From the IMG/VR virus record IMGVR_UViG_3300045988_112560, positions 1 through 39,487 of that record: a stretch of 39,487 nucleotides of DNA; one strand, written 5' to 3'. Of this stretch, positions 1-39,487 are shown in pieces. The notes beneath the pieces were generated by a model. The model had not been told where the DNA came from. It was given only the letters and a program-made list of their open reading frames with translations, and did not search any database. The position numbers were made by a program, and so were the translations under genes. This DNA comes from a virus. How positions within the stretch are numbered: position 1 is the stretch's first letter; every line of letters starts with the position of its first letter.

Positions 1-55
1 GTCCGCATTCGGGGCAGACGCCGATTATCCTGCGGGTGCGCGGCCTGCGGTCAAC
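1..55. repeat. Terminal direct repeat, copy 1 (assembly overlap closing the circle)
   Basis: GTCCGCATTCGGGGCAGACGCCGATTATCCTGCGGGTGCGCGGCCTGCGGTCAAC is identical to 39433-39487. Confidence 0.95.
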
Positions 56-472
56 GTAGGGTTCGATGCGCCGGCTCATGCGGATGAGTTGGCGTAGGAA
101 TCGCCCCGCGTTGCGTGCCCGACATAGCCATGCGAGGTGGGTTTGCATGCGGGGGATTAGGCGTTGCCATTTGTCGCTCCACACGAATCCCGCGTCATAC
201 CATGCGTCCTGCAGCAGGCTTTCGGCTTCATCCAACAGGTCGATGGCGTGCATGTTGACAGGGCTGGGCGCTTCGCCGCCCTTGGGTTTGCCTCCGTTGC
301 CGGGGTCGGTGAGTTTGTACTCGTGGTGCGCGACCCGCTGCAATAGTTGCATGTTGCGGTGTAGCTGGTGGAGTGTTTTGGCGTAGGTGCGTCGGCAGTC
401 CTGGCAGAGCGTCCATGGTGCCTCTACCTGCTGGTTGCCGCAGTATTGGCATGGTTCGGTTTGGATGAACAT
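1..472 (-). CDS. N-terminal part of a 256-aa zinc-ribbon/HTH DNA-binding protein that spans the contig junction
   Basis: ATG at 472-470, with GGAAGG upstream. Manual translation MFIQTEPCQYCGNQQVEAPWTLCQDCRRTYAKTLH...RRIIGVCPECG stays open to base 1. After removing the 55-nt overlap it continues in frame into 39432-39134 (472+299=771 nt). It is missing from the ORF track because no stop lies at this end. Confidence 0.8.
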   Translation of the reverse strand, partial: MFIQTEPCQYCGNQQVEAPWTLCQDCRRTYAKTLHQLHRNMQLLQRVAHHEYKLTDPGNGGKPKGGEAPSPVNMHAIDLLDEAESLLQDAWYDAGFVWSDKWQRLIPRMQTHLAWLCRARNAGRFLRQLIRMSRRIEPYVDRRPRTRRIIGVCPECG

Positions 473-549
473 TGTTTGAAACCTTCCACGTTCCGGCTAT
501 CATGGTGCTTGGTGAGCGTGCCCTTCATCTTTTCGGTGGAGGGTTTCGT

Positions 550-587
550 TTTTTACGCTGAATTCAGTGTTTTTACGCTGAATTCAG
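550..587. promoter_or_regulatory. Two tandem 18-bp repeats, each holding the 10-bp palindrome CTGAATTCAG (putative regulator-binding sites)
   Basis: TTTTTACGCTGAATTCAG occurs at 550-567 and 570-587, a 20-bp period. The sites lie about 80-115 nt upstream of the junction-spanning gene start at 472. Confidence 0.5.
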
Positions 588-772
588 AGCAATGGTTCGA
601 TGAATTCGGGCGTGAAATCGTCCTTGTGGGGTGCGGGCGTTTCAGGATGGGCGATGATGTACAGCACCTCATCCAATGGCACGCCGAGCAGCTTCGCCGT
701 GTATTCGGGCGTGGCCGCTTTGCTTCGATGCCATTTGAGTATTTCCTCGCGTTTGAGACTGCTTACGCTCAT
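584..772 (-). CDS. Small HTH-like DNA-binding protein (62 aa)
   Basis: ATG at 772 with AAGGAGGA RBS and an ATGA overlap with the upstream gene. Contains EEILKWHRSKAATPEYTAKLLGVPLDEVLYI. Confidence 0.65.
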   Translation of the reverse strand: MSVSSLKREEILKWHRSKAATPEYTAKLLGVPLDEVLYIIAHPETPAPHKDDFTPEFIEPLL

Positions 773-981
773 GATTCCTCCTTGAGCGTGGCGACATATG
801 CGATGGCCTTGCGTTCACGATTCGCATACTTCTCGCATTTGCGCTTGAGACGTTTGAGGCTCATGGCGTACAGGAAGTCTCTGAAGTTGCCGTCCTCGCA
901 GATTTTGGCTCGATAATGGCCGAAGGTGCTTTCCGCGCTGAATTGCGCAACCAAATGGTCTGTAAGCTGAATCTCGTTCAT
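769..981 (-). CDS. Hypothetical protein (70 aa)
   Basis: Internal ATG at 981 preceded by AAAGGAGA. The longer ORF-track N-terminus is R/P-rich and looks non-coding. Confidence 0.6.
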   Translation of the reverse strand: MNEIQLTDHLVAQFSAESTFGHYRAKICEDGNFRDFLYAMSLKRLKRKCEKYANRERKAIAYVATLKEES

Positions 982-1256
982 GCGTTCTCCTTTCGATATG
1001 GGTTTGGCGTGTATTCGGGCGGTTCCTCGCCGGGCATGGGGTTCATGTTCTTGAGGGCTTGGATATATCCGTTCTCCCATGCCTGTTCGGCTATCTGCCG
1101 GTCGTGTTCGTCTATGGCAGGTTTGAAAGCCGCCAGCAACAGGTCTTCGCTGTACAACTCGCCTTGTTCCCAGACGGAATCGCAAGCCATGCGCAGCAGT
1201 TCCCTGAAATCCTCGGGAATATAGTCTGGATGAATTGTTTCGTCGTGTCCGCTCAT
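978..1256 (-). CDS. Hypothetical acidic protein (92 aa)
   Basis: ATG at 1256 with GGGAGG RBS and a 4-nt overlap with neighbouring genes. Confidence 0.6.
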   Translation of the reverse strand: MSGHDETIHPDYIPEDFRELLRMACDSVWEQGELYSEDLLLAAFKPAIDEHDRQIAEQAWENGYIQALKNMNPMPGEEPPEYTPNPYRKENA

Positions 1257-1534
1257 TGTCCGCCTCCCATTTCCTTCTCTCGCGCCATGATCTCCACGTC
1301 GTCGGCGAGCATCCTCAGCACGCCGGCGAGCGTGCCATACGATTCGGCGGTCGGATACACCGTCTTGCTGACATACACGTCCCACCTGTCGGAGCCTTGA
1401 TGATTGTCGGCCTTGAGGATGATGAGCGGGTCGGCGTCGATGAAACGACCGTCCTTCATGCCCCGCACTTTGAGCATCAGACGTATCGAATCCGCCTGCT
1501 CGCTCGTGTTGCCCAAAATATCCAGAGTGCTCAT
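1253..1534 (-). CDS. Hypothetical protein (93 aa)
   Basis: ATG at 1534 with GAGAGG RBS. Starts MSTLDILGNTSEQ... Confidence 0.6.
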   Translation of the reverse strand: MSTLDILGNTSEQADSIRLMLKVRGMKDGRFIDADPLIILKADNHQGSDRWDVYVSKTVYPTAESYGTLAGVLRMLADDVEIMAREKEMGGGQ

Positions 1535-1797
1535 CGTCTGCCTCTCAGACTCTCGCGAATCAGCTTGTATTTCCGGTCGCCATTGCCCATCACATTCCAA
1601 CGACGGATAGCGGCGGCGAGTATCGAATCCTTCGTGAGCGTCCACGGCATTCTGGGTCTTTCCTGCGTGTCGATAAGACACTTGTACGTGCATTTCCCGC
1701 ATTTGAAAATCAGCGCGGACAGAAGCGGATATGCCTCCCATTTCGCTTTAATCTTGCCCCCGCATCTAGGGCACGGGCTAATCCTGTGAAAACGCAT
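1531..1797 (-). CDS. Zinc-ribbon protein, Lar-like (possible restriction alleviation)
   Basis: The start shares one nt with the upstream stop (TGATG). Contains CPRCGG...KCGKC...AAAIRRWN, which resembles the Lar-family CPFCGG..C..C..A(I)xxWN pattern. Confidence 0.5.
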   Translation of the reverse strand: MRFHRISPCPRCGGKIKAKWEAYPLLSALIFKCGKCTYKCLIDTQERPRMPWTLTKDSILAAAIRRWNVMGNGDRKYKLIRESLRGRR

Positions 1798-2042
1798 CAG
1801 TCCATCCTTTCGTCCAACCATTCGATGTCCTCCCAGATCGAGAGCATGACCTGATCGAGAGCGCCCCTACTGCTCAATGCCCATACAGCGCCGTAGTTGG
1901 CGCGCTCCCGCACCGCCGTGACATAACCTTTGTCCGGGTAGACGTGGGATTCCGCAATCCAGTGGAACGGGAGCATCCCCTTGCGCAAAATCAAAGTAAA
2001 ACGACTGTGCTCAACCTTGATGAAGCTCCTCATGTCGCTCAT
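1797..2042 (-). CDS. Hypothetical protein (81 aa)
   Basis: ATG at 2042 with GGAGGA RBS. Confidence 0.6.
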   Translation of the reverse strand: MSDMRSFIKVEHSRFTLILRKGMLPFHWIAESHVYPDKGYVTAVRERANYGAVWALSSRGALDQVMLSIWEDIEWLDERMD

Positions 2043-2401
2043 TCCTCCGTTGCCTCCATCGGGTAATTGATGTCCACAAGCAACTGTGTGTAATAGCTGA
2101 GCGCCTTCACGAGTTTGAACGGCTTCTGCGTCTCCGGGCCTCTGAACGGTGGCTCGTACTCCCACCATTCGCTGCCGTCGTATTCTTCGCGGCGCAGAAA
2201 ACCGCCATCAGTGAACGCCACGACCAGGTCGGCGGCTATCTCCTGACTGCCGTATCCGTCGTCGTAATCGATGTCGAGCACCTTTTCGGCCTGACTCCAC
2301 GGAATTCCCAGCTTCTCGTCGCGGGAGCCTACGAATCGAACGTCATCGGTCGAATGCTCGCTTTGTGAGATCGCACTCTTGGTTTCATCTAAAAGATTCA
2401 T
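2039..2401 (-). CDS. Hypothetical acidic protein (120 aa)
   Basis: ATG at 2401 with GAGGTGGG RBS. Confidence 0.6.
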   Translation of the reverse strand: MNLLDETKSAISQSEHSTDDVRFVGSRDEKLGIPWSQAEKVLDIDYDDGYGSQEIAADLVVAFTDGGFLRREEYDGSEWWEYEPPFRGPETQKPFKLVKALSYYTQLLVDINYPMEATEE

Positions 2402-2420
2402 TTTTGGCCCACCTCGATGC

Positions 2421-3020
2421 TCATGCTTCCACCGCCTTAGCAGGGCGGAACGGGCCGGCATTTACCACCTGCACGCTGTCCGTATAGAACCATGGGCGCG
2501 TGAAACACCAATCACCGTCGCTAATGCGTATGATATGCACTTTGCCGTCGCACATCGTCCACGTGTTACCGACCCTGTCCAGCCAGAGTCCGTCATGGTC
2601 GGGGAGCTTCGGGGTTGGACGCAAAGCGTAGCCGAAGTAGGAACGGTGTGGGTAGAAGGTCGTGTTGATGACTGCTACCGTCAGGGGCTGGAGATTGGAC
2701 GTAGTGCGTTGCAAGACGGTGTACCGGTTGCCGTCCGTGCCGACGTACACGTCGCCTTCGCGCACGTCCTCGATGTTGTCGATACGCTCGTACTCGGGGT
2801 CATCCAACAGTTCAATGGACTCGATGTCCCTGTAGGGGACGAAGCGCTCTGCCCCTCGATTGGCAGAAATGGGCACGACGGAGCCGTTTCTACTGCGCCT
2901 AATGTGCCCGGAACAGTCGGTGATTCCTGTAAGCACGGCACCGGCCACAAATGTGACCTTGACGTGCAGGTTTGCCATCTCTTCGCAGGTCTTGCCTTCC
3001 CAGAATGGTTTCTCACTCAT
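2421..3020 (-). CDS. Hypothetical protein (199 aa)
   Basis: ATG at 3020 with GAAGGAGA RBS and protein-like composition. Confidence 0.65.
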   Translation of the reverse strand: MSEKPFWEGKTCEEMANLHVKVTFVAGAVLTGITDCSGHIRRSRNGSVVPISANRGAERFVPYRDIESIELLDDPEYERIDNIEDVREGDVYVGTDGNRYTVLQRTTSNLQPLTVAVINTTFYPHRSYFGYALRPTPKLPDHDGLWLDRVGNTWTMCDGKVHIIRISDGDWCFTRPWFYTDSVQVVNAGPFRPAKAVEA

Positions 3021-3222
3021 TGTTGTTCTCCTTCTTTTCGTTCGTTTCGATTGCGTCCAGCAGATCGCATTCGGCGAGCATGAGATGCGCCTGGGCGCGG
3101 GTCATTGATTTCAACGTCTGCGCGCCGGCGCCGGCCATCCAGCCAAGAGAGCTCACCTTCGTCTCGAGCAGGTGGGTTTGCGTCGCGAGATCACGCAATC
3201 GTTCATCAAGCAGCATGGTCAT
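3013..3222 (-). CDS. Hypothetical coiled-coil protein (69 aa)
   Basis: ATG at 3222 with AAGGAGGA RBS. Confidence 0.6.
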   Translation of the reverse strand: MTMLLDERLRDLATQTHLLETKVSSLGWMAGAGAQTLKSMTRAQAHLMLAECDLLDAIETNEKKENNNE

Positions 3223-3397
3223 CGGTTTCCTCCTTGTTGAGTCGTGTTTCGATTTCGATGCACAAGTCGAGCGCCGCCGTGAAACCGGCCTGATAGGCGT
3301 ATAGCGCGGTCTCCAGCCTGCTCATGCCGCCAATCTCCGTGGCCTCCAACAGCCACGCCATCGCACGCTCCTGCGGGGTCGGGAACTTTTCGGCCAT
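3206..3397 (-). CDS. Hypothetical protein (63 aa)
   Basis: ATG at 3397 shares one nt with the upstream TGA. GAGGGG RBS. The ORF-track N-terminal extension is R/A/G-rich and off-frame-like. Confidence 0.55.
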   Translation of the reverse strand: MAEKFPTPQERAMAWLLEATEIGGMSRLETALYAYQAGFTAALDLCIEIETRLNKEETDDHAA

Positions 3398-3876
3398 CAC
3401 GCGCCCCTCAGAATCGAGCCGAGTGAGGCAGCACCCAGCTTCTGGGCACCTGCGAACCGTCTGGCCGTGGAACGTGACTTCGGCTGCGCGGCGGGCAGTT
3501 CGAGTGGGTTGCGCATGGTCAACGCCTGCTGCTGCGCCTGCTCCGGGCCGTTGCCGAGCATCCGCTGGCGGCGGTACATCCACGCCTCGTCCGCGGATAG
3601 GCCCCGCGCCTCGCATTCGCGCGCTATCTGCGCCTCCGAGGGCTTCGACTCGTTGCGCATCCTGCGCACGATGGCGTTCACATCGCCGGAACCGCACCAG
3701 CGACCCGTGCTGTTGTCCGAGTAGAAGCGCTTCACCGCCTCCAAGGCCTCGCCCAGCGTCATGTCCGCGCGAAGCTCCTCGTGGAACGTGCGCGCCTCCA
3801 AGTCGGTGATGGCCGCGTTGCCGTGGTGGACGCGAATCTTCGCCAGCACGAGCGTGCTTTCCTTGAGCGTCAGCAT
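3397..3876 (-). CDS. Hypothetical protein (159 aa), replication-module associated
   Basis: ATG at 3876 with GAAGGAG RBS. It lies directly downstream of the replication organizer. Confidence 0.6.
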   Translation of the reverse strand: MLTLKESTLVLAKIRVHHGNAAITDLEARTFHEELRADMTLGEALEAVKRFYSDNSTGRWCGSGDVNAIVRRMRNESKPSEAQIARECEARGLSADEAWMYRRQRMLGNGPEQAQQQALTMRNPLELPAAQPKSRSTARRFAGAQKLGAASLGSILRGA

Positions 3877-4793
3877 GTCAGTACTCCTTCCCGTGATTGG
3901 TTTTCGGCGGCTTCCTCGGCCGCGTAGTGGGCTATCAGTGCCGCGTTCTCATCCTGGTTGGCCTGCGAACGGTTCCACGCCGATGGCGAGGGGCGTGCGG
4001 TCGGCTCGGGTTTGGCCGGCAGCGGGTCATCGTCCCAGTGTTCGCCGTCCAGCCAGTTCGCCGGGGTGAGCGTGTAGCCGGGTTCCCGGTTCGGGTCGGC
4101 GGCGTACCTCGACGCCTTGGCGATCAGGAACGTGTTGTTGGTTTTCCTCCGTGCCTTCCGCCAAGCCGCGTACGCCTTGCGTTTGCCGGTCTTGCGTGGA
4201 TAGGTCTGCCAGAACTGTTCGAACTCGATGGGATAATCCTCGTCGGCTCGCTCTGCGGCCCCCTCGGCTTGCGAGGGGGTTTGGGGGAGAGAGAATTCTT
4301 CGTTAGAAGAATTCTTTTGGTTATTGGTTATTGGTTCTTGGTTCTTGGTTAAAGAGTCCCAGCGTGACTCGGGTGTGACATTCGAATTGTCACGGCGTGA
4401 CATGCTTGTGACATTCGTTTCGTCCCAGCGTGACTCGGGTGTGACATCGGCTTCGGAACGCTGCTTGCGCTTGCGGTTGCGAGCACCCTCCGCCCTCGTC
4501 TCCACCTGTTCGCGGCTGGACTGATGGGAAAGATAATCGTGGATGCGGTAGGAGCCGTCGTCCGAACGTTCGAACATGCCGACCTTGATCAGCGCTTCGA
4601 TGTCCTCTTCGGTCGCGTTGAGCTGGTAGATCACGTCGTCCTCGCTCATCACGCCGTCGTTGAGCACGTCGGAACAGAAGGAAATGGCCATGCAGTACAC
4701 TCCAAGTGCGCTCGGACGCATACGCTGTAGCTTCAGCACTTTCGTGTTCGAATGGAAGCCGTTACTCAGCTTCCCGTAGCCCTGTCTGGCCAT
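3870..4793 (-). CDS. Replication initiator/replisome-organizer-like protein with internal iterons
   Basis: ATG at 4793 with AAAGGAGG RBS. The N-terminus looks like a winged helix. The C-terminal motif EFEQFWQTYPRKTGKRKAYAAWRKA is typical of phage DnaD/organizer-like proteins. The gene contains an ori-like repeat cluster. Confidence 0.6.
   Translation of the reverse strand: MARQGYGKLSNGFHSNTKVLKLQRMRPSALGVYCMAISFCSDVLNDGVMSEDDVIYQLNATEEDIEALIKVGMFERSDDGSYRIHDYLSHQSSREQVETRAEGARNRKRKQRSEADVTPESRWDETNVTSMSRRDNSNVTPESRWDSLTKNQEPITNNQKNSSNEEFSLPQTPSQAEGAAERADEDYPIEFEQFWQTYPRKTGKRKAYAAWRKARRKTNNTFLIAKASRYAADPNREPGYTLTPANWLDGEHWDDDPLPAKPEPTARPSPSAWNRSQANQDENAALIAHYAAEEAAENQSREGVLTC
4292..4447. repeat. 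Putative origin of replication: inverted repeat, AT-rich heptamer array and iterons
   Basis: AGAATTCTTC-GTTA-GAAGAATTCT lies at 4292-4315. Five tandem TTGGTT(A/C) units lie at 4317-4351. The 25-nt direct repeat TCCCAGCGTGACTCGGGTGTGACAT occurs at 4357-4381 and 4423-4447. GTGACAT occurs four times in total. Confidence 0.6.
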
Positions 4794-4984
4794 CAGTCCG
4801 CCTCCTTTCTCTTGTCTCTTTGGTATTCGGCTATCAATGCCAGCAGTTCGGGGCTGGCGGCGATTATCTCGCTGGGCTTCAGCCCATCACCGTCCCCGTT
4901 GGTCTCGGGTTGGCGCCGGTAGCCGCCACGCGAACCGGTGCGACGGCTACCACCGATGTAGGAGTGCGGGTTAGTCCAGACCAT
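4793..4984 (-). CDS. Hypothetical protein (63 aa)
   Basis: ATG at 4984, high GC3, and the stop shares one nt with the next start. The RBS is weak. Confidence 0.45.
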   Translation of the reverse strand: MVWTNPHSYIGGSRRTGSRGGYRRQPETNGDGDGLKPSEIIAASPELLALIAEYQRDKRKEAD

Positions 4985-5507
4985 CGTCGGGTCCCAACGC
5001 CAAGCCGTCGTTCAGCAGGAGCGCGAACAATTCGAGCGGCATCCACACGAGCGTCGGATTGGATGGCACCGGCCTCGATTCGCCGCGCAGCCGGTTCGCG
5101 AGCTCGCTGCGAATCCGGTAGTCCGGTCCTAACACGTGCCCCATGTGAGTGGCGAGGAACCGTTCGAGCGTTCTGATGCCGAACACGGCCATCTGCCGGG
5201 CCATGCCCTTGAGGCTTTTCACGCCCACGCCCTTGCGATGTTGGATGAGCACACCGTAGGGAGTGTCCATGTTCGCCATCTCCACTTTGAGCTCCCGCCA
5301 GTGCTTGCGGTAGTTCGGCTGCTTCGTGTCCTTGCATTCCACGCACACCGGTTCGCCATGGAACGTGACGCCGATCAGATCGCCCTGGTCGGCGTTGCCA
5401 TGCAACGGCATACGGTCGATGCGCGTGTCCTGCAACGCCCACGCGAGGTAACGCACGGTCCACGTCTCGAGGCTTGTGCCTTTGCTTTTCGATGGGTTCG
5501 CCATCAT
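4971..5507 (-). CDS. PD-(D/E)XK family nuclease (possible Holliday-junction resolvase)
   Basis: ATG at 5507 with GGAGAG RBS. The motif GDLIGV...VCVECKDTK fits D...E-x-K. The ORF-track N-terminal extension looks non-coding. Confidence 0.55.
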   Translation of the reverse strand: MMANPSKSKGTSLETWTVRYLAWALQDTRIDRMPLHGNADQGDLIGVTFHGEPVCVECKDTKQPNYRKHWRELKVEMANMDTPYGVLIQHRKGVGVKSLKGMARQMAVFGIRTLERFLATHMGHVLGPDYRIRSELANRLRGESRPVPSNPTLVWMPLELFALLLNDGLALGPDDGLD

Positions 5508-5656
5508 CTCTCCAATCCGTAATCCGCATACATTTCGTCGGCTTCCTCCGCGCACATGGGGCATGGAATCGGTCTTGCCGGGTACAGCGGGCACCCGTGC
5601 TTCTCGCAGACCGGTTCCACGTCCGGCGGCGTCTCGTCGTGATACAAATGCAGCAT
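5504..5656 (-). CDS. Small zinc-ribbon-like protein (50 aa), absent from the ORF track
   Basis: Manual translation gives MLHLYHDETPPDVEPVCEKHGCPLYPARPIPCPMCAEEADEMYADYGLER. The start shares one nt with the ssb stop, and its stop overlaps the nuclease start (ATGA). Confidence 0.5.
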   Translation of the reverse strand: MLHLYHDETPPDVEPVCEKHGCPLYPARPIPCPMCAEEADEMYADYGLER

Positions 5657-6123
5657 CAGAAGCTCGGATCACTGGACCATGGGTCGGAGGCCGGAGGCTG
5701 AGACTGCTGGAAGCCACCTTGCGACTGCTGCGTGTAACCGGCCTGCGCGCCGTAACCCTGCTGTCCGCCGGTCTTCTGGCGAACGTTGGTGATGGCCACA
5801 GCGCTGGCGTTGACGTTGCAGCTTGCGGCGGGCTCGCCATTCTTGTTCGTGTAGGCGTCGAGGCCGCTGATTTCGCCCACGATGGTCACGTCCACGAACT
5901 GGTCCTGATTCTGACGCAACTGGCTGATCTGGTCGAACACGGGGTTGAGGTTCGCGTAGCCAGCAGGCCACACCGAGTAGTACTGTTCCGGCTGGCTTTT
6001 CCAGTTGCCGTTCCGGTCACGGTAGCCGGGCGTCACCGATACGCTCAGACACCGTTTGCCGTTCTGCGTTTCTCGCACGCCCCATGCCGTGCCCTGGATG
6101 ATGATGGTCGTTCTTCCCGCCAT
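5656..6123 (-). CDS. ssb: Single-stranded DNA-binding protein
   Basis: OB-fold-like N-terminus, a G/Q-rich linker and an acidic/aromatic C-terminal tip DPWSSDPSF. AAGGAAGGG RBS. Confidence 0.8.
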   Translation of the reverse strand: MAGRTTIIIQGTAWGVRETQNGKRCLSVSVTPGYRDRNGNWKSQPEQYYSVWPAGYANLNPVFDQISQLRQNQDQFVDVTIVGEISGLDAYTNKNGEPAASCNVNASAVAITNVRQKTGGQQGYGAQAGYTQQSQGGFQQSQPPASDPWSSDPSF

Positions 6124-6126
6124 GGC

Positions 6127-7158
6127 CTACTTCCCTTCCTTGACGCTGGCCTTGAGCTCGCCCAACACCTTGTCCAATTCCGCCTCGCTCAGGTCGGCGA
6201 ACGATTCCGACGCCATGCCGGTTATCTTCGCGACCGTCTGCAAAGCCTCCTGCTCGTCGGTTACGCCCAACCGTTGGAAGCGGCCGATGGCCTCAGCACG
6301 CTTAGCCTCGACCGGGGAGACCGAGGGCCGGGCTTCCGGCTGCGACTGCTCCGGTTCGTCCACGCTCACGTCAACCGGCGAATCGTCAGCAGTCACGGTG
6401 GGCAGGGGGCGGAACAGTTCGGAATAGTCGGGCGTGGTCTCGTCGGAGACGGCCGCGGACTGGGCTTCGACGCTCACCGGGAGCCATTTGAAGCTGCGGC
6501 GCACCACCGTCTTCAACGCCATGGCCTCATAGTCGGTGCGCCATGGGCCCTTGTTGCCTGCGGGGCTGCGGCGTTTGACGGCCTCGACTTCTTCCTTGGT
6601 CATGTGCACGAACACGCTTCCTGCAGGCAGCAGCTGGGCGTTCACATACACGTCGGTCAGCGTGGCCTCGGTGTGCGGCACGCCACGGGTGGCGCGGAAC
6701 TTGAAGTGCTGGCCGGTCTCATCCTCCCAGTAATCGAATTCGTCGCCCTGGTACACGGCCTGCGCGTGAATGCTCTTCAACTGGCCGGAACGACGGGCCA
6801 ACGCGATCATGCCGCGATAGCCGAGCACGAACATGGCCTCCTTCTGGCCGGTGCGCATGTTCTTGTTACCGAATGGCAGGATGTAGGCCATGCCGAGCCC
6901 GTTCACGTTCGACGGTTCCAGACCGAGGCTCGTGCAGCGCATGAAGCATGACAACACCGATTCGACCGAGCAGCTGGCCAGCTGGGGTTCGCGGTTGATG
7001 GTGCTCACGTACATCTGGTAGAGGCGCTTCTCGCTCATCTCCTGCGGCATGACCGCCGCGATGCGAGGCCAGCTCTTCTCGAGCAGCTGCTTCATCTGGC
7101 GCTGCGGGTTCATGGCCTGCATCTGCACGTTCTGCGCCTGTGTCGCTAACTGTCCCAT
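6127..7158 (-). CDS. recT: RecT-family single-strand annealing recombinase
   Basis: Contains RecT-like core motifs (SVLSCFMRCTSLGLEP...YILPFGN...LGYRGMIALARRSG). AAAGGAGA RBS. It is paired with the YqaJ exonuclease. Confidence 0.8.
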   Translation of the reverse strand: MGQLATQAQNVQMQAMNPQRQMKQLLEKSWPRIAAVMPQEMSEKRLYQMYVSTINREPQLASCSVESVLSCFMRCTSLGLEPSNVNGLGMAYILPFGNKNMRTGQKEAMFVLGYRGMIALARRSGQLKSIHAQAVYQGDEFDYWEDETGQHFKFRATRGVPHTEATLTDVYVNAQLLPAGSVFVHMTKEEVEAVKRRSPAGNKGPWRTDYEAMALKTVVRRSFKWLPVSVEAQSAAVSDETTPDYSELFRPLPTVTADDSPVDVSVDEPEQSQPEARPSVSPVEAKRAEAIGRFQRLGVTDEQEALQTVAKITGMASESFADLSEAELDKVLGELKASVKEGK

Positions 7159-7171
7159 AATCGGTTCTCCT

Positions 7172-13865: not shown

Positions 13866-14053
13866 TTGAGACGGGAGTAGGTCTAAGCGGCTTTTCTCCG
13901 TAGGGTTCGAGTCCCACCGGAGGCACCTTCGCTAGACTGTGGAAAATAGCCGCTTTGCCTTACGGGAGTAGGGCTGAGCGGCTTTTCTTATTCCCGGCTA
14001 TTCCCGCGTATTCCATTGGTTTCCCGAGATAATGTGGGCAAAATGTGGGCAAA
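13821..14053. other. attP region with a tRNA 3'-end-like core and arm-type repeats
   Basis: The core GGGTTCGAGTCCCACCGGAGGCACC at 13903-13927 looks like a T-loop plus acceptor 3' strand. AATGTGGGCAAAATGTGGGCAAA occurs at 13821-13843 and 14031-14053. A 27-nt repeat occurs at 13871-13897 and 13962-13988. Four tandem 10-bp TATTCCC-type units lie at 13989-14028. Confidence 0.65.
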
Positions 14054-14168
14054 AACTGGGCCCCGCGTCTTGTGGCTGCGGGGTCCTGCATTGTCCTCCG
14101 GGTGTCGGCATGGTGGACGGGTTTGGTCTGGCATTTTCCGACACGCCGGTTACTTTTTGTAACCGAGT

Positions 14169-14178
14169 GTGCTATACT
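14169..14178 (+). promoter_or_regulatory. Extended -10 promoter (TGcTATACT) for the cargo operon
   Basis: TGCTATACT lies at 14170-14178 in an AT-rich patch about 58 nt upstream of the ATG at 14236. Confidence 0.4.
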
Positions 14179-14235
14179 AATAACTGTCAACGGGAAGCAC
14201 AAGGCAAGCCCGGAAAGAGCAGAAAGGCTCCGAAA

Positions 14236-14535
14236 ATGGATATCTACCAGATCAGCAGCTACATCTACAACAACACCGGCAGCGCCATCGACACCGAGGT
14301 GGTCAACGAAATCTGCCCCGACGACACGATCGAGGTCAGCAAGCGCGACAGCAGGCAGTTCCTCGCCATCGGCTTCGACCCCACCGACGACGGCTTCATC
14401 CTCGGCACCCTCTGGTATCGCTACGAGAACGGTGACAAGGAGGCGGTGGAGGAAGGCCTCTGCTGGCATATCGACGGCGAGGAAGACTATGGCACGCTCG
14501 ACGATATCTGCGAATACGCCCGCAAGGAGCTCTGA
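14236..14535 (+). CDS. Small highly acidic protein (99 aa)
   Basis: Internal ATG at 14236 with GAAAGG upstream. By my count it has 24 D/E against 7 K/R. The ORF-track N-terminal extension is Cys/Gly-rich and unlikely to be coding. Confidence 0.6.
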   Translation: MDIYQISSYIYNNTGSAIDTEVVNEICPDDTIEVSKRDSRQFLAIGFDPTDDGFILGTLWYRYENGDKEAVEEGLCWHIDGEEDYGTLDDICEYARKEL

Positions 14536-14685
14536 TACGGGCCTATACTGGTTCCATCGGCATCGATAGCCGTATGTCGCCCATCACGGGCGTGGATTGA
14601 AACATTCTTTTTGACGGCAGTATGCCCGGTCTTATGGCCGGGCCTGCGAAAGCACACCTTTTTTCACGTTTTTTAAGGAGTCATC

Positions 14686-15009
14686 ATGACCGTATTCACC
14701 GATCACAAGCGCACCGTCAACCTCGAGCTGCAGAACTGGGACGGCGACGACTGGTCGCCCGACTGGAGCCGCGATTTCTGGAACGTCGGCGAACTGAAGA
14801 ACCTCAACGACGATTCGGACGTGTTCCCGGAGGACGGCCCCTACGCGGCACTGCTCGAAAAGCATGACCTCAGCGCATCCGAGCCGGTCTACGAGGTCGA
14901 GGACATCGATTACCTCATCGACTACGCCAACGACATGATCAACGGCGAAGGCGATTACGCGGACAACCCCAGCCCGAACACCTCGCTGTTCGCCACCGAA
15001 CTGGACTAG
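14686..15009 (+). CDS. Small highly acidic protein (107 aa)
   Basis: AAGGAG RBS at 14675-14680. By my count it has 27 D/E against 5 K/R, and it is Trp/Asp-rich. Confidence 0.65.
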   Translation: MTVFTDHKRTVNLELQNWDGDDWSPDWSRDFWNVGELKNLNDDSDVFPEDGPYAALLEKHDLSASEPVYEVEDIDYLIDYANDMINGEGDYADNPSPNTSLFATELD

Positions 15010-15013
15010 CGCG

Positions 15014-15838
15014 ATGAGCCGGCGGAAGAAACTGCGGCTCACCCCATCATGGTTGCCGGTCATCCGTGACCATCTGGTAGAGGATGGCCGGCAACGCGCC
15101 GCCTTGGCCAAGACGGGCGGATTGCTGCCGGTGGACGAACTGGTCGATTCCATGTACGGCGAGTTGGATGGTTTGGAGGCGGCGAGCCTGTGGTGGGTCA
15201 ACAGCGACATGTGCAAAGTCGTGGAAGCCCAGTTCAGGTCGGGCGAGCTGCCTGAAACCCCCGAATATCCCACGACCAACGGTTTCGTCGTGTACGAGGA
15301 CGGTGTTTCATGTATCACGAATCTTGGCACGATGCTGGTCAACGCCGTCGCATGGGAGGCAACAGCTGGGCGGATAGGTTTGCGCCTGTACACGTCGGAC
15401 CCGGATACGGTGCGGCGCACGGTTCTTGACAAGCGCCTTCCCATTTGTCCGATGGACGTGGAGGTGGTGCCCACCGCGTTGGGCGTGGTGCTTGACGTGA
15501 CTATGGCGTTGATGCGCGAGCCGCGAGTCAGCGCGGTCAAACCGTGCGTTTGGCGGACGGAACGGGACGGCCCCCGCCCCGTGAGCATGGAACGCCAGTC
15601 CGCGAAAGTGAAGATGATAGTGCTGCGTCCGGGGCCCAGAAGCCAATCTTCGGAATGGGCGCCGCGTTCGAGAAGGCGATGCGAGTACCGGTATTTCGTC
15701 CGTGGGTTCTGGCGCAACCAAGCGTACGGGCCTGCGCATTCCAAACGCAGACGGCAATGGGTTGCTCCGTTCGTGAGAGGCCCGGAAGACGGGCCGTTGG
15801 TCATCAAGGAGGCGGTGAGCGTATGGACGCACCAGTGA
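15014..15838 (+). CDS. Hypothetical protein (274 aa) with an Arg-rich C-terminus
   Basis: ATG 4 nt after the upstream stop. GC3 favours this frame. The C-terminus reads RRRCEYRYFVRGFWRNQAYGPAHSKRRRQWVAPFVRGPEDGPL. I recognise no family. Confidence 0.6.
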   Translation: MSRRKKLRLTPSWLPVIRDHLVEDGRQRAALAKTGGLLPVDELVDSMYGELDGLEAASLWWVNSDMCKVVEAQFRSGELPETPEYPTTNGFVVYEDGVSCITNLGTMLVNAVAWEATAGRIGLRLYTSDPDTVRRTVLDKRLPICPMDVEVVPTALGVVLDVTMALMREPRVSAVKPCVWRTERDGPRPVSMERQSAKVKMIVLRPGPRSQSSEWAPRSRRRCEYRYFVRGFWRNQAYGPAHSKRRRQWVAPFVRGPEDGPLVIKEAVSVWTHQ

Positions 15839-16707
15839 CACGGCTGATAGCCGAGTACTTGGCGAGCGTTCCGGCGAAAAGCCGACCCGCGTATAAGCGG
15901 GTGCTGGGCTTGTGGCTGAAATGGTGTTCCGACAACAGGTTGAACGTGCTGCAGATCCGTCGTTTCCATATCGATGCCTACAGGGTGTGGAGGATAGAGC
16001 GGTTGGGCAAACAGCCGGCCACCGTGGCGAGTGAGCTTGTGCCGATATGCTGCTTTTACGAGTACCTGTGGCAGGAGCAGTATATCGAACGCAATCCGGC
16101 AGAACATGTGAAACGTCCCAAGCTGCGCCGTTGGAGTGACGGCTCGTGGCTTCCACCGGAACAGGCCGCGCCATTCCTTGACCTGGCTGAGGCCGACCAC
16201 AGGGCTTTCGTCGGCGCGGCTTGTTGCCTGCTGTTGCTCAACGGGCTGAGGGCAAGCGAACCGCTGAAACTGGACATATCCGACTACTACCGTGTGGGCG
16301 ATACGCCGGTGGTGCATGTCAACAGGAAGTTCGATTGGATGCAGGAGGTCGGCTTGTCCGAACGCGCCGCCAAGGCGGTGGAACGAGCGATAGGCGAACG
16401 TCGGAAAGGGCCGCTGCTTGTCTGGAGGGGCAAGCGCGTCACCTATCCGCAGCTCGCAAGCGTCGTGGCCGTCTTGGGCGAGAAAGTGGGTTCGGCGCGT
16501 AGAATCACGCCGCACTCGTTGCGCCGGTCGTTCGCCACGGAAGCACGACGCCGCAAAATCCCCGACAGGGAGATCATGGCCTCGGGTGGCTGGAGTACCC
16601 GTGAGATGCTTGACAGGTACGACATGAACAGGCTCGCTGTGGAGAACACCGCCAGCGTCGCCGTGGCAGAATCATTGAAGAAGCAGAAAATGGAGGATGC
16701 ATCATGA
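15823..16707 (+). CDS. Xer/Cre-type tyrosine recombinase (294 aa), the second recombinase of the phage
   Basis: ATG at 15823 with AGGAGG RBS and a 16-nt overlap with the upstream gene. The N-terminus looks like a SAM-like core-binding domain. Catalytic motifs are GLRASE, HSLRRSFAT and GGWSTREMLDRY. Confidence 0.8.
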   Translation: MDAPVTRLIAEYLASVPAKSRPAYKRVLGLWLKWCSDNRLNVLQIRRFHIDAYRVWRIERLGKQPATVASELVPICCFYEYLWQEQYIERNPAEHVKRPKLRRWSDGSWLPPEQAAPFLDLAEADHRAFVGAACCLLLLNGLRASEPLKLDISDYYRVGDTPVVHVNRKFDWMQEVGLSERAAKAVERAIGERRKGPLLVWRGKRVTYPQLASVVAVLGEKVGSARRITPHSLRRSFATEARRRKIPDREIMASGGWSTREMLDRYDMNRLAVENTASVAVAESLKKQKMEDAS

Positions 16708-17060
16708 CGATGACGAGCGCCGAGATGAAATGCCTGCGCGAGAGCATGGGCCTGACCACGAAATGGCTGGCCGCCCGGTGGGACGTCGCCGAGTTCAGCG
16801 TGAAGCGCTGGGAACGTGACCGGTATCTGCCGGACAATCTCGAAACCGACCTGCGCGGGCTCAAACGCCGCTTCGACACGGAAGTGCGGCATACGGCCGC
16901 CGTCACCGCCGAAGCCGGTGAGGAGGCCGCCGTCATCGTGCCGAGAACCGAGCCGGAATCGACCGGCGGTATGCCCGCCGCGTGGCACCGTGCCATCGCC
17001 CAACGCGCACGGGAGCTTTCCGGCGCACGAATCCTGTACACCGATGACGAACAGCTGTAG
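16704..17060 (+). CDS. HTH (XRE-like) DNA-binding protein (118 aa)
   Basis: ATGA overlap with the recombinase stop. Contains MKCLRESMGLTTKWLAARWDVAEFSVKRWERDR. Confidence 0.6.
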   Translation: MTMTSAEMKCLRESMGLTTKWLAARWDVAEFSVKRWERDRYLPDNLETDLRGLKRRFDTEVRHTAAVTAEAGEEAAVIVPRTEPESTGGMPAAWHRAIAQRARELSGARILYTDDEQL

Positions 17061-17079
17061 TCGTTACGTCCAGACATGT

Positions 17080-17111
17080 TTTATAACACATATTCGATTA
17101 TGTGTTATAAA
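17080..17111. repeat. Perfect 13-6-13 inverted repeat (lox/dif-like candidate recombination or operator site)
   Basis: TTTATAACACATA-TTCGAT-TATGTGTTATAAA. The spacer is asymmetric. It sits in an AT-rich island 20 nt after the HTH gene stop. Confidence 0.6.
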
Positions 17112-17237
17112 TCGGTGACTTATCATAACCGATTTCGGGGGCGTATGATAGGAATGACAATGACGGCAATCAGCTTTGTCTTCTGGCTCCCTGGTGAACG
17201 CGACTTGTCTGGCCCGATCTGCTAGGGAATTAGACAA

Positions 17238-17298
17238 TCGGCCCCGTCCGGCTCGCAGGTTGACTCTATTCGAGTCGCCTGCGATGCCGGGCGGGGCC
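17238..17298. terminator. Long GC-rich hairpin between the convergent cargo operon and lysis cassette
   Basis: CGGCCCCGTCCGGCTCGCAGG...CCTGCGATGCCGGGCGGGGCCG. On the minus strand it is followed by ATTGTCTAATT. Confidence 0.55.
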
Positions 17299-17311
17299 GA
17301 ACTATGTGTGG

Positions 17312-17572
17312 TCATGCGGCGAGGTCGATGCGTTGTTTGATGGCGCTGACGCCGATGAGCGCGCCGGCGAGGATGCCGAGCGCGTTGAGCGTGGTCACTA
17401 TCGCGTCCACGTGCGGCCAGCCCCATGCGGGGCCGACCGTGTTGACGAACACGGCGAGTGCTGGCAGGACGATGAGGCCGAGCCATTTGAGGATGTCGTA
17501 GACGCGGCTGGGGATGAGCCAGTCTGGCACGATGTCGGTGGATGCCGGTGTATCGGTTGGATTGTCGGTCAT
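17312..17572 (-). CDS. Holin (phage r1t-type)
   Basis: ATG at 17572 with GGAGC RBS. Contains YDILKWLGLIVLPALAVFVNTVGPAWGWPHVDAIVTTLNALGILAGALIGVS, which matches the r1t-holin pattern as recalled. Confidence 0.75.
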   Translation of the reverse strand: MTDNPTDTPASTDIVPDWLIPSRVYDILKWLGLIVLPALAVFVNTVGPAWGWPHVDAIVTTLNALGILAGALIGVSAIKQRIDLAA

Positions 17573-17641
17573 GTTTGCTCCGATCGTAAAAATAATGGTG
17601 ATGCCGTCACCCGCATAATCGGGTGGCGGCATCGGTTTGGA

Positions 17642-18802
17642 TTAGCGGCAGGTCACCACATCGCCCACGTAGTAGACGTTGATGTTGCCGGATGGTACGG
17701 TGCAGCGGCTGACGCTGTAGCCGTGGGACGTGGCGAAATCCCACACGGTATCACCCCACTGGAGGACCTTGGAGACCCCGGTGGACGGTGCGGGGGTGGC
17801 AGTAGAGCCGCCGCCGTAGGTGACGACGTCGCCCACGTAGTAGCGGTTGATGTCACCGCTTGGCGTGTGCCATGCGGACAGGGGCCATGCGTTGTAGGCT
17901 ACGGCGAGTCCCCAGATGGTCTCGCCCCACTGCATGACGTGGCTGATGCCACCCGTGTTGGTGTCGGCCGGGGGAGTGTTCGGCTGTGCGGGCGCGGCCG
18001 GTGTGGCCGGTGGCGTGGAGCCGCCGGCGGGGTTGGCGTACAGGTCCCACTGCCATGCGTCGCCGCGGAACAGGTTGAGGTCGATGGGACTCCACGTGTT
18101 GACGACACCGGTGCCGCTGTACTGTCGCATGGCCTCGCCGTACGCGCCCAGCATCCACGGATTGGCCTGATAGCCGGTCGGGCTCATGTTCGCGTATTGG
18201 GCGATCCACAAACCGTATCGGTCGCGGATGTCCTGCGGGATGGTGCCGGCGACCGGGCCGGTATACAGCAATGGGCGCACACCGCCCGAAAGCCGTTCGC
18301 ACTCACTCATGAAGCGGCGTACCCAGTCCCAATCGCCCCATGCGGGGTTGTCGTCCATCTCCCAGTCGAGCGCCACGATGCCGTGACGCCAATAGTTCGA
18401 CGTATTCGTGTAGAAGAACTGGGCTTCGGCCTCCGGATTGCCTCCCATGGCGTAATGGTAGAGGCCGAATTTCTTGCCGGATGCCTGCGCTTGGGCGATC
18501 ATGCGGTTGGCGTCCGTGTTGACGCCGGACACGAGGCAGTTGTTGTTGACTTGCCCGGTGCCCCATGTGGTGCCGACGACAACGAAGTCGGCCTGCGTGT
18601 TGGCGATGTCGATGCCGCACTGCCAGTTGGACACGTCGATGCCCTGCATGTCCGCGTGCGCGGTCGCAGGGAGCGTCAGCATGCACATGGCGGCGACGAG
18701 CGCCGTGACTTTGGCGAGCAGCCGCTTATACCATGGTTTCGGCTTGCTTTTGTTTTTGAACTTGCCCAAATTCGTTTTCCTTCCTGTGTGTTGGGTGGGC
18801 AT
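17642..18802 (-). CDS. Secreted endolysin: signal peptide, GH25 muramidase and two LysM-like C-terminal repeats
   Basis: The N-terminus KRLLAKVTALVAAMCMLTLPATAHA-DMQGIDVSNWQ leads into the GH25 signature. Two ~45-aa repeats follow (QWGETIWGLA..VGDVVTY and QWGDTVWDFA..VGDVVTC). Confidence 0.8.
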   Translation of the reverse strand: MPTQHTGRKTNLGKFKNKSKPKPWYKRLLAKVTALVAAMCMLTLPATAHADMQGIDVSNWQCGIDIANTQADFVVVGTTWGTGQVNNNCLVSGVNTDANRMIAQAQASGKKFGLYHYAMGGNPEAEAQFFYTNTSNYWRHGIVALDWEMDDNPAWGDWDWVRRFMSECERLSGGVRPLLYTGPVAGTIPQDIRDRYGLWIAQYANMSPTGYQANPWMLGAYGEAMRQYSGTGVVNTWSPIDLNLFRGDAWQWDLYANPAGGSTPPATPAAPAQPNTPPADTNTGGISHVMQWGETIWGLAVAYNAWPLSAWHTPSGDINRYYVGDVVTYGGGSTATPAPSTGVSKVLQWGDTVWDFATSHGYSVSRCTVPSGNINVYYVGDVVTCR

Positions 18803-18831
18803 GAAATAGCCCCCGTCGGGGTCGGCGGGGG

Positions 18832-19227
18832 CTAAGCCTGTGGTTTTCTCGGGGCTATCGGCGCGTCCTGTATGTCCTGATTGACTTGGGTGCCGTGCCC
18901 GTTGCCACCAAGCGCGTGGTAGGTGGCGTAGACGCCTTCGGCGCGGGTTTTGAGGTCGTTGTCGGCGATACCGCCAGCGTCGACCATCTCACGCTGCATC
19001 TGCTCCAATTTGCACAGGAGCATGGTTTTCACCCCATCCTGCAGTGGGTCGAGACGCTGGTCGAGCTGGGTCAGGCTCGCGTCCACCTGATCGAGCCTTT
19101 TCGACAGGGCCGGGTCCGGTTTGCCCGCCTGGTCGATGCGGCGCAGTACCCATCCGGCGACCGTGCCGCCGCACGTGGTGATCACGGAGACCAGGATCGT
19201 TGCCCATACGGGTATCGTTCCGGTCAT
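18832..19227 (-). CDS. Membrane-anchored coiled-coil protein (131 aa), possible lysis accessory or second holin
   Basis: ATG at 19227 (the ORF-track start is a TTG one codon upstream). The N-terminal TM segment is IPVWATILVSVITTCGGTVAGWVL. Confidence 0.55.
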   Translation of the reverse strand: MTGTIPVWATILVSVITTCGGTVAGWVLRRIDQAGKPDPALSKRLDQVDASLTQLDQRLDPLQDGVKTMLLCKLEQMQREMVDAGGIADNDLKTRAEGVYATYHALGGNGHGTQVNQDIQDAPIAPRKPQA

Positions 19228-19252
19228 CAAGTCATGGCCTTCTTTCCTTTCG

Positions 19253-19720
19253 TCAGTTGATGTTCAGGGGCATGGTCGAGCCGGTGAAGAACGATTCGTC
19301 GCTGCCGGCCTCGGTGCAGATGATTTGATAGAACGCGGTGTCCTTGCCGATCCGGCCTCGGAAGATGAGGCGCACGACACCGTCGGAGGGCACGGTGAAA
19401 ACGATTCGAATGCGTTTATTGTCGGCCCAGCTCTCGGAATGGCCCAATGTGGCGGAGTGGGAGTCCTGGACCTCCATGAGGGGGCCTCGGAACGTGTCCG
19501 TGGCCTCGGCGGCGCCGCAGGACGCGACGAACGCGCACCTCACGCCCGCCGGAAGGCCGGAGACCACCCATTCGGCGTAGCCGCCGATGAGGTCGGACGA
19601 ATGCCGCAGGATGATGCCCGGACTGTCCGGAGAACCCCACTGGTTGACGCTGCAGTCGAGACTCCTCGTGGGTTTCGGATCGCCGAACATGGGGTTCGGG
19701 AACCAGTTATGTCGCATCAT
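19253..19720 (-). CDS. Minor tail/receptor-binding-like protein (155 aa, CBM-like)
   Basis: The N-terminal NWFPNPMFG and C-terminal FFTGSTMPL resemble the N-x-x-P-N-P-x-F...YFDG pattern of actinophage minor tail proteins. Confidence 0.55.
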   Translation of the reverse strand: MMRHNWFPNPMFGDPKPTRSLDCSVNQWGSPDSPGIILRHSSDLIGGYAEWVVSGLPAGVRCAFVASCGAAEATDTFRGPLMEVQDSHSATLGHSESWADNKRIRIVFTVPSDGVVRLIFRGRIGKDTAFYQIICTEAGSDESFFTGSTMPLNIN

Positions 19721-19948
19721 CGGCGCTCACCGCCGATCACTGCAGGGGCATCGAGCCTCCGTCGAACCACGGGGAACCGGGGGAGGAGTTGTTGGACGGT
19801 CGGCCATTCGTCGCCCTCGTACACGGCCAAGGCCTTCCATGGCGGTCACGGTGACGCCCTTCTGGTTGTCGGGGATCATGGAGACCGTGCTGTTGGTGGG
19901 GGTGCCGAGCATCATTCTCGGATACGTGAGGTTGCGCAGATACGTCAT
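19721..19948 (-). pseudogene. Decayed, internally deleted paralogue of the downstream RBP-like gene
   Basis: Frame 1 reads MTYLRNLTYPRMMLGTP...GVTVTAMEG with high GC3. Coding signal then moves to the +1 frame (LAVYEGDEWPTV) and then the +2 frame (SNNSSPGSPWFDGGSMPLQ stop). The last segment resembles FFTGSTMPLN of 19253-19720. Confidence 0.45.
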
Positions 19949-19980
19949 TCCGGCTCCTTTCTGTTTTCGGGTATGAGAAA

Positions 19981-20000
19981 AGCCACCCCGTGGGGTGGCT
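19981..20000 (-). terminator. Intrinsic terminator inside the late operon
   Basis: AGCCACCCC-ACGG-GGTGGCT on the minus strand is followed by TTTCTCAT. It lies between 20023-20217 and the RBP/lysis genes. Confidence 0.5.
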
Positions 20001-20022
20001 TTCGGGAAAATGGTTTGGCTGA

Positions 20023-20217
20023 TTACTTGTTTTCGGCCTGCTTGGCCTCAAGCTCGGCGAGCCTGCGTTGCAGGGTGGCGACGTCGCGTTGCAGGCTCAT
20101 GGCCTGCGCCTGGCTGATGGCCAGCTGGCGCGCCTGGCTGGCGAGCTGCGTGGTCATGTTGTCGAGCACGTCGTTGATGTCCGCCTGCACGGGGTTTTCG
20201 GTTGTGTTGTCTGTCAT
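20023..20217 (-). CDS. Small coiled-coil protein (64 aa)
   Basis: ATG at 20217 with AGGAGA RBS. Confidence 0.6.
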   Translation of the reverse strand: MTDNTTENPVQADINDVLDNMTTQLASQARQLAISQAQAMSLQRDVATLQRRLAELEAKQAENK

Positions 20218-20220
20218 TGG

Positions 20221-20823
20221 TTATCTCCTATCGGTGATGGTCTGTGTGACGTCGTTCAGAAATCTGGTTCTCGCCTGGGCGATTTCCGTCGCATGCTCTG
20301 AGAGCAGGGTGGCGAGGCTCGTGGCGTCCACGCCGGCGGGCAACCGTATCGACGGCTCCACCGGCTCGCCGGCGTTCGGTTCGTCCAACGCCCGCGCGGC
20401 GGCGAGAGCCGCGTCCGCCTCGTACGAGTCCACTATGGTCGTGGCATCCAAGCCCAACAGCCGGCGGGTCTCCGCACGCCCGTCGGCGGCCAGCGCCCCG
20501 TTCGCCTTGAACGCGCGGTGCAGTGATGCGGCGCGCACCTGATTCAGGTCGACGAGCACGTCATGCTCCAACTGCTCGTAGGCGCTCGTCCACGCGTTGC
20601 GACCTGACTCCGCGTCGATGACGCCGGGGTCGGCGACGCGTTTCGAGACATCGAGCATCATGGCCACGGTCTCCATGTCGGACGTGGTGCCGAGCAGCAG
20701 GCCCGTGGCGGCGATGTCCGTCAAATGGGTTCCCCATGCCGTGCCGCCGTCGATGCGCCCGTCCGGCGATGGTTCGCCGCTTCCCGGCAGGTCGATGAAG
20801 AGCCGGTCTCCGATGATTCGCAT
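20221..20823 (-). CDS. Tail-associated hypothetical protein (200 aa)
   Basis: ATG at 20823 with GGAGGA RBS. It lies directly downstream of the tail fibre gene. Confidence 0.6.
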   Translation of the reverse strand: MRIIGDRLFIDLPGSGEPSPDGRIDGGTAWGTHLTDIAATGLLLGTTSDMETVAMMLDVSKRVADPGVIDAESGRNAWTSAYEQLEHDVLVDLNQVRAASLHRAFKANGALAADGRAETRRLLGLDATTIVDSYEADAALAAARALDEPNAGEPVEPSIRLPAGVDATSLATLLSEHATEIAQARTRFLNDVTQTITDRR

Positions 20824-20833
20824 GGTTCCTCCA

Positions 20834-23800
20834 CTATTTCCTCAGGTATCCGAACATCGTGCACCAGATGTTGGTGCCGCCGCCGGGGAACATGCTGTAG
20901 CCGCCGACGTTCGCGGGCATCGACTGGACCATGATCTCGGCCCCACTGCTGCTCTCGTTGCAGGGGGCGCTGGTGCACAGAGCGTCGCCGGTGGCGTTGT
21001 TGACGCCGCCGACGATCTTGTAGCTGCCGTATCTCGGCGGCGTCCACGAGCCCTTGAACCGAAATACCATCCATGGGCTGATGTGGTGGGTCCCATCCCA
21101 GTACATCGACTGAAATGTGCCTCTGGACGCATAACTTCCCAAGAAACCTCCCATGTACAGGTATCCGCTGTCGATGTCGGCTTGGATGCCGACTCGGCCA
21201 TTGGGGTCCTGCGCGGCGAGCGTGGCGGTCGTGTCCCCGGTCTTGGGAGACCACAGAGTTAGGTAGGCGCGCTTTTTGCCGGTATCGGGCGAGTCATAGT
21301 CCTGATATGCGGCGAGGAACACGGTGCCGCCCTTGGTGGTGTTGTCGGAGCCCTTGCGTTCGCCGATTCTGGCGAACGCGCCGGGGTCGTTCCGCACGCG
21401 ACGCCCGCCGTTGAACGTGAGCGCGCTGACTTCGCCTTCCTGCTGCGTGGTGGACTCGACCGCGATGTACGGGTGCATGTATGCATTGGTCCCGTGGTAG
21501 AACTGGATGCCCGCGCCCTCCAGCTTATCCGAGCCCGTGACCTCGGACTGTTGGAACGAGGGGCTTATCATCACCCTGTTGCCCGACAGGCCGGTCTGGA
21601 ACGTGCCGGTCAGCAGGTTGTTCGCGCCCTCGCCGTCCAGATGCACGGTATGGTTCCGCTTCGAGTCCCACATGTCCAGCGCGTTGCCCCGCAGCTTCCA
21701 ACCCGTGTTGTCGGCGGTGCTGGACTGGACGACCGGCGCGTTGATGACGGTGCTGGTCATGACTCCCGCGTTGACGGTGGGCGCGGTCAGGGTGCCGTTG
21801 GCGAGTATGCCGCCGTCCATCTTCAGGTTGCCGTTGGTGTCCAGCGCGAATTTCGCGTTGCCCGAGGAATCGTAGCCGACGAGTCCGCCGCTGGTGAGCT
21901 TGACGCCCCTGTTCGCGGCGCCCGTGGTCTGTATGATCGAGCCGGTGACGGTCACGCCGGAGAGCGTGCTGCCGCTGGTCAGCGAGCCCTTCATGGTCAC
22001 GCTGCCGTCCATCGAACTCGCGTACAGGGTTATGCTCCCGTTGGCGTCCTTCAGCACGAGGCCGGCATCGTTCCACAGCATGCGCCCGTTCGTGGTCGTG
22101 ATCGTCGAACCGGTGACCTGGCTGGCCTTCACGGTGCCGACGAGGGTCACGCTGCCGGTGGCCGAGTCCGCCGCCAGCGTGCTGGTGCCGGAGGCGTTCT
22201 TCAGAACGATTCCCGCGTCGTTGATGGTCAGCCTGCCGTTCGTGGTCCTGTAGACGGCGCTGGTGATCGTGCCGCCCGTGATGGTCGGCGCGCTCATGCT
22301 CGCGTCCGACACGATCGGCGCGTCCATGGTCAGCTGCCATTTGCCGCTCGAATCGCTGGCGAAGCTCAGCAGGTGCCGGTTGCGGTAGCTGAATATGATG
22401 CCCGAGTCGGTGATGGTCACGTTGCCGCCCTCGGTGCGGTACGTGCCGCCGACGATGGTGCGGCCGTGGAAGAACTCCGCGTCCACAAGCTGCGCGGTGA
22501 TCGAGCCGGTGGCGATGATGTTGCTGGCGACGAGGTTGAACTCGTTCCACTGCGTGCCGTCGAACTGTCTCACGGCGGTGACGCGCGAGCTCAACGGCAC
22601 GAGCACGCTCGCACTGTCGTTCGCCGCGCCCTCCCAATACGTGTAGAAGTCCGCCAGCAGTGAGGTGCTGTTGTTCGCCTCGCCGAGCCAACGGGTCCAG
22701 TATTTCTGGGTTACGAACCAGAAGTCGCCGGCCCTCACCGTGTTCGACTTGTCGTTGCGCGGGTCGTCGGGCCCCTTGAAGATGGAGTGCATGCCGTCGG
22801 CGGTCTTCTGCGCGTTGACCGCGTTGTCGTAGGCGTCCTGGGCCTTCTTCTCGGCCTCGGCCAGCGCCTTGTCGGTGGCGGCCTTGTTCGCGTTGATCGT
22901 CTTGTTCGCCGCCGCGAGGTCGTCCGACACCTTCTTGGTGGCGGCGTCCTGCGCCTTGTCCACTGAGGCCTGCGCGTTCTTGTTGTCGGTGATGGCCTGC
23001 GCGTTCTTCGACACGTCGGCCCTTATCGCCGCGTCGGCCTTGTCCTGCGCCTCCTTGTTCGCCTCGATCCGCGCGCCGGTCTCGGTGAGTTTTTTGTCGA
23101 CCACGGCGACCTGCTGGGCCGCGTCGTTCTTCGCCGCCGCCAGAATCTGTTCGGCGCTCTTGTTCAGATCCTCCTGCGTGAGCACCGGGGCGACCTTGAC
23201 GCTGGCACCCGCGCTCCACGCCGACTTGTTGCCGGAATGATCGACGCTCCTGAGCGCGAACCACCATGTGCTGTTCAGTTCAAGCCCGGTCACATGGCAG
23301 TAGCCGTCACGCGCCACGCTATCCCGGTATTTCCAATTCCCGTTCGAATCGGAAATGCCGACCTCCACGTGGTCGAAGTCCAGCTCCATGCCGCCGCCGG
23401 CATTGTTCCTGCCGTCCCACTGCACGTCAACCACACCGAGCTTGCTGGTGAGGATAGGCTTGGACGGGATGCTCGGCGGCGTCACGTCCGACGCCACCAA
23501 AGCCACGACCACGTTCGACCAGTCGCCCAATTTGTCTGAATACGTTGGCACGGCCCTGACCCGGAACTCATAGCGTTGCCCGCATTCGAGCCCGCCGATG
23601 CCCAACGTGAGCCGCTGCGCGTCAGTCACGCCACCACTGACCCACGGGGCACCGGCAAGGTTCTTGCGATACTCCACGCGGTAGCCCGAAATGTCGATGG
23701 CCGTGTCATCCGTGGCCTGCGAAACCGCAGCCCACTGCAAGGTCGCCAGACCCAAAGCCGTACCACGGGAGGAGATATACGCGTCGGTCGCCACGACCAG

Positions 23801-25027
23801 ACCGGTCACGGCCTTCGGCGTGCGATGATCCTTCTCCGGAGCCGGGCGGCCGCCCTCGCTGCCGGCCAACGTTGCGCCACCGGTGATGCCCTTGATCTTC
23901 TTCGCCTGACGCACGGAAGCGTCATACTTGATGTCATTCAAAGCGATTGAGCAGGATAAGCCCTCATTCTGGCGCATGCTCAGGTCGATTTCCTGCACGC
24001 GCACCTTCTCGCCATGCGACACGGTGGGTGCGGTGATCCAGTCGCCGGCATGATAGTCGACGAGCGGTAGATCATCCACGCCGGAAGTCACCAAATCGCG
24101 CGTGTACTGGCCACGTACCCTCGCAGCATCAGCCAAAGTGCTCTGCATAAAGGCTTGAGCGGTGTCCTTGTCGGACACGCCGCCCTGCGAGCTATAGGAT
24201 TCCCACTTGCCCCACGGGGTCGGAGCAGCCGGATTATCCATGCGGAAAAGCAGATTATTGTCACCCTCGACGAGGATGGTGGACGCGAGATCGCTGATGC
24301 TTTCCTCGTATGGTGCCTCGCTGATATCGCGAGCAAGCTGGAGCACGACGCTCTCGCTCAGGTCACGGCTCAATGCCGTGCTGTCGGCGTTCCACATTTT
24401 CAACGTGCGCCCGCTGGTGCGCCAGTCGCAGCCGCCGCCGTTGACCAGCGAGCTGAGAATGGCCTGCAGGTCGGTGCCCAAGGAATAGTAAAGCGTGTAC
24501 TTCCTCGCCCACGCCGCGCCGCCCGCGTCCCTCGCCGTATCGAAGCCAAGCGACAGGCCGGTGGCCACGCCGCCACGCGCCTTGTTCTCGTCCAACAGCG
24601 TCTTGAGGATCACACCCGGATTCGACGAATAGAAGGGCCTCTTGCCCTTGTTGTCGCCGTCCGCGAGCAGATGGCTGGAATCGTTGTTCTCCGCCTTTGA
24701 CAGCAGCCAGCTGATCGACTGGCCGGAATAGGTGACGGTCTTGGTACGGTCGTCCGTCTTGCCGCTGCGCCCAGTGATGACATAGCGTGCATTATCCGGC
24801 TCACGATAACCGTTGCCGTCCGACACCTCCACGGCCACCTCAAGACCATCGGTAAGCTCTCTGTCGAACGCCTGGGCGTCACCGGACAACATCGAATATT
24901 CGATGCTGATCGCACCATCATCATCGTGGAGCATCGACGCGCTGAAGCTCACCGGCTCCGCCAATACGCCGATACGCGCGCCGAACGGCCTGTATGCCAC
25001 CAGACGAGCATGCAAAGACTTGCCCAT
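20834..25027 (-). CDS. Tail-associated fibre/Tal-like protein (1397 aa)
   Basis: The N-terminal domain is of the tail-tip type. It is followed by two FN3-like modules, a long Ala/Lys/Asp coiled coil, and repeated beta-helix-like units (GRLTINDAGIVLKNASG, GRMLWNDAGLVLKDANG, GVKLTSGGLVGYDSSGN). Confidence 0.75.
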   Translation of the reverse strand: MGKSLHARLVAYRPFGARIGVLAEPVSFSASMLHDDDGAISIEYSMLSGDAQAFDRELTDGLEVAVEVSDGNGYREPDNARYVITGRSGKTDDRTKTVTYSGQSISWLLSKAENNDSSHLLADGDNKGKRPFYSSNPGVILKTLLDENKARGGVATGLSLGFDTARDAGGAAWARKYTLYYSLGTDLQAILSSLVNGGGCDWRTSGRTLKMWNADSTALSRDLSESVVLQLARDISEAPYEESISDLASTILVEGDNNLLFRMDNPAAPTPWGKWESYSSQGGVSDKDTAQAFMQSTLADAARVRGQYTRDLVTSGVDDLPLVDYHAGDWITAPTVSHGEKVRVQEIDLSMRQNEGLSCSIALNDIKYDASVRQAKKIKGITGGATLAGSEGGRPAPEKDHRTPKAVTGLVVATDAYISSRGTALGLATLQWAAVSQATDDTAIDISGYRVEYRKNLAGAPWVSGGVTDAQRLTLGIGGLECGQRYEFRVRAVPTYSDKLGDWSNVVVALVASDVTPPSIPSKPILTSKLGVVDVQWDGRNNAGGGMELDFDHVEVGISDSNGNWKYRDSVARDGYCHVTGLELNSTWWFALRSVDHSGNKSAWSAGASVKVAPVLTQEDLNKSAEQILAAAKNDAAQQVAVVDKKLTETGARIEANKEAQDKADAAIRADVSKNAQAITDNKNAQASVDKAQDAATKKVSDDLAAANKTINANKAATDKALAEAEKKAQDAYDNAVNAQKTADGMHSIFKGPDDPRNDKSNTVRAGDFWFVTQKYWTRWLGEANNSTSLLADFYTYWEGAANDSASVLVPLSSRVTAVRQFDGTQWNEFNLVASNIIATGSITAQLVDAEFFHGRTIVGGTYRTEGGNVTITDSGIIFSYRNRHLLSFASDSSGKWQLTMDAPIVSDASMSAPTITGGTITSAVYRTTNGRLTINDAGIVLKNASGTSTLAADSATGSVTLVGTVKASQVTGSTITTTNGRMLWNDAGLVLKDANGSITLYASSMDGSVTMKGSLTSGSTLSGVTVTGSIIQTTGAANRGVKLTSGGLVGYDSSGNAKFALDTNGNLKMDGGILANGTLTAPTVNAGVMTSTVINAPVVQSSTADNTGWKLRGNALDMWDSKRNHTVHLDGEGANNLLTGTFQTGLSGNRVMISPSFQQSEVTGSDKLEGAGIQFYHGTNAYMHPYIAVESTTQQEGEVSALTFNGGRRVRNDPGAFARIGERKGSDNTTKGGTVFLAAYQDYDSPDTGKKRAYLTLWSPKTGDTTATLAAQDPNGRVGIQADIDSGYLYMGGFLGSYASRGTFQSMYWDGTHHISPWMVFRFKGSWTPPRYGSYKIVGGVNNATGDALCTSAPCNESSSGAEIMVQSMPANVGGYSMFPGGGTNIWCTMFGYLRK

Positions 25028-25033
25028 GATTAA

Positions 25034-25999
25034 CTACTCCCATGATTGCAAAAACCGGCATGTCACCTTGTCGGCGCCGCCGGTCTGTCTGATATCGAGC
25101 CGATAGTCGCCGGAATCGATCGCGGGCCACACCTGCAACGGTTCGGTGGTCCAGTCGACGCCATTCGACGCATCCGTACCACCGGACCATGCGTCGGCAT
25201 TGGCCGCCGTCCACGCCTTGCGGTTGGCCACATCGACGAAGAGGTAAGGTCGTGAGGCGTCACGCTGGCCGCCCCACATGAGATTCGTGCCACTCACCGG
25301 ATCCGAAATGGTCACACCAGTGACCGCGCCGAAACGGAGCACCAGCGTGGTGATCGGCGCGTCGGAAAGCCAGCCCTCGGGAATTCCCTCGGAGAGCGGC
25401 ACCAAGATGCTCGGACTGTTGTTCGGCGTTCCCTGCCAGTAGGTGTAGAAGTCCGCGAGCATGGACGGCGAATTGTTCTTCTCGCCTTTCCACCTCGTCC
25501 AATACTTCTGGGTGCTGGGCTTGACGCCGCCGGCCAGCAGAAGACCACCAGTCGCGGGAAGGACCTTCTCCTGCCACAACTCGCCACGCCAATACACGTC
25601 CGGCAGTTGGAACACGGCGGTCATGACGCGCAGGTCACGGAACGGGCGTTCGTCATCGTCCGGCTCGCAGCTCGTGCACACCGCTCTCGTGATCATGCTG
25701 CGCGAACTGCCGTCATCCAAGGTCTCCGTCTTACCTATCGTGAGCTTCGCGGCATGCAGGCACCGGGCGCGGAAACGCGAGATCAGCGCATCGGAATCCG
25801 CGCCCCACGCCGCGACCTTGATTGTCAGCTCCGGCGCGTCCAGCACCGGAATCGAGGAGCCTACGATGACGCCGTTGCGTCCGCTCACCTGCACCGTGTC
25901 GACGATCGGCGACAGAGACGTGTAATGCGTAGTGCCGACAAGCACGCGCATCCGTTCGGAGTCGAGCGGCTGGCCGTTGAGCGAATAGCTGACCTTCAT
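25034..25999 (-). CDS. Distal tail protein (Dit-like) with an inserted module
   Basis: It sits between the tape measure and Tal genes. GGAAGGA RBS. It carries the W-x-G-x-x-N-N-S motif pair also found in the fibre. Confidence 0.65.
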   Translation of the reverse strand: MKVSYSLNGQPLDSERMRVLVGTTHYTSLSPIVDTVQVSGRNGVIVGSSIPVLDAPELTIKVAAWGADSDALISRFRARCLHAAKLTIGKTETLDDGSSRSMITRAVCTSCEPDDDERPFRDLRVMTAVFQLPDVYWRGELWQEKVLPATGGLLLAGGVKPSTQKYWTRWKGEKNNSPSMLADFYTYWQGTPNNSPSILVPLSEGIPEGWLSDAPITTLVLRFGAVTGVTISDPVSGTNLMWGGQRDASRPYLFVDVANRKAWTAANADAWSGGTDASNGVDWTTEPLQVWPAIDSGDYRLDIRQTGGADKVTCRFLQSWE

Positions 26000-26014
26000 T
26001 CGGATTCCTTCCGA

Positions 26015-28876
26015 TTACCATTGCGGCATGGCCGCTGTCTGCAGCTTCTGCTGCGTGCTTATCGACGTCGGCGCTATGGCCGGATAGTTGAACGTCTGCG
26101 TGATGTTCGTCACGCTCCCACCATTGCCGTAGGCTGCGGCGTTAACGCCACGCGAGGCGTTGGCTACGCCGACGGAATACGAGGCGTCCTGCGACGGCAG
26201 GATGCCAGTCAGCCTTCCAGCCGCCTTCCTCACCTTCGAAGCGCTCTCGTCGATGCCGACGGCCATGCCCTCGCCGATCATCTCACCGACCTGATCGCGG
26301 AACACTCGAGACGGAGAATGGATGCCAAGCTTGCGTTTAACCCAGTTCAACGCGTTGCCCACGGCATCGGCCGCGGCCTGTACGAGGCTCCATGCGGCGT
26401 TCGCCACACCGGAGGCGATTCCTTTGATGATGTTGATGCCGACGTCGAGCCAGTTCACGCTGGTGAAAGCGTTCCAGACCTGGCTGATGATGCCCGGTAT
26501 CTGGCCGATCAGCTGCGGGATCGCGGAAACGAAGCCCTGGGCCAGGGATGACAGAATGCTGACGCCGGTCTGGATGATCTGCGGGAGGTGCGAGTAGATC
26601 GTGGAGACGAGCTGGACGATCATCGTCGGGATCTTCGAGATCAGGTTCGGCAACGCGTTGGCGAAGCCTTCGGCGAGTCCCTCGAGCAGTTTCAGTCCGG
26701 TGTCGATGATCTGCGGGAGGTTGTCGAGCAGGCCCTGGACCACGTTGAGCACGGCGTTGAATCCGATGGGCACGAGCTGCGGGAGCTGAGCCGCCAGTCC
26801 GTTGAACAGGGTCGTGATCACGGTCGTCGCGGTGGTTATGATCTGCGGGATGGCGTTGACGACGCCCTGCAGGAGCGTGGTGACCATGGTCAGTCCGGTC
26901 TGCAGGAACGTGGGCAGCGTGGCGGTGACCCATGTCTGGAATTGTGTGAGCAGCTGTGGCAGTCCGGTCTGAATCCACGTGGTCGCGCCGGTGATGACCA
27001 TGGTGCCGAGCTGTCCCAACGCTCCGAGCACGGGCGGAAGGATCTGCATGACCAGTGCCGGCAGGGTGCCGCCCAATGAGGAGAACAGTTGCGGCAGTGC
27101 GGCGGTGATGCCGGTGATGATCTGCGCGATGCGCGGACCCACGTTCTGGATGACCGTGCCGACCGAGTCTACCAGCTGCTTGGTCAATCCGTTGATGTCG
27201 GCATTGTCCTTGCCGAGTTCGGCGAGCCAGTTCTGCCATGCGGCCTTCATCATGCCGATGGAGCCCTCGATGGTTGTCGCGGCCTCCTTGGCGGTGGTGC
27301 CGCTGATGCCCATCTGCTGCTGCATGATGTGGATGGCCTGCACCACGTCGGAGAACTTGTCGATGGACAGGTCGCCCATCTCTCCGTTCGCCTGCTTGAC
27401 TTTGTTCGCGTCTTGGATAAGACGCTCCATCTCGGATTTGGTACCGCCGTATCCGAGCTTCAGGTTGTCGAGCATGGCGTAGTTGCCGCGCGCCAGACTC
27501 TGGTAGGTCTGTTGGATGGACTCGATGTCGGTGCCCATCTTGTTGGCGTTGTCCGACATGTCGACCATGGCGGTGTTGCCGAGTTCCGCGGCCTTCGCGG
27601 TGTCGCCGCCGAGCGAGCTGATCAGCGAGGCGGAAAAGCTCGTGACCTGCGTCATGTACTCGTTGGCGCTCACTCCGGCTGTCCGGTACGCTTCCGCAGC
27701 GTACTTCTGCACGGTTCCCGAAGCGTCCTTGAACAGCGTGTCCACGCCGCCGACGGCCTGCTCGTAGGTCGCGTATGCGTCGAGAGCGCTCTTGCCGACG
27801 CCGGCCAAAGCCGCGACGGCGGTGCCTACGCCTGCCAGTCCGACCGTGGCGACGCCCTTCAACGCGCCTACGGCCTTGCCGGACATGGAGCTGATCGCAT
27901 TCCACGCGGCGTCGGCTCCGCCCTTCAACGCTCCGGCCATCCGTGAGGCCACGGAGCTGGCGACGCCGGACATGCCTGAGAACACTCCGCTCGCCGCCGA
28001 TCCGACGTTGCGGAAATAACCGCCTATGCTGCCCACGGCATTCTTAAATGGTGCGGGAATCTTCGCGGCGATGCCGTTGATGCGCTGGCCGAGCCCGTAG
28101 GACAGGTCGTCGCCGAACTGTCGGGCGATGGCCGCGCCCTGTTTGAAGGGGCTGGCGACCTTGCCTCCCAACGCGGACGCCTTCGAGGCAACCTGGTCGA
28201 ACGCGCCGCGGGCGATGCCGCCGATCTTGCCGAACACGCCCGCCCCGTCGAGCATGGCCATGTCGGCGTTCGCCCAGCCGGCGCGCACTTTCTCGATCGC
28301 ACCCAACGCCGGGGCGGCCATCGCCCTGCCGAGGTTTCTGAACGCCGCTCCGAGCGAACCGGCTGTCTTCTCGCTGCTGGCGGCGAGATTGTCCTGCGCG
28401 TCCTTGAGCGCCTTCTGCGCATCCTTCAACCGGTTCTCGGACTGCGTTGCCCGGTCGGTCATGGTGGACAGCTTCAGCCGCGCCTGTTCGAGCCTGATGG
28501 TCGCGGCCTCGGCCTGCGTGCTGCCCTCGCCATGCTTGGCAATGGCATTGGCGACGCCCTCCTCGGCGGCACGCACCTGATTCGCCGCCGACTCCTGCTG
28601 GAGCATGGCCTGACGGTATGCGGCCGTGGATTTCGCCACGTCACGCTCGTAGGATTTCATTACATCAACGCTGAAATCGTTCGCCGACTGCCTGAAACCG
28701 TTTTTGAACGCGCGTCCGAACAGTCCGCCGCTCTTGCCGCCGTTCATGCTCGAATCGAAAGCCTTCGACGCGGCCTTGCCACTCGCGCCGACCTCCTTGT
28801 TGACCGCACTGCGAAAACCCCTCATCGAAGGGAAAACGCTGATGTGCGCGGAACCGAGTTCGCTGCCGAACGCCAT
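26015..28876 (-). CDS. Tape measure protein (953 aa)
   Basis: Assigned from size, Ala/Gly-rich helical composition, and position after the G/T chaperones. GGAGGTG RBS. Confidence 0.85.
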   Translation of the reverse strand: MAFGSELGSAHISVFPSMRGFRSAVNKEVGASGKAASKAFDSSMNGGKSGGLFGRAFKNGFRQSANDFSVDVMKSYERDVAKSTAAYRQAMLQQESAANQVRAAEEGVANAIAKHGEGSTQAEAATIRLEQARLKLSTMTDRATQSENRLKDAQKALKDAQDNLAASSEKTAGSLGAAFRNLGRAMAAPALGAIEKVRAGWANADMAMLDGAGVFGKIGGIARGAFDQVASKASALGGKVASPFKQGAAIARQFGDDLSYGLGQRINGIAAKIPAPFKNAVGSIGGYFRNVGSAASGVFSGMSGVASSVASRMAGALKGGADAAWNAISSMSGKAVGALKGVATVGLAGVGTAVAALAGVGKSALDAYATYEQAVGGVDTLFKDASGTVQKYAAEAYRTAGVSANEYMTQVTSFSASLISSLGGDTAKAAELGNTAMVDMSDNANKMGTDIESIQQTYQSLARGNYAMLDNLKLGYGGTKSEMERLIQDANKVKQANGEMGDLSIDKFSDVVQAIHIMQQQMGISGTTAKEAATTIEGSIGMMKAAWQNWLAELGKDNADINGLTKQLVDSVGTVIQNVGPRIAQIITGITAALPQLFSSLGGTLPALVMQILPPVLGALGQLGTMVITGATTWIQTGLPQLLTQFQTWVTATLPTFLQTGLTMVTTLLQGVVNAIPQIITTATTVITTLFNGLAAQLPQLVPIGFNAVLNVVQGLLDNLPQIIDTGLKLLEGLAEGFANALPNLISKIPTMIVQLVSTIYSHLPQIIQTGVSILSSLAQGFVSAIPQLIGQIPGIISQVWNAFTSVNWLDVGINIIKGIASGVANAAWSLVQAAADAVGNALNWVKRKLGIHSPSRVFRDQVGEMIGEGMAVGIDESASKVRKAAGRLTGILPSQDASYSVGVANASRGVNAAAYGNGGSVTNITQTFNYPAIAPTSISTQQKLQTAAMPQW

Positions 28877-28907
28877 GCGGCACCTCCACTATTCAGTTTT
28901 GTCCAAA

Positions 28908-29653
28908 TCAGTCCTCGTAGAGCGTCTGGAATACCGGGCTCATGCCCCTGGTCTGTTCGCGCAGCCGCTCACGCTCGGCCTTCTCCCTGTCCGCCAGCAA
29001 TCGTTTCGCAAGCGAATCGAAAGGTTTCGGATACTCGTCGCTGCCAAGCGCGTAGACGACCGGTATCTCACCCCACCGGGCCGGATAATCCAAGCCGTTG
29101 AGCTCCGCGCCCGTGTAGGTCGACGGATCGCCGACGAGCTGTTCGAGGAGCGCTATCGCGTCGCCGTAGCGGAGCCTGCCGCCAAGATCGGCCTGCAGAC
29201 TCCACCCACGCGCCGTGAAATCGGCTCGGATCACGCTCCCGTGGTCGGCGAGCTGGCGGGAGAACCATTGGATTTTCCCAGTGAGGCACCCTGCGCGCGA
29301 ACCACCGCGTCGCCATAGTCGGACAGGAGATTGAACACGACCTGCACCGGTTCGCCGTTCAGCGCTTTCGCCTGCTTGTCGCCTGCGAAGGCGCCCAGAA
29401 TACGTTTGAGCTGTTCCACGCTTTCCGTGTCATCGGACGTGTTCGACAGTCTGGTGAAATCGTCGATGCTCATCGACAATGGGAGCTTGTACGTGCGTCC
29501 GCCGGGCACGAGCGCCCAATACACATCGCCCTTGATGATGTGGCGCACCTTGTAGTTTTGCGCGATGGAGGCGAACGCCTCCTCGTCGTTTTTTTCCGTC
29601 CACTGGTCGAAATCCTCGACGGTCGGCTTGAAGTCGGTGGAAGTGGAAGTCAT
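28908..29653 (-). CDS. Tail assembly chaperone G-T fusion made by -1 programmed frameshift
   Basis: The -1 frame is open from the slippery site (LGK-IQWFSRQLADHGSVIRADFTARGW...) through to the stop at 28908. Confidence 0.7.
29231..29653 (-). CDS. Tail assembly chaperone (gpG-like)
   Basis: It lies between the major tail and tape measure genes. It ends ...SLGKSNGSPASSPTTGA and contains the slippery site. Confidence 0.75.
   Translation of the reverse strand: MTSTSTDFKPTVEDFDQWTEKNDEEAFASIAQNYKVRHIIKGDVYWALVPGGRTYKLPLSMSIDDFTRLSNTSDDTESVEQLKRILGAFAGDKQAKALNGEPVQVVFNLLSDYGDAVVRAQGASLGKSNGSPASSPTTGA
29273..29279 (-). promoter_or_regulatory. -1 slippery heptamer G_GGA_AAA (G/T frameshift)
   Basis: The minus strand reads CTG GGA AAA TCC in the gpG frame. 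Confidence 0.7.
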
Positions 29654-29754
29654 TGTCTTGTCCTATCTGCTTTTCGCCTGCCTGCGGTAAAAAAGGGTTC
29701 CCGGACCGCGCAGACAGGCGAGATAGGCGGTCCGGGAAGATTTTCGCCTGCCGG

Positions 29755-30626
29755 TCAGGCGGCATGTGCGGTGACAGTGACCGTCAGATCGGGTGAGGTC
29801 ACGCCGTCATACGTGGCGTTGATCCTCGCGCTTCCGGCCTTGACGGCGGTGAGCATGCCGCCATCGACGGTCGCCACGCCGGTATCCTTGGATGTGAACG
29901 TGGCCTGTCCGGTCACGTCCACGGTGGTCTGGTCCACATGGGTGGCGACGGCCTTGAGCGCGAGCTTCGCGCCTTGGACGACCGACGGCCTCGTATTGCC
30001 GTCAGCCGAAGTCACGGCCACCGCCGTCACGCTTTTGGGTCGTACCAGCTTTCGATCCAACGCGTGTTCGGATGCTCAGGGTCCACGTACAGCTGGTCCT
30101 TCATCCATTCGACGGTGAGCTCGCGGCCTGTGACCGAGCCACGCTCCTGCTGGTCCGGTTCGTTGCCGGTGACCTGCATGACGCCGGCGCGACGGTGGAC
30201 GCGCCCGGTGTCGAACGTCTCCTCCTCGTACACCATCCATTTCGCATCCTGGATGATGTCGGCCACGTGGTAGACGCCATTGGAGTCCGGCTCGCCGATG
30301 GTGATCTTGCGTGTCAACGCGTTGTTTTCGGCCGGGCTGAAAGTCTGCGTGAGGCTGGTCGCCAACGGCAGCTTCTTGTACCCGTCCTGCAAAAACTCCA
30401 GCGGGTCGTCGCCGTCGCGCGAATCCTGATTGCCGCCGTCGGACTTGACGAGTCCGATGCACGCGGTCGACCGATTGTAGGCGGCCGGAAGCTCCGTCGT
30501 CGCCTTGCTGGGTGCGATCATCTCCGGCGTGATTCTGTTTTTGGTGGAGTACGGGACGATCATGATGGCGGCGGTGACGAGCGCCTCCACCTGTCCCAGA
30601 TCCATGCCCTGACTGTCTTTGGCCAT
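29755..30626 (-). CDS. Major tail protein with C-terminal Big_2 Ig-like extension made by -1 frameshift
   Basis: The -1 frame after the slippery site reads PKSVTAVAVTSADGNT...VATVDGGMLTAVKAGSARINATYDGVTSPDLTVTV (Big_2-like). It has no start codon or RBS of its own. Confidence 0.6.
30027..30626 (-). CDS. Major tail protein (199 aa)
   Basis: Assigned from position and size. GGAAGGA RBS. Confidence 0.7.
   Translation of the reverse strand: MAKDSQGMDLGQVEALVTAAIMIVPYSTKNRITPEMIAPSKATTELPAAYNRSTACIGLVKSDGGNQDSRDGDDPLEFLQDGYKKLPLATSLTQTFSPAENNALTRKITIGEPDSNGVYHVADIIQDAKWMVYEEETFDTGRVHRRAGVMQVTGNEPDQQERGSVTGRELTVEWMKDQLYVDPEHPNTRWIESWYDPKA
30033..30039 (-). promoter_or_regulatory. -1 slippery heptamer C_CCA_AAA at the end of the major tail gene
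   Basis: The minus strand reads GAC CCA AAA GCG TGA, so the heptamer lies one sense codon (GCG) before the stop. Confidence 0.6.
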
Positions 30627-30639
30627 GGTGATTCCTTCC

Positions 30640-31071
30640 TTATGGTTGTCTGATTCCGGCCGTCGAATATTCGACGGTCATGTAGTAGCGGCACCATGCC
30701 GCGTCCTCGCCGACCGGGTACGGGCCGTTGCATCCGTCAGACACGACGGCGCAGATGCGGCTGCCTTCGGCGAATCCGATGAGGATGCCGGGCTCGCCGG
30801 TCAGCACGCCGTACACGCGGGCCGCCAGATCGCGGCATGGTTTCGTGTCGTTGCGCGTCCATCCGAGCACGTTGACGCCTATCGACCTGTCGAACGTCAC
30901 GCGGTCGGCGGATTGCGTGCCGCCGTCATCACGCACGACCACGAGCGGATAGGAGCCGTCGTAATCGTCCGGGATGCGGTTTCCGGCCTGCAGGCCTGCG
31001 ACGTCCGTGATGTTGGAGCGCAGCCATCCGGTGAGGAACAGTTCGAGGTCTGGTGGGATGACGCTTGCCAT
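30640..31071 (-). CDS. Tail terminator/tail completion protein (143 aa)
   Basis: It lies immediately upstream of the major tail gene. Its start shares one nt with the upstream stop. Confidence 0.55.
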   Translation of the reverse strand: MASVIPPDLELFLTGWLRSNITDVAGLQAGNRIPDDYDGSYPLVVVRDDGGTQSADRVTFDRSIGVNVLGWTRNDTKPCRDLAARVYGVLTGEPGILIGFAEGSRICAVVSDGCNGPYPVGEDAAWCRYYMTVEYSTAGIRQP

Positions 31072-31358
31072 CAGACCTTCGCCTTCCTCAAAGCCTTGGC
31101 CAGATTGCCGGTCTTCGATTCCACGAGCAGGGTCTTCGGGTCGTGGCCGACGACCATGACGGTCGTTCGGTGCTCCCTTTTGACCTCCTCTATGCCAAGT
31201 CCGTCGCGGTATGCGCCGGTTTCGACCGGAGCGGACGCCTTCGCGTAGGCGAGTGCCCTGTTCGCGGCCAGCGTGGTGAGCGCCTTGACTCCCGCGCTGT
31301 TGAGGATCTCGTCGAAAAACTTCGGGTTGAAGTCGACCGATATCCTGCTTTTCGCCAT
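31071..31358 (-). CDS. HK97 gp10-family head-tail joining protein
   Basis: Contains ANRALAYAKASAPVETGAYRDGL, which matches the A..aP..TG.L pattern. GAAAGGG RBS. Confidence 0.6.
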   Translation of the reverse strand: MAKSRISVDFNPKFFDEILNSAGVKALTTLAANRALAYAKASAPVETGAYRDGLGIEEVKREHRTTVMVVGHDPKTLLVESKTGNLAKALRKAKV

Positions 31359-31362
31359 TTGT

Positions 31363-31761
31363 TCAGCCCTTTCTTTCCGTCAGACGGCATTCCAAGGTCG
31401 GACGCCATCCGGTGAACGCGTTCACATCCTTCGAGGGGAATCCGTCGACGTCCCACAATCGTCCGTCGTCGGGGTCTGCGCGAATCCGGTCGCCGATTCT
31501 GATGTCGGCGTCCGGGTCTGGGATGGTGAGGTACGCCGTTGATGCGGTTTGTGTGTCGAGCGTGTCCGGCGTGCGCGTGCTGGAACTGGATGAGAGCGCG
31601 CCCATGATGGCGAGCTCGTCCGGAGGCACGCTCCAGTCCGGCTCGTGCTGCGCCGGATTGTACGGGTTGGCCTTGCGTTTGGCACGCAGTCGGATGAAGC
31701 GCGTGACACCAGCCATGGCGAAAGCGCCGCCACCGGCATTCATGTCGTCAAGCAGGCTCAT
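31363..31761 (-). CDS. Head closure/head-tail adaptor protein
   Basis: Assigned from position. Its C-terminal half resembles SPP1 gp16/HK97 gp9-type adaptors. ATGA overlap with the upstream gene. Confidence 0.55.
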   Translation of the reverse strand: MSLLDDMNAGGGAFAMAGVTRFIRLRAKRKANPYNPAQHEPDWSVPPDELAIMGALSSSSSTRTPDTLDTQTASTAYLTIPDPDADIRIGDRIRADPDDGRLWDVDGFPSKDVNAFTGWRPTLECRLTERKG

Positions 31762-32276
31762 GGCAATCCTCCAAGCCTGTAGGGTTTGAGCTTGTCCTTC
31801 TCCGCCTGCATGAGCGACACAACGTCGTAGCTCGCGCTGGAGCCGTTGGTGGACTGCGAGGTGACGAGCCCGACCGGGCTCATGCCCGCACGCTTCGCGG
31901 CGCTGATGAGCACCGACTGCACGTCCGGCGCGTCATCATATCCGGCGTGGATCGCGTAGCGGATGGCCGCAATGCCGGCCGGGAAGCCGCCCGAAAGCGA
32001 CTCCACAAGCCCGGTCTCGGGATCGTAGGCGTAGGCCAGCTTGTTGCCGTCGCGGTCGGTCAATGATTCGATGCTCGTCACATGACGTGCGGGCAGCCGA
32101 ATCACCGTGCCACCACGAGTGTTCAGCACTCCCGTCAAGGCCACGTTCGGCATGACATGCCAACCGCATTCGCGGCGGATGGCCGCCTGCGCGGCACGAA
32201 GCCGAAACCGCGCGTCATCCTCGAACGCCGAAGGGTCGGCAATCATGTCAGGAATCACATTCGCTTCATCACTCAT
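31758..32276 (-). CDS. Head-tail connector (gp6-like)
   Basis: ATG at 32276 with GGAGGT RBS (the ORF-track start at 32288 is a TTG). Contains DDARFRLRAAQAAIRRECGW. Confidence 0.55.
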   Translation of the reverse strand: MSDEANVIPDMIADPSAFEDDARFRLRAAQAAIRRECGWHVMPNVALTGVLNTRGGTVIRLPARHVTSIESLTDRDGNKLAYAYDPETGLVESLSGGFPAGIAAIRYAIHAGYDDAPDVQSVLISAAKRAGMSPVGLVTSQSTNGSSASYDVVSLMQAEKDKLKPYRLGGLP

Positions 32277-32290
32277 GCCGACCTCCAATC

Positions 32291-32638
32291 TCAGCTCGTC
32301 TTCACAACACCGGCAGCCACAAGACCAGCCACAAGAGCATTGACACGCTGCGCCAAATCGTTGTAAGCGCCAACGAGCGCGTTGTACTCCGCCTTCGTCG
32401 GAGCGGTGGAAGCCGCAACCGCAACGGAGGCGTTCGCGGTGCCGGAGATCGCGACATTCGCCAGCTTCACGCCACCAAGAGTGTTCTCAGCGGCAGCGGG
32501 AAGCACATACGGCGTGGAAGTGGAACCACCGGTGACGTTCACCGGCTTGTCCTTGTCATTCACGAAAAGCACATCCTCGATAAACACCGAGGCGTCAACG
32601 GCGGCCTTGGCCGCATCGACAAGTCGATACTGCTTCAC
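32291..32638 (-). CDS. Head fibre/decoration-like protein (115 aa)
   Basis: GTG start with GAGGTGA RBS. The motif LPAAAENTLGGVKLA is common in phage fibre and decoration proteins. Confidence 0.5.
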   Translation of the reverse strand: MKQYRLVDAAKAAVDASVFIEDVLFVNDKDKPVNVTGGSTSTPYVLPAAAENTLGGVKLANVAISGTANASVAVAASTAPTKAEYNALVGAYNDLAQRVNALVAGLVAAGVVKTS

Positions 32639-32649
32639 AGCCGGTCACC

Positions 32650-33852
32650 TCACTTAGCGGCCTTGCCGAGCGTCACCTTGACAAACGCCTTCGGGTACTT
32701 GACCTGCAGGGTGAGGCGTTCCTTGACTCGGAACGTGATCTTGTCGTTGGTGAAGTCGTTCTCGTGGCTGTTGGTGGATTCGACGGTCAGACCGCCCTTG
32801 CGGTAGATGGTGCCGCCGGCCTTGAACGCGCCGACGAGCACGGTGCCCTTGGTCATCGCCTCGGTGACGACGGTGCGCAGGCCCCACAGCGGCGGGTTCT
32901 GCATGATGCCGCCGTTGCCGTACTGTCCGGCGAAGAAGCCGCCGCCGAAGTACTGGCCGTTCGCGTCCTTGGACAGGCGGATTGCCTGATAGTCGGCAGG
33001 ATTGATGACCACGGCGTCGGCGGAGAAGCCCGTCGCGGTGGCGATATCCGTGGTGGCCGCGAAGATGCGGTCGGGGTCGGAATCGTTGGCCTGCGCCTTG
33101 GTCTGGATTTCGCGGTTCAGAAGGCCCTTGAGATTCGGGTCGGTGCCGTTGCCGGACAGGAGCTGAATCTCCTCCTGCAGCTTCAGGTTGTACTGGGCGT
33201 GCTGGTTGATCTCGGACACGATGAACGGCAGGTCGTCGGCCATGTCGTCGGTGATCTTCCACCATGCCGCGACCTCGTGCAGGCTGTCGGACACCCAAGT
33301 CGGGTCCGGAAGGTGGATCTGCGGCTTCTGCCCGCCCTCGGTGACGGTGTTGGCGTTGCCTTCGAGGGAGCCGTACACCGGGTATTTGATGGTGGTGCCG
33401 CTCATGGCGCCGGATGCGAACAGGTCGGCGATGACGAGCGGACGCTCATACGGCCATACGCCGGCCAGGTCGGTCTGGGTGAGATACGGCGCGTAGGCTC
33501 CGGACGCTCCGCCTGTGGCCTGAGTGTCGGAAGCGGCCTTGAATTCCGGAGTGGAGAACAGGCCTCCCTTGGTGGCGAGCACGCTCAACCCCTTCTCCTG
33601 CAGGGACTTGACGTAGAAGTCGCCGAGGGTCTGCGCCTCGACGCCCTTGTGCTCGGTCTTGGACGTGCCGGCGAGCTTGTCGAGTCCTTCGCCGGCCTCC
33701 TTGAACAGGTCGATGCGCTCCTGCAGCTTCTTCGCCTCGGCGTAATGCTGCTTCAGCTCCTCCTGCTCGTTTTCGGTGATATTGTCCATTCCCTTGGCGA
33801 GGATGGACTGTGCCGCCTTCTTCTCGGCGGCGAGCTTGTCCATGAGATTCAT
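32650..33852 (-). CDS. Major capsid protein, HK97 fold (400 aa)
   Basis: ATG at 33852 with AAAGGAG RBS. It has an N-terminal coiled-coil delta domain and follows the protease gene. Confidence 0.85.
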   Translation of the reverse strand: MNLMDKLAAEKKAAQSILAKGMDNITENEQEELKQHYAEAKKLQERIDLFKEAGEGLDKLAGTSKTEHKGVEAQTLGDFYVKSLQEKGLSVLATKGGLFSTPEFKAASDTQATGGASGAYAPYLTQTDLAGVWPYERPLVIADLFASGAMSGTTIKYPVYGSLEGNANTVTEGGQKPQIHLPDPTWVSDSLHEVAAWWKITDDMADDLPFIVSEINQHAQYNLKLQEEIQLLSGNGTDPNLKGLLNREIQTKAQANDSDPDRIFAATTDIATATGFSADAVVINPADYQAIRLSKDANGQYFGGGFFAGQYGNGGIMQNPPLWGLRTVVTEAMTKGTVLVGAFKAGGTIYRKGGLTVESTNSHENDFTNDKITFRVKERLTLQVKYPKAFVKVTLGKAAK

Positions 33853-33866
33853 GGCACTCCTTTCGG

Positions 33867-34610
33867 TTAATGTTCCAGCGAGAAGAAGTCGCTGATGGTC
33901 TTGTATTCCTCGACCCACTGCGGGCCAAAGCTTTTCTGGTCTTTCTTCTTCGTGTCATCCGTGGAATCGTCCGGCTGGTCGCTGGAATCATCCGTGGAGT
34001 CATCGGTGTCGTCGTCCGGCTTCTTGTTGTCGGAATCGATGCCATCCAAGACCTCGTGCAGACTGTCCAACGCGGCACGAAGCTTGCTCTCGTTGGAAGC
34101 GCTGATCGCGCGTCCGCTTTTCACCTCAAGCACCTCGGCCCCCTGATTCGCGGCAACCTGCACGAGGGAGATTTCAAAGAGCTTCACCTGGCGGATTTCA
34201 CGGTAGCCGTCCCAAGCGCTCTTGCCGTCCTGCACGAAAGCAGTCTCCTCGGCGATGAAGCCAATGCTCATCTGATGGATGAGGCCACGCTGCAGAAGCT
34301 CATAGGCGCGCTTGCCTTCCGGCAGGTCAAGGTCAAGACGCGCCGTGACGAGCAATCCGTGCTCGTCCTCCACGGCGCTCAACGTCTCGCCTATGATGTC
34401 GGTCGGCTTGTCGTCCTTGTGCTGCCAATGAATCGGGATGCCAGCGCCAGTGCCGCCGTAATCCTTCTCCAACGTGCCAGCGAAAGCGCCCTTGACGATC
34501 ACGTCATCGTACAAATCCTTGTCCCACGTGCTGGCGTAGCCGCTGAACACTCCCTCGCCTTGACTGTCATCAAGGGATTTCAGCTCGAAGCCCTTGAAAT
34601 CAAGCCTCAT
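33867..34610 (-). CDS. Prohead protease, HK97 family
   Basis: ATG at 34610 with AAGGAGGA RBS and an ATGA overlap with the portal stop. Contains FSGYASTWDKDLYDDVIVKGAF. Confidence 0.8.
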   Translation of the reverse strand: MRLDFKGFELKSLDDSQGEGVFSGYASTWDKDLYDDVIVKGAFAGTLEKDYGGTGAGIPIHWQHKDDKPTDIIGETLSAVEDEHGLLVTARLDLDLPEGKRAYELLQRGLIHQMSIGFIAEETAFVQDGKSAWDGYREIRQVKLFEISLVQVAANQGAEVLEVKSGRAISASNESKLRAALDSLHEVLDGIDSDNKKPDDDTDDSTDDSSDQPDDSTDDTKKKDQKSFGPQWVEEYKTISDFFSLEH

Positions 34611-36013
34611 GATGTTTCCTCCTTGGTGAGCGCGTCCCACTCCATGCGGAATTGCGCGTCATACCGGTAAAGCCGTTTGAATTCGGCGAGCATCGCCTTG
34701 GCATCCTCGCCGTTGACCGGATTGTTCTCCTGCGCGTTCTGCGTCTTGCCGCCGTCTTGCGGGCTGGGCTGGCCGCCCTCGCTCACATTCAATGGCGTGA
34801 TGAGCTGGTCGCCACCTGGCACGCGCGGCATGTCCAGAATCTGACGCGCCTGATTCGTGGTCATGAAAGGACGTCCGGTAGCCGTGGAAAGCGCCTGATA
34901 CTGTTCGGACGTGGTTCCACGTAGTTTCGCGTCAACGTTGGCCTTGATGTAGCAGTCAGGCTCGCCCACGGCCTCGGGAAGGCTCAGATTCAGCGCCTCT
35001 TCCAATGCCACGATGTATGGCATCAGCTCAACATTCCACAATTGCTCTTTGAACGCGCTGATGTTGGAATTGGTGCCGGTTCGGAAGCCGACGTTTTCCG
35101 GCGAAATCTGGAAGGCATTGCACACCGCGATATTGATACGGTCGCGCGCCTCCAAATCGTTCACGTCCACCGGTTTGAAGACGTTGTCCAGCGGACGCAT
35201 CTCCATGCCGTCCTTCAGGACAGGCCAGCCACCCTCACGTCCACCATTCTGAATGAAATTACGCAATCCATTGGTGAAATCGTCGTAATCCTCCTGCGAC
35301 AGCCACGGCATCTCCTTCGGACGGAAGACGTAGCCTCCGGCCTGCATGCCGTTCTTGGCGATGCCACGCCGGTAATTGGCCATCGCCTTCGCCTCCGCCA
35401 AAAGCGGACGAAGCACGTTGGTCACACTATCGCCGAACTGGAGGCCGGAGATGAAGCCGACGTCCAAATGCACGCGAGGATCAGGCAGATCGAAATGCAT
35501 GGCCTGCTGACTGTCCATCGTCAGCAGATTCACGCCGGTAATCTCGCCGAAAGCGTTGCCGGAAAGCTGATAGCAGTCCGACGGTATGCGCCTGAGTGTG
35601 AAACGTCCACCGTTCACGCCTAGGAGCATGAGCCACCGGTCATCGAGCAGCATGTCACGAAGCAGCATGCTGATGAAACGGTAGCGGGTCATTCCAGGAA
35701 GAGGAGAAGGCCGCTTCATCAAAGCGGCAAGAGCGCCGTCGGAGACTTCCTCGGCATCCCCATCGGCGTTCTTCCGATACACCTTGAATGGCAGCGAGGC
35801 GATGTTGCGGGTGATGAAGTCCACCACGACACGCACCGCATACTCGCGGCAATACGCGCCGGACGCGTACCCGTAAAAGTCCATGTCGGACGGCCAACTG
35901 TCGCCGTTGGTGAGTGGAATGCTTGTCGCTGGCGTCGGATGTGCGTCTGCCTCGGCCATCTTCATGCCGATAGCTGCTGCGTTATTGTGGAGGAGCCGGT
36001 CAAGGAATCCCAT
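34607..36013 (-). CDS. Portal protein (HK97-type)
   Basis: ATG at 36013 with GAGGGGA RBS. Assigned from size and its position between TerL and the protease. Confidence 0.8.
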   Translation of the reverse strand: MGFLDRLLHNNAAAIGMKMAEADAHPTPATSIPLTNGDSWPSDMDFYGYASGAYCREYAVRVVVDFITRNIASLPFKVYRKNADGDAEEVSDGALAALMKRPSPLPGMTRYRFISMLLRDMLLDDRWLMLLGVNGGRFTLRRIPSDCYQLSGNAFGEITGVNLLTMDSQQAMHFDLPDPRVHLDVGFISGLQFGDSVTNVLRPLLAEAKAMANYRRGIAKNGMQAGGYVFRPKEMPWLSQEDYDDFTNGLRNFIQNGGREGGWPVLKDGMEMRPLDNVFKPVDVNDLEARDRINIAVCNAFQISPENVGFRTGTNSNISAFKEQLWNVELMPYIVALEEALNLSLPEAVGEPDCYIKANVDAKLRGTTSEQYQALSTATGRPFMTTNQARQILDMPRVPGGDQLITPLNVSEGGQPSPQDGGKTQNAQENNPVNGEDAKAMLAEFKRLYRYDAQFRMEWDALTKEETS

Positions 36014-36041
36014 CAATACTCCCCTCTTTGTTGTGAAGAAT

Positions 36042-37634
36042 CTAGAATCTGACCCTCACGCCTTGCGAGGGCTCGTATTTCGGTTTCTCTGGCTCGCCGC
36101 TCATCGTCTCGAGCGCGTACAATGCCTGACTTTCGGCGATGAGGCCGGAAATATGCATCGCGCTCTGGTTGCGGTCCCACACCTCGACCTCACCCAATCG
36201 GCGGGTCACGGCCACACCCACCTGCTGTTCGATGGCCGGCTGAGGGAGATGACGGAGCTTGTTTTCCTTCACCCGGTCACGGAAACGGCCGGTCGCGGCT
36301 CCCATGCGGAAGCCCTCGATGAGATGCACAGTCCAACCGGCCTCCGCGAGCGGATCCGCGAAGTCCACCGCCGGGCAGCCCTTGGATTGCACGGCGATTT
36401 CATGGATGTTCGGCCATGCATCGCGAAGCATTTTGAGGTATTTCGGCACCCAGAGCATGCCGTCGCGGCGCACGATCAGTTCGACGTGCGGCAGACCATC
36501 CTCGCGGTAGCCTGCGGCGGCGATATACGTGGTTTCACGGTCCGCGCTGGTGTCCACGGAGAGCACCACGCGCCCGTCATCTGGGATACAGGACTTCGCA
36601 TCGATGCCACGCTTCCACAATTTCGGATTGATATACGGCGTGATATCCGCCGTCACCCACTGGCACAAAACCTCGGTACGGTACGCGGCCTCGGTCATAC
36701 CGTTGATATCGGCCGAGATGCTACGATACGTCATCGGCCCGTACCCCATGGAGGGGTTCGCCTGACGTATGCCGTCGAGATCGTCCAGCTCGCATTTATC
36801 CGGAGCAGACCATTCGAAATACCCGTAGGATGGGTCGTGTTCCTCGGCCCATTCGTCCGGCGACTGCTTGCCGGTTTCGACCGAAGCGTTCCACGAATCC
36901 GCCAGGGCACGCCCTTCGTCTACGACTCGGCGCAGCACGACGCTGCGATAGTCGCCGGCGTTCGAGATTCCCCACAACTGGCTGGACCAGATGGCCTTCG
37001 TGGTCTGCGATACCGCGTTCCAGCCGTCATCGGTATGCTGCTCTCGCAGCTCGTCGAACACGACGCGGCTGGCGCTCTTGGAACGGATGTTCTTGTCGGC
37101 GCGCACGATGTACTGCGCCTTGTTCCGGCAGATGATCGCTTCCTCGCCATGCGAATTGTTGACGCGCTGCACACGTTTTTGCAAAACCGGAACCGCAAGA
37201 GCGGCCTCGCCTTCGGACGCCGGATTCGGATTACACCAGTTCAAAACGGCCTGATATGGGGCGCGCGCGTTATCCAGCGTCTGCGCGGCACCGACCACGA
37301 GAAACTTCCACGCCGGCGACAAGTCCGGGTGTCGAGTGGAGTCGATGAACAGCCACCATGCGACCAGCACGCTCATAACCGTGGTCTTGCCGTTCTGACG
37401 TGCAACCTCGGTCACCACGCGGCGGAACCGGTATGAGCCGTCCGGCAGAAGCTCGAGTCCGTGGATCAGCAGCCATTTCTGCCACGGGTAGAGATGCACG
37501 TGGAGGAACTTTTCGGCGAATTCGATGACCGCGAACCCGTTCGACGTTTCCGGCGTCAATTCGCGCAGCGGGGGAGTGAATATGCGGGGAGTGGTGATGC
37601 CGTGGGCGTCGTCATTGATTTCACCGATGCCCAT
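36042..37634 (-). CDS. terL: Terminase large subunit
   Basis: Walker A-like VARQNGKTT, a C-terminal nuclease region, and GGGAGG RBS. Confidence 0.85.
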   Translation of the reverse strand: MGIGEINDDAHGITTPRIFTPPLRELTPETSNGFAVIEFAEKFLHVHLYPWQKWLLIHGLELLPDGSYRFRRVVTEVARQNGKTTVMSVLVAWWLFIDSTRHPDLSPAWKFLVVGAAQTLDNARAPYQAVLNWCNPNPASEGEAALAVPVLQKRVQRVNNSHGEEAIICRNKAQYIVRADKNIRSKSASRVVFDELREQHTDDGWNAVSQTTKAIWSSQLWGISNAGDYRSVVLRRVVDEGRALADSWNASVETGKQSPDEWAEEHDPSYGYFEWSAPDKCELDDLDGIRQANPSMGYGPMTYRSISADINGMTEAAYRTEVLCQWVTADITPYINPKLWKRGIDAKSCIPDDGRVVLSVDTSADRETTYIAAAGYREDGLPHVELIVRRDGMLWVPKYLKMLRDAWPNIHEIAVQSKGCPAVDFADPLAEAGWTVHLIEGFRMGAATGRFRDRVKENKLRHLPQPAIEQQVGVAVTRRLGEVEVWDRNQSAMHISGLIAESQALYALETMSGEPEKPKYEPSQGVRVRF

Positions 37635-37646
37635 GACGCCTCCCGT

Positions 37647-38039
37647 TTAGCTGATTTTCGCCAGATACTCCTCAAGCTCGTCGGCGACCGGAGTCTCCTC
37701 AGCGTTGACGGATTTAGCGCGAACGGTTTTCGCCGGCTTCTCCTCTTCGGGGGTCAGACCCAGAGCCGCGCAGTATTTGAGAAAAGTCGGAATCGACGTA
37801 TTGTCGTTCAGGGGTACGGCCGGACGCGCGCCCTTACCCTTCACTTCAGCATCAGATATAGCCTGCTCGGCAAGCTCATCCCAATGGTCAATCTTCCAAG
37901 CCAGAGCGCGAGCGGCGGCGACGGTGGCCGCGTCCTTGGCGCGTAGGTGCTTCGCGTTGCGCAGCGAACGCTCCAATGCGTCGGACACCGATTCGGTCGG
38001 GAAGCGTTCGGATTTCGACTTTCCTGCTGTCATCATCAT
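37647..38039 (-). CDS. terS: Terminase small subunit
   Basis: It lies upstream of terL. Three ATGs at 38039, 38036 and 38033 follow GAGGTG. The ORF-track start at 38138 has no RBS and only moderate GC3. Confidence 0.6.
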   Translation of the reverse strand: MMMTAGKSKSERFPTESVSDALERSLRNAKHLRAKDAATVAAARALAWKIDHWDELAEQAISDAEVKGKGARPAVPLNDNTSIPTFLKYCAALGLTPEEEKPAKTVRAKSVNAEETPVADELEEYLAKIS

Positions 38040-38199
38040 CACCTCGCAATACAAGTGCAGTACATTCGCAATCGCCTCGCGCGCGCGACCCCGGTTCGAA
38101 TATCGGAAAACTTTCGGAGGGAGAGGAAGAGCGGCCATGCGGGTCGTGTCCCGTCGATGGCTGGTTTTGGGATTCTACCGCCCCCCTCCGGGTGGCTGG

Positions 38200-38406
38200 T
38201 CAGGCTTGGAATGCTTCGACGAATGCGTTGGTGCCGTCTGCTGAGGCTGTTGGCTCGAGGTTGATTGGCATGTCTACTTCCATCTCGCCTAGGTCATAGT
38301 TGGTGCTGCTGCTGGATAGGCTGGCGCTGATGTGGAGTGTGATTGGTATGGTTGTTTCGTGGACTGTTTGGCCGTTGAATGTCTTGATTGGTTCGTGGGT
38401 GTCCAT
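38200..38406 (-). CDS. Hypothetical protein (68 aa)
   Basis: ATG at 38406 with AGGAGC RBS. Confidence 0.55.
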   Translation of the reverse strand: MDTHEPIKTFNGQTVHETTIPITLHISASLSSSSTNYDLGEMEVDMPINLEPTASADGTNAFVEAFQA

Positions 38407-38416
38407 GTTTTAGCTC

Positions 38417-38734
38417 CTATGCTGCTTTGATCCATTGTCTGCTGAGTGTGCCGATTGGTGTGGCTGGGTCTTTGTTGCCCCGAAGGTTGTTGCATTGCGT
38501 GTGGCTTGGCCTGAAGCCGGCCGGGTCGTGCTGCAGATCGGGGCGTTTGGTCACCGGGTAGAAGTGGTCGAGGTTAAAGCTGTCGTCTGTGGTGTTCTGT
38601 GGTGTGTCGTAGTCGATGGGCATTCCGCAGAGCCAGCATGGACGGTGTTCGGCCTTGCATTCGAGGAAGAATTTCTTGCGGTCTTTCTCGAATTGTCTTC
38701 CGCCTTTGCGGACTTGGCGGCTGTAGCTGACCAT
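38417..38734 (-). CDS. HNH endonuclease (packaging-associated)
   Basis: ATG at 38734 with GGGGTGA upstream. Contains CWLCG...LDHFYP...HTQCNNLRG. The N-terminal 35 codons of the ORF-track version have low GC3. Confidence 0.75.
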   Translation of the reverse strand: MVSYSRQVRKGGRQFEKDRKKFFLECKAEHRPCWLCGMPIDYDTPQNTTDDSFNLDHFYPVTKRPDLQHDPAGFRPSHTQCNNLRGNKDPATPIGTLSRQWIKAA

Positions 38735-38876
38735 GTTGCTGTCACCCCGCAATCGTTGAAGAGTAAGTGGCTTGGGCGAGATTCGAATTCGCGGTGGCCC
38801 GACATGGTTAGTCTGTTTTGACCACGCCGTCGCAATCACTGCGATGGCCGGTTAGTCCTCTACCGTACGCAAGCCG

Positions 38877-38952
38877 TGGCATGCGCGGTTGGCTTCGATC
38901 CAACGACCTGCGGTTTTGGAGACCGCCGCTCTACCTGCTGAGCTACGCGCAT
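38877..38952 (-). tRNA. tRNA-Trp (anticodon CCA), CCA end encoded
   Basis: Manual cloverleaf, 76 nt: ATGCGCG-TA-GCTC-AGCAGGTA-GAGC-G-GCGGT-CTCCAAA-ACCGC-AGGTC-GTTGG-ATCGAAG-CCAAC-CGCGCAT-G-CCA. All stems are Watson-Crick, U33 is present, and the discriminator is G73. The T-loop has A at position 54, which is atypical. Confidence 0.8.
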
Positions 38953-39057
38953 AGGCGGTCATGCCGGTTGATTGCCATGGCACATGACCATTGGGTGGAT
39001 ATGAGTAAAGCCCCTGAACCGGTTGATTCAGAGGCTTCCACACTAATCCTGATACGG

Positions 39058-39487: not shown

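Follow-up and report, generated by a model that had tools for sequence, protein, structure and literature searches.

A p274-recombinase gene pair in the optional cargo beside attP of a Bifidobacterium prophage, a possible recombination module separate from the phage integrase

A second integrase that is inactive at attP was noted already in 2017 for corynephage φ16, whose gp28 was described by its authors as a second putative integrase unable to use the φ16 attP, with no att-like site near ORF28 (PMC5506516). A search of the literature on recombinase-based defence and on a "second integrase" returned nothing besides this remark on φ16. Among the other systems to which the locus described here can be compared, XerS and XerH are recombinases whose site adjoins the gene, and actinomycete integrative elements of the pSAM2 type carry repSA-xis-int operons. 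In Bifidobacterium prophages, armless tyrosine invertases have been described, as well as a second invertible tail locus without an adjacent recombinase, and the Rin shufflon to which the original prediction had appealed is a real precedent (PMC6109161).

We analysed a viral stretch of 39,487 nt (IMG/VR record IMGVR_UViG_3300045988_112560, hereafter the window), in which three overlapping genes on the plus strand, encoding a 274-aa protein (p274, 15014..15838), a 294-aa tyrosine recombinase (15823..16707) and a 118-aa HTH protein (16704..17060), lie between attP and the lysis genes. All three open reading frames were confirmed at the coordinates predicted for them, and the homologues of each product show them to be real genes. 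Their position was confirmed too, with attP on one side and the lysis cassette, whose holin matches phrog_881, on the other. The phage has an integrase of its own outside this cassette, a 396-aa protein (12675..13865, plus strand) that matches PF00589 (1.1e-19), SAM_3 and phrog_1 (4e-69) and, weakly, the arm domain PF14657. The putative attP region (13815..14053, plus strand) contains two 29-nt and two 27-nt repeats around a core resembling a tRNA 3' end (~13903-13933), and homology with L002, a prophage with a different integrase, breaks at 13939 (designations in L are those of related loci). The block is syntenic with that of φ16, in which genes for an ImmA-like protease, a Sie-like protein and Int are followed by p274 and the recombinase and finally by the lysis genes.

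The region 14057..17235 (plus strand), between the P' arm of attP and the lysis-operon terminator, is optional, horizontally exchanged cargo of a temperate Bifidobacterium siphovirus, placed in the block that runs in the lysogeny direction. Homology to relatives that lack the cassette covers 12007-14066 and resumes at 17236, the left edge being uncertain by ~10 nt, and about 40 nt replace 14057-17235 of the window in L198, L251, L217, L225, L177, L196 and L220. The cargo slot that had been postulated was thus confirmed: L198, L217 and L251 carry only these ~40 nt despite an integrase 97-99% identical to that of the window, and L177 does so despite a lysis region that is 99% identical, while L002 has the same cargo beside an integrase of only 45% identity. 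The cassette recurs across many actinobacterial prophages, and what is conserved at its core is the pair of p274 and the recombinase. A lower GC3 than in the structural genes had also been claimed; the values for p274 (0.75) and the recombinase (0.74) are indeed below those of the tail and tape-measure genes (0.84-0.86) but on a level with those of int (0.74), portal (0.73) and terminase (0.77). There is therefore no foreign signature, and a foreign base composition of the cassette was not supported. The idea of a nested integrative element was only half borne out, in that the cassette is optional and is found with two different integrases, but no att-like repeats flank the cargo in the window. 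A search of 13840-17320 against Rfam gave no match.

Several smaller features lie in the cargo, all on the plus strand, with a hairpin at its right border. Upstream of the first cargo gene lies a putative promoter-like element (14141..14185) with a GGTTAC-N5-GTAACC palindrome, which is a diverged copy of a family, composed of ACACGCCCGACTTGA, a palindrome and TATAxT, that adjoins the module in relatives; the motif GTTAC-N5-GTAAC occurs once in the window, against 0.03 occurrences expected by chance. A small protein of 99 aa (14236..14535), whose probable true start is within a 167-aa ORF, matches no Pfam or PHROG family, and its homologues accompany o107, at varying places relative to the module. 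The o107 protein itself (107 aa, 14686..15009), just upstream of p274, is very acidic (pI 4.05, net charge -22) and without any match in Pfam, PHROG or PADLOC; in other loci its homologues stand upstream or downstream of the module. At the other end, between the palindrome described below and the terminator, a 26-codon ORF or small transcript may be encoded (17145..17225, read from the sequence); L002 and L005 share this conserved region, with changes of the synonymous as well as the non-synonymous type. The right border of the cargo is a long GC-rich hairpin (17236..17300), probably the lysis-operon terminator, which is common to the cargo-less relatives and in which the variation of the inner stem is compensatory.

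The promoter-like elements bear on the possibility, in our view a distinctly unlikely one, that the recombinase moves the cassette or neighbouring cargo between prophage slots, in an integron-like manner, via short palindromes in repeated elements of this kind. In L024, L031, L051, L060 and L072 a block comprising a small gene, p274, the recombinase and an HTH gene stands between direct repeats of 73-104 nt with 85-100% identity, every one of which holds a palindrome, and L075 has the same motif on both sides. Homology between locus types ends right at the promoter-like element, the side on which o107/o99-type cassettes lie, upstream or downstream, differs between loci, and the identical cargo type is found with integrases only 45% identical. 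The repeats, however, resemble sigma-70 promoters, with a -35 element, a spacer of 16-17 nt that includes the palindrome and a -10 element, followed by an RBS and ATG, and the central spacers of their palindromes, at 3-5 nt as read from the sequence, are too short for strand exchange by a tyrosine recombinase. Moreover, the borders of the cargo in the window (~14057 and 17235) are not at such an element and show no duplication, and the mosaicism is explained by homologous recombination in the conserved flanks.

The two-domain, armless build predicted for the recombinase was borne out by Pfam, where the protein matched PF00589 strongly at residues 109-267 (56.2 bits, E=4.7e-15; cut-off 27.1 bits), the SAM-like core-binding domain PF02899 weakly and no arm-binding domain, which leaves it outside the lambda-type integrases; the motifs originally quoted for it are also present. 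It is Xer-like without being an orthologue of XerC or XerD, an assignment that was rejected because its NCBIfam scores, 62.9 bits for TIGR02225 (XerD; cut-off 329.6) and 60.9 for TIGR02224 (XerC; cut-off 335.15), are far under the equivalog cut-offs; its best sequence relatives in the PDB are XerD (1a0p) and XerA (5hxy). The search yielded 27 homologues of the recombinase. Conservation of R143, K169, H231, R234 and Y266 is 97% or more among 77 unique homologues and complete in an alignment of 20 sequences, and the H/W position is occupied by W258. As far as can be judged from its sequence, the active site is intact and the enzyme is under selection, and catalytic residues so strictly conserved suggest that the protein does carry out recombination chemistry. 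A related clade of recombinases (L259-L265, 47% identity) is coupled upstream to a different protein, of 186 aa.

The product of the first gene had been put forward as an unrecognised protein, and this proved correct. Its sole match is phrog_15934, a family of unknown function (E=2.4e-23; residues 159-272 on profile positions 190-304 of 305), with nothing in Pfam, NCBIfam, PADLOC or the PDB sequences, and Pfam searches with 16 members of the p274 family, 10 long members and 10 tail-only proteins likewise gave no match. P0006 bears a precomputed tag for PF26125, but hmmscan did not reproduce it, and it appears in no paper. Whereas a word-indexed search found 26 homologues, an exhaustive HMM search brought the family to 9,106 representatives of clusters defined at 50% identity, a very large uncharacterised family of mobile elements. 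The structure search that had been proposed for p274 gave a confident AF2 model (pLDDT 89), in which an alpha/beta domain at the N terminus precedes a basic, beta-rich one at the C terminus, and no fold neighbour in the PDB with Foldseek for either of two models; in BFVD the model retrieved uncharacterised phage proteins alone, with low TM-scores.

In this model the C-terminal segment (residues 206-274, 69 aa, pI 11.4) is a small beta domain, and the basic beta-rich domain of ~55 aa at this end probably binds nucleic acid, presumably DNA. Because no D, E, H, K, S or Y position is invariant or nearly invariant across the family, p274 appears to be a non-enzymatic protein. The idea that its tail is an integrase arm-binding domain supplied in trans was rejected, as there was no profile similarity (hhalign probability 0.24% over 8 columns, in a test that is weak since the integrase profile came from 9 sequences). 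Most family members are on plasmids, conjugative elements and phages without an adjacent recombinase, an arrangement seen elsewhere in Actinobacteria, as in PFR1, Yara, actinomycete conjugative elements and 82 plasmids; p274 has a RAMA-domain protein as its neighbour on conjugative elements, and primase or helicase genes in lytic phages. The protein is therefore not specific to the recombinase and must be supposed to have a function of its own.

Where the two genes do occur together, their arrangement is highly conserved. The predicted translational coupling was found on both sides of the recombinase gene, as a 16-nt overlap with p274 and an ATGA overlap with the HTH gene. The signal for the former, AAGGAGG plus the recombinase ATG (15806..15825, plus strand), is embedded in the last p274 codons; the overlap is 13-16 nt across loci, with AAGGAG and ATG within the conserved KETVRIW(R/K)R codons. 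In BigBern1 and in the Bifidobacterium prophages L082, L054 and L079, AAGGAG is in the K-E codons and ATG inside the I-W codons, and in φ16 the overlap and the ATG are present, AAGGAG not being clear. A fusion protein made by programmed frameshifting was rejected because, in relatives, stops in the recombinase frame occur just upstream of its ATG. The recombinase is directly 3' of p274 in 79 of the 81 IMG/VR loci, and the pair recurs in Bifidobacteriaceae, Varibaculum and Corynebacterium, with a reversed order, the recombinase upstream of p274, in Propionicimonas. Of the three-gene operon that had been taken as the unit, the pair is thus conserved but the third gene varies between loci; the module is common, as had been considered, but has no annotated or known role.

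This third gene is lineage-specific. Its assignment to the XRE-like HTH proteins is weak in Pfam, where HTH_31 reached 15.2 bits (E=0.028) and the cut-off is 27, and stands better in PHROGs (phrog_955, E=2e-7); an MqsA-type HTH model of NCBIfam gave 1.6e-4, also under its cut-off, and PADLOC a marginal match to RmrA (E=0.0044). Close relatives have the protein at 94-96% conservation, and B. vansinderenii encodes a homologue; among the loci, the gene was found only in L002-L005 and L089, plus upstream of p274 in L079. An unrelated XRE-type HTH protein, an acidic protein or none takes its place in other loci.

The company that the pair keeps lends some weight to another explanation, somewhat unlikely in our judgement, according to which the cassette is a moron expressed in the lysogen for defence, superinfection exclusion or anti-defence and establishment, p274 being an effector or sensor shared among the mobile elements of Actinobacteria and the recombinase auxiliary or non-canonical, for example in attacking or trapping incoming DNA. 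The cassette is dispensable and occupies a variable slot adjoining Sie-like and ImmA-like genes, the very acidic small proteins around it, such as o107 with its pI of 4.05, could be DNA mimics, repeated promoter cassettes surround the module in some lineages, and the spread of p274 over plasmids, conjugative elements and lytic phages fits anti-defence or establishment genes. It would also agree with the prophage defence genes of actinobacteriophages, which, by an account ascribed to Dedrick and colleagues in 2017, reportedly cluster beside the integration cassette. On the other hand, p274, the recombinase, o107 and o167 had no match in PADLOC-DB v2, the marginal RmrA match of the HTH protein being the only one; we know of no described defence system in which a tyrosine recombinase is the effector, and all the catalytic residues of this one are strictly conserved.

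A candidate site for such an enzyme lies within the cargo, 20 nt past the end of the operon. The perfect palindrome TTTATAACACATA-TTCGAT-TATGTGTTATAAA (17080..17111) consists of exactly 13 bp, 6 bp and 13 bp, with an asymmetric spacer, and by its anatomy possibly fits a core-type recombination site; its inner arms presumably resemble those of dif (CATA..TATG). Relatives retain both arms unchanged but have TCCGAT as spacer, and no further copy of the 13-bp arm was found in the window. In IMG/VR the palindrome is limited to one close lineage (L002-L005 and close kin), where it goes together with the HTH gene, which is just as lineage-specific, and a plausible extended -10 promoter can be read within it, for which reasons it may instead be an operator or promoter. 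Cre/lox-like resolution at this palindrome, one of the roles put forward in the original prediction, is a possibility. A universal lox-like site beside the module was rejected. When 89 loci were searched for palindromes no more than 1.5 kb from the module, with a minimum arm length of 12 bp, all those recovered were lineage-specific sites, terminators rich in GC or palindromes within promoters, and what follows the recombinase on its 3' side in other lineages is a GC-rich terminator or a short palindrome embedded in a promoter.

The target could also be sought elsewhere, as it would be for a Rin- or Tsr15-like DNA invertase that acts in trans on the phage or host and brings about phase variation. 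This we regard as very improbable, despite the armless invertases and the invertible tail locus without an adjacent recombinase in Bifidobacterium prophages (PMC6109161) and despite a segment of ~230 nt downstream of the module that is inverted in L024 with respect to L051 and L060. That small, terminator-containing inversion was the only one among 83 related loci; rix-like sites numbered 3 against 5.7 expected, CAGGGTTA is present twice, 16 kb apart, no convincing inverted repeats surround the tail or lysis genes, and the tail genes are all co-oriented and without a cassette array. The invertase role entertained in the original prediction is disfavoured by the lack of rix enrichment, of suitable inverted repeats and of inversions beyond this one, and a Rin-like shufflon was rejected for want of rix enrichment and of a cassette array.

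Our preferred reading, to which we assign a probability of roughly one in three (0.32), is that the cassette forms a separate recombination module, with p274 as a DNA-binding accessory, possibly acting on the palindrome at 17080-17111. Such a module would be a self-contained system for site-specific recombination, apart from Int and attP. In this arrangement p274 would contribute the accessory or targeting DNA binding that the armless recombinase lacks, the recombinase would act on a simple core-type site, for which the single 13-6-13 palindrome is the best candidate in this lineage, and the HTH protein would regulate the operon. Since there is one site per genome, the reaction to be expected would be resolution of dimers, concatemers or tandem prophages, or else recombination with a second site elsewhere.

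Such a module is favoured by the conserved active site, the tight pairing and its recurrence across genera, the binder-like character of p274, the fit of the palindrome to a core site and the lysogeny context. The inability of gp28 of φ16 to use attP also favours it, as it indicates that the pair is not the integration system. Several observations speak against it. An integrating phage with cos- or terminase-based packaging has no evident need for a resolvase; most members of the p274 family are without an adjacent recombinase, and the recombinases of L259-L265 are coupled to the 186-aa protein instead. The palindrome, possibly an operator or promoter, is confined to its one lineage, the φ16 authors found no att-like site near ORF28, and the p274 tail has no profile similarity to the arm-binding domains of integrases. 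A bolder form of the partnership, which we consider unlikely, would make p274 and the recombinase an obligate two-component tyrosine recombinase, with p274, of a previously unseen fold, as the DNA-targeting subunit, directed at foreign or competing DNA or at a non-att site and serving in recombinase-based defence, anti-defence or maintenance.

The p274 family is among the larger uncharacterised families of actinobacterial phages, plasmids and conjugative elements, and its recurrent coupling to an intact Xer-type recombinase provides a testable lead on p274, be it in DNA binding or in the direction or control of recombination. If the two-component reading were true, it would give the first functional handle on the whole family. 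The pair could also be of use as an orthogonal recombinase and site for the genetics of Bifidobacterium or Corynebacterium, and the analysis allows a better reading of the cargo slot adjacent to attP in gut Bifidobacterium prophages.

Compared with known systems, gp29-gp28 of corynephage φ16 is the same pair of genes, which overlap by 13 nt; ORF29 is a homologue of p274, ORF28 matches PF00589 (5.5e-23), and the pair is placed as in the window, behind Int in the lysogeny block, its transcription converging on that of the lysis genes. It differs in its host genus, in its low similarity (tblastn identity ~26% for p274 and ~29% for the recombinase) and in having neither the third gene for an HTH protein nor the AT-rich palindrome. 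The repSA-xis-int operons of the pSAM2 type likewise couple a tyrosine recombinase with a small DNA-binding protein and a further mobile-element gene, but p274 has none of the catalytic residues that a rolling-circle initiator would be expected to conserve, and the recombinase of the window is armless and belongs to a phage that already has Int. The Rin invertase is also an armless tyrosine recombinase that Bifidobacterium prophages carry in addition to their integrase; it lies beside an array of receptor-binding-protein cassettes with 11-bp rix sites, absent from the window, and is set apart by this layout.

Cre of phage P1 is likewise a single, phage-borne, armless recombinase with nearby 13-bp inverted arms around a short asymmetric spacer, although a PDB search detected no sequence match between it and the recombinase. 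The loxP spacer is 8 bp and that of the palindrome 6 bp, P1 is a plasmid prophage that needs resolution whereas the phage of the window integrates, and Cre works without a partner protein whereas this recombinase is coupled to p274. XerC/XerD, XerS/difSL, XerH/difH and XerA share the core-binding and catalytic build without an arm domain and, among recombinases, the Xer proteins are the best sequence relatives, yet at ~60 bits against equivalog cut-offs of ~330; they are chromosomal housekeeping proteins, whereas the recombinase of the window is phage cargo coupled to p274. The palindrome nevertheless adjoins the recombinase operon as the XerS and XerH sites adjoin their genes, and the reaction expected of the proposed module would be akin to that of Cre/loxP or XerS/difSL.

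The three-gene arrangement described in the original prediction is present on the + strand as an ORF of 274 aa (p274, 15014-15838), a tyrosine recombinase of 294 aa (15823-16707) and an HTH protein of 118 aa (HTH118, 16704-17060), with overlaps of 16 nt between p274 and recombinase and 4 nt between recombinase and HTH118. In the Bifidobacterium prophages and phage BigBern1, the AAGGAG and the ATG of the recombinase are embedded in those p274 codons that specify the conserved stretch KETVRIW(R/K)R. A p274-recombinase fusion by frameshifting is excluded because the recombinase frame has stop codons upstream. The HTH assignment of the third protein is weak in Pfam (E=0.028) and stronger in PHROGs (phrog_955 at 2e-7), and the lower GC3 claimed for the operon stands relative to the tail genes but not to int, portal and terminase, which are equalled by p274 (0.75) and the recombinase (0.74).

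Comparison with relatives lacking the cargo, located through the endolysin, showed that the cassette is dispensable, optional cargo. Three of them (L198, L217 and L251) have an integrase 97-99% identical to that of the phage and none of the cassette genes, and a fourth (L177) has a 99% identical lysis region, also without these genes. Homology to the cargo-less relatives covers 12007-14066 and resumes at 17236, with 14057-17235 replaced by about 40 nt and no duplication at the cassette borders. L002 carries the same cargo next to an integrase only 45% identical, and its homology begins at 13939, where the presumed attP core ends on the right. In other relatives the slot is filled by other small genes.

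The presumed attP region (13815-14053) contains two 29-nt repeat copies with AATGTGGGCAAAATGTGGGCAAA, one of them within the last codons of int, and two 27-nt copies, together flanking a core that resembles a tRNA 3' end (GGTTCGAGTCCCACCGGAGGCACC); in L198 the DNA between both 29-nt copies, core included, is deleted. Beside the module (14236-15009), a 107-aa protein (14686-15009) has a pI of 4.05 and a net charge of -22, and a 99-aa protein (14236-14535), a 209-aa protein following the recombinase in 24 loci and ORF27 of corynephage φ16 appear Asp/Glu-rich on inspection; proteins this acidic would be consistent with a role as DNA mimics or with proteins of an immunity type. Elsewhere in the window, a RecT-like annealing protein (phrog_148) adjoins a RecE-like exonuclease (phrog_434) in the early region (6127-8161, - strand), a tRNA-Trp (CCA) gene that is phage-encoded or belongs to flanking DNA lies near the end (38877-38952, - strand), and the endolysin gene contains, towards its 3' end (17645-17863), two 51-nt repeats (78% identity, 168 nt apart) that probably encode duplicated cell-wall-binding modules.

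The pair of p274 and recombinase is what is conserved, and not the trio as suggested. Among 94 IMG/VR stretches encoding a p274 relative, 80 were kept and 81 loci were examined, in 79 of which a recombinase homologue lies directly 3' of p274; of the two exceptions, one contig (L071) stops just past p274 and the other (L081) has no recombinase match. BigBern1 carries the pair together with a separate 477-aa integrase, φ16 carries it as ORF29 and ORF28, and it also occurs in Varibaculum and Corynebacterium genomes and, in reversed gene order, in Propionicimonas. The cassette is widespread in prophages of Bifidobacteriaceae and of some other Actinobacteria. HTH118 is limited to close relatives and B. 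vansinderenii; in seven loci an unrelated XRE-type HTH protein follows the recombinase, and elsewhere acidic proteins of 209 or 165 aa, or a terminator, are found there.

As predicted, the recombinase is armless: Pfam searches detected the catalytic domain (PF00589, E=4.7e-15) and a weak SAM-like core-binding domain but no arm-binding domain, in contrast to the 396-aa integrase (12675-13865). The nearest NCBIfam models are XerD, XerC and XerA, at about 60 bits compared with equivalog cut-offs of about 330 bits, and XerD and XerA are the only relatives in PDB sequence searches. R143, K169, H231, R234 and Y266 show conservation of 97% or more across 77 unique homologues and do not vary in an alignment of 20 sequences, φ16 and BigBern1 among them. 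Therefore, judged from its sequence, the protein appears to be an active, Xer-like recombinase without arm-binding domain and not a XerC/D orthologue. A sister clade (L259-L265 of IMG/VR, 47% identity) lacks p274 and overlaps by 4 nt an upstream 186-aa protein (MQDVNIVTTGDG...GGKWDAATRSWKF...), so that this lineage is repeatedly the second gene of a two-gene operon with varying partners.

The 274-aa partner is indeed unfamiliar. Searches of Pfam, NCBIfam, PADLOC and PDB sequences, also with the family profile, gave no match, phrog_15934 (function unknown) being the sole hit. The family is of great size: an exhaustive profile search recovered 9,106 cluster representatives with E≤1e-3, 4,429 of them at E≤1e-10. 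An AlphaFold2 model built with a 54-sequence alignment is confident (pLDDT 89, pTM 0.84) and consists of an N-terminal helical hairpin and alpha/beta domain, followed by a small beta domain formed by the conserved Arg-rich tail (226-264); Foldseek found no PDB neighbour and, among viral models, only uncharacterised phage proteins. Conservation sits mainly in the tail, no D, E, H, K, S or Y position is invariant or nearly so in the family as a whole, and residues 206-274 have a pI of 11.4 while the N-domain is neutral. We infer that p274 is non-enzymatic, with a C-terminal domain that binds nucleic acid. Outside Actinobacteria this type of tail is also joined to unrelated N-terminal regions without Pfam matches.

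Most p274 genes occur without a recombinase. Propionibacterium phages PFR1, PFR2 and G4 carry p274 as here, between Int and the lysis genes, Streptomyces phage Yara has it behind the primase gene, and one contig from a soil phage has it close to an SNF2 helicase gene. It is also found on 82 actinobacterial plasmids and in conjugative-element neighbourhoods of Amycolatopsis, Lentzea and Saccharothrix that encode Replic_Relax, a type IV coupling protein, an NlpC/P60-SLT protein and a RAMA-domain protein. In L135, L141, L148 and similar loci of large-genome actinomycetes, the RAMA-domain gene is just upstream of the p274-family gene, with Replic_Relax, TraG/TrwB-like coupling and NlpC/P60-SLT proteins nearby.

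Inside the cargo, the palindrome TTTATAACACATA-TTCGAT-TATGTGTTATAAA (17080-17111) consists of two perfectly matching arms of 13 bp around an asymmetric spacer of 6 bp. It is built like a simple core site for tyrosine recombinases and is a candidate for one. Its arm has no second copy in the window; relatives have identical arms with the spacer TCCGAT. The palindrome is limited to the close lineage, co-occurs with the HTH gene and can alternatively be read as a putative promoter, ATAACA-17-TGT-TATAAA; in B. vansinderenii the same three genes are accompanied by other repeats in its place. The non-coding DNA 3' of it (17112-17235) is conserved as strongly as genes in L002 and L005 and could specify a small RNA or a small protein, since it contains a 26-codon ORF (17145-17225) that would encode a hydrophobic peptide. 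We tentatively favor, at a probability of roughly 30%, a site-specific recombination module working independently of Int, in which p274 would serve as DNA-binding accessory and the palindrome would be the recombination site in this lineage.

Other lineages have a conserved ACACGCCCGACTTGA-[short palindrome]-TATAxT element 3' of the recombinase gene. In five loci (L024, L031, L051, L060 and L072) a second copy lies 5' of the operon, and the block is therefore flanked by direct repeats of 73-104 nt; L075 has the motif on both sides, and a diverged copy is found at 14141-14185 of the window. The spacing of these elements matches a sigma-70 promoter with operator, they are best read as promoters, and the central spacers of their palindromes are too short for strand exchange. 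They are nevertheless what the reading as a self-mobilising cassette, which we consider improbable, is based on. The element family also precedes cargo genes in about 30 other loci. Because the palindrome arms change together between lineages (GTTACC/GGTAAC, GATACC/GGTATC, ATTACTCC/GGAGTAAT), they may be operators for a co-evolving repressor.

A DNA invertase is least likely, with only a slight chance of being correct: rix-like sites are not enriched, tail and lysis genes lack flanking inverted repeats, the tail genes are co-oriented, and 83 related loci yielded a single inverted segment of about 230 nt. This segment (L024 4037-4272, relative to L051 4434-4640 and L060 8613-8845, in otherwise collinear prophages) lies some 0.5-1 kb downstream of the module and includes a terminator hairpin. 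A defence or anti-defence moron expressed in the lysogen, also a minority reading, ranks closely after the recombination module and before the self-mobilising cassette; these four readings together leave part of the probability unassigned. What is secure is the description, an optional cargo cassette with a conserved core of p274 and an armless Xer-like recombinase that is intact. Such enzymes are a well-known class, whereas p274 and its relatives, and the reason why the two are paired, are unfamiliar.

In the wider + strand block, an ImmA/IrrE-like protease, a Sie-like protein and Int are followed by p274 and recombinase, an arrangement parallel to the lysogeny module of φ16. The lysogeny-side genes lie in a lower-GC block (9000-12700, 0.50-0.57) whose gene order is that of φ16, with the metalloprotease at 10276-10692, the Sie-like protein at 10983-11651 and an unannotated 302-aa ORF directly upstream of int (11763-12671). 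In φ16 the cassette had been noted earlier and never explained: its authors found no other attP near ORF28, gp28 was unable to use attP, and the module, with its two putative integrases, was termed "unusual" (PMC5506516).

Follow-up and report, generated by a model that had tools for sequence, protein, structure and literature searches.

An AT-rich palindrome at the 3' end of a second-recombinase cassette in a Bifidobacterium temperate phage

Does the AT-rich palindrome that follows a small tyrosine recombinase gene in a Bifidobacterium phage serve as the site on which that recombinase acts? The question was raised by the initial annotation of the window (the whole stretch of DNA analysed, 39,487 nt), in which the palindrome was read as a lox/dif-like site, either the cognate site of the adjacent recombinase or a mimic of host dif, with an operator of the adjacent helix-turn-helix (HTH) protein as the main alternative. 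The window is a Bifidobacterium temperate phage, and the deposited phage closest to it is BigBern1 of B. asteroides. Strictly speaking, the palindrome is neither lox- nor dif-like, and since its distribution is patchy, only a modest claim is made for it. Judged from its conservation, it is most likely a cassette-specific, sequence-specific protein-binding dyad.

The cassette and its palindrome

The early genes on the + strand end in a canonical 396-aa integrase (12675-13865), followed by attP-like repeats (13815-14064; a 27-nt repeat at 13871 and 13962, plus AATGTGGGCAAA repeats). The cassette comes next and encodes, in order, acidic small proteins, a 274-aa protein, the recombinase and an Xre-type HTH protein, and then comes the palindrome. 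Beyond it lie a conserved stretch of ~125 nt, a long GC hairpin and the convergent holin and GH25 endolysin genes. The features of this region are:

14686-15009, + strand: acidic 107-aa protein, first gene of the cassette
15014-15838, + strand: conserved 274-aa partner protein (phrog_15934), with a fold without known match
15823-16707, + strand: armless Xer-like tyrosine recombinase, 294 aa, no arm-binding domain
16704-17060, + strand: Xre-type HTH protein, 118 aa, its start overlapping the recombinase stop
17080-17111, no strand: AT-rich palindrome TTTATAACACATA-TTCGAT-TATGTGTTATAAA, 13-6-13
17083-17108, no strand: conserved dyad core ATAACA[C/G]ATA-[T/A][T/C]CG[A/G]T-TAT[G/C]TGTTAT, 26 bp, common to the window and the L014/type-B lineage
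17093-17098, no strand: variable centre, TTCGAT in the window and TCCGAT, ATCGAT or ATCGGT in relatives
17109-17135, no strand: second short inverted repeat AAATCGGT-N11-ACCGATTT, overlapping the palindrome end
17124-17130, + strand: third half-site-like motif CATAACC, in the orientation of the left arm
17152-17225, + strand: small ORF MTMTAISFVFWLPGERDLSGPIC, 23 codons, in the interval between palindrome and terminator, status uncertain
17238-17300, no strand: long GC-rich hairpin, likely the terminator of the convergent lysis operon
17312-17632, - strand: holin (Phage_holin_Dp1), last gene of the convergent late operon

The catalytic residues of the recombinase (R143, K169, H231, R234 and Y266) were invariant among 18 family members, and the protein was closest to XerD/XerA. 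It scored 62.9 bits with the NCBIfam XerD model (cut-off 329.6) and 60.9 bits with XerC (cut-off 335), and its assignment as an XerC or XerD equivalog was rejected at scores so far under both cut-offs. The gene of the partner protein always lies immediately 5' of the recombinase gene. A structure model of the 274-aa partner (pLDDT 77) matched only uncharacterised phage proteins in BFVD and had no significant match in the PDB. A weak precomputed Pfam flag marking it as 'AcrVA2-like' was not reproduced at E ≤ 1 and was discarded, and the PADLOC defence-system models gave no match in the cassette.

The 13-6-13 sequence of the palindrome was confirmed, and it is a single copy as annotated: allowing up to 3 mismatches in each arm gave no other match in the window, and a search for half-sites or a second copy found none there. 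The AT-rich island in which it had been placed was also borne out (GC of 0.475 in 17000-17199 against 0.6-0.68 on either side; 17064-17136 is one of seven stretches of the window with GC ≤30% over 40 nt), whereas its distance from the HTH stop at 17060 had to be corrected from 20 to 19 nt. With one mismatch allowed the arms extend to 15 nt, and a repeat finder returned the same palindrome as 16-nt arms that are 94% complementary with 0 nt between them. The 'spacer' is therefore a palindromic TCGA (17094-17097) flanked by a single T/T mismatch. Arm length by itself was only moderately unusual in the window, the longest perfect palindrome (spacer ≤8) reaching at least 13 in 2 of 60 first-order Markov randomisations. 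The palindrome is taken to be real because lineages with unalignable non-coding flanks share its inner 26 bp at ~81-85% identity.

Several smaller elements follow the palindrome. CATAACC lies 16 nt past the right arm (ATAAC to GTTAT). The inverted repeat AAATCGGT-N11-ACCGATTT is invariant in sequence among close relatives (type A, below), and its pairing is not maintained by covariation. The small ORF has AGGA upstream and is kept in all type-A relatives, where third codon positions account for roughly half of the substitutions; either a micro-protein or a segment of a small RNA is conceivable. In L002 and L105, which are otherwise collinear with the window, the inner 33 nt of the hairpin at 17238-17300 are the exact reverse complement, a flip of the hairpin interior between its 13-bp inverted arms.

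The dyad in related phages

Close relatives of the window (type A) keep both arms, with TCCGAT at the centre. The arms were perfect in the other ten type-A relatives sampled besides L226, which has an intact cassette and a recombinase 86% identical, and in which the outer right arm carries three substitutions beside 30 nt that are unchanged. A second lineage, made up of L014 and many type-B contigs, has the 26-bp dyad ATAACAGATAA-TCGA-TTATCTGTTAT. The cassette of L014 is intact, with a recombinase 74% identical, and the HTH gene is absent; there and in L011 the dyad overlaps the recombinase stop codon. Between the two lineages 21-22 of the 26 dyad positions are identical, the recombinase genes are ~73% identical in DNA, and the flanking non-coding DNA is unalignable. 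A symmetric double substitution (ACACATA/TATGTGT against ACAGATA/TATCTGT, exchanging C..G and G..C) preserves the dyad, the centre varies, and only the inner 10-11 bp of each arm are conserved across lineages. The centre is fully palindromic (ATCGAT) in L011, L076, L107 and L110. The asymmetric spacer, which had been held to give the site a direction, is thus a lineage-specific single-base deviation from a centre that is fully symmetric in relatives.

Type-B loci carry an extra 12-bp arm copy, GATAACTGATAA, 41 bp away on the side opposite the recombinase. The copy is 92% identical (TTATCAGTTATC against TTATCTGTTATC) and contains two tandem GATAAC motifs, of which L014 (CATAACA) and the window (CATAACC, ~7 nt) keep only (C/G)ATAAC at the same distance. 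Since the sequence of the arms is conserved over 10-11 bp, and not merely their pairing, and since an extra copy lies at a fixed distance, recognition by a protein is favoured over an RNA hairpin.

As RNA, the palindrome would fold into a hairpin that ends the cassette mRNA and acts as stabiliser, processing site or U-less terminator, or else would be the 3' structure of a short antisense RNA; either role is considered very unlikely. It does lie at the 3' boundary of the cassette operon in every case, and the fold has an energy of -13.9 kcal/mol (z = -5.4). Relatives show three substitutions confined to one arm, two in L014 and one in L070, and each of them leaves a G·U pair on the + strand but A·C on the - strand (energies for L070 of -7.9 and -3.5 kcal/mol, respectively); by chance, such an outcome in three cases out of three has a probability of ~1/8. 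A U tract is found on neither strand, the stem is AU-rich in a phage of 60% GC, and a strong GC hairpin or terminator comes next in every lineage. A hairpin also leaves the extra arm copy unexplained, two of its outer pairs are broken in L226, and Rfam gave no match. An intrinsic terminator was rejected, the stem being AU-rich with no T run on either strand and the terminator scan having made no call.

The loci that bear the dyad (the window, L226 and L014) form one clade in a neighbour-joining tree of the recombinases. As the dyad is confined to this monophyletic clade, it has been co-inherited with the gene. Fifty-three type-B loci were found through a flanking 15-mer. The dyad is kept in 16 and lost in 37 of them, and an intact recombinase was seen in none. 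Among type-B loci only L014 has one, and its dyad is the least perfect, with two substitutions; some of the dyad-retaining loci carry single ones. Type B probably arose when the HTH gene was deleted, after which the cassette and the dyad decayed.

In type-B phages the cassette has lost parts through at least five independent deletions (L011/L107, L076/L110, L068/L073/L085/L102, L070/L095/L084 and L146), and several of their junctions show short shared sequences (microhomology). The deletion of the L068 group creates an in-frame fusion of an acidic N-terminal domain with the final six codons of the recombinase. An IS605-family TnpB element (Pfam OrfB_IS605, Cas12f1-like TNB) lies exactly at the outer edge of an arm in L071 (1664-2983), in L104, and in L192 and L194. 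The same IS end is found elsewhere after ...TTTTTAT, so that the target is apparently TTAT. L010, too, carries a TnpB gene, in its case next to the holin gene.

Decay of this kind raises the possibility that the dyad is a relic or a selfish AT-rich hairpin without current function, kept symmetric through intrastrand templated repair and passed on together with the genes beside it. The patchy distribution fits such an origin, as do the persistence of the dyad in loci without a recombinase, its piecemeal loss by microhomology deletions, the degenerate arm of L226 and the IS605-family insertion at the arm edge; the adjacent GC hairpin shows hairpin-driven rearrangement at the locus. We nevertheless regard a relic as decidedly unlikely. 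The dyad is far more conserved than the non-coding DNA around it in lineages whose recombinase genes have diverged to ~73%, the accessory arm copy keeps its distance, and perfect arms are the state of the ten type-A relatives.

Homologous cassettes occupy the same position, between the main integrase and the lysis genes, in prophages of B. olomucense, B. vansinderenii and B. pseudocatenulatum, in several metagenomic phages, in BigBern1 and in corynephage phi16 (ORF29/ORF28). No integrase was identified among the unannotated genes that neighbour the BigBern1 cassette. By itself, the small recombinase is what has been called the 'second tyrosine integrase' in Arthrobacter and Gordonia phages, for which neither a function nor a site is described in the literature. 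In Arthrobacter clusters AY/FF, Gordonia cluster CZ and phi16 (ORF28) this protein is homologous to the recombinase over its full length (27-34% identity) and is encoded at the same genome position, between the tail or lysis genes and the canonical integrase; phi16 and BigBern1 keep a partner of ~280 aa. In contrast to the cassette of the window, all of these loci that were inspected lack the palindrome. A palindrome near the Judy homologue was rejected as an ordinary GC/T-run terminator, and nothing comparable was found near the homologues of Richie, Jablanski and phi16.

Palindrome-free cassettes were found in at least nine other lineages, with recombinases 26-74% identical, and several have only a GC-rich terminator after the recombinase. 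Homologous cassettes without a comparable palindrome had been named beforehand as evidence against a cognate site, and they are largely what was found (L012, L013, L015, L016, L017-19, L227, L230, BigBern1 and phi16). Two of them have repeat clusters of their own at the 3' end: in L013 two 21-bp direct repeats and an inverted repeat, and in L012, where the HTH gene is absent, two 22-bp repeats with an internal inverted repeat.

Other features of these cassettes were recorded in passing. The cassette of L016 (261-5927) lies directly after type I-C cas5d-cas8c-cas7, where cas4, cas1 and cas2 are expected. Duplicated promoter/leader-like elements precede successive small genes in L111 (phi16; 2930-3040 and 5815-5930) and in L017 (2849-2958 and 3825-3926). 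These small genes sit between the integrase and the lysis module, and the arrangement suggests independently transcribed moron-like units.

Candidate binders and the recombination-site reading

The main alternative of the initial annotation was that the palindrome, here together with the extra half-site, is an operator of the adjacent Xre-type HTH protein or of another regulator. A repressor bound there would control weak promoters in the AT island, from which the small ORF beyond the palindrome or an antisense transcript could be expressed; in another version, the protein on the dyad would insulate the cassette from the convergent lysis operon. Position speaks for an operator, with the dyad just 3' of the HTH gene and the only two sigma-70-like (consensus-level) matches of 13800-17700 both inside the AT island, one per strand. 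So does the likely loss of the HTH gene in type B before the cassette and dyad decayed, and so does a strong -10-like element, GTATAATCGGGCCCA, which is aimed through the type-B dyad and stands directly 5' of Xre genes elsewhere. The dyad is nevertheless present in L014 (and type B) without any HTH gene, and the HTH homologues of L013, L227 and L017-19 have no such dyad nearby. No other copy occurs at any promoter of the window, so no autoregulatory operator is evident. The conserved arms of 10-13 bp, spaced 19 bp centre to centre, exceed the operator of one HTH dimer, and the promoter-like hexamers of the AT island vary among type-A relatives. Operators of the main repressor were rejected as a further variant, as its switch region is built on another motif, AAGTAATTACTT. 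Taken together, an operator is somewhat unlikely, yet it is the main rival of the recombinase-site reading below.

The 15-mer GTATAATCGGGCCCA is common to more than 50 contigs that resemble Bifidobacterium phages (e.g. type-B L076 at ~9190-9210; L116, L121, L166, L171 and L186). It reads as a -10 box with a GC-rich discriminator, lies in some contigs 24 nt 5' of an Xre gene, and in type-B loci is directed through the palindrome, antisense to the cassette. The probable immunity switch of the window (9768-9844 and 9866-10692) comprises AT-rich inverted repeats on AAGTAATTACTT and genes for an Xre-type repressor and an ImmA-like HExxH peptidase.

The DNA-binding candidates of the cassette that are common to the window lineage and L014 are the recombinase and its 275-aa partner. 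A dyad that occurs without the HTH gene, and a repeat cluster in L012, which also lacks it, point to one of these two as the common binder. Inheritance of the site with the 3' end of the recombinase gene in L014, again without an HTH gene, is better explained by a tie to the recombinase cassette than by one to the HTH protein. That inheritance, and a geometry and size that fit the core site of a simple tyrosine recombinase, are the parts of the cognate-site proposal that held up.

We tentatively favour a predicted core-plus-accessory site of the armless Xer-like recombinase that would act when two copies meet; recombinase binding, strand exchange and the biological role are what we infer from the sequence. 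One recombinase monomer would bind each arm of ~11-13 bp, cleavage would be staggered around the TCGA centre, and the arm-like distal copy would serve as an accessory site. With one site per genome, the reaction would take place only where two copies meet, as in genome dimers or concatemers, in tandem prophages or when a related phage resides in the same cell, and it would lead to resolution or exchange and not to integration at dif. Against this reading count the many cassettes without a palindrome, the degenerate arm beside the intact cassette of L226, the dyads kept in loci that have lost the recombinase, and the imperfect dyad of L014.

Partners and products of such a reaction were searched for. 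The full dyad was compared with 185,579 genomes, one per species. They contained no partner copy, and Bifidobacterium gave no match; all 44 species-genome matches are in low-GC genomes, many of them Clostridia hairpins (A-tract, stem, T-tract) beside tRNA genes. Among the loci no half-dyad junction was seen, and no rearrangement with its breakpoint in the centre was seen except for one microhomology deletion in L146. The sole candidate for a recombinant site with hybrid arms was rejected, as it lies in an unrelated contig of 33% GC.

Use of the palindrome as a mimic of host dif by host XerCD (IMEX-like), or as attP of the main integrase, is extremely unlikely. For B. animalis and B. adolescentis, dif has been predicted as TCCGATAA-TGTACG-TTATGTCAGAT (Kono et al., 2011, supplement). 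Its XerD arm agrees with the right arm of the palindrome, TTATGTGTTAT, at 8 of 11 positions, but its XerC arm is not matched by the left arm (~3/8). The inner ATAA and TTAT motifs of the palindrome are 4 bp apart, those of dif 6, and the window has neither ATAA-N6-TTAT nor any dif-like match at up to 3 mismatches. The hexamer TTATGT, put forward earlier as the start of the XerD arm of E. coli dif, does match, but nothing beyond the hexamer does, and the resemblance to dif is weak. As to integration, the phage has its own integrase, with attP repeats 3 kb off (13866-14060). Comparison of L017 (prophage form) with L018 (phage form) shows divergence at the point equivalent to attP, which places the crossover there, and on both grounds the palindrome was rejected as attP of the main integrase. 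In all loci the dyad is contiguous with phage DNA on both sides.

A wider proposal, which we hold to be unlikely, is that the cassette (partner of ~275 aa and armless recombinase, with or without the HTH protein) and its site of inverted plus direct repeats together make up a second, self-contained system for site-specific recombination in temperate phages of actinobacteria, distinct from integration. Such a system might resolve multimers of the phage or prophage, or might exchange genome arms site-specifically between related phages. Arm exchange is conceivable because the dyad lies at the border of cassette and lysis genes in one lineage and at the border of cassette and early genes in another.

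Comparison with known recombinase/site systems

The core-plus-accessory reading is closest in design to TnpI/IRS of Tn4430 (and Tn5401). The IRS has a perfectly symmetric 14-bp IR1-IR2 with a 4-bp spacer and a 6-bp cleavage stagger, and the accessory copies DR1 and DR2 on one side; symmetric cores recombine, and the accessory copies give direction (PMC2847244). Both systems have an armless tyrosine recombinase of ~290 aa encoded beside the site, and two symmetric inverted motifs 4 bp apart (around ATTA in the IRS, around TCGA in the palindrome); the candidate accessory copies of the arm also lie, like the DR motifs, on one side only. At the sequence level a symmetric core of this type is present in the dyad of L014 and L011, and in the window as 16/16 with one mismatch. 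The palindrome differs in lying 3' of the recombinase gene, whereas the IRS lies 5', in the promoter region, and in belonging to a temperate phage and not to a Tn3-family transposon. The two DR motifs are of 16 bp, against one extra copy of 12 bp in type B and ~7 nt in the window. The sequences of the two sites show no similarity.

The Xer systems (XerCD/dif, XerS/difSL, XerH/difH and XerA/dif) share with the cassette a recombinase nearest to XerD/XerA and an AT-rich dyad of ~26-32 bp that occurs once per replicon; xerS adjoins difSL. Unlike their sites, the palindrome is not 11-6-11 with ATAA-N6-TTAT, is phage-borne and not at a chromosome terminus, and is absent from most homologous cassettes. 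With Cre/loxP and Flp/FRT it has in common the perfect inverted arms of ~13 bp and a simple tyrosine recombinase on the same element. Its centre, however, is of 6 (or 4) bp and quasi-symmetric or symmetric, against an asymmetric spacer of 8 bp, and the recombinase belongs to neither the Cre nor the Flp family. A simple site of the loxP/FRT type was rejected, as neither an asymmetric 6-8-bp spacer nor two or more copies were found. The palindrome lies ~21 kb from the terminase genes, which makes a P1-like role in cyclisation unlikely.

The Rin/rix shufflon of Bifidobacterium prophages also uses a phage-encoded armless tyrosine recombinase (PMC6109161), in the same host genus. In that system rix is an asymmetric 11-mer, TTCCCTAACCC, present in several copies among segments of receptor-binding-protein genes, whereas the gene of the cassette recombinase, accompanied by that of the 274-aa partner, is flanked by attP and the lysis genes. 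A shufflon was rejected for the window, where invertible segments were not found and the single rix match, with one mismatch (19692-19702, - strand), is compatible with chance.

Many temperate actinobacteriophages (of Bifidobacterium, Corynebacterium, Arthrobacter and Gordonia) carry a small second tyrosine recombinase lacking an assigned role. If the dyad is its substrate, this second recombinase would have a defined DNA site of ~60 bp, and a compact recombinase/site pair from the phage of a gut commensal would be added to those known. Were the second-system reading true, the widespread 'second tyrosine integrase' would gain a function and a tractable substrate; a dyad that is merely an operator or a relic would be an ordinary finding. 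The geometry of a palindrome and its place beside a recombinase gene are not enough to identify it as a recombination site.

Three further observations concern other parts of the window. The near-match to rix, TTCCCGAACCC, encodes FPNP at the N-terminus of a 155-aa gene (19253-19720). An AT-rich stretch at 4290-4410 contains the palindrome GAATTCTTCGTTAGAAGAATTC, five tandem heptads (TGGTTAT/TGGTTCT) and then several GTGACAT repeats, and may be an origin or a regulatory array. Near the right end of the window, 38877-38952 (- strand) is a tRNA-Trp (CCA) gene.
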